Assembly (NCBI GenBank): GCA_965223905.1
Contig: CBDCXV010000011.1
Span: 1,024,001-1,088,000 of the forward strand
Reading direction: 5' to 3'
Source: Candidatus Latescibacterota bacterium
GTDB taxonomy: Bacteria; Latescibacterota; UBA2968; UBA8231
Length of the DNA: 64,000 nucleotides
Numbering within the stretch: the stretch's first letter is position 1; every line of letters starts with the position of its first letter. Below are positions 1 through 64,000 of this stretch, in pieces. The notes below the pieces were generated by a model. It had not been told where the DNA came from, did no database searches, and was given only the letters and a program-made list of their open reading frames with translations. Position numbers and translations under genes: made by a program.

Positions 1-2
1 CT

Positions 3-254
3 TCCTGGCGGCTCAAGGCGATCCCCAGGGCGGACGGCACCGGGTGCGACGTGCTGCAGCTGATCGACGGGGCGGGGGCGAGCCGGGAGGTGACCGTCCA
101 CGTCCGTCGCAAGGGGGACGGCGTCGTGCGCTTCGAGCCGGTGCCGGTGTACGACCTGTCGGTGCTGGAGCCGCTGGAGTACTTCGGGGCCTTCTACGTC
201 GAGCAGGATTACACCGAGGGGTACGCCCAGATCGTGCGCGACTTCCTCGCCTGA
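3..254 (+). CDS. Hypothetical protein, 5'-partial at window edge
   Basis: Frame open from the window start to TGA at 252-254 with GC3-rich codon usage. Confidence 0.6.
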   Translation, partial: SWRLKAIPRADGTGCDVLQLIDGAGASREVTVHVRRKGDGVVRFEPVPVYDLSVLEPLEYFGAFYVEQDYTEGYAQIVRDFLA

Positions 255-359
255 GGCGCTCGCTGCTGGGGATTGATTTCCCGGCCCACCCCGGCGGCGG
301 CGCTTCGGCTCGGTGCCGCCAAGGTTTACATGCAACCGGGATTGTTTTTGTTCCCCATT

Positions 360-368
360 TGTGGCACA
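360..368. promoter_or_regulatory. Putative antitoxin operator palindrome TGTG-G-CACA
   Basis: Inverted repeat ~30 nt upstream of the RelB/DinJ start; RHH antitoxins autoregulate via such sites. Confidence 0.45.
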
Positions 369-398
369 TTTCGTCGATTGACAAGGACGGAGGAAGCC

Positions 399-656
399 AT
401 GGCAAAAACGGAAACGATCCGGGCCCGCGTTGAACCGGAGTTGAAGAACCTGGCCGAGCAGGTCTTCTCGGAGCTGGGGCTGTCCCCCACCGAGGCGATC
501 ACCCTGTTCTATACCCAGGTGACCCTGCATCGGGGGTTGCCATTCGAGGTCCGGGTTCCCAATGCCGAGACTCTCGAGGCGATGCGCCAGGCCCGCGCCG
601 GAGAGGGGTTGACCGAATACGCCGACCTGAAGGCGCTCAAAGCCGGACATCGCTGA
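399..656 (+). CDS. dinJ: RelB/DinJ family antitoxin
   Basis: MAKTETIRARVEPELK...LGLSPTEAITLFYTQV...GLPFEVRVPNAET; GGAGG RBS before ATG 399. Confidence 0.9.
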   Translation: MAKTETIRARVEPELKNLAEQVFSELGLSPTEAITLFYTQVTLHRGLPFEVRVPNAETLEAMRQARAGEGLTEYADLKALKAGHR

Positions 657-659
657 TGC

Positions 660-926
660 ATGCGCCTTCTCACCACGACCCGATTCGAAAGGGACCTCAA
701 GCGGGCCGGTAGACGCGGTAAGGATCTCAATGCGCTCTGGCGGGTGGTTGAGCGACTCTTGTCTCGGCAGCCCCTCGACCCCAGGCACAGACCGCACCGT
801 TTATCGGGTGAATGGTCTGCCTGCTGGGAATGCCACCTCGAACCGGATTGGCTGTTGATCTGGGACCAGCGCCCGGATGTCCTCATCCTGGTGCGCACCG
901 GAACCCACGCCGATCTGTTCGACTGA
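660..926 (+). CDS. yafQ: YafQ family mRNA interferase toxin
   Basis: HRLSGEW..CWECHLEPDWLLIW....LVRTGTHADLF signature, directly after dinJ. Confidence 0.92.
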   Translation: MRLLTTTRFERDLKRAGRRGKDLNALWRVVERLLSRQPLDPRHRPHRLSGEWSACWECHLEPDWLLIWDQRPDVLILVRTGTHADLFD

Positions 927-989
927 TCCTGCCGGGGGGAATGTTCCCACCGCAGTACCTGGCATGACCGCGCCCCTCGCCGCGAACCC

Positions 990-2552
990 TCAATCGAGCT
1001 CGTCGAAGAAGGTGACGTCCGCCCCGAAGCTGTCCATCGCCGCGACCTCGTCTCCGCGCAGGCGCACCCGTATGTCGCGGGTGCGGTGCTCCATCACGAT
1101 CTCCTCTTCGGTCAGCGGGAAGTCGATGGCGACCTCGCGGTTGACCGGGGGCTCGGCGATCAGCAGGTACCCGTCCGACCACCTCGGCTCTCCGGTTGCC
1201 CCCGCGACCCGCACCTCCTCCCGGTTCACCCAGGGCGGGATGCGGACGAAGAGGGGGGCTGGCTTCTTCACGCGCACCGCGAGACGGCCGTGCGTGTACG
1301 GAGACTTCACCCGGACATGGCCGTTCTCGTGGTCGAACAGCAGGTTGATCCAGTGGCCGGACTCCTCGAACCGCGCCGCCTCCCGCAGGGCCTCGCACAA
1401 GGACCCAACCGAGCCGCCGACCACGTCGGTGTTGAAGCGCAGGAACCGGTTGCCGAGCGGCTCGTGGCCGTACGGGGCCGGGAAGCCCCAGGAGCCGCGG
1501 ATGCGATTGCGCACGTCGCGCAGGTGGTCGGACCCGTCCGGGTTCTCCGGGTCGCGGATCCAGGAGACGTCCCTGAGCTGCGACGGCAGCAGGTGGCAGC
1601 GGAGGATCCGTTCGGCGTCCTGGTAGTACTCGCTGAAACCCCAGCGCCCGAGGATGAGGGCGGTCTCGAGGATGTCGCCGGTGTTGTTCATCTCCCCCTC
1701 GTCGGCGCGGGACTCGTCGAATCGCGCTCCCTCTATCGACCAGCCGACCTCGTCCCGCAGCTCCCGGAGCCCGTTGTCGAAGAACGCCTTCACGCGGGCG
1801 AGCAGGGAGCCGTCCCCGGTCAGGTCGGCGAGCTGGGCCAGCGACGACATCACGCAGGTCGTCGAGTGCACGTGGCCGCCGAAGCGCTCCATATCGTAGG
1901 AGCCGTCCTCGAGGTAGACCTCGGAGACCAGCTTTTCCTTCAGGGCGCTCGCCAACTCCAGGGCCGGACCGGACCCGGTGACGCGGAAATACTTGACCAG
2001 CGGCCCGATGCAGCGGCCGACCCCTTCGACGACGGTGCGGTCGTCGTCGACCTGCACCCCGTGCTCCCGCTCCATGCGTTCAGAATCCCAGCGGCCCCCG
2101 GGAACGAAGTACTCGAGGACCGCGCGGATGCTCGCCTCGGCCAGGTCCCGGGCCCGCTCGGAGTTGCGGTACTTCACCAGCGGGTACAGGGCGTGAAACC
2201 CCTCGCGCACGTTGTGGTCGTTGAACTTCACCGGCTTCCCCTGGTAGTCGACCCGCTGCTTCGGCAGGGCGAGGGTGCCGCCGAACGAGAAGAAGGCGGC
2301 GCGCGCGTGCTTTTCGATCGCGTCCTCGTCGATCTCGACGCCGGCCGCGTCCTCGGCGTTCAGCAGGCCGTTGAGATGCCGCCCGGGTATGTGGTCCTCG
2401 ATGCTCATGCCGAGGTAGCAGTCCGGCCGCACCGCCACCCGGAAGAAGGGGATGTCCCCATCGTCTGCGTTGAAGAGGTTCTGCATGGTGTGACAGCCGA
2501 GGCGGATCGCCGCGGGAATGTCGGTGGTGTTGACGTCACTAAGCCTGGCCAT
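990..2552 (-). CDS. Six-hairpin glycosidase-like protein (GH127/GH146-like architecture)
   Basis: 520 aa; EMNNTGD..ETALILG...YYQDAERILRCHLLPSQ helix region and beta-rich C-terminus with VRIPPW; family uncertain. Confidence 0.55.
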   Translation of the reverse strand: MARLSDVNTTDIPAAIRLGCHTMQNLFNADDGDIPFFRVAVRPDCYLGMSIEDHIPGRHLNGLLNAEDAAGVEIDEDAIEKHARAAFFSFGGTLALPKQRVDYQGKPVKFNDHNVREGFHALYPLVKYRNSERARDLAEASIRAVLEYFVPGGRWDSERMEREHGVQVDDDRTVVEGVGRCIGPLVKYFRVTGSGPALELASALKEKLVSEVYLEDGSYDMERFGGHVHSTTCVMSSLAQLADLTGDGSLLARVKAFFDNGLRELRDEVGWSIEGARFDESRADEGEMNNTGDILETALILGRWGFSEYYQDAERILRCHLLPSQLRDVSWIRDPENPDGSDHLRDVRNRIRGSWGFPAPYGHEPLGNRFLRFNTDVVGGSVGSLCEALREAARFEESGHWINLLFDHENGHVRVKSPYTHGRLAVRVKKPAPLFVRIPPWVNREEVRVAGATGEPRWSDGYLLIAEPPVNREVAIDFPLTEEEIVMEHRTRDIRVRLRGDEVAAMDSFGADVTFFDELD

Positions 2553-2666
2553 CGGGTGGTTTTCCTTGGACTTGAGGAGCTACAGGGGAAAGAGGTGAAG
2601 TGTGCTGGTATTCTGCGGCTGAGGACCGGGACCGAATGCAGGTGAAAGCGGTTAGCTGGAGGAGAG

Positions 2667-4733
2667 CTACTTGAGGAATAGCAGCCGCCGTGTCTGCACA
2701 CCCCCCGAATAGTGCAGACGGGTCAGATAGACCCCCGCCGATACTGCCGATCCCTCCTCGTCGCGGGCATCCCAGCCGGCTTGGTAGAAGCCTGGGGGCT
2801 GGAACTCGTCAACCAGGGTGCGAACCCGCTGTCCCAGGGTATTGAATACCTCCAGCCGTACTGGTCCGGAAGTGGCCAGATGATAGGGGATCCGGGTGGT
2901 GCTGTTGAAGGGGTTGGGGGTATTGGGCTCCAGGCCGCTGGCGGCCGGAGCCTTTGGCATGGTGCCGTGCGTCAAGACGGAAGTCGGGATGGGGATGTCC
3001 AGGGCGATGCCCGTTGGAGCCGGTGAGCTCCCTTCCTCAAAAAACACGGAATGGATTTCCTCGACCTGTGAGCCATCCAGGTTGGACCGATAGATTTCCA
3101 ACCACTCCGGTCTCGGGCTGAAAAATTCCGCAGGGAGCCCGTACGTCAAAACCCCCCAGAAAATTTTGTTCCCGGCCGGATCCAGAGCGATGGCCCCGTA
3201 GTCACCCCATTCGGCAGCAGTGACGACTTCTTCGACCTGCGAGCCATCGAGGTTGGACCGTTTTATAGTGCCCCTGCCCCAATCAGTGCTCGTCCAGTAT
3301 AGTTTGGACCTGCCTCTGTCCAAGGCAATGGCCCCGTAGTAGTCAACCTCATCAGAAGCAGTGACGATTGCTTCGACCAGCGAGCCATTGAGGTTGGACC
3401 GTTGAATGGAACCCTCCTCCGTCCAGTATATCTTGGACCCTCCCCGGTCCAAGGCGACGGCATCCGGACGATCCAACCCTGTGACGATATCCTCGACCTG
3501 CGAGCCGTCCACGTTCCCCGCCTGAATTTTCCCTGTTCCCGAGTCCGCCCAATAGATGTTCCCTGTTCCCGAGTCCGCCCAATAGATCCTGTTCCCGCCT
3601 GACAGGGCCATGCCTTTGGGTTGATCCAACCCTGTTATCAGGACTTCGATTCCTGAGCCGTCCAGGTCGGACCGGTGGATGGAGCCCGCCACAAGGTCAC
3701 TCCAGTACATCTTCCTCCCCCTTGCGTCGAGGGCAATGCCGTACGGCCCCCTAACTTCCGGGGCAAAGAGGTCCTCGACGTTTGTGCCGTCGAGGTTTGC
3801 CCGGTGGATCGTGCCCCTGTTCCCTGTCCAATAGAGCCGGCCCTGGTCCAGGTCGAGGGCAAAGCCCATCACCCCTTCCCATTCCATGAGGTGTTCGATG
3901 TCCGAACCATCCAGATTCGCCCGCCGAATCGCACCGGCTTCCGAGTCAGTCCAGTAGATCTTGCCACCGGCTACATCCAGGGTGATGTCTGTGCCAAAAT
4001 CCACCCATCCCGTGACCACCTCTTCGATGTTGGAGCCGTCCAGGTCGGCCCGCTGAATGGTGCGCTCCCACAGGTTCGTCCAGTAGATCTTTTCCCCGCG
4101 TACATCCAGGGCGATATCCTCGAGATACCAAAAACCTGTGACCACCTCTTCGACATTGGACCCGTCCAGGTCGGCCCGCCTGATTTTCTCCCAGGCCGTC
4201 CAGTACATTTTGCCCTCGACCAAGTCCAGGGCGAGGCCCTCTGGATGATCCAGATAGTGAGTAAGTCGTTCAATGTTTGAGCCGTCCAGATTCGCCCGCA
4301 GGACTTCAGCAGTTGTATAGTCTCCGTGCGAGTACAGTGCCGTCCAATATATCTTGCCCGCATCCAGATTCAGCGCAATGTCCGATATCCCTGTCCATCC
4401 TGGAAATCTATCTCCTTCTATGAGTGTTTCGGTGTTGGAGCCGTCCAGGCCGGACCGATGGATGCCGCCCGCCCGCCTGTCTGCCCAGTAGATCTTTTCC
4501 CCGGGTACATCCAGGGCGATCTTGTCCGGACGCCTCAATTCCGGGTTGACGAGCTGTTCGACACTTGAGCCGTCCAGGCTCGACCGATGAATTCCCCGCT
4601 CCAAGTGCGTCCAGTAGATTTTGCCCTCCTCGACCGGGGACTGACCGTAGCTCAGGCCCTGCACGCCCAGTGCCAACCCTACCACTGCCGGAATCGAAGC
4701 GCTGACTTTTCGACGGGAAATCGGGTTCATCAT
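2667..4733 (-). CDS. Secreted LDL-receptor class B (YWTD) beta-propeller repeat protein with C-terminal FlgD-Ig/T9SS-like domain
   Basis: Many KIYWTD...I.RA.LDGS repeats; C-terminal PNPFNSTT.I.Y...VFNTLGQRVRTLVD...WDARD...SAGVY; AAGGAG RBS before ATG 4733; hydrophobic signal-like N-terminus. Confidence 0.9.
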   Translation of the reverse strand: MMNPISRRKVSASIPAVVGLALGVQGLSYGQSPVEEGKIYWTHLERGIHRSSLDGSSVEQLVNPELRRPDKIALDVPGEKIYWADRRAGGIHRSGLDGSNTETLIEGDRFPGWTGISDIALNLDAGKIYWTALYSHGDYTTAEVLRANLDGSNIERLTHYLDHPEGLALDLVEGKMYWTAWEKIRRADLDGSNVEEVVTGFWYLEDIALDVRGEKIYWTNLWERTIQRADLDGSNIEEVVTGWVDFGTDITLDVAGGKIYWTDSEAGAIRRANLDGSDIEHLMEWEGVMGFALDLDQGRLYWTGNRGTIHRANLDGTNVEDLFAPEVRGPYGIALDARGRKMYWSDLVAGSIHRSDLDGSGIEVLITGLDQPKGMALSGGNRIYWADSGTGNIYWADSGTGKIQAGNVDGSQVEDIVTGLDRPDAVALDRGGSKIYWTEEGSIQRSNLNGSLVEAIVTASDEVDYYGAIALDRGRSKLYWTSTDWGRGTIKRSNLDGSQVEEVVTAAEWGDYGAIALDPAGNKIFWGVLTYGLPAEFFSPRPEWLEIYRSNLDGSQVEEIHSVFFEEGSSPAPTGIALDIPIPTSVLTHGTMPKAPAASGLEPNTPNPFNSTTRIPYHLATSGPVRLEVFNTLGQRVRTLVDEFQPPGFYQAGWDARDEEGSAVSAGVYLTRLHYSGGVQTRRLLFLK
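3529..3587. repeat. In-frame 30-bp tandem duplication (IYWADSGTG x2)
   Basis: ttccctgttcccgagtccgcccaatagat repeated with period 30. Confidence 0.95.
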
Positions 4734-4896
4734 CGGATAAACTCCTTCGTGGGTCCGGCCTCGTCCCTTCTGCAGATGCCCTTCTTTCGAGGGCGGACCT
4801 CCCCCGGATTCGGGCGGGAGGCGCCCGGCCTCGCAAAGGCGCGAGAACGGGCTCTGCTGCGGGCGGCACCATGGGCATGAAACCGATCTTACAGCG

Positions 4897-4950
4897 GTAG
4901 CGTACGGATTTGAAATCAGGTCGCCAGATTTCAAACCAGCACACCCCTAC
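4897..4950. repeat. REP-like GTAG...CTAC palindromic element
   Basis: GTAG at 4897, CTAC at 4947-4950, inner arms tttgaaatc/gatttcaaa. Confidence 0.5.
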
Positions 4951-6998
4951 AGCGAAGTATCCCCGGGCGGGCGGTAGATCTCGAACGGCCCCGAGGGGCT
5001 GCCGAAATTCTCCGGCTTCCAGTACCAGACGTGGCCGAAATCGGCGCCGGCCAGCAGCTCCCAGCGCCCGTCGCCGTCCCAGTCGACCGCGGCCGGGTGG
5101 GCGCCGTGGCGAAAGAACTCCTGCGGCTTCCCATCCGCGCCGAACAGCAGCACTTGCGGGCGCGCGAAGAGGGGCTCCGCGTTGGTTCCGACGTTGCGGC
5201 AGAGGAGGACGAAACTGCCGCGGAAGGTGCTGCCCGGCTGCGGGCCGACTCCGAGCATCAAGTCGAGAAGTCCGTTCCCGTCCCAGTCGACGACCTGGAT
5301 CTTGGAGCGGCCGCGGCCGTCGCCGCCCTGCGGCGTGTAGGGCCCGTGGGTCTTGATGGGGTCGCCGTCCTCGAAGCGCAGCTTCTCCCCCGGGAGCAGG
5401 CAACAAAAATCCCCCTTGCCGGCGCGCCGGTAGAGCGCGAGGTCGAGGTCGAGATCCATGGTGACGACGTCCGGCAGGCCGCTGCTACTGAAGTCGCCGA
5501 GTCCGGGCTGCACGCGCCACGGCGCGAAAAGGGGCTCGTCTCCAACCCGCAGGCGATGCGGCGGGTCGAGCTTGGGTTCGCGCGCCGTGCCCCGGTTCGG
5601 GTACCAGTCGTAGAGCCCGAGCATGCTGCCGGCGACGAGGTCGAGCAGGCCGTCGCCGTCGAAGTCGACGAGCACAGGGTTGCTGTAGCCGCCGATGTTG
5701 CCGTCGAGAGGGCCCTGCGAGCCGCCCCAGTGGTGGCCGGCCGCGGGGTTGGGCCTGGCGGTGTAGCGGATCTCGTCCCCTGCGGCCCGCACCCGTTCCG
5801 GCGGCGCGAAGCGCAGCGGATCGGTGGAGAGGGTTTTGTACCAGAAGACGTACCCCTCGACGCTGCCGACGAGGAGGTCGGCGCGGCCGGTAGCGCGCCA
5901 GTCCCCGGCGGTCGGGACGCTGAAGCAGCCGCCGTTCACGTGGGGGTTCCGCTGCCGGAGCTTGAGCGGCTCGCCGTACACGGGACGCCCCCCGGTGTCG
6001 CGGCCATGATAGCGGCACCTGTGGACGTTGTTGGCGATGTCGCTGGCGAACAGGTCGGCGCGGTCCCCTTCGAGAGCCGCGGTGGTGATCCGGAGGAAGT
6101 TGGCGCGGCGCGAGAACGGGGCGCCGTGCAGGGTGAACAGCTCGGCCGGCTCTCCCCACTCCGGGACCTCCCCGGGCTGCAGCAGCGGCAGGTGCCAGAC
6201 CGGCCCGTAGTAGTCGAGGATGAGCAGCCCCGCGGACGGGTCGCCGCCGTCGACCGGGCAGAGCGGCCCGCCCGGCACCTCGACGTCGAGCTTGCCGCAG
6301 TACTCGAACTCCCAGCTCCCGGCGGAGCAGGCGTTGCGCAGCAGGTGCAGGGACCAGGGGCCGATGATCCCCTTCCAGGTGCCGTCGAGGCGGTAGCGGT
6401 CGCGCTGGTCCTCGGCCGCCGTGTCGACCCCGGGCGGCAGCCAGTAGTCGCCGTTCTCGTGGACCGCGGCGACCAGATCGAGGCGGCCGTCGCCGTCCCA
6501 GTCGCAGGGGGCCAGGGCCGTGGCCCAGTCGATGCCGTTGCCGTCCGCATCCGGGCCGCCGCTGAAGGCAACCGGCTGCCCCTGCGAGCGGTGCGTGGGA
6601 GAGCCGCCGGCCAGGGACAGCATGACCGGGGGCATGCGGGAGTAGGGACGCGGCCCCAGCAGGACCTCGGGGAACCCGTCGCCGTCGAAGTCGCCTGCGA
6701 CCTCGATGCGGCCGCAGAGCCCCTGGTCGCTCTCGTCCCGCTGGTGGGACCGCGACATCTCCCCCCAGCGCTGGCCGCGGTCGAGCACCGGGGTGCCGTC
6801 GGCGAGCGGCTCCTCGAAGCCGTACACGAACACCGCTCCCCCGGAGTCGACGAGCTCGAGGCGGCCGTCGCCGTTCCAGTCGACCAGGTGGGGGTTGCCG
6901 TTGGCGAGGAAGGCGTCCCCGGCGGCGGCGGAATCGCCGAGCCGCAGGGGCGAGCCGTCGCCGCTGTTTCCGCCTTCGACCGGCCTGGGAAAGCTCAT
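4947..6998 (-). CDS. FG-GAP/VCBS repeat protein
   Basis: Repeated DW(N/D)GDG..DL motifs; ATGA overlap with the upstream amidohydrolase stop. Confidence 0.85.
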   Translation of the reverse strand: MSFPRPVEGGNSGDGSPLRLGDSAAAGDAFLANGNPHLVDWNGDGRLELVDSGGAVFVYGFEEPLADGTPVLDRGQRWGEMSRSHQRDESDQGLCGRIEVAGDFDGDGFPEVLLGPRPYSRMPPVMLSLAGGSPTHRSQGQPVAFSGGPDADGNGIDWATALAPCDWDGDGRLDLVAAVHENGDYWLPPGVDTAAEDQRDRYRLDGTWKGIIGPWSLHLLRNACSAGSWEFEYCGKLDVEVPGGPLCPVDGGDPSAGLLILDYYGPVWHLPLLQPGEVPEWGEPAELFTLHGAPFSRRANFLRITTAALEGDRADLFASDIANNVHRCRYHGRDTGGRPVYGEPLKLRQRNPHVNGGCFSVPTAGDWRATGRADLLVGSVEGYVFWYKTLSTDPLRFAPPERVRAAGDEIRYTARPNPAAGHHWGGSQGPLDGNIGGYSNPVLVDFDGDGLLDLVAGSMLGLYDWYPNRGTAREPKLDPPHRLRVGDEPLFAPWRVQPGLGDFSSSGLPDVVTMDLDLDLALYRRAGKGDFCCLLPGEKLRFEDGDPIKTHGPYTPQGGDGRGRSKIQVVDWDGNGLLDLMLGVGPQPGSTFRGSFVLLCRNVGTNAEPLFARPQVLLFGADGKPQEFFRHGAHPAAVDWDGDGRWELLAGADFGHVWYWKPENFGSPSGPFEIYRPPGDTSL

Positions 6999-7987
6999 AG
7001 CGTCCACCCGGAACGAATGCGCTCGATGAAGCGCTTGCCGTTGCCGGAGAAGTGGTCCTCGATCTCGCCGGACGTGAGCCCGAGCATGTCGGCGACCTGC
7101 TTCTCCTGGCGCAGCTGCTCGTAGATGACGAGGGTGGCGCGCGGGTCGCAGTGCGGCAGGTCGGGGATGCCGTAGAACTGCGACCAGGCCCGGGCCCAGG
7201 TGACGTACTTACCGCGATCGCAGCCGGCGACGATGTTGTCGGACCCGAACATCACCCGCGAGCGGTCCTCGTGCTTCATCAGCAGGAAGTGGCTGTAGAG
7301 GTCGTTCACCGCGGAGGTGTCGTACCAGATGTTTGGCAGCCCGGTGAGGAACTCGATCGACTCCTCCATCATGAAGGAGTTGAAGGCGCGGGCGCAGTGG
7401 GCGAGGATCCACTGCGCTCCCGGATAGTCGCGGGTGTAGCGCTCGAGGTCCTGCTGGTTGGCGGGGTCCGCGGGCCCGGTCGGCATCGACAGGTGCATGG
7501 TGATCGCCAGCTTCATGTGGTGGGCCAGCTCGATCAGGTGCTCCGGCAGGAAGTCGCGGATGCGGGCGCTGGCCGGGTCCGGGGCGAAAAGGCGGTACGG
7601 CTTGAGGCCGAGGAAGCGGTGCTTCCTCACCTGCGCTTCCACGTACTCGGCGCTCATCTCCGGGGTGACCAGCATGTTGACCGCGGAGGCCGGGTCGGCG
7701 CTCAGCTCCTGAGCCATCCAGTCGTTGTGCCCTTCGGCGTCGCAGCCGACCACCGGCGTGCCGAGAACCAGGTAATGGATCTCCCGCCCCGGGTAGAGGT
7801 TTCCCGCCCATTCCAGGTGGTCGCGGTAGTCGTGCTCGGCGCGCAGGCCGGTCGGCTCCCCCTGCTGCGAGCCGCGGTGTTCCTCCGACCAGATGTGGGT
7901 GTGCATGTCGTAGATCACCGGGGGCACGAACCCCTCCAGCTCCCTGTTCCAGATGTCGCGGTCGAAATCGGTGTACTCGTATCTCAA
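6995..7987 (-). CDS. Amidohydrolase family protein (Amidohydro_2-like)
   Basis: DMHTH, ILAH, WYDTS, VMFGSD motifs. Confidence 0.85.
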   Translation of the reverse strand: MRYEYTDFDRDIWNRELEGFVPPVIYDMHTHIWSEEHRGSQQGEPTGLRAEHDYRDHLEWAGNLYPGREIHYLVLGTPVVGCDAEGHNDWMAQELSADPASAVNMLVTPEMSAEYVEAQVRKHRFLGLKPYRLFAPDPASARIRDFLPEHLIELAHHMKLAITMHLSMPTGPADPANQQDLERYTRDYPGAQWILAHCARAFNSFMMEESIEFLTGLPNIWYDTSAVNDLYSHFLLMKHEDRSRVMFGSDNIVAGCDRGKYVTWARAWSQFYGIPDLPHCDPRATLVIYEQLRQEKQVADMLGLTSGEIEDHFSGNGKRFIERIRSGWTL

Positions 7988-9102
7988 GACCCTTCCTCCC
8001 TTTCCTTCAGGCGGCAGCAGCGCACGTACGTGACCTGTTCCTCGGTAACGTAGAACGCGGCGGCGATGGTGCCGTCGGACAGCTGCGCGACCGACGGCGT
8101 TCCGAAAGTGAAATGGTGGTACGCCTGCAGGGCGTCGGCGACGGTGTCGCGCCTCATGGCCAGCACCGGGGCGCTGCGGACGCGGGCCGGCTCGATACCC
8201 CAGAGCTCAAGGTGGTTCCCCTCGTCGAAGCTGGCGCCCCCGTCCTCGGAAAGCAGGGCGCGCACCCCCAGCGGCTCGCGGCGGTGGTTGGTGACCGCCA
8301 GTACGCGGCCGCTCTGCAGGCCGAGGACGTCGGTCACCTGGCCCCAGAATCCGGCATCGGCCGGTTCGCTCCAGGTCTCGCCGGCGTCCTCCGAGCGGGA
8401 GGTGTGGACGTTGACCCCGACGTCCTGCTCCAGGTCATGGGTCCAGTAGGCGGCCAGCAGCCGGTCCCCTGAAAGCCGCGTCAGGCGCAGGTCGAAGAAG
8501 TAGAGGCCGCCCTCTCCCGGCCCCTGGATGCGGCGCCACGGTTCCCACGAACGGCCGCGGTCCCGGGAGCGGGTGATTGCAGCGGCCCAGTCGGGAAGCC
8601 GGTCGTCGCTGCCTTCATCCCCCCACTCGCCCGCGGCGATCAGGCTTCCGTCCGACAGGGTCGCCAGGTTGCCCCCGGGTCCCATGTTCTCGAAGGGACG
8701 GCTGCTTACGGCCTGCAGCGGTGACCAGGTGTCGCCGCCGTCCAGGGAGCGGGCCGCCAGCAGTCCCCACTCCTCCCGGCCGGTCGGATAGTGCACGCAG
8801 GCGACCACCTCCCCGTCCGCGGCGATCCCGAACCCCCCGGGCAGCCGCACTCCCTCGCCGGCCTCCTCCGGCGCGGGCAGCTGTCCGGCGCGGTCCCAGG
8901 TCTCCCCGCCATCCCGCGAGCGGTGGATGACCACCTTCCCGTCCCCGCTCTCGCGCGCGCTCCCGTGCCGGCACATGCACAGCAGGGTGTCGTCGGGCAA
9001 CGCCTGGATCGACGGGAAGGCGACGTACTCGCTGGCGAGGTTGGGGTGGGGATTGCGATAGATCGTGCCGTGCCCGAGGACTTCAAGACGTGCCATGCTC
9101 AC
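7984..9102 (-). CDS. BNR/Asp-box sialidase-family protein
   Basis: Asp boxes SRDGGETW, SLDGGDTW, SRDRGRSW, SEDAGETW, SEDGGASF. Confidence 0.85.
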   Translation of the reverse strand: MSMARLEVLGHGTIYRNPHPNLASEYVAFPSIQALPDDTLLCMCRHGSARESGDGKVVIHRSRDGGETWDRAGQLPAPEEAGEGVRLPGGFGIAADGEVVACVHYPTGREEWGLLAARSLDGGDTWSPLQAVSSRPFENMGPGGNLATLSDGSLIAAGEWGDEGSDDRLPDWAAAITRSRDRGRSWEPWRRIQGPGEGGLYFFDLRLTRLSGDRLLAAYWTHDLEQDVGVNVHTSRSEDAGETWSEPADAGFWGQVTDVLGLQSGRVLAVTNHRREPLGVRALLSEDGGASFDEGNHLELWGIEPARVRSAPVLAMRRDTVADALQAYHHFTFGTPSVAQLSDGTIAAAFYVTEEQVTYVRCCRLKEREEGS

Positions 9103-9189
9103 ATCCCGCTGTGTTCGTAGTGGCCGAGGTCGGGGTCGACGCAGTCGCGGTGAAAGCTCTTCCCGTGTGGAAGCTCTTCCCCATGAGGT
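9097..9189 (-). repeat. Duplicated 3' end of the 11051-12628 gene
   Basis: 9097-9164 matches 11049-11116 (3 mismatches in 68 nt); 9167-9189 matches 11102-11124. Confidence 0.92.
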
Positions 9190-9426
9190 TGGGCGAGAAT
9201 CCGCGGCGCTCCCGGGTCGATCGCCCGTCGGTCTTCAAAGAGAGCCGGGTTCAAAATAGCCCGGTGCGGTCCTGAAGCGAATCACTTTGAGGAGGGTGGA
9301 GTTCGAAGGGCACGGAAGTCGCCGATACGGGTATCGAACCTGCACGCGCCCGGCGGACCCGCCCGGATCTGCGGACGTGCCGTTGCGTCGGAAGGGTATT
9401 GGACAACGGTTGCATTTCAAGCATAT

Positions 9427-9449
9427 TATGTCCACTAATTGTGGACATA
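9427..9449. promoter_or_regulatory. AbiE operator, 9-5-9 inverted repeat
   Basis: TATGTCCAC-taatt-GTGGACATA just upstream of abiEi; AbiEi proteins bind 23-bp inverted repeats. Confidence 0.8.
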
Positions 9450-9472
9450 GATGCAAATTATTGCGGAACAAG

Positions 9473-10129
9473 ATGCCTGGAACGCCCCCATTATTACGGC
9501 AGCAGATCGATCGGGATGTCTTCGATTACCAGCAGTTGGTCGCCTGTCTGTCCCGATTCAGCAAGCCACGGGACAAGATCCGCAGGTTGTTGGCCAGCGG
9601 AGAGATCGTGCGCATCAGGAAGGGACTGTACGCCTTTGGCGAGCCCTTCCGGCATGCCCCCATCAGCCGGGAACTGCTGGCCAACCTCATCCACGGGCCT
9701 TCCTATGTAAGCCTGGACTACGCGCTCAGCTACCACGGGCTCATACCGGAGCGCGTCTCCACGGTCACCTCGGTGACGGTGGGACGATCCCGCGCCTTCA
9801 CGACGCCCTTCGGCACTTTCTCCTATCGCCGCCTGAGCCAGGGCCGCTACGCCGTCGGAGTCCTCCTCGAAGAGCGGGGGGACCTGTCCTTCCTGATCGC
9901 TTCCCCGGAAAAGGCCCTGGCGGACAAGGTCTGGACCGACAAGCGCTTCGACGGAATCCGCCTGGGGGACTACGGGCCGTACCTGCTCGACGACCTGCGG
10001 CTGGATCCCGACCGCCTGGCCGCCCTCGACCAGGTTCGCCTCGATTCGGTAGCGCGAGCCTGCGATTCGCGGAAGCTTCACCGGCTCACGCGCTACCTGC
10101 AGACGCTGAGGGAGCAAGGCCATGCATGA
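9473..10129 (+). CDS. abiEi: Type IV TA antitoxin, AbiEi family
   Basis: wHTH IVRIRKGLY; PSYVSLDYALSYHGLIPE; ASPEKALAD. Confidence 0.88.
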   Translation: MPGTPPLLRQQIDRDVFDYQQLVACLSRFSKPRDKIRRLLASGEIVRIRKGLYAFGEPFRHAPISRELLANLIHGPSYVSLDYALSYHGLIPERVSTVTSVTVGRSRAFTTPFGTFSYRRLSQGRYAVGVLLEERGDLSFLIASPEKALADKVWTDKRFDGIRLGDYGPYLLDDLRLDPDRLAALDQVRLDSVARACDSRKLHRLTRYLQTLREQGHA

Positions 10130-10985
10130 TGCCATTCGCACCATGCTCGACCGCTACGCGTTGCAAACGGGCGACGATTGCGTCAATGCGCTCCGGGAAA
10201 TACTGCAGGAACTTGCCCTGCTCGGTCTCTGGCGCAGCAAGTTCTTCGAACACGCGGCCTTCTACGGGGGAACGGCCCTGCGCGTGCTCCACGGCCTGGA
10301 TCGCTATTCCGAGGACATCGATTTCTCGCTGCTCGCGCCCGACCCGGGGTTTTCGCTCGGGCAATACGGCGAGTCGCTCGCGCGCGAGATCGGCAGTTTT
10401 GGTTTTCGCGTCGAGTTCGAGCAAAGGGCGCCGACCCGGCGGACAGCAATCGAGTCGGCCTTTCTCAAGGCGGATACGCTCGCCCAGTTGCTCGTCATCG
10501 AAGCCGGCCCCGACCTGCTCGCCGGCCGGCATCCCGGGTCGGCCCTGAGGATCAAGCTCGAAGTCGACACCGATCCTCCCGGCGGCTTCGAGACCGAAAG
10601 CCGCTATCTGCTGCGCCCCATGCCGTTTGCGGTGCGTACTTATCGCCTGCCCGACCTGCTCGCCGGCAAGCTGCACGCCATCCTGTGCCGGAAGTGGGGG
10701 ACGCGCGTCAAGGGCCGGGACTGGTACGATCTGGCCTGGTACGCCGGCCGTCATCCACGGGTGCGTCTGAGCCATCTGGAGGCGCGCATGAGGCAGTCGG
10801 GCGATTACCCGGAGGAGGCACCTTTGACGAGGGAGCGCCTGATGGAACTCCTGAACCAGGCGGTCGACGGGCTGGATGTCGATCGCGCCCGTGAGGACGT
10901 GATCCGGTTCGTCCGCGACCCGCGGAGCGTCGAAATCTGGTCGAAGGATTTCTTTTTCGAGGTCGTCCAGCGCATTGAAAGCTGA
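10122..10985 (+). CDS. abiEii: Type IV TA toxin, AbiEii nucleotidyltransferase
   Basis: FYGGTALR...RYSEDIDF; KLHA..R; KGRDWYD. Confidence 0.92.
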   Translation: MHDAIRTMLDRYALQTGDDCVNALREILQELALLGLWRSKFFEHAAFYGGTALRVLHGLDRYSEDIDFSLLAPDPGFSLGQYGESLAREIGSFGFRVEFEQRAPTRRTAIESAFLKADTLAQLLVIEAGPDLLAGRHPGSALRIKLEVDTDPPGGFETESRYLLRPMPFAVRTYRLPDLLAGKLHAILCRKWGTRVKGRDWYDLAWYAGRHPRVRLSHLEARMRQSGDYPEEAPLTRERLMELLNQAVDGLDVDRAREDVIRFVRDPRSVEIWSKDFFFEVVQRIES

Positions 10986-11050
10986 TTGAAAGCTGACGGA
11001 GAACCTCCGCTCACCCCGGCTGCCGGGTCTTCACCGGAACCGGGCCCTGC

Positions 11051-12628
11051 TCATATCCCGCTGTGTTCGTAGTGGCCGAGGTCGGGGTCGACGGAGTCGC
11101 GGTGGAAGCTCTTCCCCATGAGGTACTTGATCTCGAGCTCGAGGTCGCGGAGCAGCACCTCCCCGAGCAGGTGCTCATCCCGGCGGGTCAGGGTCGCGGC
11201 GAGCCGGTTCTCCCCCCGGACCGGCCACTGCTCCGGCTCGAGGCGGAACACGAACCAGCAGGTCGGGCCGCCGCGGTGGCGCGGCGCGCTCATGCGGTAG
11301 GCCTGGTTGATCCTGCGGCAGATCCTGCCGGGCAACCCGGCGCCGTTGAGATCGAAGCGGATCCGGTCGATCTCGGTGACGTTGGAGATGCCGGCGCGCA
11401 GCAGCACCTCGTGGACGCGGCCGCGCTCGTGCCAGTGCGGCAGGTCGTCGCTGATGACGAAGCGCGCCTCCGCGGGCTCGTTCAGCTCCATGACCGCGGG
11501 CAGGGCCGTGGGGGTCAGCGGATTCCACGGCGTGTCGATCTGGGTCGGCACGTAGTAGTACTTGTCCTTTGCCGCCATGATGTCCGGGTGCGGCAGCTCG
11601 CGCAGCTTCTCGTAGAACTGCCCCCCGTACGGCCACTGCTGGAACCACTGCGCCACGTAGAGCCCGTCGACCCCCTGGTCCCAGTAGTTGCAGGCCGCGG
11701 CCCGCGTCATCGCCACCGGGCCGTCCCCGATGCGGTCGTTCCCGACGCGGGCGTGCAGGACCGCGAGCACCCGCGTCTTCGTCCCTGCGGCCGCTTTCAG
11801 GTACGGGGTGAAGTCGAGGTTGGGGTCGAGGCGCTGGGGGCCGGTTATCGGCTCCGGTGCGAGGACGTCGACGATGCCGAGGCGGATCCACTCCTCCGGG
11901 TCGAAGCCGATGCCGGCGCAGTCCTCGAGGCTGAGCGGGACCCGGATCACCAGCTCGCGCCCGTCGCCGCCGCGCTTCACCTCCTCGTGGATGCGGCCGA
12001 TCCAGTCGGTCATGGTCGCGCGCCCGGCCTCGACCTCGTCGGGGTGGAAGAAGAGGAGGGCGTCCTGGTAGTTGAGGTTGAGCTCGAAGCCGTCGACGGG
12101 GTACTCGTTGACCGCCTCCTCGACGATGGCGAAGCGCTCGTCCCGCACCTCCGGGTGCTTGAAGTCGAGGCCGGTGACTCCTGGCAGGCCGGGGTCGAGG
12201 TCCCCCCGGGCGCCGACCTCGAGGTGGGGGTTGTCGAAGCGGAAGTTCGAGCAGCGGACCGGGCAGAACTCGCCGCCGCCGTTCTGTACCAGCAGGGTCG
12301 GGTAGATGAGCACCCCCTTCTCCCGGCCGCGCTCGCAGACCAGGCGCAGCGGGTCGAAGCCGGCATCGATCAGGCCTTTGGCGTTCTGGTGGGCGCGCTT
12401 GAAGACGAGGTGGTCCCACTTGTCGACGTTGTGCCCCCAGAGCTCCCCGGCCCGGGTGTCGTGGAGCATGGTGCGCCCCTCGGCGAGGCCGAACATCAGC
12501 GCCTCGACCGAGGTGGTGGCCAGCTCGTCGACGCAGGCCTGGTACTCCTCCGGGTACATCGGCGGCTCGTACCGGTAGATGTGCGGGTGCCGGCCGTCGT
12601 GGTAGTAGACGATCTTCGGTTTCGCCAT
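11051..12628 (-). CDS. Glycoside hydrolase-like TIM-barrel protein (GHL10/DUF187-like)
   Basis: True start MAKPKIVYYHDGRH at 12628 with RBS; LDFKHPEVR, YPVDGFELN, GVDGLY motifs. Confidence 0.7.
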   Translation of the reverse strand: MAKPKIVYYHDGRHPHIYRYEPPMYPEEYQACVDELATTSVEALMFGLAEGRTMLHDTRAGELWGHNVDKWDHLVFKRAHQNAKGLIDAGFDPLRLVCERGREKGVLIYPTLLVQNGGGEFCPVRCSNFRFDNPHLEVGARGDLDPGLPGVTGLDFKHPEVRDERFAIVEEAVNEYPVDGFELNLNYQDALLFFHPDEVEAGRATMTDWIGRIHEEVKRGGDGRELVIRVPLSLEDCAGIGFDPEEWIRLGIVDVLAPEPITGPQRLDPNLDFTPYLKAAAGTKTRVLAVLHARVGNDRIGDGPVAMTRAAACNYWDQGVDGLYVAQWFQQWPYGGQFYEKLRELPHPDIMAAKDKYYYVPTQIDTPWNPLTPTALPAVMELNEPAEARFVISDDLPHWHERGRVHEVLLRAGISNVTEIDRIRFDLNGAGLPGRICRRINQAYRMSAPRHRGGPTCWFVFRLEPEQWPVRGENRLAATLTRRDEHLLGEVLLRDLELEIKYLMGKSFHRDSVDPDLGHYEHSGI

Positions 12629-12639
12629 GTGATCTCCCT

Positions 12640-13750
12640 TTACCTGTGCCAGTCGTACTCGAGCCCGAGGGTGCGGTCGGCCAGGGGCAGATCGACCCGC
12701 TCCCCGCCGGCCGCGGCCGAGAGCTTGAGTCCCACCTCCACCTCGATCGCCCGGGCGACGCGGCGCCCGGAGTTCTTCGGCTCCTCCATCCTGCCCTCGA
12801 TGCAGTCGACGACGTCGGCGAGGCCGAAGACCGTGCCCAGGCCCAGGAGGTCCTGCTGCGGCTCCGGCCACGGCATCTCCACCAGGCGGTCGGCGCCGTC
12901 GACCTGCCGCTTCTGAAACAGCCGCCACCGTCCGTACGGATCCTCGTGCAGGATCTCCCCCTCGCTTCCAGTGAGACGGACGAAGGGGCCGCCCCTGCGG
13001 AACTGCACCATGAGGCCGCTGCCGGTCGCCATCACCCCCTGGCCGCGGAACTCGCCGCTGGCCGGACTCGCGCGGCGGCTCGTCGCCGGTCCCCGCAACC
13101 CACTGCGGCTCGCTGTCGACGAACCAGGACCAGTTCTGGTGCTGCGACAGGTTGCGGTCCGAGACCGTGTCGATGGAGAGGAGCTCACCGATGGCGCCAT
13201 CGAGCAGCAGCTCCTTGGCCCGGGCGAAGGCCGGGTGGTTGGTCGAGATCGCCCCGCAGCAGAGCGGCACCCCGGCCCCGGCGCAGGCGGCGACCATGGC
13301 GTCGCACTGCTCGAGCCGCTCGGCCATCGGCTTCTCGGTGACGATCCCGCGGGCGCCGTGCTCGACCGCGACCAGGGTCAGCTCCGGCCGCATCTTGGTG
13401 TTCGTCGAGATGGCGACGATCTCCGGCTTTTCGCGGCGCAGCATCTCGATGGCGTCGCTGTAGAGGGCCTCGACGCCGTAGCGCTCGCCGAACGCGGCCA
13501 GCCGCCGCGGGTCGCGCTCGGCCGCGGCCACCAGGTCGATCTCCGGGCGGTCGGCGAGGGCCTCCGAGTAGCTCGTCGTCCTGCCCTTGGGATCTGTGAA
13601 CATGGTGTGGAAATAGAAGCGGCGGTGGACGTCGAGGTCGGGGGTCGGGCGCTCGATGTCGTCGACGTGCCAGACCCCCATGCGGTCGGCGAGGTCGTAG
13701 AGCAGGCCCATCCAGCCGAGGCCGATGACGGCGCCGCGGTATCTCGCCAT
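12640..13750 (-). pseudogene. Gfo/Idh/MocA oxidoreductase with 1-bp frameshift near 13060
   Basis: VIGLGWMG and EKPMA motifs; GAG TCC GGC C AGC GGC GAG TTC has one extra C; C-terminal half lies in the 12640..13200 frame. Confidence 0.8.
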
Positions 13751-13751
13751 C

Positions 13752-14339
13752 TCAGGCGCTCCTGCGCACGAAGCTCTCGGCCAGGGCGAAGACGCAGGAG
13801 CTGCGGTCCCCCCCTAAGGTCGAGCGCCGGATATCCCGGGTGTACGGGGCGCCGGCGACCGGCTCGCCGTCGATCTCGAGGGCCGCCAGGCCGCAGAAAT
13901 GCAGCAGCGAGAACACGTAGTCGCCCGACGGGCTGTCGGGCCAGGGGCCGTTGCAGACGACGGGCGCCTCGACCGCCGCCCAGGCCGACAGGATCACATG
14001 GCCGCCGGTGTCGATGCGCCAGGCCGGATCGGTGCGCAGGTCCCCCGACTCGCTGAACTCGGCGTCGACGACGGGGATCTCCCCCGCCGGCCAGGAGCGG
14101 GTCATCGTCGCCCGCGCGTACTCCAGCACCTCGCGGTTGTCGGTGCAGAGCCCGGTGAACCGCCCCGGGACGTCGACGAGGGCGGCCACCCCGGCCCCGG
14201 CCGGGCACCAGCGGAAGCTGAACAGGCTGACGCGGCCGCTGTCCGTTTCCTGTCCGGGTTCTCGCAGGCAGTTGATCCAGTGCTCTCCGGTCCAGGTCAG
14301 CTCCCCCTCGACCCGGGGCCGGTTTCCCTCGGCGTTCAT
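13752..14339 (-). CDS. Hypothetical protein
   Basis: MNAEGNRPRVEGELTWTGEHW...CVFALAES; fits between neighbours with GAGG RBS. Confidence 0.75.
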   Translation of the reverse strand: MNAEGNRPRVEGELTWTGEHWINCLREPGQETDSGRVSLFSFRWCPAGAGVAALVDVPGRFTGLCTDNREVLEYARATMTRSWPAGEIPVVDAEFSESGDLRTDPAWRIDTGGHVILSAWAAVEAPVVCNGPWPDSPSGDYVFSLLHFCGLAALEIDGEPVAGAPYTRDIRRSTLGGDRSSCVFALAESFVRRSA

Positions 14340-14383
14340 CCTCGATGCCTCGCGCGGTTCCGGTGCGAATTCCGCCGCGGCAG

Positions 14384-15736
14384 CTAGCGGACCAGGCGGC
14401 GGAAGGAGTCCTCCTGAAGGCCGGCCTGCAGCAGGCTGTCGATGTCGCCGGTGCGCAGGCCCCCGGCGATGACCTCGAAGGTCTCGCGCACCCCCGCGGC
14501 GGTGGCCGCCACCGCCTCTTCGTCGTGCGCCATGTTGAAGAAGAAACCGGTCGCCAGAATGAGGCCGCGGCGGGCGTTCTCCTGGACGAACAGGGTCGAC
14601 ACCTTCTTCGCCAGCTCGGCGTCGTCGATGTTGAAGCGAATGCCGGGATGGGCGGCGACACCGGCGCACTCGGCGTCGAGGCCGGCGTCCCGGGCCGCCT
14701 CGTTGATCCGCCCCATCAGGTCGGCGCCGATCTTCTCGAAATACGCTGGAGCGTCGAGTCGCCGCAGCTCCTTCAGGGTGGCGATGGAGGCGCTGATGCC
14801 GACGTTGTCGTCCCAGTAGGCGCTCGAGATGAACATGCCGGCCGCGGCCTGCATCACCTCGCGCTTGCCGACCACCGCCCCCATCGGGTAGCCGTTGGAG
14901 ATCGCCTTGGCGAAGACGGTCAGATCCGGGGTCACCCCGGTGAACTCCTGGACCCCGCCCAGGGAGATGCGCCAGCCGCAGGAGACCTCGTCGAAGATGA
15001 GGACGACGCCGTAGCGGTTGGCGAGGTCGCGCACCCCTTCGAGGTACCCTTCCGGCGGCAGCTCCGAGCGCATCGGCTCCATGATGATGCAGGCCACCTC
15101 GCCCTCGTTCTGCTTCAGCAGGTCCTCGAGCATGTCGAGGTCGCCGTACTCGAAGGGGATCGAGGTCCCCTCGAGGGCCGCGGGAACGCCGACCGGATCG
15201 ATCCCGGAGAACAGGTGGTCCTGCAGCTTCTCGCGCCCGAGGTTGGCCGCCAGGTACCAGTCGTGCCAGCCGTGGTAGCCGCTGAACAGCACCTTGTCGC
15301 GGCCGGTGGCTCCGCGCGCGATGCGCACCGCCACGGTGCAGGCTTCGCCTCCCCCCTTGCAGTAGCGGACCATCTCCGCGGACGGGACGATGTCGACGAG
15401 CAGCTCGGCGAGCTCCACCGAGTTCTCGTGGATGATGCTGTAGATCGATCCCCTGTCGATCGCCTCGACGACCGCGGCGTCGACCGTGGGATCGGCGTAC
15501 CCGAGGATGATCGGGCCGACGGCGCTGCCCCAGTCGATGTACTCGTTGCCGTCGACGTCCTGGATGCGGCAGCCTTTCGCCTTCTCGGCGTAGATCGGGC
15601 TGACCCCGAAGGCGGCGCGGGACGGCCGCCGGCTGATCAGCTGCGAGATCCCGGGAATCAGCTCGGCGGCGCGCGCGTGGATCTCGAGCGAGCGGGACAC
15701 GCGCGAGGATGTTTCCGTAGGTGCGGGTGCGGTCAT
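14384..15736 (-). CDS. Class III PLP aminotransferase (glutamate-1-semialdehyde aminomutase-like)
   Basis: DVDGNEYID, GYHGWHD, LIFDEV..GWR, DLTVFAKAISNGYP. Confidence 0.9.
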   Translation of the reverse strand: MTAPAPTETSSRVSRSLEIHARAAELIPGISQLISRRPSRAAFGVSPIYAEKAKGCRIQDVDGNEYIDWGSAVGPIILGYADPTVDAAVVEAIDRGSIYSIIHENSVELAELLVDIVPSAEMVRYCKGGGEACTVAVRIARGATGRDKVLFSGYHGWHDWYLAANLGREKLQDHLFSGIDPVGVPAALEGTSIPFEYGDLDMLEDLLKQNEGEVACIIMEPMRSELPPEGYLEGVRDLANRYGVVLIFDEVSCGWRISLGGVQEFTGVTPDLTVFAKAISNGYPMGAVVGKREVMQAAAGMFISSAYWDDNVGISASIATLKELRRLDAPAYFEKIGADLMGRINEAARDAGLDAECAGVAAHPGIRFNIDDAELAKKVSTLFVQENARRGLILATGFFFNMAHDEEAVAATAAGVRETFEVIAGGLRTGDIDSLLQAGLQEDSFRRLVR

Positions 15737-15762
15737 GACAGTCTCCGTTGGTTGCGCCGCGG

Positions 15763-16839
15763 CTAGCGGCGGTACTTGTCCAGTTTCTCCTCGTCAACGG
15801 TTACTCCGAGGCCGGGCTCCATGGGCACGCGGATGCGGCCTCCCTCGAAACGCAGCGGTTCGACGAGGATGTCGTCGGTCAGTCCGTGATAGCAGGTGTC
15901 GCTGGGGCCGGAAAAGCCCGGCGTGCAGGCGGCGATGTGGGCGACCGCGGCGGTCTTGAGCCCGAAGTCGTGGCCGCAGTGCATCAGGCAGGGGACGTCC
16001 CAGGCCGAGGCGGCCTCGGTCACCTGCTTGACCGCCAGCACGCCCCCGGACGCGGTGGTGTCCGGCATCAGGAAGTCCGCGGCCCCGGCGGTCACCAGCG
16101 GGGTGATGCTGGCCGGATCGGCGATCCCCATGTTGACGAGGATGCCCATGCCGATCTCGCTGCGGAACTTCGCCAGCAAGGCGATGTGGCTGGAGTCGCA
16201 GGGGTCCTCGAAAAGGCTGACCCCGAGGTCGCGCATCCCCCGCATCTGGCGCTCGGCCACGTCCGGGGCGTACCCGGCGTTGGCGTCGGGGCGCAGCACC
16301 GCCTCCTCGCCGATCTCCTCCTGGATCGCCGCGGCGATGCGCAGGTCCTGCTCCGGGTCGTCGCCCGCCTTCGTCTTGATGTAGCGGAACCCCCACTCCT
16401 CGATGTAGGCGCGGGCGGTCTCGGCCGAGGCGGCAGGCTCCTTGATCCCCATGCAGGCGCAGAAGTCCGCCTCTTCCCGGACCACCCCGCCGAGCAGCCG
16501 GCAGACCGGCAGGCCGGCGCGCTTGCCGAGGGCGTCCCATTGCGCCATCTCGACCGCGGCGATCTCCTGGGCGCCGGCGCCGGCGCGCCTCAGCTTCGCC
16601 ACCGCCCCCTGGACGTCGGCGGCGTGGTGGCCGGCCAGGACGGCGTTGACGTCGCAGCCGAAGGAACCGCTCCCCTCTCCCCAGCCGAGCAGGCCGTCCG
16701 AGGTCTCGAGCCTGGCGATCAGCCCGGTGGCTCCTTGAGTGCCGCGGTATTCGCCGCCCCGATGGCGCCCGACGTACGGACCGACCGGCGGCCGGTAGGG
16801 TATGAACACTTCGGTCAGGGTGATTCGCGCTATCAGCAT
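15763..16839 (-). CDS. Mandelate racemase/muconate lactonizing enzyme family
   Basis: GWGE, WDALGK..GLPV..LLGG, KTK, DAN, EDP, PGLGV. Confidence 0.9.
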   Translation of the reverse strand: MLIARITLTEVFIPYRPPVGPYVGRHRGGEYRGTQGATGLIARLETSDGLLGWGEGSGSFGCDVNAVLAGHHAADVQGAVAKLRRAGAGAQEIAAVEMAQWDALGKRAGLPVCRLLGGVVREEADFCACMGIKEPAASAETARAYIEEWGFRYIKTKAGDDPEQDLRIAAAIQEEIGEEAVLRPDANAGYAPDVAERQMRGMRDLGVSLFEDPCDSSHIALLAKFRSEIGMGILVNMGIADPASITPLVTAGAADFLMPDTTASGGVLAVKQVTEAASAWDVPCLMHCGHDFGLKTAAVAHIAACTPGFSGPSDTCYHGLTDDILVEPLRFEGGRIRVPMEPGLGVTVDEEKLDKYRR

Positions 16840-16885
16840 CGTCTTCCCCGTGTCCCGGTTCAGGCGGTTCCGCGGCGGGCCCGGC

Positions 16886-18061
16886 TCAGGCCAGCCCGCA
16901 GTAGAGGGCGGCCGCGGCCGCGTACACCCTGGCGGCGTCGGCGAGCCTGCGCACCGACACCCACTCGACGTCGGCGTGCGCGGTCTCGTTCGAGGGCCCG
17001 TAGTAGAAGGTCGGTATTCCGGTGCCGGCGACATAGAGGTTGGCGTCGCCGACGACCCGCCGGCCCACCAGCTCCGCGGCGCTTCCGGTCACCCGTTGGT
17101 GGGCCTCGGCCACCGCGGCTACCGCGGGGTCGTCCCCGGGGATTTCGAACGGCTCCCGCTGGTGCTCCATGGTCACGCTCAGGTCGAGGTTGCCCGCCTC
17201 GGCGTACGGCCGCGCCAACGCCTCGAGCTCGGCCAGCACCTCGGCGGCGCCCCGGCCGCTCATCCAGCGGCGGGTCCCGGTCAGGCGGCAGCGCCGCGGC
17301 GTGCGGTTGAAGTAGTCCCCGGCCTCGGCGATGCCGAGGTCGATGCGCTCGCTGCCGGCCAGGGGATGGGTGCGGCCGCGGTCGAGCTCCTGCTGCAGCC
17401 GGTCGACGGCGACGATCAGCTCCCCCATGTGGCGGATCGGGTTGTCGGCGAAGTCGACGTACTGGGTGTGCCTGCCGCCGAGGGCGGAGGACAGCTCGAT
17501 GGTGAAGACCATGGAGCCCATGCTCATCACCCAGAGCTCGTCGGAGCCCTCGACGATGAGGATGCGGTCCCCGGAAATGCGGCCCCCCTTGAGGTCGTCG
17601 ATGAAGGCGCGCGGACCGTCCTTGCCGGCCTCCGGCTCCTCGTGGCCGACCACCGCGCTCAGCACCACGTCCCCGGCGAGCGCCGCCCCGGAGTCGCGCA
17701 GGGCCTTGGCCGCCCCGAGCATCGCCGCCATCCCCCCCTTCATGTCGGTCGTGCCGCGGCCGTACATGCGGTCCCCCTCGATTCGGCACGGGGGGCAGTC
17801 GCCGACGGCGATGGTGTCGAGGTGGCCGTTGAATACCAGGGCGGGCCCGCCGCCGCTGCCGGGAATGCGGGAGTACAGGTTGTTGCGCCCCGGGGTGACC
17901 TCGCGCACGTCGACCTCGAGCCCGAGGCCTCGCATCTGCTCCTCGAACAGGGCGCAGACCTCCGCTTCGTTCAGGGTCTCGCTCTCGACCTCGACCAGCT
18001 CGCGGGTGCGCTCGACGATCCAGTTTTCGTCGACCGCGGAGACCAGGGTGTCGATTCCCAT
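16886..18061 (-). CDS. M20 family metallopeptidase/deacylase (ArgE/DapE-like)
   Basis: FNGHLDT, GRGTTDMKGG, HEE, AH.DVE. Confidence 0.9.
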   Translation of the reverse strand: MGIDTLVSAVDENWIVERTRELVEVESETLNEAEVCALFEEQMRGLGLEVDVREVTPGRNNLYSRIPGSGGGPALVFNGHLDTIAVGDCPPCRIEGDRMYGRGTTDMKGGMAAMLGAAKALRDSGAALAGDVVLSAVVGHEEPEAGKDGPRAFIDDLKGGRISGDRILIVEGSDELWVMSMGSMVFTIELSSALGGRHTQYVDFADNPIRHMGELIVAVDRLQQELDRGRTHPLAGSERIDLGIAEAGDYFNRTPRRCRLTGTRRWMSGRGAAEVLAELEALARPYAEAGNLDLSVTMEHQREPFEIPGDDPAVAAVAEAHQRVTGSAAELVGRRVVGDANLYVAGTGIPTFYYGPSNETAHADVEWVSVRRLADAARVYAAAAALYCGLA

Positions 18062-18160
18062 CTTTCAGCTTCCTCCGTTGCGTTCGATACCTAACTAAGT
18101 GCCTGCTTGCGCAATTCCGCGTGAGTTCGGTCGCCGCAGCGCCCTCGTTCGTACGCTTGA

Positions 18161-19084
18161 TTACGCGCGCATGCCCAGCAGGGCCTCGACCTCCGGGCCC
18201 GGGGGAATCTGGGCGGCCGGGTGCCGGACGACGTTGGCCCCGGCGATGCAGGCCGCCTCCAGGCAGCGCTCCGGCGCCGCCCCGAGCAGGATGCCGGCCG
18301 CCAGCACGCCGCTGAAGGCGTCCCCGGCGCCGACGACGTCGGCGACCTCGACCTCGAGACCCGGGTGGGAGTGCACCTCGCCGGCGGCGTAGAGGTCGGC
18401 GCCTCGCTCCCCCTTGGTAAGGGCGACCATCTCCAGGCCGTAGCGGTCCATGAGATCAGGCACCGTCCCGACCTCAGCCAAGCCGGCGACGATCTCGAAC
18501 TCCTCGTCGGTCAGCTTGAGGATCGTCGTTTCCTGAAGCAGCGGCTCGAGCAGGTCGCCGGTGTAGTAGCCTTCGCGCAGGTTGACGTCGTAGAAGCGGT
18601 GGCGCGGCCCCAGGGCGAGGAGCCGGCCCAGGGCGCGGCGGTTCGCCTCCCGGCGCTGGGCCACGGTGCCGAAGTAGACCAGCTCCGGCACCGGGTCCGG
18701 GATGCGCGCCAGGTCGATGTGGTCCCACGCGGAGTCGTTGATCCGGAACTCCGGCTCCCCGCCGACGATGCGGACGTCGACGGTGCCGGTCGGCTCCGGG
18801 CGCTCGATGATCCAGGAGGTGTCGACCCCGGCCGCGGCGAGGAACTCCCTGATCTCCGCGCCCAGCTCGTCGCGGCCGACGGCGCTGACGATGGCGGTCG
18901 GGATGCCGAGGGTGCCTAGGTACCAGGCGACGTTGAGCGATCCGCCGCCGATGGCGCGGTGGTCCTCGAAGAAGTCGACCAGGGTCTCGCCGAAGGAAAA
19001 AGCGATGGGCGCGGGAGCCGGATCAGAACCCCCGTTGGTAATCAGCTCTTTTGTCAGTGGGTAGCAACTCTGCTCGGAATACAT
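18161..19084 (-). CDS. PfkB family carbohydrate kinase (start uncertain)
   Basis: FGETLVD, GG..LNVA, DVNLR, DVVGAGDAF. Confidence 0.88.
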   Translation of the reverse strand: MYSEQSCYPLTKELITNGGSDPAPAPIAFSFGETLVDFFEDHRAIGGGSLNVAWYLGTLGIPTAIVSAVGRDELGAEIREFLAAAGVDTSWIIERPEPTGTVDVRIVGGEPEFRINDSAWDHIDLARIPDPVPELVYFGTVAQRREANRRALGRLLALGPRHRFYDVNLREGYYTGDLLEPLLQETTILKLTDEEFEIVAGLAEVGTVPDLMDRYGLEMVALTKGERGADLYAAGEVHSHPGLEVEVADVVGAGDAFSGVLAAGILLGAAPERCLEAACIAGANVVRHPAAQIPPGPEVEALLGMRA

Positions 19085-19157
19085 GGACGGAGATCGGGAG
19101 ACAGACAGTTATTAATTCGCTGAAAGGTAAAGATTGGCGGCTCGATCTGCCTTTTCC

Positions 19158-19819
19158 TCAATAAATTCCAAGAACACCTGTCCTGGCTATAGCCCTCCCA
19201 ACGGATCCATAGCTACCAGTCTGCCACAACATTACAACGGAAAGTATGTTCTCAACTCCATCATTCACTGCAACTATTACTTGCATACTGTCCAGACCTG
19301 AGAAGCAAGTTTGATCCTCGGCGAAAGGGACAATTTCGGGGAATTCGATTCGCCAAACTACAGAATCCGCGTGTGCTATTTTCCCAAGGTAATTAATTGA
19401 TCCTAAAGCATATTGATCCTAAAGCATGTGGAATGTGTTCGATATAATCGAATTCTAAATTATCTAAGATAGGAAGTTTACTACTTTCTGGTCGAAGAAT
19501 CTTCGATATAATCAGTGGATGATTTCCGTCGGAATATGATATCGTGGCCTATAAAGCTGCCAGATTTCACCATTTTCAAATAAGTTTGTCCAGATTTTTC
19601 GCGAGATTTCCAATAAAATTTGTCTCCAATTTGACTTATCACACAAGTGAATTCTTCGACTTCTTCTAGAGAGAGTCCTTCTCTACTATCCATCCCTAAA
19701 AAATTCGTCTTCACTCTCACTTCCGGATGCCCTACAAATACGATCACTTTATCCTGCGTAAAAACCGTAGAAGGAAGAAAAATAAAAATTAAAACGATTT
19801 TCAGGTGATCACAATACAT
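19158..19819 (-). pseudogene. AT-rich, probably degraded secreted hypothetical gene
   Basis: ORF 19481-19819 with signal-like N-terminus; ~80 further open codons to ~19158 beyond a 16-bp tandem duplication at 19396-19427. Confidence 0.45.
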
Positions 19820-19881
19820 GACAATCTCCTTCGGCTAGTGCCCATTACGTCTCTCCAAAAGTAGCTGAAATCGGGCATGGC

Positions 19882-19933
19882 ACCGGGGGTGATTTCAATA
19901 TGTAGATCCAAGGTTTCCGTTGTCATTTCAAAT
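19882..19933 (-). pseudogene. 5' remnant of a DUF433 gene (MTTETLDLHIEITPG)
   Basis: 48/52 nt identical to 26660-26711. Confidence 0.85.
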
Positions 19934-20077
19934 TACCTCGTTGCAGGGGCCACTCTCTTTGAGATGACTGGAGTATCAGAAGAAACCAAGATTCTACTTC
20001 CGGAAAAACTGCACCGCCTCTGTCCGTCCGGTCGAAAACTGGGCCATGGTTTATGTTATCAAGTACTCCGACGAGGT

Positions 20078-20353
20078 CTATGTCCTCTCCGTCAGCCTTC
20101 CGGACAGGTATTTATGAATTACGCTCGACAACAGCGTCTGATACGGGATACCCTCCTCACGCGCTCGCGCATGGGCTAGATTGAAGTCGCGTTCGGTGAC
20201 CCGCAGGTTGACCCGTCGAGTCTTGTTGAAGGTGTTGCGGGCAGCTTGACGCGCTGTCTCAATTTCATCTTCAGCGCCATCAACCCGGCGCAGGTCGCCT
20301 CGCTCGAACTGCTCCAGGATCTCCTGCTCTTCGGGATTAAGTTGGCCGCTCAC
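20078..20353 (-). CDS. CopG/BrnA-type RHH antitoxin
   Basis: RVNLRV..RD.....ARA.EEGIPYQTLLSSVIHKY. Confidence 0.88.
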   Translation of the reverse strand: MSGQLNPEEQEILEQFERGDLRRVDGAEDEIETARQAARNTFNKTRRVNLRVTERDFNLAHARAREEGIPYQTLLSSVIHKYLSGRLTERT

Positions 20354-20673
20354 GATGATCGCCTCCTCTGATAGTCCCGCGTCGCCTTCCGGCTGGGGAT
20401 AATTGTCTTCAGGAACCTCGTGCCGTCAGCGCCAATCACGAACGGCACGAGGTGGAGGTACCGTTCGATGTCCACGACGTAGATCATCTGTCCCGGATAC
20501 CGCTCCTGATTTGGGTGTTCCAACACGTCCACAAGACCGCCTCGCTCGATCGCAGAGACGACGCGCTCGAATGAGACTCCCCGCTGCTCAGCGAGTTGTC
20601 GGTTCTTCTCCAGGTTCCAATCGAAGCCGGCAGTCACGTTTCCGATCTTCATCCATTGTGTGCATTTTGTCAA
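20350..20673 (-). CDS. brnT: BrnT-like toxin (start probably 20652 or later)
   Basis: FDWNLEKN..L...RGVSFE; HPNQERYPGQ; FLKTIIPSRKAT. Confidence 0.85.
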   Translation of the reverse strand: MTKCTQWMKIGNVTAGFDWNLEKNRQLAEQRGVSFERVVSAIERGGLVDVLEHPNQERYPGQMIYVVDIERYLHLVPFVIGADGTRFLKTIIPSRKATRDYQRRRSS

Positions 20674-20862
20674 CAGCCTTGGGCCCCGGAGGTCCGCATC
20701 CCAACCGGGTCAACCCTGGGGTGGAGCACATTATTCATTATCATTCAGCCGGATCATCAGCCGGTCATCAACAGAAGTGGAAACCGGCCCGGAAATCTCG
20801 GGCTCAAGACAGGTGATCGCGTCATCGTCAACCCCATGGCAACCCGGTAAAGGAGACGTTCC

Positions 20863-21708
20863 ATGTCAGATGAGAGCGGTGCGAAATCCGCGGAGACAGT
20901 TCGACAACAGGTCAACGTCTTTGCTCCGACATGTCTCGATATCTGGCTGAACGAGCCCAGGAACGCTCCCGAAAGCAGGGCACCCGCCAACCTCCTGCGC
21001 CTGTGGTTTCCCGAATCGATCATGGCCTATGACTCCAATGACAATCTGCTCTGGGAGTACACGTTCGAAACGCGGAGTGCCTCGTGGCGGTACGTGAACC
21101 AGTCGATCGGCGACATGAAGAGCGGGCGGGCGATCCGCAAAGTCCTCGAAAGCGTCGACACCGCCGATGGACTCGCCCTTGTCGCCTGCAAAGCCCGGTG
21201 GCGGGAAACCGATATCGACCTCACCCTGAGAATCACCAATGTCGGTCCGATCGCATGGTCGCGCCTGGAAACCAGCATCTGCCTCCAGCGTCCCGCGGCA
21301 CCGGACTACCTGGACGAAGCCGATACCCGGACGTATCTGGTCAGCGACGAGGGATTCGTCGCCAGTGCGGAGCTCGAGTTCCCCCCGCGTCGCAGGATGG
21401 TGTATGCCTGGGTGGGTGAAGAGCTTCCCGTGAGGAAGGGAGCCGGGCGCCGGCTGGTGGATCCCGCCCTTTTCGTGGTCTCAAAAGACGGGCGCTATGT
21501 GCTCGGGTATGCCTGGCAGCAGACGCGGCGGCTCTTTCTCAACCGGGCCGGATGCGTCAAATGCCTTCATTCCGACCCCGAATTCGGCCCTTCCGAGCCT
21601 CAGCACCAGCAGCAGCGACAGGGTATCGTATTCGTGAACGAGGGGACGCTCGAAGATGCGTACCGGCGCTACTGCGCGTGGAACGACAGGAGCGACCCGC
21701 CGACATAG
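20863..21708 (+). CDS. Hypothetical protein
   Basis: 281-aa ORF with AAGGAG RBS, upstream of the amidase. Confidence 0.7.
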   Translation: MSDESGAKSAETVRQQVNVFAPTCLDIWLNEPRNAPESRAPANLLRLWFPESIMAYDSNDNLLWEYTFETRSASWRYVNQSIGDMKSGRAIRKVLESVDTADGLALVACKARWRETDIDLTLRITNVGPIAWSRLETSICLQRPAAPDYLDEADTRTYLVSDEGFVASAELEFPPRRRMVYAWVGEELPVRKGAGRRLVDPALFVVSKDGRYVLGYAWQQTRRLFLNRAGCVKCLHSDPEFGPSEPQHQQQRQGIVFVNEGTLEDAYRRYCAWNDRSDPPT

Positions 21709-21724
21709 GCGAGGAGGAACAGTA

Positions 21725-23149
21725 ATGGCGGACGAACGGCTGGCATACGAACCGGCGACGGAATTGCTGAAGCTGATCGCGACGAAACAGGTCTCTCCCG
21801 TCGAGCTGGCGGAAATGTTCTTCGACCGTATAGCCCGTCTCGACCCGCGGATCGACTCCTTCCTCCTGGTGACCCGGGACCTTGCGTTGAAGCAGGCGCA
21901 CGCGGCGGAGGACGCCGTGATGCGGGGGGACAAGCTCGGCGCGCTGCACGGCCTGCCGGTTCCCATCAAGGACACGCAGATGACCGCGGGCGTGCGGACG
22001 ACCATGGGGTCCGTCGTGCACGAGGACCGGGTACCCGAGCGGAACGCCGCCGTCGTCGAGCGCGTCCTGAACGCCGGGGCGGTGATGCTGGGCAAGACCA
22101 ACGTGCCGGAGTTCGGAATGGTGGGCACGTGCGAAAACTCCCTGGGTGTGCTGGGCAGCAACCCCTGGGATACCGACCGGACCCCCGGAGGGTCGAGCGG
22201 CGGAGCCGCGGCGGCCGTGGCTGCATGCCTGTGCCCGGCGGCAACCGGAAGCGACGGCGGCGGATCGCTGCGGATACCGGCCAACTTCTGCGGCATCTAC
22301 GCCATCAAGCCGACGCAGGGTCGAGTGTCTGGTTACACCGGACTCGGCGGACCTCCGCTGCCGAACATCTTCTCCCAGTCCGGCCCGTTGACGCGGACGG
22401 TTGGCGACGCGGGGCTGCTGCTCCAGGTCATGGCCGGATTCGACCGCCGAGACCAGGCCTCCATCCGGCAGACTCCGCCCGACTTCATGGCGGCGACCGA
22501 GCGGGATATCGACGGACTTCGGATCGGTTGGAGCGCCGATTTCGGGTTCGCACCGGTCTTTCCCGAGGTCGTCGAGGTCACCTGCAGGGCCGCGATGGTA
22601 TTCGAGGAGCTTGGCTGCGCCGTCGAGGAGATGGACATGGTTCTCCCCGAGCCGTACGACTCGTTCGGGCCAGTCCAGGCGGCGGGTTCGTACAACAGCC
22701 TTGCACAGTACCTGGAAGAGTACGGCGACCGGATGACGGAGTTCGCGCGCTTCTATATCGAGATGGGGTCCAGGGTAACGACCGGCGACTACCTACGCGC
22801 CGAAGGGCGCATTGCCGAGCTGAAGGCCACGTTCGACGACGCCTTCGAGACGTACGATCTCATCATGTCGCCCGTGTCCTGCTTCCCCGCCTTCCCGAAC
22901 GAGACCTTCCCGGGCAGCATCACCGGGAGATCGTCGTTTCCCGTGCAGTACTGGAACGGGACGTTCACGATGCACGCCAACGCCACCGGCAACCCGGCCG
23001 CGTCGGTGCCCGCGGGTTTCTCACCCGACGGCCTGCCTGTAGGACTTCAGATTATCGGGCGCAGATGCGACGAGGAGACGGTGCTCGCCGCATCTGCGGC
23101 GTTCGAGCGCGCGCGTCCGTGGACCGGGCGCAGGCCGCCCGTGTCCTGA
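21725..23149 (+). CDS. Amidase signature family protein
   Basis: PIKD, GKTNVPEFG, TPGGSSGG, GSDGGGSLRIPA; GAGGAGG RBS. Confidence 0.93.
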   Translation: MADERLAYEPATELLKLIATKQVSPVELAEMFFDRIARLDPRIDSFLLVTRDLALKQAHAAEDAVMRGDKLGALHGLPVPIKDTQMTAGVRTTMGSVVHEDRVPERNAAVVERVLNAGAVMLGKTNVPEFGMVGTCENSLGVLGSNPWDTDRTPGGSSGGAAAAVAACLCPAATGSDGGGSLRIPANFCGIYAIKPTQGRVSGYTGLGGPPLPNIFSQSGPLTRTVGDAGLLLQVMAGFDRRDQASIRQTPPDFMAATERDIDGLRIGWSADFGFAPVFPEVVEVTCRAAMVFEELGCAVEEMDMVLPEPYDSFGPVQAAGSYNSLAQYLEEYGDRMTEFARFYIEMGSRVTTGDYLRAEGRIAELKATFDDAFETYDLIMSPVSCFPAFPNETFPGSITGRSSFPVQYWNGTFTMHANATGNPAASVPAGFSPDGLPVGLQIIGRRCDEETVLAASAAFERARPWTGRRPPVS

Positions 23150-23206
23150 GGCGTTGACACTCGGCCATGGGAGGAGCCTGCGCGCTTCCCTTTGCCCGCC
23201 TTGACC

Positions 23207-23584
23207 TCACCGCCGGTGGGCATCGATCTGGCGCGCGACCTCGAGCGCAAACCGGCGCGCGACGTCCAACAAGCTGCGCAACTCATCCCCCGTCGGGGCG
23301 ACCTCGTACGGGTGGTGGTGACAGGTACGACTCAGATCGGACCACGCGGCGAAGGTCTCGTGCGCCAGGTCGCGGTCCCTCAGGTAGACTGTAAGGCACA
23401 GCAGTTGCGCGCGCCCGCTGCAGCGCTCCAGGCCCGGCTCACGCAGGGCCCAGTATTGCCGCAGTGCTTCCTCGATTGCGTGTCGACCGAGAACCGCTAC
23501 GACCCGCGGCCAGCCGTGCGCGGCGCTGCTACGCTCGGTTCCCGCCAGCGCGTCCGCCGCTTCGAGAATTTCGACGGGTGTCAT
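23207..23584 (-). CDS. Small HEPN-like protein
   Basis: N-terminal RHAIEEAL helix and C-terminal LSRTCHHH (Rx4H). Confidence 0.55.
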   Translation of the reverse strand: MTPVEILEAADALAGTERSSAAHGWPRVVAVLGRHAIEEALRQYWALREPGLERCSGRAQLLCLTVYLRDRDLAHETFAAWSDLSRTCHHHPYEVAPTGDELRSLLDVARRFALEVARQIDAHRR

Positions 23585-23606
23585 TGGCGCTTACTACTTG
23601 CTACTG

Positions 23607-26081
23607 CTAATGGTTGCCCAGCCATCTCGTCAGACGTTCGGTCGAGCCAACCATCGACGAGATGTCCGGCAGGGTACCGTCGGCGCCCCCATGCGTTGCA
23701 CGGTTTGCCCATTTGACGGCATCGGCCCAAGCCCGGTCGGAACTGTTGATTCGGGCCAGCACCTCCCCTGCGCGCCCGACGTCGTCGAACAGAGCGAGCG
23801 CCAGTTTCTGCATCAGCGTACGCGCGTCGTTCAGCACCTCGTCCGTGTCGGCGTGCGGCTCACCGCGCCCGATACGCCGCCGACGGACGACTTCCGTGCA
23901 CGCCGCTTCGATGGCCAGACGGCAGAACAACGGTACGGCTCGCGCCGCAGCTCCCGACGGAAGATTGTCGGTATGCTGGAGCGCGCGGGCATCGCTCAGG
24001 TACTGAGTAACCGGGTCACTGATGCTTCGGCACGCCACCTCCGAGCCCGATTGTCGCGTAACTTCGATCACTTGTGCCGGAATCTGCAGCCGACGAACCG
24101 ATTCCGGGAGTCGCTCGTCGTGCGTAAAGACCACGACCTGCCGCTCTTCCCCTACCATGGAGAGTACGCGCGCCAGACCGTCAACCTTGCCCGGGTCCAT
24201 TGCCTGCACCGGATCGTCGATCACGACAAAGCCGAAGGGGGACTCTGGCAGCAGCACCCGCGGCAGGAACAGGCTCAGTGCAAGCGCGTGGATCTCCCCC
24301 TGACTCATCACGCCGAGTGCCTGACCGTCGGTTCCGTCGACGCTGACGTCCAGAACAAGGTGACGTCGGGTCGCGGCACCTTCGAGCTTCAGATGGTCGA
24401 GCCTTACGCTGCTGTTCTGCCTGAGCGACTCCCACACAGCCGCGGCCCCGTCCGCGATCGGACGAAATCGTTCGGCCCTGATCCGGTCGGTCTCCGAGTT
24501 GAGCCAATCCTCCGCGCGGCGCAGGTCGGGAACGGTCCCGGCCGCTCGCGCCGCGTCACGTGCTGCGGGCAGCCAACCGCGCAAGGTAGCGACGAGCGGA
24601 CGCCAAGCTTCCTCCATGCGTTCCAACGCGGCGGCGGCCTGCTCTCGAAGCGAGTCCGCGGCGGCGGCGAGATTGTGGTGCTCCGCTTCCAGGTGTTCGA
24701 TCAGGAGGTCGTCTGCTATGTCGTGCGGGAGATTTGCCCAGCGTTCCCAGGCTCCCAGCAGTCCGGTCGTGTCGACCCCGGCCGTGTCGTCACGCCCCAG
24801 TATTCTCGGCGGCCCGGTCAGCAGGGCCTGTGCATTGCGGCGCGCACCGGTGAGCGCCCGCTGAGCCTCGTCCGCGGCGGCCGCCTCCGTACGCAAACGC
24901 CGAACTTCCGCTTCGGTCCGCGAACGCCATGAGCCGGTCAACTCACCGGAGCCGCAGACCGGGCATGGCTGATCTCCATGCGTCGCGTGTAAGGCAAGTG
25001 AGCGGTCAAGAAGATCGGCGATCTGCCGGGCGCGGCCGGCATCGGTCTGCTCGGCGGCCCGCGCCGCTTCTACTGCCGCGCGCAACTTTGCCGCCACAGC
25101 CTCTACTTCTTCGGCGCCCGGAACCGCAAGGGCGGCAAGTCCGCGTAGCAGGGCGATCACGCCATCGCCCTCCGGTTCGACTGCGCCTTCCAGGACCAAC
25201 TCGACGGCGTCGAGATCCCACGTGCCAACCCTCGGCTTGCTGATCGCCTCCGCACAGGTCCGCGCCCGTTCATCGTCGAGTTCTTCGAACTGGGAGAACC
25301 ACTCGCGCCGTTCGTTCTCCGCTCCGCGAACCTGTTTGTCCCGCTCGAGTCTTCGCTCGCGCAGCCGCTGGCGCGCGTCGACCAGCACCTCGAGACCCAA
25401 GGCGGCCGACATCATATCGTACAGCTCGGTCGGTCGGTAGTCGGGGATTGATCCCAGTTCGTTGTAGGGGAGAAACGGGCGATAGGTCTTGATGACCTCG
25501 TCCCAGCCGAGCGCGGCGCGGGCATTGTCTTCCTGGACGCCGCCGACACTGTCGGCTCCGGCACCCAAATCCGCGGCGGGAGACCATTCCCGTCGTACGG
25601 TAAGCGGCTGTCGCCGGCCCTCGACCGAAAGCGTCGCCTCGATGGCCACCTGCCCCGTCCAGTGCAGGTTGCGCCACCCCTCCTTCCAGACCGCCGATTT
25701 GTCCTCCCACCGGCGGTTCTGGCCCGTCAGCAACAGCTCCAGCGCTTCGGCGAAGCTCGATTTGCCGCTACCGTTGCGACCCACAACCAGCGTAAGGCCG
25801 GGACCCGGGGTAATCCGCAGGTCGCAAACGGGGCCGATGCCACGGAATCCCTGGACAGAAATGATATCGAGGTACGCACGTCCCGCCGACGCGTGAACTG
25901 GTTCAGTCTCCGCAGCCGATGGTGCCTCCGAATCGCCGGCGGCCTCGAACAGGGCCCGTTCCAGCGCCGCGTCTCCCTCAAGTGCCGCGAGCACCAACAA
26001 CCCAGCCGCAACATCAAGCTCTTCGTCCGCATCCACCCGTGCGCGGACCTGAGCGGTCAGTGCGCTATAGATATTCGACAT
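23607..26081 (-). CDS. Rad50/SMC-like ABC ATPase with zinc hook and HEPN-like C-terminus (RloC-like architecture)
   Basis: Walker A GRNGSGKSS, coiled coil with CPVC, signature MSQGE, Walker B VVIDDPVQAMD, FTHD, then RLAIEAAC...NRATH. Confidence 0.85.
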   Translation of the reverse strand: MSNIYSALTAQVRARVDADEELDVAAGLLVLAALEGDAALERALFEAAGDSEAPSAAETEPVHASAGRAYLDIISVQGFRGIGPVCDLRITPGPGLTLVVGRNGSGKSSFAEALELLLTGQNRRWEDKSAVWKEGWRNLHWTGQVAIEATLSVEGRRQPLTVRREWSPAADLGAGADSVGGVQEDNARAALGWDEVIKTYRPFLPYNELGSIPDYRPTELYDMMSAALGLEVLVDARQRLRERRLERDKQVRGAENERREWFSQFEELDDERARTCAEAISKPRVGTWDLDAVELVLEGAVEPEGDGVIALLRGLAALAVPGAEEVEAVAAKLRAAVEAARAAEQTDAGRARQIADLLDRSLALHATHGDQPCPVCGSGELTGSWRSRTEAEVRRLRTEAAAADEAQRALTGARRNAQALLTGPPRILGRDDTAGVDTTGLLGAWERWANLPHDIADDLLIEHLEAEHHNLAAAADSLREQAAAALERMEEAWRPLVATLRGWLPAARDAARAAGTVPDLRRAEDWLNSETDRIRAERFRPIADGAAAVWESLRQNSSVRLDHLKLEGAATRRHLVLDVSVDGTDGQALGVMSQGEIHALALSLFLPRVLLPESPFGFVVIDDPVQAMDPGKVDGLARVLSMVGEERQVVVFTHDERLPESVRRLQIPAQVIEVTRQSGSEVACRSISDPVTQYLSDARALQHTDNLPSGAAARAVPLFCRLAIEAACTEVVRRRRIGRGEPHADTDEVLNDARTLMQKLALALFDDVGRAGEVLARINSSDRAWADAVKWANRATHGGADGTLPDISSMVGSTERLTRWLGNH

Positions 26082-26394
26082 GCGCCACCATTTCTTCCGC
26101 TTCCAATACCTGATATATCAACATCAAACCACGAACGATCTCACCAGTCGTATTTTCTTGAGAAGAATAAACAATTCCTTGATGGTCAGCTCCCGCAGTT
26201 GCAAGATGAAGGAAGTCATCATCCAGAGTGAAGATGACCCGTCCTTCTTCCTTGGCCCTCCTTAACAGTTCTTCGTCAGACTCTCCAAGCGTTCCCGCTT
26301 CAGGAACAGTCTGCACATCTACACCTCTTCGACGTAGCCCCATCACAACAGCTTTTGAGACATTCTCATCCGTGTAAAACTTAATCTTCGCCAT
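26065..26394 (-). CDS. DUF5615 PIN-like (VapC45-type) toxin
   Basis: FYTDENV, D.ELL..A..EGRVIFTLDDDF. Confidence 0.85.
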   Translation of the reverse strand: MAKIKFYTDENVSKAVVMGLRRRGVDVQTVPEAGTLGESDEELLRRAKEEGRVIFTLDDDFLHLATAGADHQGIVYSSQENTTGEIVRGLMLIYQVLEAEEMVAHVEYL

Positions 26395-26704
26395 GTTGAG
26401 CAAGTTCTTGAAGCTTTTTATGAAGCTTCGAGGAAGACCGTTGGCGTAACGAATTAACAAATGCTCGACTCTCTTCGAGCGACTGGTCGATCTCCTCCCG
26501 GTGATCGAAATAGTAAGCCAACGCGGCATATACATCCGCCAAGGTTATGTCGTAGTCGCTGGCAATTTCGTCGGCGGTTTTTCCCATGCGCTCGTGCCAG
26601 ATGACGATGTTCTCCACGGTGATTCTGTGACCGGCAATGCGAGGTCTTCCGCCTGATATACCGGGGGTGATCTCGATATGTTGATTCAAGGTTTCCGTTG
26701 TCAT
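26381..26704 (-). CDS. DUF433 antitoxin
   Basis: ITPGISGGRPRIAGHRITV, ADVYAALAYY. Confidence 0.9.
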   Translation of the reverse strand: MTTETLNQHIEITPGISGGRPRIAGHRITVENIVIWHERMGKTADEIASDYDITLADVYAALAYYFDHREEIDQSLEESRAFVNSLRQRSSSKLHKKLQELAQHGED

Positions 26705-26733
26705 TTCAAATCTCCTCTTTGCTTGGGCCCAGG

Positions 26734-27057
26734 TTATTGATCTTTCAGAGCCGCCATAAAACCTGCTCCGCTAGTGCATGTTCCCCCCGTGCTCGAAGCG
26801 AGTGCCCCGTCGTGGATCATTATGGTCCAGCGAAGCCCCTGGAACGACGCCACGAGATCTTTGAACAACATGTCCAGGCGTTCCAGTTCTTCGAAGACCT
26901 CGGCTCCAAATGCGTCCGGCCCCCCATTTTTCTGCAATGACTCCCGGATCTCGCGCAGTCCTTCTCTTTCCTTGCGGAAGTACTCCTCGCTTTGCTCCAG
27001 CGCAGGAACGGCTATGTCGTCCGGGTCCATCTCAAGGCCCGCAGGAAGGAACCTCAT
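26734..27057 (-). CDS. Hypothetical protein translationally coupled to hsdR
   Basis: ATGA overlap with hsdR stop; 107 aa, helical. Confidence 0.55.
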   Translation of the reverse strand: MRFLPAGLEMDPDDIAVPALEQSEEYFRKEREGLREIRESLQKNGGPDAFGAEVFEELERLDMLFKDLVASFQGLRWTIMIHDGALASSTGGTCTSGAGFMAALKDQ

Positions 27058-30000
27058 CCCGCGGCCGCCTGCTCGTAGGCGAGGCCGAACACCGTATCGG
27101 CCATCCAGCGCTTGAAGCCCGGGTCGTCCATGAATTTCTTGAACAGCTGGGCGTCGTCCTTCATCACCGAATTCATGACCCGGATCAGCACCTTGTCCCC
27201 CTCGATACGGGTGTTCTCTCGATCCGAGTTCTGCCGGGCATTGCGGAAGGCGGTGTCCGCGGCCACCCGGGTGGGAATGGTCTCGGTGATGAGCTGTCCT
27301 ACCCGGTCGGCGTCGTCCCAGTCGGTGGCCCAGTGCTCGTTGAACGTCCTGAGGATGTTCGACAGCCGATCCAGCTCCGGCTCGGTGAGGCTGCCTCCGC
27401 CGGCAGCCGGCACCGGATCGACCTCGGCGTCCTCGTCCGCCAGCAGGATCTTCTGCATCGCCTGCTTCTCGACCCGGTAGCTGTCGAGGTCGATGGCGTC
27501 GAGGATGCCCTTCGACAGATCCTCTTCCTCGGGGGCCGGCAGCTTCGGGATCAGGAGGTTCAGGAAGATCGAGCGCTTCTCCCACCCGGGGTCGTTGTAG
27601 GGAAGCACGGACGACAGAAAGGCATAGGTGCGCGCGAATCCCTTGGCGTTCCCCTTGAACCGCACCTGTCCGTCCTCGTCCAGATCGCTCTTGTAGACGG
27701 CCACGCAGGCGTCGAGGATCGGGTCGAGCTGATCGCGCTCGGCCCCTCCCAGATAGCGCCGCACCAAATCGTCGACCTGCTCTTCGGAATAGACCTGGGC
27801 CCCGTCGAGGTCCGCCTGCAGGTCGTGCAGCTTGTCGGGGTCGGTCTCGTCGGCCAGGATGGTGGCGCGGTAGTAGTCGGCGAACGCCTCACTCATGGTG
27901 TCGGCGTCGTTGAAGAAATCGAGCACGAACACGTCGTGCTTCCTGGGATGAGCCCGGTTGAGGCGGGACAGGGTCTGCACCGCCTTGATGCCGGACAGGG
28001 TCTTGTCGACGTACATCGTGTGCAGCAGCGGTTCGTCGTACCCGGTCTGGAACTTGTCGGCGCAGACCAGGAAGCGGTAGGGATCCTCCTGGAACTGCGC
28101 GGCGATCTTTACCGAAGGGAAGCCGTTCAGCGACGCCTCGCTGACCTTTTCCCCGCCGAACTCGTGCTCACCGGAGAAGGCGACGAGAGCCTGGTAGCGG
28201 CTCTTGCGCTGCTGCAGGTAGTCGCGGATCGCGTGGTAGTACTGGATCGCCCGCTCGATGCCGTTGGTCACCACCATCGCCCGCGCCGCGCCGCCGATCT
28301 TGTTCTGCGCCAGCACCTGGTCGTGGAAGTGGTCGACCATGATCTCGGCCTTGAGCCCGATCGCGTGGCCGCTCCCCTCGACGAAGCGGCGCAGCTTCTT
28401 CTGCGCCTTCCTGACGTCGAACTCCGGGTCCTCCTCTACCGTCTTGGCGAGCTTGTAGTAGCTGTTCACCGGCATGTAGTGGGAGAGCACGTCGAGGATG
28501 AACCCCTCCTGGATCGCCTGCTTCATGGTGTAGCTGTGGAAGGCGTGGTGCCTGATTGTGCCGTCGGCCTGCGGGTCCGGGGCGCCGAAGATCTCCAGGG
28601 TCTTGTTCTTGGGGGTGGCGGTGAAGGCGAAGTAGCTGGCGTTGGGCAGCAGCTTGCGCGACTCCATCAGGCGGTTGATGCGGTCCTCGAAGGTCTCCCC
28701 CTCCTCCTCTTCCCCTGCCTCGGAGAGCGCCCGCGCCATGGCCGCGCTGGTTTGGCCGCCCTGGCTGGAGTGGGCCTCGTCGATGATGATGGCGAAGCTG
28801 CGCCGGCGCTGCTCGTTGCCGATCTCGTCGAGGATGAACGGGAACTTCTGGATCGTCGAGATGATGATCTTCTTGCCGCTCTCGATGAAGCGGCGCAGGT
28901 CGCCGGAGCGGTCGGCGTGCCCCATCGTCGCCGACACCTGCGAATACTGCCGGATCGTGTCGCTGATCTGCTTGTCGAGGATGAGGCGGTCGGTGACGAC
29001 GATGATGGAGTCGAAGGCCGGGGCGCCGTCCCGGGCCAGCCCGATCAGCTGGTGGGCCAGCCAGGCGATGGAGTTGCTCTTGCCGCTTCCGGCCGAGTGC
29101 TGGATCAGGTAACGACCGCCCGCGCCGTGGTCACCTGCGTCGGCCAGCAGGCGGCGCACCACGTCGAGCTGATGGTAGCGCGGCCAGACCTGGGTCCGCT
29201 TCCTCCTGCCCGTCTTCTCGTCCTTCGACTCCACCACCTGGGCGTAGTTCTCCAGGATGTCGGTCAGGCTCTCCCGGCTCAGCACCTCCCGCCACAGGTA
29301 GCCGGCCTTGATGCCGCTGGCGTTGGGCGGGTTGCCGGCGCCGTCGTTCCAGCCGCGGTTGAAGGGAAGGAACCAGGAGGCCTTGCCGCTGAGGTGGGTG
29401 CAGAACTGGACCTCGCTCTCGTCCACCGCGAAGTGGGCGACGCAGCGGCCCAGCTCGAACAGCTTCTCGCGCGGGTTGCGGTCGCGCTGATACTGCTGGA
29501 CGGCGTCGTCGACGGTCTGCTTGGTGAGGCTGTTCTTCAGCTCGAAGGTGAAGACCGGCAGGCCGTTGACGAACAGCCCGATGTCGAGCGCCCGCTGGGT
29601 CTCGTCGCGGCTGTAGCGCAGCTGGCGGGTGACCGTGAAGCGGTTCTGCCTGAAGCGCTCCTGCGCTTCCGGGTTGTCGGCCGAGGGGGTGCCGTAGAAC
29701 AGGTCGAGGTCGTGCGCCCCGTGCCGGATGCCGTGGCGCAGCACGTCGATGCTGCCGCGCTTGCTGATCTCACCCTGGAGCCGGGCCAGGAACCGCCGGC
29801 GCGTAGGGCCGGCCTCGGGCAAGGCGAGGGATTCTGCTGCTTCGGGCTGGGTGGCGCGCAGGAAGGCGGAGAGCTGGGCCAGGTCGACGCAGTACTCGCG
29901 GTCGTAGTCGTGGTAGTTGCCGCCGGCCCAACCGACTCCGCCGTAGCTGGCAGGGGGCTCGCCCGCGGTGGGACCCGGGGGCGGGTCGCAGGGATGGCCG

Positions 30001-30065
30001 GCCAGCGCGCTGCAGATGAGGCGTTCGAGGCCGCGTTCGGAGGTGTCGGTGGTCCTAACGGTCAT
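27054..30065 (-). CDS. hsdR: Type I restriction endonuclease subunit R
   Basis: D...FVNGLPVFTFELKN nuclease motif, HSAGSGKS, DEAH, FTATP, KFQTGYDEP, QTLSRLNR; GGAGG RBS. Confidence 0.96.
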   Translation of the reverse strand: MTVRTTDTSERGLERLICSALAGHPCDPPPGPTAGEPPASYGGVGWAGGNYHDYDREYCVDLAQLSAFLRATQPEAAESLALPEAGPTRRRFLARLQGEISKRGSIDVLRHGIRHGAHDLDLFYGTPSADNPEAQERFRQNRFTVTRQLRYSRDETQRALDIGLFVNGLPVFTFELKNSLTKQTVDDAVQQYQRDRNPREKLFELGRCVAHFAVDESEVQFCTHLSGKASWFLPFNRGWNDGAGNPPNASGIKAGYLWREVLSRESLTDILENYAQVVESKDEKTGRRKRTQVWPRYHQLDVVRRLLADAGDHGAGGRYLIQHSAGSGKSNSIAWLAHQLIGLARDGAPAFDSIIVVTDRLILDKQISDTIRQYSQVSATMGHADRSGDLRRFIESGKKIIISTIQKFPFILDEIGNEQRRRSFAIIIDEAHSSQGGQTSAAMARALSEAGEEEEGETFEDRINRLMESRKLLPNASYFAFTATPKNKTLEIFGAPDPQADGTIRHHAFHSYTMKQAIQEGFILDVLSHYMPVNSYYKLAKTVEEDPEFDVRKAQKKLRRFVEGSGHAIGLKAEIMVDHFHDQVLAQNKIGGAARAMVVTNGIERAIQYYHAIRDYLQQRKSRYQALVAFSGEHEFGGEKVSEASLNGFPSVKIAAQFQEDPYRFLVCADKFQTGYDEPLLHTMYVDKTLSGIKAVQTLSRLNRAHPRKHDVFVLDFFNDADTMSEAFADYYRATILADETDPDKLHDLQADLDGAQVYSEEQVDDLVRRYLGGAERDQLDPILDACVAVYKSDLDEDGQVRFKGNAKGFARTYAFLSSVLPYNDPGWEKRSIFLNLLIPKLPAPEEEDLSKGILDAIDLDSYRVEKQAMQKILLADEDAEVDPVPAAGGGSLTEPELDRLSNILRTFNEHWATDWDDADRVGQLITETIPTRVAADTAFRNARQNSDRENTRIEGDKVLIRVMNSVMKDDAQLFKKFMDDPGFKRWMADTVFGLAYEQAAAG

Positions 30066-30156
30066 ACCTGCCTCCTCCGACCAGACCATTCAATCACGTG
30101 TAAGTCCGTCGTAGTCCTGCCGGTTGGACCAGTCCCTTTTAGAGTGCTGGGACTTT

Positions 30157-39251: not shown

Positions 39252-39466
39252 ACCAAGAGAACCTCATCGCGGACGAAGTGAAGGGGAATCAACTTGGGCC
39301 TCGGCATGGCGTCCTCGAAGTAGCAGTCAATGGCTTCCTTGACGGGGCGGCCGATCTCTTCAACTGTGTCTCCCTGCGAATGGATGCCATATCCAAGCGC
39401 ACTTGCCGTGTAACCACCGTCCACCTCGTCTTCTTTGACCAAAAAAATGATTTCGGCGCTGGACAT
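39248..39466 (-). CDS. HicB-like antitoxin (orphan)
   Basis: IIFLV.ED..DGGY.ASALG..I.SQGDT.EE....KEAI.C.F. Confidence 0.8.
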   Translation of the reverse strand: MSSAEIIFLVKEDEVDGGYTASALGYGIHSQGDTVEEIGRPVKEAIDCYFEDAMPRPKLIPLHFVRDEVLLV

Positions 39467-39502
39467 CGCTCGCTCCTGCGGTATCAGTTTCTCTCTCTTG
39501 GC

Positions 39503-39718
39503 TCAGTCGTCGCGACTATCCGTCGGCCTGCCCTGTGTTGATTGGCGCAATCGCGCGGCCAATTCTTCCAGCGCGGGGTCGGAATACCGCTTGGAATTGA
39601 ACCACTCTATCCGTTCGTCAATCGTCATGTTGGCGGTCTCGGCGACACTGCGGGCGCGGGCTTCGCGCATGAATTTGACGCAGTCGAATTTCTTCTTGGT
39701 GGGACGGGCTTTAGTCAT
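39503..39718 (-). CDS. Putative antitoxin partner of the upstream PIN domain
   Basis: KKKFDCVKFMREAR motif seen in small genes downstream of PIN toxins; overlaps the hsdM-PIN stop. Confidence 0.65.
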   Translation of the reverse strand: MTKARPTKKKFDCVKFMREARARSVAETANMTIDERIEWFNSKRYSDPALEELAARLRQSTQGRPTDSRDD

Positions 39719-42149
39719 GGGCAATTTCCTCCGGAGTTCGAATGTCAATAGCAGAGTAGCCGTTCTCTCGATTTACCTTGTTGCAGACCCTGATGCGCCG
39801 CCAGTTCACCATGTGCCTGAAGTTCCAGCTCACCAGGACATCGGCCTTGGCCAAGGTCGCGAGAGCGATGTGCAGCGCATCGTTCAGGTTGGCCCCACCC
39901 ATGGCCCCAGCCGAGATGTAGGCATCGGCAAGCTCTTCTGCCTCTCTTGAAGTGGCGAGCAGCTCCGCGTGTTCCGGGGGAACGGTGCTGGTTGCCTGCC
40001 TGACGGAGGGCGGAGCATCCGCAAGTTCATCCAGAGTGATGCCCGAGAGGAGCATCTTGGCTTCTCCTTGGCGAAACATCTCGAACAACTGCATCGATTG
40101 TTCGCGGAATTCATCGTCATGGCAGCCGCCGATCACCGAGGTGTCCACGTAGATGCGCGGCTTGCCGTACTCAGTCGGCGGTTCGCGCACCATCGGCAGA
40201 TCGCCGAGCAGCCCCTCAGTCTCTTTCTCTATCTCTAGAATATCCGCCCCGATCTCCTGCAGCGTCCGCATCGGCTGGGGCTTGTAGAAGTACCGCGTGA
40301 AGCTGATCTCGTAGCCGATCCTCACGCTGTCCGGTTGAGACCAGGCGTCACCGGCATAGGGCAGGACCTCCCGCCGCAGGAACGCTTCGATACCCCCTTC
40401 TTCCTGCAGCGGAATCTGCTCGGTGTCGCGCAGATCGGTGTCCGGTTCGTACTCCACCACGACGGACCTGCCGTTGACCGTGGCCTCGAACCGGCCGCGC
40501 AGCGGGTCGGCCTCCGTGCCTCGTTCGTGGATCTTCCGGACGACGGGCGGCGCGGTCTCGCTGCGCTCGCAACTCTCCTTCAGCTTCTTGATCTCGGCGG
40601 CCTTGTAGGCGCGGTTGGAGTCAACTCCCTCAAGCCGCAGCGGCCGTTCGACCGTCACCTTCCAGTAGCCGAAAGCGGCGTTGTCGAAGATCCTGCTCTG
40701 CTCGCTCTCCTCGAAGGCGAGGAAGGTGTCGCAGATGCGCTGGATGTCCTCCCCGCCGAGCTCGCAGTTCTTCTTGCCCAGGTTCTTGCGCAGCGGCCGG
40801 TGCCACCCGGTGGCGTCGATCAGCTGCACCTTGCCCCGGCGATGCTCCGGCTTGCGGTTGGTGAGCACCCAGACGTAGGTGGCGATGCCGGTGTTGTAGA
40901 ACATGTTGAGGGGCAGGGCGACGATCGCCTCCAGCCAGTCGTTCTCGATGATCCAGCGACGGATGTTGCTCTCGCCCTGCCCGGCGTCGCCGGTGAACAG
41001 GGAGCTGCCGTTGTGCACCTCGGCGATGCGGCTGCCGCCCGGCTTCATCTTGGAGAGCTTGTTGGCGAGGAAGAGCATCTGGCCGTCGCTGGAGCGGGTG
41101 ACCAGGGAGTACTCGGGATCGCCGGCATGCTCGATCACGAAGCGCGGGTCGCGCATGTCGCTCTTGCCGCCCATGCGCTCCAGGTCGGTCTTCCAGCTCT
41201 TGCCGTAGGGCGGATTGGAGAGCATGAAGTCGAACTCGCGGGAGGGGAAGGCGTCGTTGGCCAGGGTGGAGTGCTCGGGGCCGCCCACGATGTTGTCGGC
41301 GGCGTCCCCTTCCCCCTTCAGCAGCAGGTCGGCCTTGCAGATGGCGTAGGTCTCGGCATTGATCTCCTGGCCGAACAGGTGGGTGGAGACCTGCCTGCCG
41401 CGTTCGGCGGCGAGTTGCTGCAGCACGTCCTCGGCCACGGTCAGCATGCCGCCGGTGCCGCAGGCCCCGTCGTAGATCAGGTAGGTGCCGGACTTGATCC
41501 GGCCGGCGACGGGCAGGAAGACCAGCTTCGCCATCAGGGTCACGGCGTCGCGCGGGGTCCAGTGCTCGCCCGCCTCCTCGTTGTTCTCCTCGTTGAAGCG
41601 CCGGATCAGCTCCTCGAAGATCGTGCCCATGCCGTGGTTGTCGAGGCCGGGGTGCCTGACCGCGCCGTCGGCGTTGTGCACGGGGGCCGGGCTCAGGTTG
41701 ATGTCGGGGGAGGTCAGCTTCTCGATCAGCGTGCCCAGGGCGTCGGCCCTGGAAAGCCGCGATACCTGGTTGCGGAACTCGAAGTTTTCGAGGATGTCCT
41801 GGACGCTGGGCGAGAACCCGTCGAGCCAGGCGCGGAAGTCGGCCTCGAGCTGCTGGCGGTTGGCGCGGGCGCGCAGGTCGCTCAGGGTGAATTTCGAGGT
41901 GTTGTAGAAGGCCTCCCCGGCGACCTGCCGCAGGGTCGCATCCTGTTCGATGACGCCGGCGTCGTCGAGGGTGGCCTTCATCTCCAGGACCGCCTGCTTG
42001 CTGTCCTCCAGCACCGCGTCGAGCCGGCGCAGCACGGTCATCGGCAGGATCACGTCGCGGTACTTGCCGCGCACGTAGAGGTCGCGCAGGACGTCGTCGG
42101 CGATGCCCCAGATGTAGTTCGCGATCCAGTTGAGGTCGCCGTTGCTCAT
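39711..42149 (-). CDS. hsdM: Type I R-M methyltransferase subunit with in-frame C-terminal PIN domain
   Basis: HsdM_N IWGIADDVLR, YDGACGTGGML, NPPYG; then IYVDTSV...DEL...DALHIA...SWNFRH PIN domain. Confidence 0.93.
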   Translation of the reverse strand: MSNGDLNWIANYIWGIADDVLRDLYVRGKYRDVILPMTVLRRLDAVLEDSKQAVLEMKATLDDAGVIEQDATLRQVAGEAFYNTSKFTLSDLRARANRQQLEADFRAWLDGFSPSVQDILENFEFRNQVSRLSRADALGTLIEKLTSPDINLSPAPVHNADGAVRHPGLDNHGMGTIFEELIRRFNEENNEEAGEHWTPRDAVTLMAKLVFLPVAGRIKSGTYLIYDGACGTGGMLTVAEDVLQQLAAERGRQVSTHLFGQEINAETYAICKADLLLKGEGDAADNIVGGPEHSTLANDAFPSREFDFMLSNPPYGKSWKTDLERMGGKSDMRDPRFVIEHAGDPEYSLVTRSSDGQMLFLANKLSKMKPGGSRIAEVHNGSSLFTGDAGQGESNIRRWIIENDWLEAIVALPLNMFYNTGIATYVWVLTNRKPEHRRGKVQLIDATGWHRPLRKNLGKKNCELGGEDIQRICDTFLAFEESEQSRIFDNAAFGYWKVTVERPLRLEGVDSNRAYKAAEIKKLKESCERSETAPPVVRKIHERGTEADPLRGRFEATVNGRSVVVEYEPDTDLRDTEQIPLQEEGGIEAFLRREVLPYAGDAWSQPDSVRIGYEISFTRYFYKPQPMRTLQEIGADILEIEKETEGLLGDLPMVREPPTEYGKPRIYVDTSVIGGCHDDEFREQSMQLFEMFRQGEAKMLLSGITLDELADAPPSVRQATSTVPPEHAELLATSREAEELADAYISAGAMGGANLNDALHIALATLAKADVLVSWNFRHMVNWRRIRVCNKVNRENGYSAIDIRTPEEIAHD

Positions 42150-42239
42150 GTTCGGGCTGCTCCTCGACGGGGGCTTCGGGCGGTGGGTTGGTGCTGGTTA
42201 TCGGGCATCATACAAAGATATCCCCCCGGCCGCCTTTAC

Positions 42240-43322
42240 CTACCGGTAGCGCTCCTCGAACACCCTGACCCCGGTGCGCACCGTCGTCAGCGCCAGCTCC
42301 ACCCGCTGCGCGAACGAGCCGTACATCCCCATCTCGGTGCCGAAGGCCATGCCGTGCCCGCGGGAGGCGTAGTCCATCAGGTTGAGACCCTCCCCGCGCC
42401 TGGTGGCGTCGAGCCAGAAGACCGCCTGCTGTGAGCTAGTGAACCACTTCGACGGGGCGTCGCCCTGCCCGGCGAGGGTGACCCCGGTGGCGGCGATCTC
42501 GCGGATGATCTCGCGCGCCGCCCGCTCCTCCCAGCGCTGGCTCTCCTCGTCCGGCTGCCGCCGCGCCGACAGCCAGAAGCGGTCCTCCATCAGCGAGGAT
42601 TCGTGCAGGTCGAAGCTGATCCCGGGCTCGATCTCCTCCATGAGGCGGCGGGTCACCCGCGGCTCCACCGGCGCCCAGGCGGTGTCGTGGAAGCGGTTGA
42701 TGTGCAGGATCTCGCCGTCGAAGCCGATGATCAGGGTGTAGGCGCGCCCGAAGTCCCCGGTCCCTTCGACACCGGGTTGGCCGGGGTTCATGTACACGCG
42801 GCGGCCGTACACCGGCTCGAGGACCCCCGGCTCTTCCCTGAACAGCCGCTGCAGCCGCTCGAAGAAGAAGATCTGGGTGCAGGCCCGCTCCGCGCGCGGG
42901 CGGCTGAGGGTGTACCCGTACTCGCCGATCAGCACGAGGACGAGGTCTTCCTCCTCGAACAGCACCTCCCCCTGTTCCCGCAGCAGGGACTCGAGCTCGT
43001 CGTAGGAGCCGAATTCCGGGGTTTCCCCGAGGCCGAGCCCGAGGGCGTGGGCGAAGCCGTTGAGGCCGGCCGGGTCGCGTGTCGGGATGACGTACACTGC
43101 GTGCTCGGTGTCGAGCCGGTCGATCAGCTCGACCGCGGCGCTGACCCCGGCGTGCTCGGTCGAGTGGCTGCCCGCGGTGATGAAGACGGCCGGCGCCTTG
43201 TCCCCGCCGCCGCGGGCGGCTACCAGGGGGGAGCCGTCGACGGTGTGGCCGAGGGTGCGCACCCGCGGGCTGCGGCGCCCCACCTCGTCGAGGAGCTCTT
43301 CGTATTTCCAGTAGATGTTCAT
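42240..43322 (-). CDS. M14-type zinc carboxypeptidase/deacylase-like protein
   Basis: AGSHSTEHAG (HxxE), INR, DLHE. Confidence 0.75.
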   Translation of the reverse strand: MNIYWKYEELLDEVGRRSPRVRTLGHTVDGSPLVAARGGGDKAPAVFITAGSHSTEHAGVSAAVELIDRLDTEHAVYVIPTRDPAGLNGFAHALGLGLGETPEFGSYDELESLLREQGEVLFEEEDLVLVLIGEYGYTLSRPRAERACTQIFFFERLQRLFREEPGVLEPVYGRRVYMNPGQPGVEGTGDFGRAYTLIIGFDGEILHINRFHDTAWAPVEPRVTRRLMEEIEPGISFDLHESSLMEDRFWLSARRQPDEESQRWEERAAREIIREIAATGVTLAGQGDAPSKWFTSSQQAVFWLDATRRGEGLNLMDYASRGHGMAFGTEMGMYGSFAQRVELALTTVRTGVRVFEERYR

Positions 43323-43446
43323 GGTATCCTCAAGCGGTAGTGGGACAGGAAAGAAATGGACCTGGATAGTATCCCTTCTTGACAAGCGTCTGCATTGCAT
43401 TCATATCAAAAAGCAAGACCTTTTCTCGCCCAGGGAGAACCTCCAG

Positions 43447-43653
43447 ATGAATTGGGGTGATCTGATTGCAATCATCGCGGCGATAGGTGCCGCAACCGCG
43501 GTCAATGTGACCGGGTTTTTGTATCTCGGCAGCCGTATCGACACGCTGACGGGGAATATCGCGAGACATGGAGAGCGTCTGGTCCGAATCGAGGAACGGA
43601 TGAAGATAGTCTCCGCCGAAGCCTTCCAGGAACCGCCAGGTCAGGGGCAGTAA
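43447..43653 (+). CDS. Small membrane-anchored coiled-coil protein
   Basis: N-terminal hydrophobic helix, then RID...ERLVRIEER; GGAG RBS. Confidence 0.65.
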   Translation: MNWGDLIAIIAAIGAATAVNVTGFLYLGSRIDTLTGNIARHGERLVRIEERMKIVSAEAFQEPPGQGQ

Positions 43654-43859
43654 TGGACTGGAGCAGCTTCATCGCGCCTGGCATTGTCGGGGCTTTGCTC
43701 GGGCTGTACCTGAAGAGCATCAGCCAGCGTATCGACGAGATGGGCAAACGACTTGATGCCCTGCAGACCGAAGTGACTGCGCAAGGCAAGGCGCTTGCGC
43801 GAATAGAGGGCCGGCTCGACCCCTACGACCGCACAACGAGTAGCCCATCCCCTGAATAA
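43653..43859 (+). CDS. Small membrane-anchored coiled-coil protein (paralogue-like)
   Basis: TM then RID...LARIEGRL; TAATG overlap with the previous gene. Confidence 0.65.
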   Translation: MDWSSFIAPGIVGALLGLYLKSISQRIDEMGKRLDALQTEVTAQGKALARIEGRLDPYDRTTSSPSPE

Positions 43860-43867
43860 CCCGACAA

Positions 43868-43902
43868 GCCCTCGGAATCGGTCCTTTTCCGGGGGCCTTT
43901 TG
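43868..43902 (+). terminator. Putative intrinsic terminator
   Basis: GCCCTCGGAA...TTCCGGGGGC stem followed by a short T run. Confidence 0.55.
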
Positions 43903-44013
43903 TATCCCCCAACCGAATCGGAAACAGATACTGGAGCATTCCGCGAGACGGCGCGACGCGGATTCCGCGCGGGCCCCTGCCGGTCGTCCCCACGCGGAAC
44001 TTCGCCCTCCGCC

Positions 44014-44784
44014 CTATATCGCGGTCCAGCCGCCGTCGACGTAGAGGGTCTGCCCGGTGATCAGGCCGGCCGCGGCGCTGGCGAGAAACACCGCGGCCCC
44101 GGTGACGTCCTCCGGCATGCCGACCCGCCCCATGGGAATGCGGGCGAGCAGGTCCTTCCTGATGTCGGGGTCGTCGAACGAGGATTGGGTCAGCGCCGTG
44201 AGGATGAAGGTCGGACCGATGGCGTTGACGTTGATGCCGTAGGGGGCCCACTCGATCGCCAGCACCCGGGTGAGGTTGACGACCCCCGCCTTGCTCGAGC
44301 AGTAGGCGGCGCGGTTGTAGTACCCGACCGCGCCCATGATGCTGGCGAGGTTGATGATCCGGCCGCCGCCCGACTCCTTCATTCGCCGGGCCATCCGCTG
44401 CGACAGGAAGAACAGCCCCTTGAGGTTGACCCCGAGGATGCGGTCCCAGTCCTCCTCGGTGACGTCGAGGGCCGCGGCCGGGGCGTTGACCCCGGCGTTG
44501 TTGACGAGGATGTCGACGCGGCCCATCTCCGCGCAGGCGCTCTCGGTGAAGGCGTCGATGCTGTCGAGGTCCGGCAGCTTCAGGGGCAGGGGGAGGGCCT
44601 TCCTGCCCCCGGCTCGCACCGCCTCGCAGACCGGATCGAGATCCCCCATGCGCTCCGGCAGCTCGCCGAGCACGCAGTCCGCTCCCGCCGCGGCCAGGGC
44701 GCGGCTGAGGGCGCTGCCGATGCCGCCGCCGGCCCCCGACACCGCGGCGACCTTGCCGTCGAGACGCATCGAGAGATCGCTCAT
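44014..44784 (-). CDS. Short-chain dehydrogenase/reductase
   Basis: SGAGGGIG, NNAG, YCSSK, VDGG. Confidence 0.92.
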   Translation of the reverse strand: MSDLSMRLDGKVAAVSGAGGGIGSALSRALAAAGADCVLGELPERMGDLDPVCEAVRAGGRKALPLPLKLPDLDSIDAFTESACAEMGRVDILVNNAGVNAPAAALDVTEEDWDRILGVNLKGLFFLSQRMARRMKESGGGRIINLASIMGAVGYYNRAAYCSSKAGVVNLTRVLAIEWAPYGINVNAIGPTFILTALTQSSFDDPDIRKDLLARIPMGRVGMPEDVTGAAVFLASAAAGLITGQTLYVDGGWTAI

Positions 44785-45686
44785 CCCTTCTCCTCCTCCG
44801 GGGAGCGCACCTCCACCCCCATGACCTGCTCCCACACCTTGATCATCGCCCCCTTGCTCTCTTCCCCGAACCCGCGCGCCAGCGCCGTCTTGTAGGTCTG
44901 CATCGCCGCCGAGGCGACCGGCAGCGGCACCTGCAGGGCGTCGGCGTTCTCCATCACCGTCTTCATGTCCTTGAAGGCGGCCCCCATCGGGTAGCCCTCG
45001 TCGAACACCCCCCTGAGGGCGCGCTCGGAGAAGTAGTCGAAGCCGAAGCTCTGCCCCGAGCCCGTGCCCACGACCCGGCGCATCTTCTCCGGGTCGAGGC
45101 CGAGCCGCACGGCAAAGGGAAGCATCTCCGCCATGGCGGCGCAGGAGATGTTGTAGAGGACGTTGTTCGTCATTTTGGCGAGCTGCCCGTTGCCGGACTC
45201 CCCCATGTGAAGGACGAGGCTGCCGATCCGCTCCAGCACCGGCAGCACCGCGGCAAAGGCGCCCTCGTCGCCCCCCACCATCACGGTCAGGGTTCCCGCC
45301 TCGGCGCGGGTCTCCATCCCGGTCACCGGGGCGTCGAGGAAAAAGGCGCCGCGGCCGGCGAAGCCGCGGGCGGCGGCGCGGGTGTACTCCGGGTGGGTGG
45401 TGCCGCAGTCGACGACGATGTCCCCCTCCTCCAGGGATGCGAACAGCCCCCCTTCCCCGAACACCACCTCGCCGACGGCATCCGCGTCCGGCAGGGAGAG
45501 CAAAATGCGGTTGCAGGTCCCGGCGATATCGGTGACATTGTCCGCCGCCTCGGCGCCCCTGGCGGCGAGCTCGGCCACCGCATCCTCGCGCAGGTCGAAA
45601 ACCGACGTGGGAAAGCCGCCGCAGACGTTGGCGGCCATGCGCCGCCCCATCAACCCGAGACCGATGAACCCGACTTTTTCCTTCAC
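44781..45686 (-). CDS. Beta-hydroxyacid dehydrogenase (3-hydroxyisobutyrate/tartronate semialdehyde reductase family)
   Basis: GFIGLGLMG, DAPVTG, GQLAKMTNN. Confidence 0.92.
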   Translation of the reverse strand: MKEKVGFIGLGLMGRRMAANVCGGFPTSVFDLREDAVAELAARGAEAADNVTDIAGTCNRILLSLPDADAVGEVVFGEGGLFASLEEGDIVVDCGTTHPEYTRAAARGFAGRGAFFLDAPVTGMETRAEAGTLTVMVGGDEGAFAAVLPVLERIGSLVLHMGESGNGQLAKMTNNVLYNISCAAMAEMLPFAVRLGLDPEKMRRVVGTGSGQSFGFDYFSERALRGVFDEGYPMGAAFKDMKTVMENADALQVPLPVASAAMQTYKTALARGFGEESKGAMIKVWEQVMGVEVRSPEEEKG

Positions 45687-45745
45687 CCGTTCACCCCTTT
45701 CTCTTTCCTGACGCCGCCGACCCCGGCCGTCCGAAGCCGCCGCTC

Positions 45746-46312
45746 ATGAGCAGATTCAAGCAGTTGGATCGCACCGACCTCGACGCCGAGCAGACCCGTA
45801 TCTACAACGAAATCGTCGAATCCCGGGGCAGCATCGCCGGACCGTTCTACACCTGGCTGCACAGCCCCGAGTTCGCCGACCGCGCCCAGAAACTGGGGGA
45901 ATTCGTGCGCTACCGCACCAGCCTGGGGCCGCGCCTGAGCGAGCTGGCGATCCTGATCACGGCGCGCTTCTGGGACTGCCAGGTCGAGTGGACCCTGCAC
46001 GAGGGGGCGGCCATCGAGAGCGGCGTCAACCGCAACACCATCGACGCGATACGCCAAAGCCAGTACCCCGAGTTCAACCGCCGGGACGAGCACGCCGTCT
46101 ACGACTACACCAGCGAGCTGCTCTACAACCGCTTCGTCCAGGACCGCTCCTTTGCCGCGGCCACCGAGGAGCTGGGCAAGACCGGGGTCGTCGAGCTGAC
46201 CGGCCTGGCCGGCTACTACAGCATGGTCGCCCTGACCCTGAACGGATTCCAGATACCGGTCCCCGAGAACTACGCGCCCACCCTCGTCGACTGCCCCACC
46301 TTCCGGCGCTGA
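45746..46312 (+). CDS. Carboxymuconolactone decarboxylase/AhpD-like protein
   Basis: GPF..WLHSP, ELAILITAR, EW..H, ELTGLAGYY. Confidence 0.85.
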   Translation: MSRFKQLDRTDLDAEQTRIYNEIVESRGSIAGPFYTWLHSPEFADRAQKLGEFVRYRTSLGPRLSELAILITARFWDCQVEWTLHEGAAIESGVNRNTIDAIRQSQYPEFNRRDEHAVYDYTSELLYNRFVQDRSFAAATEELGKTGVVELTGLAGYYSMVALTLNGFQIPVPENYAPTLVDCPTFRR

Positions 46313-46315
46313 GGG

Positions 46316-47224
46316 CTACGCCAGCACCTCGCAGGCCTGCATGATCTGCTCCGGACGCTTGATCCCGAGCAGGATGCTGGTTATCCCCGGAACGCCAACG
46401 GTCTCCTGCAACACGTGCTCGTAGAGGCTCCGCCCCCGCTCCCGGGCCGCCTCCTGCAGCTTGCTCACCTGCCCCATGATCTCCTCGTCCTCGAGCTGCG
46501 GAATCCATGCCGGGAGGTCCTCCGCCCTGCTGCCCGCCGGGATCCCCCCTTCGTACTTGCCGCTCAGCAGGCCGCTCTCCAGCACCCGGTACGGGACCAG
46601 GCCGATCCCCTCGCTGCGGCACAAAGGCATCAGGTCCGCCTCGATGTCGCGGTGGACCAGGCTGTACTGGGGTTGGTGCAGCACCGGCCGCGGCCAGCCG
46701 CCGGCGTCGCAGGCCGCCAGCAGGTCCTTCGTCTGCCCGCAGTCGAAGTTGGAAATCCCCCAGGAGCGGACCTTCCCCTCCTCGATCAGGGCCGCCATCG
46801 CCGCTACGGACTCCTCGACCGGCGTGGCCTCGTCCGGGGTGTGCATGTAGTAGACGTCGATCCAGTCGGTCCGCAACCGGCGCAGGCTGCGCTCGCATTC
46901 CCGCCGCATGTGGGCAGGGCTCAGGCCGCGGTCGTCTGCCTTCGGCCCGACGGCCATCCCGACCTTGGTCGCGATCACCGCTTCCCGCCTGCGGCCCGCC
47001 AGGGCTTTCCCGAGGAACTCCTCCGAGAGGCCGCCCGCGGACCCGATGTAGCGGGTGTAGCCTTCGTACATGTTGGCGGTGTCGAAGAAATTGGCGCCGC
47101 CGTCGAGAGCGGCATCGACGATGGCCGCGGCCTCCGCTTCCCCTACCGGGGTGCCGAAGAGCATGGTGCCGGTGCAGACTGCGGAGACCTCGATGTCGGT
47201 ATTGGGGATCAGCCTGGATTGCAT
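46316..47224 (-). CDS. Aldo/keto reductase
   Basis: GTMLFG, FDTANMY, ATK, SLRRLRTDWIDVYYMH, GISNF. Confidence 0.92.
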   Translation of the reverse strand: MQSRLIPNTDIEVSAVCTGTMLFGTPVGEAEAAAIVDAALDGGANFFDTANMYEGYTRYIGSAGGLSEEFLGKALAGRRREAVIATKVGMAVGPKADDRGLSPAHMRRECERSLRRLRTDWIDVYYMHTPDEATPVEESVAAMAALIEEGKVRSWGISNFDCGQTKDLLAACDAGGWPRPVLHQPQYSLVHRDIEADLMPLCRSEGIGLVPYRVLESGLLSGKYEGGIPAGSRAEDLPAWIPQLEDEEIMGQVSKLQEAARERGRSLYEHVLQETVGVPGITSILLGIKRPEQIMQACEVLA

Positions 47225-47452
47225 GTCCGGTTTCCTGTCTTGTTGGGGGCAATGCGCCCCGCCCGGGCTTTCCCCGGTGCGGGCCGCCACTAAATAGGGC
47301 GCCTTGGCACCCGGGTTGCAAGGCGGCCACCGTCGGCGGTTCAGCGCCGGGCGGATCGGATTCCGGGAACCTGTTGCATCGCAGGAAGTAACATATCGGG
47401 CAGCGGCCGCTGCCGGGATCCGGAAGGATGAAGCGGCCCTGCCACACCGTAC

Positions 47453-48037
47453 ATGCGCGTCAGGAGAATAGTGAAAATCGTCCAGACGAAGACGGAGCAG
47501 GAGTGGGTCCGGAAAATCCGCAAAGGGGACGGAGCCGCGTTCGAAATGCTGTTTCGCTCGTACTGCCAGCCCCTGATCCGTTTCGTCCGCCGCTACGTGG
47601 GGGACACATCCATAGCGGAGGACCTGGTGCAGGATGTCTTCCTCGCCGTCTGGTCGAACGCCGTCTGGTCGAACCGGTCGCGGCTGGACCCCGCCGCGAG
47701 CATGAAGATCTACCTGTATGCCGCGGCCAGAAACCGGGCGCTGAAGCATCTGCGACACGGCGCAGTGGAGCGACGGAGCGCAGGAGATGTAGAACGGACG
47801 CTTCCCCGCCAGAAGACACCCGCGGATGAATTGCAGGGAAAAGAGCTGGCCGGCGCCGTTGCCGAGGCGATCGAAGCGCTCCCCGAGAGGACCCGGATCG
47901 TCTTTTCGATGAACCGCTTCGACCGCCTGACCTATGCCGAAATCGCCGGGATCCAGGGTGTTTCCATCAAGACGGTCGAGACCCAGATGGGGCGAGCCCT
48001 GAAATCCCTGCGCGACCGCCTCGCGCACTGCCTCTGA
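47453..48037 (+). CDS. ECF sigma-70 factor (FecI-like)
   Basis: AEDLVQDVF, YLY.AARN.AL, LTYAEIA...VSIKTVE; start may be GTG 47471. Confidence 0.92.
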   Translation: MRVRRIVKIVQTKTEQEWVRKIRKGDGAAFEMLFRSYCQPLIRFVRRYVGDTSIAEDLVQDVFLAVWSNAVWSNRSRLDPAASMKIYLYAAARNRALKHLRHGAVERRSAGDVERTLPRQKTPADELQGKELAGAVAEAIEALPERTRIVFSMNRFDRLTYAEIAGIQGVSIKTVETQMGRALKSLRDRLAHCL

Positions 48038-48229
48038 ATTCCCTCCGCCGCCGATGCTGCGGTCGTCCCTTCCCTGGGTCGTTGCGGGGACGTTTCCCCC
48101 CTTGCCGGGAATTTTTTTGATCCTTGTCAGGGTATTCGCAGCCTCGGGGGTCATACAGATGAGCGAGCAGGGATATGTCAGGTGATTGCCCTGCTCACAT
48201 GCTGCTTCATCTGAACCCGGAGATTCGTC

Positions 48230-48907
48230 GTGAAAAGAACAATCGGGATTTTCGCCCTGCTGCTTTGCCTCTTCATGCTCTTCCCCACCGAAGAGGCAGC
48301 GGCAGAGCAGGTCAACGGTGGAGGGGACGTGCTCAACGAAGTCCCCATCTGGCCCGTTCCGCCCGGGATGACCCTGGAAGAATACACCGACGCCAACCGC
48401 AGACTGGGGGTCGGCCTGGCCTTGATGTCGGTGCCGCTCCCCGGGGCGCTGCACTTCTATGCCGGTGAAAGCAGAGAAGGGTGGATGCATGTCGGCGCCG
48501 CGGTACTGGGGAGCGCTTCCATAGTGCTCGGCGCAGCCATGATCGACGAAAAGGAGAATGCCTGGGAAGAGACGGACTTTGAAATCGTCGACATAGAAGG
48601 AAGAAGCGGTGAGGTAGTGCGGTATGAGAAGATACCCATCGAGGAAGAAGGCGGAGTGTTTACCTACCGGCTGAAAAAGCTCGATCGCAGAATCGAGGGG
48701 GCCGGGGCTGCATTCGTGGCCCTCGGAGCCGGTTTGCTGGTGGGTCAATTGCTGCACGACTTGATCGACGGCATAAGGACGATCGAGCGAAAGAGGGATG
48801 CCGTGCGGTATAAATACGGCAAGTCAGCCGGCTATGAGTTGAGCGTGAATCCCAATGTGAATGTCGAGCGAGGCAGCCTCGGGGCGCAGCTGGCGCTGCG
48901 TTTTTGA
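48230..48907 (+). CDS. Exported/membrane hypothetical protein
   Basis: Signal peptide, hydrophobic segments, C-terminal amphipathic strand ending in F. Confidence 0.7.
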   Translation: MKRTIGIFALLLCLFMLFPTEEAAAEQVNGGGDVLNEVPIWPVPPGMTLEEYTDANRRLGVGLALMSVPLPGALHFYAGESREGWMHVGAAVLGSASIVLGAAMIDEKENAWEETDFEIVDIEGRSGEVVRYEKIPIEEEGGVFTYRLKKLDRRIEGAGAAFVALGAGLLVGQLLHDLIDGIRTIERKRDAVRYKYGKSAGYELSVNPNVNVERGSLGAQLALRF

Positions 48908-48918
48908 TTCGGTCCATC

Positions 48919-49983
48919 ATGGCCAAGGACAGAAGCGACGACTGGGCCTTGCTGGCGCGTTATCTATCCGGCGAGTGCACTGAAGAAGAGAGGGCCGATG
49001 TCGAGGCGGCGATCGCCTCGGACCCTGAAAAAAAGCGCCTCGTCAACTTGATGCACTCCGTGTGGGAGACCACGGAGCCGCAGGCCGGCGGGTCTGATGT
49101 AAGCAGACTGTGGGGCGAGGTTGCCGGGAAGGCGGGGATTGCGGCAGGGTCCGATGCGGCCCGGAACCGCGGCCGCCAGGGGATCGGCGGGCGCCTTGTC
49201 GAGTGGTTTCAGCCGCAGCCGAAGCTCGCCCGGTACTACGCGGCCGCGGCTGTCCTTCTCATCGTCTCCTCGCTGGCATACTACGGGTCCCGGGAAACCG
49301 GGATCCTCCCGTCTTCCCGGGAGACCCGGTGGTTGACGCTGGCGGTCGAGAGCGGCGCCGGCGACGTGCTCACCCTGAGCGACGGCACGCGGATCCGGCT
49401 CGACGCCGGCAGCACCCTGCGCTACCCGGAGAGCTTCCGCGGGGACGAGCGCCCGGTCTTTCTCGGCGGGGAGGGCTATTTCGAGGTGGCGCCCGACGCG
49501 GACAGGCCGTTCAGGGTCCGCCTGGAACACGCTGTCGTCGAAGTGCTCGGGACCCGGTTCAACGTCAGGGCCTGGCAGCCGGAACAGAGGGTCACCGTCG
49601 CCGTGGCGGAAGGAAAGGTCGCGCTCATTTCCGGGCAGGAGAAGAAAGCGGTCGAGATCGGAACGGGTCAGATGAGCACGCTATCTGAAAGCGGCCCCCC
49701 CTCCGAACCGCGCCCCGCCGATATCGACATACACCTGGGGTGGATGCGCCGGGCGGCGTTCTTCGACGACGCCCCCCTGCGGGACGTCCTGTTCCAGCTG
49801 GAACGCTGGTACGATGTCCAATTCACTCTCGAGGACACTTCCATGGCCGCGGAACGACTCACCATGCACGTCGAGGCAAAGTCTCTCGATAGCGTTCTCG
49901 AGCTGATCTCGGCCCTGACGGGACTGGACTGCCGGCGTGACGACGGCAGGGTCCTGCTGGCATCGAGAGACAAGGGCGGATGA
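48919..49983 (+). CDS. FecR family anti-sigma/transmembrane sensor
   Basis: LLARYLSGE, TM, LSDGT.I.LDAGS.L, GEGYFEV, VLGTRFNV, LERWYDV. Confidence 0.92.
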   Translation: MAKDRSDDWALLARYLSGECTEEERADVEAAIASDPEKKRLVNLMHSVWETTEPQAGGSDVSRLWGEVAGKAGIAAGSDAARNRGRQGIGGRLVEWFQPQPKLARYYAAAAVLLIVSSLAYYGSRETGILPSSRETRWLTLAVESGAGDVLTLSDGTRIRLDAGSTLRYPESFRGDERPVFLGGEGYFEVAPDADRPFRVRLEHAVVEVLGTRFNVRAWQPEQRVTVAVAEGKVALISGQEKKAVEIGTGQMSTLSESGPPSEPRPADIDIHLGWMRRAAFFDDAPLRDVLFQLERWYDVQFTLEDTSMAAERLTMHVEAKSLDSVLELISALTGLDCRRDDGRVLLASRDKGG

Positions 49984-52560
49984 TGGATCGCTTGACGAGA
50001 GCGATGCTCTGGACCATGGCGGCGCTCGCAATCGCCGCTCTGAACGACGCCGCGTCGGCGCGGCCCCCTGCCGTCCAGGTCGGCGGACTGAGGGTGCCCG
50101 AATCCATGCTCACGGTGATATCCGTCGATCTCGAGAACGTCCCTTTCGAGGCGGCCCTTGCAGCCATCGCGGCAAAGGGAAACTTCGACCTGAGCTACAA
50201 CCGCAGCCGCATCCCCGTCGACGAGAAGGTAACCGTGAGCATGGAGGGGGTCCGCGCCCTGGATGCCCTGTCCTACGTGTTGGAGGAAACCGACACGGAA
50301 CTTGCCGTTACCAGCGACGGGCAACTCGCGGTCGTTCCGTCGGCAGCTCCCGATGACCGGCGGGCGGAAAGGTCAGCCACCCTCAGCGGCTTCATCCGCG
50401 ACCGCAGCGACGGCGAGCGCCTGCCCAACGCCACGGTCGCGGTCGGGGACCGGGAAATGGGCACCCTCAGCAACGCCGAAGGCTACTACGCCCTGCCCGG
50501 CATCCCAGCGGGAACCTGGGTTATCGCCGTGTCCTACATCGGCTACGCCGTGCACCGGGACACCCTCCACCTCGCCGCCGGCCAGGAGCTGCGCCGGGAT
50601 ATCGAGCTCGGTCGAGATGAGCTGGAGATGGAAGCCGTCGTCGTCGAAGCCGCGGCGGACCGGGTGGAAAACGAGCTGAGCCGGCAGTCGAGCGTCGTCG
50701 TCCTGCCGATGAAGTCCCTGCAGAAGATGCCTGCCATGGGAGAACCGGACCTGCTGCGCAGTCTGCAGCTGTTGCCCGGCGTCCAGACCGCTTCGGATTA
50801 CAGCAGCGGCCTCTACGTGCGCGGCGGCGGACCCGACCAGACCGGCATCCTGCTGGACCAGGTGCGGCTCTACAACCCGTCGCACGCCTTCGGCTTCTTC
50901 TCCACCTTCAACCCGGATGCCATCAAGGACGTCACCTTCTACAAGGGCGCCTACCCGGCCCAGTACGGCGGCAGCCTCGGGGCCATCCTCGACGTGCAGA
51001 ACCGCGACGGCTGACCGCCGCCGTTTCAGCAACAGCGGCGGCGTCAGCCTGATCTCCAGCCGCTTGATGAGCGAGGGGCCGCTGGGCAGGGGCTCGTGGA
51101 TGGTGGCCGGCCGGCGCACCTACATCGACCCGGCGTTGCGGGCGGTGCGGAGAAGTGTCGACGGCCTCGGCCTGGGCTACTGGTTCTACGACCTCAACGC
51201 CAAGATCAACACCCAGCTGACCCCCGACGACAACCTCATGGTCAGCGCCTATGGGGGGGACGACCATCTCGACATATCGGTGAGCGACAACACCGACACC
51301 CTTTCCTTCGTAAACGAGTGGGGCAACCGCGCCCTGACCGGGCGCTGGACGCACCTGTTTTCGCCGGCGCTCTTCGGGCGCGCCATCCTCCTGTATTCCA
51401 GGTACCACAGCGACATCATCATCGACTTTTTCGGCACCCCCATCGAGATACGCAACAAGGTGCGGGACGTAACTCTCAAGGGGGATCTCGACTGGTTCGC
51501 CTCCCCGGAGCACACCTTGCGCGCCGGTGTCGACCTCACCCGGTTCCGCTTCGATTACGGGGTGCGCTTCGACGAGTACGAAGAGGATCAGGTAGTAGAG
51601 CCGTACCTGCTTTCCGCCTATGTCCAGGACGACTGGCAGGCGACGCCCCTGACCGAGGCCCGGCTGGGTCTGCGCGGAACCTGGTACGAGGAGGGAGGGC
51701 GCCTGTCCCTGAACCCGCGCTTCTCGCTCAGCCGGGTGTTGCAGGAGGGCTTGCGCGTCAAGCTCGCCGGAGGCAGCTACCGGCAATTCCTGCAGCTGGT
51801 GTCGACGGAGGGGTTCGGCGGCGGCGACGTCTGGGTCTCCCTCGACGAGACCGTGGATCCAGGGCGCTCTTTCCAGGCGGTCTCGGGACTGGAGTGGGAG
51901 CCCTCCGGCACCTGGCGGGTCAGCCTCGAGTCCTATTACACGGGCCTGGCCAACCTCGTGCTCCTCGACGAGGACCAGGAGGAGAACGCCGAGCAGGAGA
52001 CCTCGGAGGACATCTTCAAGACCGGGGGAAAGGGCTACGCCACCGGACTGGAGCTGTTCGCCGAAAAACGGCGCGGGGCCCTGACCGGCTGGCTGGGCTA
52101 CACCCTGGGGCGGACGCGGAGAACATTCCCCGAGATCGACGAAGGCCGCTCCTTTCCGCCCAAGTACGACCGGCGGCACGACGTCTCGTTGACCGCCAAG
52201 TACAGCTCGGGCCGCTGGACCTGGACGGCCAATTTCGTCTACGGCACGGGCCAGGCCTACACGCCGGCGGGGGCCCGCTACACCCTGCGCGACCCGGCGT
52301 CCGACCGCCCCGTGGACCGGCTCCTGGCGGCGCGGCGCAACAGCGCCCGGCTGCTTCCCTACCACCGTCTCGATGCCGGGGCGCGGCGCCATGTCCGGCT
52401 CTTCGGCGCCGAGGTCGAGTTCTACCTGCAGATCTTCAATCTGTACAACCGCCGCAACGAGTGGTTCATCCAGTACCACCCCGAGGATTCCGAGCGGGAA
52501 CCGACCGTGGTCGGGATGCTGCCCGTACTGCCGACCTTCGGCTTCGACTTCAGGTTCTGA
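49980..52560 (+). pseudogene. TonB-dependent receptor (STN + carboxypeptidase-like + plug + barrel) split by a 1-bp insertion at ~51012
   Basis: GAC GGC T GAC CGC CGC CGT TTC; plug LPGV...VRGG; barrel ends FDFRF. Confidence 0.88.
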
Positions 52561-52562
52561 CG

Positions 52563-53579
52563 ATGCCTGTATTCCTGTTGCTTCTGACTCTCGCGCCGCT
52601 CCTGTCCTGTGACGCGCCGGGCCCCCTGGCCGCCGACCGGGATCCCGGGGAGCTGTTCGGCCCCGCCGAGGAGGAGCTGATCGTGGTCGACGCCATCCTC
52701 ATCGTCGGCGCGCCGCTGCCGCCGGTCATGTTGCGGCGCACGGAGGCGCCCGGGGTTTCCTACGAGGCCGCGGCCGCCGGCCTGACCGGGGCCGAGGTTC
52801 TGATACGGAGGGGCGACGCCCTGTTCGAGTACCGCGCCGATCCGGCCATGCCGGGGCGCTACCTGCCGCCGGACAGTGCGCCGCGGGTCGAACCCGACCG
52901 CGTTTACGAGCTGCAGGTTGCGAGCGGGGACGCCCCTGTCGTGCGCGCCCGGACCCTGACGCCGGCGCGGGCGCGCATCGAGGAGCTGGTGTGGCTCGAC
53001 GACGACCTGGAGACCGAGCTGCAGCAGCTCAGGCTGTTCTCCGAAATCGGCGACGGGGTCTACGACGCCGGGGAGAACCAGCTGGAGTACCCGGTGGGCG
53101 TGCTGATAGCCCGGCTCGGGGTCGGCGGGGAAACCGGGTTCTACCAGTTCGCCACATTCAACCTCGAGAGCTCCAGTCCGTATCTGTTCGACACCGATTG
53201 GATCGAGGAGGGAGACCTGGAGGAAGAGGAGGACTTCGAGCTGGAGCGCGACAACACCTCCCCCCTGTTTCGTGCCGAAGGAAGCGAGCTCTACGTCCCC
53301 TGGGACGGCATCTATTACGCCGGGCGCTACAAGGTCAGGCTCTACGCCGTCGACCGGAACTGGTTCGACCTCGTGCGCACCGACAACCTCGATTCGGAGC
53401 GCAGCGCCGGGGAGGCGGGCCAGTCCTTTCAGCGGCCCCTCTTCCACGTCGACAACGGGATCGGCCTGTTCGCTTCGGCCTCGGTGGATTCCTTCGGCTT
53501 CTTCGTCCGTCCCGAGGGGAGCCCGGCCTGCTCCGGGTGCGAGTGCTGGGGTTGCGAGGAGGCTTCTCCGAGCGAGTGA
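52563..53579 (+). CDS. DUF4249-like lipoprotein
   Basis: Lipobox LLSC; VDNGIGLFASAS C-terminal motif; follows the TBDR. Confidence 0.75.
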   Translation: MPVFLLLLTLAPLLSCDAPGPLAADRDPGELFGPAEEELIVVDAILIVGAPLPPVMLRRTEAPGVSYEAAAAGLTGAEVLIRRGDALFEYRADPAMPGRYLPPDSAPRVEPDRVYELQVASGDAPVVRARTLTPARARIEELVWLDDDLETELQQLRLFSEIGDGVYDAGENQLEYPVGVLIARLGVGGETGFYQFATFNLESSSPYLFDTDWIEEGDLEEEEDFELERDNTSPLFRAEGSELYVPWDGIYYAGRYKVRLYAVDRNWFDLVRTDNLDSERSAGEAGQSFQRPLFHVDNGIGLFASASVDSFGFFVRPEGSPACSGCECWGCEEASPSE

Positions 53580-53652
53580 TCGGGCGCCATCGACCGGACA
53601 CTGCCGTCGGTGTACCGACCTCGCTACCCGGCCCCGGGCCGATCTCAGAAGA

Positions 53653-53988
53653 TCAAGCGCGCCAGAAACGCAACGATGGATGTTTCACATCTCGCTTCAG
53701 CAATTGAAAGTTTCCATCTGCCAGTTTTTGAATGTTCGGAGGAAGTTTTCGATAGCATTCCCAAAACGAAGGAGTTGCGAAATGATTTATAGTTCCTTGC
53801 ACTTTCCCAGCCCGGCAATCTCCGATGGCATGGTTAGCCAATCGATCCAACTTCCCCGATATAGCGTCTTCTTCGATCTGAAAATCCCAAGCTTCGGCAT
53901 CAAATTCATCCAACCATTCCCTGAAACGGGCAAGGTCCTCCGGCGAAAGCCGGGAAACGGCTGATTGAAGTTCAGATACGGATTGCAT
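53653..53988 (-). pseudogene. Degenerate TA pair: antitoxin fused to a truncated ParE/RelE-like toxin
   Basis: WD.QIEED..SGKLD.LA..A antitoxin runs into NHFATPSFWECYRKLP...HPSLRF then stops. Confidence 0.75.
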
Positions 53989-54537
53989 GATTATTTCCTC
54001 CACTTCCCTGGCAAGGCAATTCTATTCTGGGATAATGTACCTTCCTTGTAGGTGCAGGACGAGTCCGGACAACATCTGTCTCGTCAAGGCCCGCTTGTTG
54101 TCTCGTCAAGGCCCGCTGCAACTGAAATGCTTGCTCAGGAAGCTGGATTTCGGCCTCCCCTCCCAGCTGTCCTCGGCCCCACGGCCCAGCGCGGTTCTCA
54201 GAAAACCAGCCGCGCCAAGCTGTGCCGGGGAAGCCTGAAGGCAATCCCGCCTTCCGTCGGCTCGACCTCCAGGCTGCCCGCTCCGAACCTCGACGCCGGC
54301 AGGAAATGGGCGCTGCCCAGGAGCGCGGCCTCCGACAGCTCCGGCGGCTCCTCCGCGTCAAGCGCGCAATTCCGCGTGAATCCGGCCGTCCTCGTTTCCT
54401 GCCGGACTCGCGCGAACACACAGGCTCCCCTCCCCCGGCGGTTCTTGTAGTACCGGGCGGCCATCCTTTCCTTCAACCCCTGCCGCGAAGGCAGACCACC
54501 ATCAACTGAAAACCCGCTTCAACAAAGGGAGATTGTC

Positions 54538-55308
54538 ATGAGTTCGGACACGCCCGGCCGCGTCGCCGGCAAAGTAGCCATCGTCACCGGGGCCGCCTCC
54601 GGGATAGGAGAGGCGACCGCCAAACGGCTGGCCGAAGAGGGGGCCTCGGTCACCGTCGCCGACATCGACGAAACCAACGGCAAGCGCGTCACCGGAGAGA
54701 TCAAGGCCGCCGGGGGAGATGCCTTTTTCGTCAGGACCGACCTGAGCAGGACCCCCCAGATCGAGCGCATGATCGACCGCACCGAGCAGCACTTCGGACG
54801 CCTCGACATCCTCCACAACAACGCCATCGCCTTCCAGCACGGCTCGGCCACCGAGCTCGACGAAACGGGATGGGACCTGACCTTGAACGTCGGGCTGAAG
54901 GCGGTTTTCCTGGCGGCGAAGTTCGGCATCCCGGTGATGCGCCAGACCGGCGGGGGGGTCATCATCAACACCGGATCCGTTCACTCCCTGGTCAGCTTCG
55001 CCACCTGCACCGCGTACGATTCCGCCAAGGCCGGCATCCTCGGGCTCACCCGCGTCCTCGCCCTCGACTACGGCCCGGACATCCGCGTCAACGCGGTGCT
55101 GCCCGGGGCGATCCTCACCCCTTTGTGGGACAACCTCGAGGTGCCGGAAAAGGAGCGGCGCCGCTACGCCGACATGGTGCCGGCGAAACGGCTCGGCTAC
55201 GGCGACGACATCGCCAACGCCGTGCTTTTCCTGGCGTCTGACGAGGCCTCGTTCGTCACCGGCACCCACCTCGTCGTCGACGGCGGGCTGCTCTGCCGCA
55301 CCGAGTAG
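54538..55308 (+). CDS. Short-chain dehydrogenase/reductase
   Basis: TGAASGIG, NNA, YDSAK, VDGG. Confidence 0.92.
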   Translation: MSSDTPGRVAGKVAIVTGAASGIGEATAKRLAEEGASVTVADIDETNGKRVTGEIKAAGGDAFFVRTDLSRTPQIERMIDRTEQHFGRLDILHNNAIAFQHGSATELDETGWDLTLNVGLKAVFLAAKFGIPVMRQTGGGVIINTGSVHSLVSFATCTAYDSAKAGILGLTRVLALDYGPDIRVNAVLPGAILTPLWDNLEVPEKERRRYADMVPAKRLGYGDDIANAVLFLASDEASFVTGTHLVVDGGLLCRTE

Positions 55309-55391
55309 GGCGCCCGGGAGGGAGCCGGATGACCTTAAACGGACCCGAGAAGCGGTGGTGCGCCGCCCTCGGTCTGCTCCTGTCACTGACG

Positions 55392-55580
55392 ATGTCGGCG
55401 AGGGCTCATGCCGGCGACCGCGTCTACCCGATTGCCTACCTCACCGACGAGGTGCCGGAGTAGATCCGGCTCGACGTCGATGGCATCCTGCTGTCCGCCG
55501 ACCCGTCCGAACTGGGGGAAGGCAGCGCGGTCGAGTCGGTTGCATGGGGCCGGATCAAGGCTTCCCTGGAGTTGAAGTAG
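55392..55580 (+). pseudogene. 3' remnant of a secreted-protein gene ending AVESVAWGRIKASL
   Basis: 63-codon frame with internal TAG at 55461; C-terminal WGxIK motif. Confidence 0.55.
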
Positions 55581-55661
55581 ATGGCTCCCACCAACCAACC
55601 CCTCTCTCTGACCAACTCGATCTTGGCACGCCCCTCGCCCTGAGGGTCCTTCTCGGAGCCA

Positions 55662-57431
55662 CTACCGGCCGTCCCGGGTCAGGGTCAGGACCTGATTGGC
55701 AGCCACCCCGGACAGCTCCTGCTCGGCGCCGTCCGGCCAGCGCACCGTCAGGAGGTCGACCTGCGCAGCCGGCCCCAGGCCGAAGTGAAGGCGGGTATCG
55801 TCCTGGGACAGGTAGCCGCCCCCGGCGCGCACCTCCCGCAGCATCAACAGCTTTCCGGACCTGGCCGTCACCCGCGCGCCGATGGCGTGGGTGTTCGGGC
55901 CCTGGTCCCGTAGCCGCAGGATCAGCCAGTTGCCGCGGTTGCCCCCGTCGTTGCGCAGCAAGGTGGGGGGCGCGTCGAGGTTGGAGACGACGATGTCGAG
56001 GTCGCCGTCGTCGTCGAGGTCCCCGAGCGCGGAGCCGCGGCTCGACAGCTCGACCTCGAACCCCGGGCCTGACAGCCGCGAGACGTCGATGAAGCGCCCC
56101 CCGGTGTTTTCGTAGAGCTGGTTGGGCTGGCGGTAGCTCGTCCCGAGGCCGCCGCGGTCGACCGCCGGGAAGACGTGCCCGTTGGCGACGAACAGGTCCT
56201 CGTCGCCGTCGTGGTCGCAGTCGAAGAAACCGGCCCCCCAGCCCAGGTACGACAGGCTCGACAGCCCGAGCCCGACCTGCCAGCTGGCGTCGCTGAAACC
56301 GGCGCCTCCCCGGTTCTCGTAGTAGGTGTTGTGGTCGTGGGAGAAATTGGTGACGAAGAGATCGATATCCCCGTCGCCGTCGGGATCGCCCGCGGCCGCA
56401 CCCATCCCGGATTGTTCGCGCCCGTCCTTCTCGAAGGCGGCCCCCGCGACGACGGCGATATCGACGAACCGCCCGGCGTCGTTGCGGTAGAGCACGTTCG
56501 GCGTCGAGTCGTTGGCGACGTAGATGTCGAGGTCGCCGTCGTCGTCGTAATCCCCTGCCACCGCGGCGAGGCCGTAGTACTCGTACTCCAGCAGGCCAAC
56601 TTCGGCCCCGGCGTCGGTGAAGGCCCAGCCGCTTTCCGGCCCTTCGTTGCGGAAGTAGAGGTCCCTGGCGCCGGGCAGGCCGTTGGGCCCGCAGAACACC
56701 TCCGTCAAGCCGCGCCAGGTGCAGTAGGCGTCGCGGTCCTCGGGAACGAAGCCGGGATCGAAGTCGATGTAGTTGGTCAGGTAGAAGTCGAGATCCCCGT
56801 CGCCGTCGAAATCCCCGAACGCCGCGGCCGATCCCCATCCGGGGTGGGCTACCCCCGCGGCCCCGGCGACCTCCCGGAAGCGCTCCCCGTTCCGGTAGAG
56901 GGCGTTGGCGCCGTAGTTGGCGAGGTACAGGTCGACGCGGCCGTCGCCGTCGTAGTCCGCCGCGGCGACCCCCATGCCCCAGCCGACGTGAGCGGCCCCC
57001 AGTTCTCCTGCGACCTCGGCGAAGCGCCACTCCCGGTCGTTGCGGTACAGGGCGGCGCGCGGCGCGGCCCCCTCGGGGACCCCGCCGAGGCGGGAGCCGT
57101 TGGTGAAGAAGATCTCGAGGTCCCCGTCGCCGTCCTGGTCGAAGAGGGCGACCCCCCCGGTGGTGCTCTCGACGATCAGCTTTTTTTCCGGGCTGCCGCT
57201 GACTATGGGGGTTGTGAGCCCCGCCTCGCCGGCGACGTCGACGAAGGGGGGGAACCCTTCCCCGGCCGCTGCGGAACGGCTGGAACCGGGCTGCTCCCGG
57301 GTCACCCGCTCCCCGAGGGAGGAATCCGCCGCGGCAGCCGCAGTTCCTGCCCCCGCGGCAGCGGTTGCGGCAAGGGCGATCCCCCAGAGGGTCAGCTTCG
57401 GTGAAATAGACGCTGCCCTTCTGCTGTCCAT
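55662..57431 (-). CDS. CRTAC1 family protein (FG-GAP repeats + ASPIC/UnbV domain)
   Basis: D.DGDGD.D repeats; AIGARV..., GGGYLSQ...LHFGLG, VRWPDG. Confidence 0.92.
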   Translation of the reverse strand: MDSRRAASISPKLTLWGIALAATAAAGAGTAAAAADSSLGERVTREQPGSSRSAAAGEGFPPFVDVAGEAGLTTPIVSGSPEKKLIVESTTGGVALFDQDGDGDLEIFFTNGSRLGGVPEGAAPRAALYRNDREWRFAEVAGELGAAHVGWGMGVAAADYDGDGRVDLYLANYGANALYRNGERFREVAGAAGVAHPGWGSAAAFGDFDGDGDLDFYLTNYIDFDPGFVPEDRDAYCTWRGLTEVFCGPNGLPGARDLYFRNEGPESGWAFTDAGAEVGLLEYEYYGLAAVAGDYDDDGDLDIYVANDSTPNVLYRNDAGRFVDIAVVAGAAFEKDGREQSGMGAAAGDPDGDGDIDLFVTNFSHDHNTYYENRGGAGFSDASWQVGLGLSSLSYLGWGAGFFDCDHDGDEDLFVANGHVFPAVDRGGLGTSYRQPNQLYENTGGRFIDVSRLSGPGFEVELSSRGSALGDLDDDGDLDIVVSNLDAPPTLLRNDGGNRGNWLILRLRDQGPNTHAIGARVTARSGKLLMLREVRAGGGYLSQDDTRLHFGLGPAAQVDLLTVRWPDGAEQELSGVAANQVLTLTRDGR

Positions 57432-57492
57432 GCGCTGGCGCCGCTGCCTTTCACCAAAGGGACCGGGAACCTCCCGGGGCGTTGCGGGCACG

Positions 57493-57845
57493 CCTGGTGA
57501 ATGGAGACTCCTCCGGCATCGGGCTCAGCTTGAGAACCGACGGCTCCGGTGCGGGAAACCGCGATCCCCTGCGGATTGCCGCGGCGAGCCGGCAGGCGGC
57601 CACACGGCGGGGGAACTCCTGGCGAATGAAGGTTTCGTCCGGAATCTGGCCTGCCTTGAGAACCGACGGCTCCGGTGCCGAATCCGTGATCCCCTGCCGA
57701 TTCCGCAGCGAGCCAGCGGGCGGCCAAATGCCGGGAACTCCTGGCGAATGAAGGCTTCGTCCGGCATCCGGCCTCGGGGTCTGAAAAACCGGCTGCCCTG
57801 GCTTCCGAACCCGGAATCCCCATGAGAATTGCCGGAATCCCGGAC
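57493..57845. repeat. Imperfect ~121-125-bp tandem repeat, about 2.5-3 copies, intergenic
   Basis: CCTGG(T/C)GAATG starts at 57493, 57618, 57739; cttgagaaccgacggctccggtgc present twice. Confidence 0.85.
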
Positions 57846-57930
57846 CACGGCACGCACCCGCCGGGGCCAGCCGTCCCCGCCCTGCACCGAGGGCCGAAAA
57901 GCCCGCCCCTTGCGGCCGGTTCCCCTCCGC

Positions 57931-59667
57931 TCAGGCGGTGAAGAAGGCGACGACGGTCCAGCAGATCGCCGCCAGGCCGGCGGCGATGGAGGCCTGGGGA
58001 ATCTGCGTCTTGACGTGGTCCATCAGGTCGCAGCCGGTGCACATCGAGCTGAGCACGGTGGTGTCGGAAATCGGCGAGCACTGGTCGCCGTAGACGCTGC
58101 CGTCCATGACCGCGGCGAAGCAGAGGGTCATGAACAGCTCGGGATGGGCGAGGCCGTGAGCCCCGGCGACCGCCCAGGCCAACGGCATGGCCAGGGGGAA
58201 GGCGACCGCGTAGGTGCCCCAGCTCGTGCCGGTGGAGAAGGCGATGACCATGGTCATGACCTGCAGCAGCACGGGCAGCAGGAAGTAGGGAATCGCCGCG
58301 CCGAGCTGCTCGACCAGGAAGATGCCGCCCCCGGTCTCCTTGCTGATGCCGCCGATGGTGATGGCGAGCAGGAGGATTACGGAACCGAGCACCACCCCCT
58401 TGAGGCCGTCGTGAAAGCCGGAGACGAGGTCCTTGAGCGACATCCCCTTGGCCAGGGCCATCCCAGCGGCGAGCAGCAGGGCCGTGCCGAAGGCCCACTG
58501 CACGTTGGGAGAGCCCCCGACGACGAAGGTGCCGACGGCGATGCCGATGAGGGCGATCAGGGGCAGGAAGAACTCCAGCACGTGCGGGGTGTAGCCTGCG
58601 GGCACGTTGCTTCCCTGCAGCTCCTTTGCGCTCAGGGGGGCGGCCCCGTCGGCGTCGAGCTGGCCGGTCTCGCGGGAGCGCTCCATGGCCGCCTTGAGCC
58701 GTTTGCCGAGGAACAGGGGCTTCTCGATGCTGAGGAGAAGGGTGCCGAGCACGGCGAAGATCGCGTAGAAGCAGAACGGCACGCTCTGGAAGAAGAAGGC
58801 GATGCGGTCGGTCTCGGTGGCGAGGAAGCTGACGCCGGAGACGAAGATGAAGGCCTGGACGTACCCGGGCCAGGCGTTGAAGGCGAGCTGGGAAGCGATC
58901 GGCGAGGCGGTCGAGTCGACGATGTAGGACAGCTCTTCGTGGCTGACTTTTTCGTTGTCGGCGATCGGCTTGACCGTGGTGCCGACCAGCACGGTGCTGA
59001 CCGTGCCCCCCTGGAAGAAGACGACGCCGAGCATCCAGGCGACGAGCTTGGCGCTCCTGGGGCCGCGCACGAAGCGCACGGTCATGAACTCGGCGAACGC
59101 CTTCGCCGCGCCGGTGCGGGACCAGATCCCCATGAGCCCGCCGAGCAGCCAGAGGTAGAGCAGCAGTACCCCGGCGGAGCTCGTGGAGGCCAGCGAGGGG
59201 ATCAGCACATCGCCGGTGAAGTCGTAGCGGCTCAGCACCAGGGCCCCTGAGAGGATGCCGCCGAGGAGGGAAGTGACCGGCTCCTTGGTCAGCCAGCACA
59301 GGAGCACGGCGACTACCGCGGGCAGCAGGGACCAGAAGCCCCAGTGGTGCTTCGCCAGCAGCTGGTAGTAGAAGGTCCGGGGCTCCCCCTCCTCCATTTT
59401 GACCGCGGAGACGAACTCCTTGGTCACCACAGGGGCCTCGCGCGAGCCCTTCATTCTCTCGGGGTTGAGCCGCGCGTCCTCCATAGGGACGGCTTCGAAA
59501 TAGGCCGGCTTGTCCCGGTATATGTAGTAGAGCCTGCCGTCGCTGTCGCTGCGGGCATCGAGGGCGACCTGCTCGACGGTCCAGGTCGGGGCCACGTTGA
59601 TGCCGACGATCCAGGAGACGATCAGGGCGATGGCGAAAACGACGAACTTGCGGATACCTGGGCTCAT
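57931..59667 (-). CDS. Na+/H+ antiporter NhaC family protein
   Basis: ELSYIVDSTASP, FSTGTSWGT, GDQCSPISDTTVLSS, HVKTQ.P. Confidence 0.92.
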   Translation of the reverse strand: MSPGIRKFVVFAIALIVSWIVGINVAPTWTVEQVALDARSDSDGRLYYIYRDKPAYFEAVPMEDARLNPERMKGSREAPVVTKEFVSAVKMEEGEPRTFYYQLLAKHHWGFWSLLPAVVAVLLCWLTKEPVTSLLGGILSGALVLSRYDFTGDVLIPSLASTSSAGVLLLYLWLLGGLMGIWSRTGAAKAFAEFMTVRFVRGPRSAKLVAWMLGVVFFQGGTVSTVLVGTTVKPIADNEKVSHEELSYIVDSTASPIASQLAFNAWPGYVQAFIFVSGVSFLATETDRIAFFFQSVPFCFYAIFAVLGTLLLSIEKPLFLGKRLKAAMERSRETGQLDADGAAPLSAKELQGSNVPAGYTPHVLEFFLPLIALIGIAVGTFVVGGSPNVQWAFGTALLLAAGMALAKGMSLKDLVSGFHDGLKGVVLGSVILLLAITIGGISKETGGGIFLVEQLGAAIPYFLLPVLLQVMTMVIAFSTGTSWGTYAVAFPLAMPLAWAVAGAHGLAHPELFMTLCFAAVMDGSVYGDQCSPISDTTVLSSMCTGCDLMDHVKTQIPQASIAAGLAAICWTVVAFFTA

Positions 59668-59879
59668 CTCTTTCTCCTACTTCTCCTATTGATCCAGATG
59701 AAGAGAGGGGAGCATTGTCGTGGACGATGCCCCGCGATACGGTGATGGGTCACCGGCGGCCGCGGCCCCGTGGGGCCATGGTGCCGGCCGCTTCGATAAA
59801 GCGGGTTGGTTATGTCGTGGTCAAGGGATCTGCCCCGGTCTCTGCCGCGGATTCCCGTGGCCGGTCCCGGCCCTGCCGT

Positions 59880-61175
59880 TCAGCCCAGCAGTTCCAGAAC
59901 GTTGCGATGGGGCCTGCTGTCCAGCCCCTTTTCCGGCCCGCTTCCCGGACCGGGCTGGTACTCGTTCGGGTACCCGGCGACGTACTCGAGCGGGGTCACA
60001 TCCCGCAGCAGGGTGAAACCGTTGCCCGGACCGGGTACGCGGATATTGGCGGTGACGTCGAGGGTGGCCCCGTTTTCGAGCAGCAGCAGCAGCACCGCAA
60101 AGCTGCGGTTGTGGTTCGAGGTGACGGCGTGAAAGACCGGAGTCTCGTTGCCGAAGCCCTCCCTGTCGGGCTGCGCCCTGCGGTTGGCTTCCGCCCCCGC
60201 GGCGATCAGGACCCTGGCGGCCTCGAGGGACCCGTACTCCGCGCAGACATGCAGGAGGGTCGCCCGCTGCAGGGGCGCCCCGCCGAAAAAGCCGCCGAAT
60301 CCCCTGTCCCCCTCCTGGCGGAAGCCGGAGTGCGCGTCGACGAGCCCCGGATCGTCGGCCAGCCTCCCCTGCAGCAGGTCGATCCGGCCCCTGAGGATGT
60401 CCATCTCGGCGCCGTCCGTGTAGTTCGCGCCTGCCTGGACCAGGAGCTCGAGGCATTCCTCGCGGTGTTCGTGCTGATAGGTGTCGAGGACCATGTCGAG
60501 GGCGCTGCCGTCCCTGTCCCTGTAGTTCGGGTCGGCGCCGTGCTCGAGCAGGAACCGCAGGCCGTCGGGGTTCAGGCTCTCGCAGGGTCCCATGATGGTG
60601 CCGCCGCCGTAGTGGGTCGCCGGGTCCACCCCGTGGGCGAGCAGCTCCTCCATCACCGGCAGATTGCCCTGGGTGGCGGCGCGGGAGAGGGCGTCGTCCT
60701 CCGGGTCGGCCCCGCCTGCGATCAGCAGACGGACGATGGCGACCTGGTTCGGTCCCTCGGCGTTGTCCCCGGCGGCGAAGCGCAGGGGCGTACAGCGCCG
60801 GGAGCGGTCGGGGGTCATGTTGACGTTCACGATCTGCGGATGCGCCTCGAGCACCCTGCTCACACCGCCGACGTCGCCGGTGTTTATGGCTTTGCGCAGC
60901 TCTGCGATCGGAGCGGCGAGCCCCGCGCCGGGCTCGGTCGCATCGACTACTCTGGCCCACTCCGAATAGCCGTGTTCCCTGGCGATGACGTGCTGCGCTT
61001 CCTGCAGGGTCAGGTCCGTTCCCGCGGTCCCCGCCGGCACGCCGGACAGGCGCGGCAGGTGGGTGCCGGCACGCACCCGTGCCTGCGTCCGGCCGTCGCG
61101 GTATTCCTTCAACAATTCCTTGGCTTGCTTCTTGAGGTGGGCCAGGCTGGCCCGCTTCGGGAGTCGTCCAGACAT
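59880..61175 (-). CDS. Ankyrin repeat protein with N-terminal 'HLKKQAK...AQ..IAREHG..W' helical domain
   Basis: TPL..AA, LLEHGADPN, TLLH..A repeats; AGGAG/GAGG RBS. Confidence 0.9.
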   Translation of the reverse strand: MSGRLPKRASLAHLKKQAKELLKEYRDGRTQARVRAGTHLPRLSGVPAGTAGTDLTLQEAQHVIAREHGYSEWARVVDATEPGAGLAAPIAELRKAINTGDVGGVSRVLEAHPQIVNVNMTPDRSRRCTPLRFAAGDNAEGPNQVAIVRLLIAGGADPEDDALSRAATQGNLPVMEELLAHGVDPATHYGGGTIMGPCESLNPDGLRFLLEHGADPNYRDRDGSALDMVLDTYQHEHREECLELLVQAGANYTDGAEMDILRGRIDLLQGRLADDPGLVDAHSGFRQEGDRGFGGFFGGAPLQRATLLHVCAEYGSLEAARVLIAAGAEANRRAQPDREGFGNETPVFHAVTSNHNRSFAVLLLLLENGATLDVTANIRVPGPGNGFTLLRDVTPLEYVAGYPNEYQPGPGSGPEKGLDSRPHRNVLELLG

Positions 61176-61305
61176 GAGGATCCTCTCCTGCGAGAGCCCG
61201 AGGTCCGCTGGTTCTCAGGCAGAAGAAGGTTAGGTTGTCTCGACAGATCGGGAACGTGAGGTGGGTTCAACCCTTCCCGCGGACGTGGAGGCTCCCCCGA
61301 AGCAC
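61176..61305 (-). ncRNA. Candidate structured 5' leader RNA of the ankyrin gene
   Basis: Nested pairings GAGCC/GGCTC, GTCCGC/GCGGAC, GGGAA/TTCCC, GGGT/ACCC between promoter and RBS. Confidence 0.55.
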
Positions 61306-61311
61306 GAGCCG

Positions 61312-61340
61312 ATTTTATAAAGCGCCCCCCGGCTGGTCAA
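61312..61340 (-). promoter_or_regulatory. Sigma70-type promoter TTGACC-N17-TAAAAT
   Basis: Near-consensus boxes with exact 17-nt spacer in GC-rich DNA. Confidence 0.75.
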
Positions 61341-61512
61341 CAAAAGGGCAACCTGCGAGCCTCGAGGCCTGGCTGATGCCGGCACCCACCCCGGCCTCGG
61401 GAGATGGACGCCGCGGCTGCCCCGCGTCGCTCTCCTGCCTGAAGCGCCCCGGGCGGGTTCTGGCGGGGGCCGGGCGCAAGGCCCTGCGGACTCCCCGCAC
61501 CTGAGGAAACCC

Positions 61513-62245
61513 ATGCTCTCCGAGCCGCAAATACGGCAGTACACAACCTTCGGTTTCGCCGTCATGCGGAAGGTCCTGCGCCCCGGCGAGATCCCGCTCT
61601 GCGCCGCCGAGCTCGAGCGGGCCCTCGACGGAGACCCCGTTCATGGCTTCCCTGCTGGAAGATCCGCGGATTCTCGGCCCGGCGCAGCAGCTGGGCGGCG
61701 ACGTTCTCGGACTGATCTCCGACGTCAATCGCCGCGTCGGCGACACCCCCTGGCATCCCGACGCCGACGCCGGTTTTCCATGCGGGGTCAAGTTCGCCTG
61801 GATGCTCGAACCGGTCGGGGCCGCCAGCGGCGCCCTGCGCCTGGTTCCCGGCTCGCACCTGAATCCGCTCCACGACGACCTGCGGTCGCTGCTGCTTCCC
61901 TTCCCGCCGCCCGGCGAGCCGCCGAAGGTCCCGGTAGCCGGGGTTCCCGCCCATGCCTGCGAGGCCGGGGCCGGCGACGTAGTGGTCTTCGACCCGCGGG
62001 CCTGGCATTCGAGCGTGGGGGGAGCCGACGGCCGCAGGCTGTGCACGCTGTCCTACCTCGCCGACCCGAAGACGCCCCCCCAGGAGGCCTGGGCGCCGAA
62101 ATATGCCGAAGGGGTGGCGCTCATCCCCGCAAACCACGACCGCGCCGGCCAGCCGTGGTACGACCCCGAGTGGGTCGCCAACCAGGACCGCATGCCCCAG
62201 GCGCCGGCGTTGGATAGAGCGCCTGAAGGAGCTTGGTTTCTTTGA
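61513..62245 (+). pseudogene. Phytanoyl-CoA dioxygenase (PhyH) family, frameshifted near 61630
   Basis: Q..QY.TFGF N-terminus in one frame; WHPD, GALRLVPGSH, GDVVVF...WH in another. Confidence 0.8.
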
Positions 62246-62384
62246 GGCGGCAAGGCCCTGACCCCCCCGCGTTGATCTCACCGTCCACTCGCCCGGGGCT
62301 CGCGCAGCCGTCCTGTTCGGCAGGGCCGCCCCTTTTCGTCCTCAAGCGGCGTTGCCCGGAATGGCCGCCTCGTTGCAGCATGTC

Positions 62385-63500
62385 ATGAGCCCCCGCCTGA
62401 CGAACCGCTGGCCCCTGCTTCTGTTCCCCCTCGTTCTGTCGGCAGAGCCGGCGCCTGCCCGGGACGGCGACGCCTGGACCCGCTACCACCGGATCAGGGA
62501 CCGCCAGATCTTCGCCGACGTCCACGCCCACCCGAGCCGCTTCCACCGCGACGACGTCGAACGCGTGGGGGAGCGGGAGCTCTCCATCTATCGGCGCGAG
62601 GGGTTCGGCGTCGTGGTCTGCAGCGTCAGCTCCGACGCCCCTTTTCAGGGCGGATACACCAACCGGGACGGCAGCGAGGTGCCGCGGCTGGGCGGCAACG
62701 ACTCCCACGACCTCGCTCCCGGCGAGGCCTTCGACTTCACCTTGGACCGGATGATGCGGGTCTTGAAGGCGGTCGACGACGGGGACGCGGCCTGGGCCTC
62801 GAGCCCGGGCGCCGTCGGGGAAGCCGTGAAGAAGGGGCAGGTTGCCCTGCTGCCGGCGCTGGAGGGAGGCGACGGCCTCGAAGGGGAAATCGCGAACCTG
62901 CGGCTGCTGCACCGCCGGGGCCTGCGGCTGCTGCAGCTTGTCCACCTGCGCGACAACGACCTGGGCTGCAACCAGACCGAGCCCTACCTCGAGGGCGGGC
63001 TCACCCCCTTCGGCAGGGAGGTCGTGCGCGAGTGCAACCGCCTCGGCATCATCGTCGATCTCGCCCACGCCAACACCCGGACGATCACCGACGCCCTCGC
63101 CATATCGAGCCACCCGGTGATTTTCAGCCACACCGGCGCCAACGCGGTCCGCGAGGCGGACCGCCATCTCGACGACGCCGAGATTCGGGCCATCGCCGCA
63201 GCCGGCGGCCTCATCGGGATATGGCCGTTCCCGACCTGGATGCCGGCGGTCTCCGACATGATCGACCACATCGATCACGTCAGAAGCCTGGTCGGCGCTG
63301 ACCACCTGGCGATCGGCAGCGACTTCGGGGGCCTCTCGAGCTACACCCGGGAGTTCGGCGACGACGCCCGCTTCTCGGCGATCGCCATCGCCATGCTGGA
63401 GCGCGGCTACCCGGAGGACGAGGTCGGCCGGATCATGGGAGGCAACTTCTTCCGGCTCTGGGAAGAGGTGGGGGCGGCAGGTTCCGAGGGGAACCGCTGA
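62385..63500 (+). CDS. Membrane dipeptidase (peptidase M19), exported
   Basis: DVHAH, LEG, GLT.FG...V.ECNRLGIIVDLAH, SHT, IGSDF, GGNF. Confidence 0.92.
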   Translation: MSPRLTNRWPLLLFPLVLSAEPAPARDGDAWTRYHRIRDRQIFADVHAHPSRFHRDDVERVGERELSIYRREGFGVVVCSVSSDAPFQGGYTNRDGSEVPRLGGNDSHDLAPGEAFDFTLDRMMRVLKAVDDGDAAWASSPGAVGEAVKKGQVALLPALEGGDGLEGEIANLRLLHRRGLRLLQLVHLRDNDLGCNQTEPYLEGGLTPFGREVVRECNRLGIIVDLAHANTRTITDALAISSHPVIFSHTGANAVREADRHLDDAEIRAIAAAGGLIGIWPFPTWMPAVSDMIDHIDHVRSLVGADHLAIGSDFGGLSSYTREFGDDARFSAIAIAMLERGYPEDEVGRIMGGNFFRLWEEVGAAGSEGNR

Positions 63501-63530
63501 CGGAAACCGGACATCCCCGGCCGCCGCGCG

Positions 63531-64000
63531 TCACTCCCCCGGAAAATGCCCGCGGTACTCCAGCCCCAGGAGGTCGCGGGAGCGGGCGACGTTGCAGTAC
63601 CGGTCCGCTTCCGGGTGGCTGGCGGTGTGCATGACGTCGAAATCGATGGTCTCGTTCTCCAGGGCCAGGTGGCAGGCCTCGGCCAGGTCGTGCCGGCACA
63701 CCCAGCCGATGCCGCCGCTCGCCTGATTGCCGTCGCGGTTGATGCCGAGCCTGCTGTCGCCGATGCCGCAGGGCCGGAAGACGATGACGCGGGTGCCGTA
63801 GGCGTCGTGGTACTGGCGGCAGACCTCCTCCTGGAGGCGCTTGGTGATCCCGTAAAGGGTCCCCTCGACGCTGCGCACCTCCGACGACAGGAAGACCCCG
63901 TCCGGGCGCTGCACGACGCAGGAGCCCATCTGCACCACCCGCCTGAGCTGCCGGCGGCGGGCGGACTCCAGGATGTTCCACATCCCCTTGACGTTGACGA
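63531..64000 (-). CDS. NAD-dependent epimerase/dehydratase family, 5'-partial
   Basis: NV.G.WNILE, YGITK, HDLAEA. Confidence 0.8.
   Translation of the reverse strand, partial: VNVKGMWNILESARRRQLRRVVQMGSCVVQRPDGVFLSSEVRSVEGTLYGITKRLQEEVCRQYHDAYGTRVIVFRPCGIGDSRLGINRDGNQASGGIGWVCRHDLAEACHLALENETIDFDVMHTASHPEADRYCNVARSRDLLGLEYRGHFPGE

Follow-up and report, generated by a model that had tools for sequence, protein, structure and literature searches.

A widespread pseudoknotted leader RNA that buries the Shine-Dalgarno sequence and accompanies a single N-terminal protein module

We describe a new and widespread 5′ UTR element, a pseudoknotted RNA that buries the Shine-Dalgarno (SD) sequence and is tied to a single N-terminal protein module. 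The copy studied here lies in a 64,000-nucleotide stretch of a Candidatus Latescibacterota genome (hereafter the window), ahead of a gene for an ankyrin protein. Positions 61173-61305 of the minus strand are best explained as the complete 5′ UTR of this gene and as one member of a widespread leader-RNA family. The features of the locus are collected in Table 1.

Table 1. Features of the leader RNA and of the gene that follows it, in window coordinates
Feature	Position	Strand	Basis or detail
-35-like hexamer TTGACC	61335-61340	-	sequence reading
-10-like hexamer TAAAAT	61312-61317	-	17-nt spacer from TTGACC
Whole leader RNA motif, probable 5′ end to start codon	61173-61305	-	covariance-model matches
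Pa, 4-bp 5′ stem	61291-61303	-	61303-61300 pairs with 61294-61291
P0 helix	61258-61298	-	61298-61295 pairs with 61261-61258
P1, 5′ strand GUCCGC	61279-61284	-	pairs with GCGGAC, 61208-61203
Conserved unpaired joint GGNAA between P1 and P2	61274-61278	-	near-invariant in A9 and A4
P2 hairpin	61263-61273	-	61273-61270 pairs with 61266-61263; loop 61269-61267
Variable linker joining the two domains	61230-61257	-	poorly conserved; copies differ in both length and sequence (A4, A7)
Anti-SD CCUUCUUC (consensus CCUUCUUUC)	61222-61229	-	pairs with the SD
P3 hairpin	61196-61220	-	61220-61216 pairs with 61200-61196
Shine-Dalgarno GGAGAGG, sequestered	61182-61188	-	predicted unpaired probability
Start codon ATG	61173-61175	-	covariance model ends on the ATG
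Ankyrin gene, 431 aa	59880-61175	-	
N-terminal module, residues 1 to about 84-85	60924-61175	-	four predicted helices
Ankyrin-repeat body and stop codon	59880-60923	-	Pfam Ank, Ank_2, Ank_3, Ank_4, Ank_5

The leader RNA and its two-domain fold

In the 431-residue protein, Pfam finds ankyrin models alone, all from residue 92 on. Ank, Ank_2, Ank_3, Ank_4 and Ank_5 match with E-values from 7e-18 to 2e-10, with their best stretches between residues 143 and 364, and the product passes the Pfam cut-offs (Ank 64.1 bits, cut-off 21.1; Ank_2 62.1 bits, cut-off 27.3). A preliminary description of this DNA had pointed to a near-consensus promoter, TTGACC-N17-TAAAAT, and to a 5′ UTR of about 130 nt behind it. 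The promoter is present on the minus strand and is the sole sigma-70-like site within 59700-61700 (shuffled sequences: mean 0.2, n = 50). Its placement is kept among homologues: of 111 homologous copies, 94 have their best -10-like box ending 10-16 nt ahead of model position 1, and 63 have it 12-14 nt ahead. This spacing would place the transcription start at the foot of Pa. Transcription would then begin near 61305 and yield a UTR of about 130 nt up to the ATG, so that the proposed length stands as a probable one. No terminator-like site overlapping the leader was found in a scan of 59700-61700, which makes control of translation initiation the natural reading.

Folded alone, the window leader is unremarkable. 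Its minimum free energy of -49.5 kcal/mol has a z of +0.52, and most shuffles (139 of 200) are at least as stable. Single-sequence folding and the lack of an Rfam match (below) would by themselves make the finding weak; it is homologues alone that supply the signal. Two covariance models were used: R1, built from five sequences and holding helices P1 and P2 only, and the later, richer R2. The window leader scores 63.2 bits against R1 (E 5e-11) and 80.5 bits against R2 (E 1e-16). Both matches span 61173-61299, and Pa extends the motif by 61300-61303.

The preliminary description had suggested comparing the regions upstream of homologues, and these prove conserved in sequence and in structure. 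In A4, the alignment made with R1 (36 matches, 32 distinct sequences), standard pairs fill 92.2% of cells, compared with 87.1% in shuffles, and changes on both sides occur at 18 of 29 pairs in five helices. None of 500 shuffles matches the observed values, and pairing falls to 45-57% when partners are slid. Three of the helices (P3, P0 and anti-SD:SD) are independent of the alignment method because they are absent from R1. In A9, for which 106 distinct 5′ domains were aligned with MAFFT alone, covariation over Pa, P0 and P2 reaches 0.306 against 0.139, a value attained by 0 of 500 shuffles. An all-against-all scan of mutual information (MI) returned only these helices as well-paired, high-MI column pairs, and numerous G-U pairs are compatible with this strand only. 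We thus give almost no credence to the idea that the leader does not function as RNA and that this G+C-rich DNA is complementary by chance, serves as a double-stranded DNA operator or encodes a small upstream ORF. The shuffle comparison of the single sequence (z +0.52) is what such an explanation would predict, but it fails to account for model matches with E-values of 1e-10 to 1e-27 at hundreds of places, for compensatory changes and strand-specific G-U pairs, or for linker insertions and deletions of any length.

The fold consists of two domains, a 5′ domain (Pa, P0, P2) and a long 3′ hairpin, tied by P1. The latter joins an internal loop of the 5′ domain (six bases) to the apical loop of the 3′ hairpin, which reads in order anti-SD, P3, a loop holding the 3′ strand of P1, P3′ and SD, with the AUG about six bases on. 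At the 5′ end, 83 of 106 copies form a perfect 4-bp Pa with a loop of 4-6 nt. Sixteen pair types occur (for example GCGC/GCGC, GCGU/ACGC and GCUC/GAGC), and 4/4 pairs show two-sided changes in an unfitted alignment; as controls, single loop lengths of 3, 4 and 8 nt gave 7, 1 and 6 perfect stems. The Pa loop (61299-61295) is the 5′ strand of P0, a helix that is pseudoknotted with Pa and encloses both the 5′ strand of P1 and P2. P0 shows two-sided changes at 4/5 pairs, paired cells of 85.6% in A4 and 83.6% in the unfitted A9, and an MI of 0.77 for positions 3-40. P2 is paired in 98.1% of cells of A9, its closing pair being C-G in 57 copies, U-A in 24 and A-U in 13. P3, to which A4 was not fitted, is 100% paired, with two-sided changes at 3/5 pairs and an MI of 0.90 for positions 81-97.

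The sequence of P1 is almost invariant. All of its cells are paired in A4, an alignment that was fitted to P1, with two-sided changes at 3/6 pairs. Compensatory variants in the family set are A-U, C-G and U-A, and A-U is also seen on the unfitted A3. A set derived by pattern search shows 99.8% pairing and zero double changes, and P1 covariation is not readable there because the search pattern itself fixed the 5′ strand.

Measured against this fold, the five nested stems of the preliminary description all exist as complementarity, and two of them are conserved: its stem 61279-61284/61203-61208 is P1, and its hairpin 61263-61273 is P2, each 100% paired in A4 and with compensatory changes. The other three are not. 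In place of the outer stem 61290-61294/61194-61198, the conserved fold pairs 61291-61294 with 61300-61303 and 61196-61200 with 61216-61220. The stem 61274-61278/61250-61254 would use the unpaired GGNAA joint as its first arm and part of the variable linker as its second, and the possible hairpin at 61236-61245 falls within that linker.

The folded leader buries the ribosome-binding site by pairing the SD. The anti-SD:SD helix carries two-sided changes at 5/9 pairs in A4, which was not fitted to it, and rows with a divergent anti-SD (e.g., L081 and L094) carry matching SD strands. For the window copy, the RNAfold centroid pairs 61228-61219 with 61191-61182. Over 131 copies, the mean predicted probability that the SD window is unpaired is 0.196, compared with 0.380 when the upstream part is shuffled; it lies below 0.2 in 75/131 copies and in 8/131 controls, with the window copy at 0.19. 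The suggestion of a cis-regulatory RNA is strongly supported by covariation over many phyla, the promoter-like box just upstream and the anti-SD:SD pairing. A conserved, covarying structured fold in a 5′ UTR and an expression platform coupled to it are two general hallmarks of riboswitches, and both are found here, the second as the SD-burying helix. We also considered an "SD-mimic" switch, in which a 5′ purine loop would compete with the SD for the anti-SD, and rejected it: the variable P0 bases covary with the 3′ strand of P0, whereas no covariation links them to the anti-SD.

It is very improbable that the role of the fold lies in stabilising or localising the mRNA, or in helping the module to fold during translation, and not in translation switching. 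By prediction, stem Pa takes in the very beginning of the transcript, and a paired 5′ end can protect an mRNA from 5′-end-dependent decay. However, the SD and anti-SD covary as a helix, which points to initiation control, and two pseudoknots are needless for a mere stabiliser.

Exclusive linkage of the leader RNA to an N-terminal module

The leader is found far beyond the window. A protein search recovered orthologues of the ankyrin protein in 14 of 61 related genomes (E ≤ 1e-20). Long identical leader stretches accompany orthologues with only 34-46% protein identity; among same-genus orthologues, one at 91% identity has leader stretches and another at 80% (L007) is without them. R1 has exactly two matches in the 7.9-Mb genome that contains the window, the window leader (63.2 bits) and a second copy at 53.7 bits. 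Within the window's family, R1 matches (E ≤ 0.01) occur in 47 of 76 genomes, with a maximum of 16 in one genome. R2 (E ≤ 0.001) matches 60 of 151 genomes sampled from the phylum, with 38/63, 5/30, 14/19, 1/1 and 1/5 genomes in families f1, f2, f4, f7 and f8, respectively, and 0/32 genomes in nine further families.

An exact-pattern scan of one genome per species returned at least 120 stretches. Eighty were made into loci, of which R2 confirms 76. Among the matches listed, the confirmed loci belong to Acidobacteriota, Actinomycetota, Gemmatimonadota, Verrucomicrobiota, Planctomycetota, Pseudomonadota, Myxococcota, Latescibacterota, Armatimonadota and Eisenbacteria, about ten phyla as assigned from record titles. 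Actinomycetota carriers include Streptomyces, Nonomuraea, Amycolatopsis and Actinomadura, and Pseudomonadota carriers include Burkholderia and Caballeronia. Variovorax also has copies, as do second replicons of Burkholderia and a mobilizable plasmid of Methylosinus. The annotation of this plasmid gives the gene as "hypothetical protein" and nothing at the leader position. Copies on a mobilizable plasmid and on second replicons make horizontal spread of the cassette likely.

The preliminary description had paired the RNA with an ankyrin protein. The pairing holds as co-occurrence with the N-terminal module and not with the ankyrin domain. In the window's own genome, the second copy lies on another contig, directly upstream of a 251-aa ORF with the same N-terminal ~85 residues, a bifunctional-nuclease C-terminus (BFN_dom, E 1.7e-28) and no ankyrin repeats; the RNA therefore goes with the module. 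Across 135 distinct leaders, a frame matching the module profile (E ≤ 1e-3) begins right at the start codon in 122. The other 13 comprise three with shortened modules, three whose module gene lies further downstream, at a distance of 127-355 nt (in two cases behind a 96-aa ORF consisting of FliG_C only), three that run past the end of the available sequence and four that are truncated or degenerate. As is characteristic of autogenous leaders, the RNA thus accompanies its candidate binder, directly in 122 of the 135 and in six more with a shortened or downstream module. An intact module-less gene or operon was found behind 0 of the 135 copies. The linkage of the leader RNA to the module is exclusive.

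What follows the module varies. In the 26 proteins of the window's family, the C-terminal parts include ankyrin (9), FliG_C (6), FliM (4), sigma-54 AAA+ (3), BFN (1) and Glyoxalase_8 (1). The 21 proteins of two multi-copy genomes include FliG_C (9), ankyrin (6) and MgtE_N (3), and across phyla ankyrin accounts for 44 of 51, with single cases of TPR, LRR, Imm1 and SnoaL_2.

Modules do occur without the RNA. Two of three module genes carry it in the window's own genome, where the third has a 12.9-bit remnant; the fractions are 1/3 and 3/4 in sister genomes and 12/12 in G095, and in G021 all module genes but one carry it, counting one via its operon and one by a weak match. RNA-less modules include L007 (the 80%-identical sister-genome orthologue), L011, L014, L017, L207 and internal tandem copies. 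The dependence is therefore one-way: the RNA depends on the module, and the module does not depend on the RNA. Neighbouring genes show no such tie. In all, 104 flanking ORFs matched 129 Pfam families, and no conserved neighbour emerged (at most 4 ORFs per family), so the neighbourhood supplies no other partner.

The N-terminal domain had been set apart from ankyrin repeats in the preliminary description, correctly so: residues 1 to ~85 of the window protein match no Pfam family, and the domain is common to proteins without ankyrin. Its signature is LPxxxxLxxLKKQAK ... AQxVIAREHGYxxW, and an AF2 model shows four helices (mean pLDDT 76.4). At E ≤ 0.001, a profile of 23 modules matches 9,879 cluster representatives; tightening the cut-off to E ≤ 1e-10 leaves 4,942. 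In the best 150 of the 9,879, the first copy begins at residue 1 in 132, and 84 proteins have 2-3 copies. Third codon positions are free to vary in the first 32 codons, which indicates that the module is conserved as protein and not as RNA, and an RNA structure extending into the coding region was rejected on this ground.

N-terminal copies of the module have a basic character (median net charge +3, pI 9.5), with a positive charge over the first 30 residues in 98%. Internal copies range from acidic to neutral (median -2, pI 5.6), a comparison possibly biased by a profile derived from first copies. RNA-less N-terminal modules are slightly less basic than RNA-linked ones, a trend in few cases. 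As a single example, the leader-less sister-genome orthologue has a net charge of +2 over its first 32 residues and the window protein +6.

Searches for relatives of the module gave no named family. NCBIfam and PADLOC returned none for the module, generic ankyrin matches only, and Foldseek against the PDB with the AF2 model (pLDDT 76.4) returned none at E ≤ 0.001. VIA-align of the module against 48,161 chains gave a best Z of 3.8, a profile search of PDB sequences gave designed helical repeats only and no relative, and the ESM Atlas gave unnamed clusters of ~90 aa with scores below 0.9. The N-terminal part of Glyoxalase_8 (PF20066) resembles the module, but residues 10-75 of the window protein reach 11.6 bits (E 0.29) and L002 reaches 12.6 bits (E 0.14), below the gathering score of 23.7 bits; one of 26 family proteins reaches E 4.6e-4.

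What the leader and the module may do together

We tentatively favour a reading, drawn from sequence comparison, in which the leader may act as a translational operator working with the module in putative autogenous feedback. Its output would presumably be repression, with the module as ligand. By burying the ribosome-binding site, the folded leader would hold translation down. The RNA is never found without the module, and the module is always the first part encoded; from this we infer that the module could be the factor that reads the RNA. The module would bind the folded leader either from within the nascent chain, as the part that folds first, or as free protein, and the bound module would stabilise the closed state and limit further initiation. 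"Leader plus N-terminal module" would then constitute a portable autogenous-feedback cassette, fusable to many C-terminal domains. We favour autogenous control because the dependence of the RNA is one-way and the module strictly N-terminal, because N-terminal copies are basic, and because there is neither a conserved neighbour nor a module-free target.

A bolder version of the autogenous reading is possible but doubtful. The ~85-aa module would be a new RNA-binding domain; on leaving the ribosome it would at once grip, in cis, the pseudoknotted leader of the mRNA that encodes it and block further initiation. The resulting portable and self-limiting cassette would have spread horizontally through about ten phyla, fused to ankyrin, flagellar-switch, sigma-54 activator, nuclease and further domains.

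Several points weigh against autogenous control. The module has no detectable similarity to known RNA-binding folds in Foldseek, VIA-align or PDB sequence searches. The linkage of leader and module is no proof of contact: the 5′ UTR adjoins the N-terminal coding region, so that swaps of the C-terminal part keep RNA and module together by descent alone, and descent alone could maintain the pairing. If binding did not occur chiefly in cis, cross-regulation would be expected among the paralogues of a genome, which number up to 16-18. With a 3′ hairpin of such stability, turning translation on is hard to explain, and very high conservation of the unpaired joints and of P1 across phyla is equally expected of a small-molecule aptamer. 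The top correlation between RNA and protein columns joins the third base of the P2 loop to residue 14 (z 11.4; A-L 59, U-Y 14, C-Q 3, U-L 2) and is suggestive only, not independent evidence, because it tracks subfamilies and phylogeny confounds it.

The aptamer itself leads to an alternative that we regard as rather unlikely but as a serious rival, namely an orphan riboswitch. The leader would be a two-domain pseudoknotted aptamer whose ligand, a small molecule or ion, locks P1 and anti-SD:SD, an OFF switch controlling the module gene family. The joints CC, GGNAA and A, together with P1, are near-invariant over about ten phyla, and the architecture (two domains, a linker, a pseudoknot and the SD inside the fold) is like that of translational OFF riboswitches. 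FliG_C, FliM and sigma-54 AAA+ C-termini would suit a signalling ligand, and the yjdF and nadA candidates are reportedly also near-exclusive to one gene family. Yet 0 of 135 copies stand ahead of a transporter, an enzyme, or a module-less gene or operon; no metabolic neighbour is conserved and gene context gives no hint of a ligand; and it is the RNA that depends on the module and not the reverse, with no aptamer in Rfam matching it.

The stability of the 3′ hairpin also suits a leader that is off by default until some other factor or event acting in trans opens it. This could be an sRNA complementary to the anti-SD, a protein such as a helicase or an RNA chaperone, processing at the 5′ end, or a physical cue; the tie of the leader to the module would reflect the shared descent of a duplicated, horizontally spread cassette. 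The anti-SD/P3 hairpin is long and predicted to be closed on its own, a search for conserved alternative pairings by which the SD might be released gave none, and the cassette is mobile, as the mobilizable Methylosinus plasmid and its presence in distant phyla show. We nonetheless judge this explanation unlikely. The factor would have to be common to Actinomycetota, Acidobacteriota, Pseudomonadota, Verrucomicrobiota and other phyla, no neighbour gene is conserved, and both the conservation of the 5′ domain and P1 and the confinement of the RNA to the module are left unexplained. CsrA, raised as a partner by GGA-like motifs, was thought unlikely because Actinomycetota are not known to have it.

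If true, these findings add to the catalogue a large leader-RNA family that is missing from it, with hundreds of copies found. The carriers live in soil and water and are as diverse as Streptomyces, Acidobacteriota, Burkholderia and Verrucomicrobiota. The findings would also open a first way to the function of a protein domain that lacks annotation and has about 10,000 cluster representatives. It is unusual for a cis-regulatory RNA to depend on a protein module so strictly in one direction, which raises the question of whether the pair is an autoregulatory cassette at the level of the domain or the RNA is an orphan riboswitch; both answers would be novel. An autoregulatory pair would provide a modular RNA-binding domain with its operator, usable as a compact self-limiting expression part. 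A riboswitch would represent a new class of aptamer, with ankyrin proteins, flagellar-switch-like proteins and sigma-54 activators under its control.

Comparison with known regulatory RNAs

The RNA had not been recognised at the outset as a named riboswitch, in agreement with our Rfam search. Rfam 15 (4,227 models) has no match at the motif in any of 18 copies, namely the window, nine family or class loci and eight cross-phylum loci, tested at E ≤ 1 (window, ≤ 10). In the window, 60900-61700 gave only mir-4776 at E 5.4, elsewhere and on the other strand, and the nine family or class loci gave three weak unrelated matches, all off the motif. Full-text literature searches returned no paper tying a structured RNA to bacterial ankyrin genes; an earlier unnamed listing in a supplementary motif list is possible. 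In the main text of the motif-discovery papers PMC2864571, PMC5737381, PMC8632094, PMC11109978, PMC6429828 and PMC7266159, the word "ankyrin" occurs 0 times.

The favoured reading, that of an operator working with the module, has its closest models in autogenous translational operators. These include ribosomal-protein leaders and the thrS operator. As in these systems, a structured 5′ UTR precedes the gene of the proposed binder, the SD is occluded, and RNA and protein strictly co-occur. Unlike them, the candidate binder here is an N-terminal module of ~85 aa carried on many unrelated C-terminal domains, there is no known primary RNA target to mimic, up to 16 copies occur per genome, and the binder is putative.

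In architecture, the leader is reminiscent of the ZTP/pfl, SAM-II and preQ1-II RNAs, translational OFF riboswitches that are pseudoknots with two subdomains and a variable linker. It shares with them linker-separated domains tied by a long-range helix, an SD within the conserved fold and conserved joints. It differs in its helices and conserved bases, in having no Rfam match and in the absence of a ligand clue from context.

Dedicated RNA-binding domains also read the leader RNAs of CAT/RAT antiterminators. ANTAR is another dedicated RNA-binding domain with leader RNA targets (PMC8164766). In both, a small modular protein domain is paired with a specific leader structure, as appears to be the case here. 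ANTAR and CAT/RAT domains act on other operons via simple hairpins and control transcription termination or translation, whereas the RNA described here occurs only on the module's own mRNA and folds as a double pseudoknot.

Finally, the yjdF motif (PMC4793209) and the nadA motif (PMC6859854) are orphan riboswitch candidates that are reportedly near-exclusive to one gene family. The leader is like them in being near-exclusive to one kind of downstream gene. While the yjdF and nadA motifs go with a whole protein family, the leader goes with an N-terminal domain, whatever follows it.

Module genes without an intact leader

While the leader, a conserved covarying RNA in the 5' UTR, normally lies directly before the module, the roughly 85-aa helical N-terminal domain, some module genes lack an intact copy (table). 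The third module gene of the window's own genome retains a degenerate remnant directly upstream, which matches the covariance model at 12.9 bits (E 0.057, filters off), and its orthologues in two sister genomes gave no significant leader match. In L007, the sister-genome orthologue of the window ankyrin gene, the leader is absent altogether, and several of the basic residues of the window protein are no longer present in the first helix; residues 1-32 carry a net charge of +2 in L007 and, by our count, +6 in the window protein. L007 is a natural case of leader loss.

Loci at which leader and module are separated or the leader is degraded or lost, and neighbors of the window ankyrin gene
Feature	Coordinates	Strand	Remarks
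Leader before 96-aa FliG_C-only ORF without module	L049:1501-1617; L190:101-224		Two genomes
Third module gene, window's own genome	G000:C10:408955-409179 (locus L204:201-557)	-	Frame of 596 aa
L007, window-gene orthologue	G001:C3:2295740-2295982		80% identical, sister genome
578-aa membrane-protein ORF	57931-59667	-	212 nt downstream of ankyrin gene, same strand
Opposite-strand ORF	61513-62217	+	Start 338 nt upstream of ankyrin start codon

Genomic surroundings of individual copies

The window ankyrin gene appears to be monocistronic. Right past the stop codon of an acidobacterial module-ankyrin gene, we observed a long palindromic hairpin (L078:3948-4060). Both of its strands match the mir-3913 model, at 44.5 and 38.7 bits, well under the gathering threshold, and the hairpin is probably a terminator or a repeat. 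Leader and module gene, annotated "hypothetical protein", also occur on the mobilizable Methylosinus plasmid pMSC49b (L212, 12628-18987), with a ProQ/FinO-family gene and a CDC48-type AAA ATPase a few kb away.

Leader sequence, module residue 14 and the 16S rRNA 530 loop

The third base of the loop of hairpin P2 (model position 32) changes together with module residue 14 in the A7/A10 alignments, with the pairs A/L (59), U/Y (14), C/Q (3) and U/L (2). This joint change could stem from contact between the two or could simply mark subfamilies. The 5' strand of the long-range helix P1 and the adjoining unpaired GGNAA joint (window 61276-61284; family copies with GUCCGCGGUAA) appear to resemble CCGCGGUAA, a conserved sequence of the 530 loop of 16S rRNA; given the variable base, this resemblance is likely due to chance.

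Flagellar-type and sigma-54 fusions

At L049 and L190, the only copies with a FliG_C-only ORF between RNA and module, the leader does not directly adjoin the module, and the module gene, which encodes tandem modules, lies 307-355 nt downstream. In the window's family (L029, L037, L062 and others), the module is joined to FliG C-terminal domains, followed in some fusions by a MotA-like stator part, and further fusions carry FliM-like and sigma-54 AAA+ domains. The fliG and MotA NCBIfam matches of L029 are weak and far under the cut-offs. FliG-type fusions account for up to 9 of 21 module proteins in two genomes, and these module-carrying paralogues, which resemble the flagellar switch, are an unusual set.
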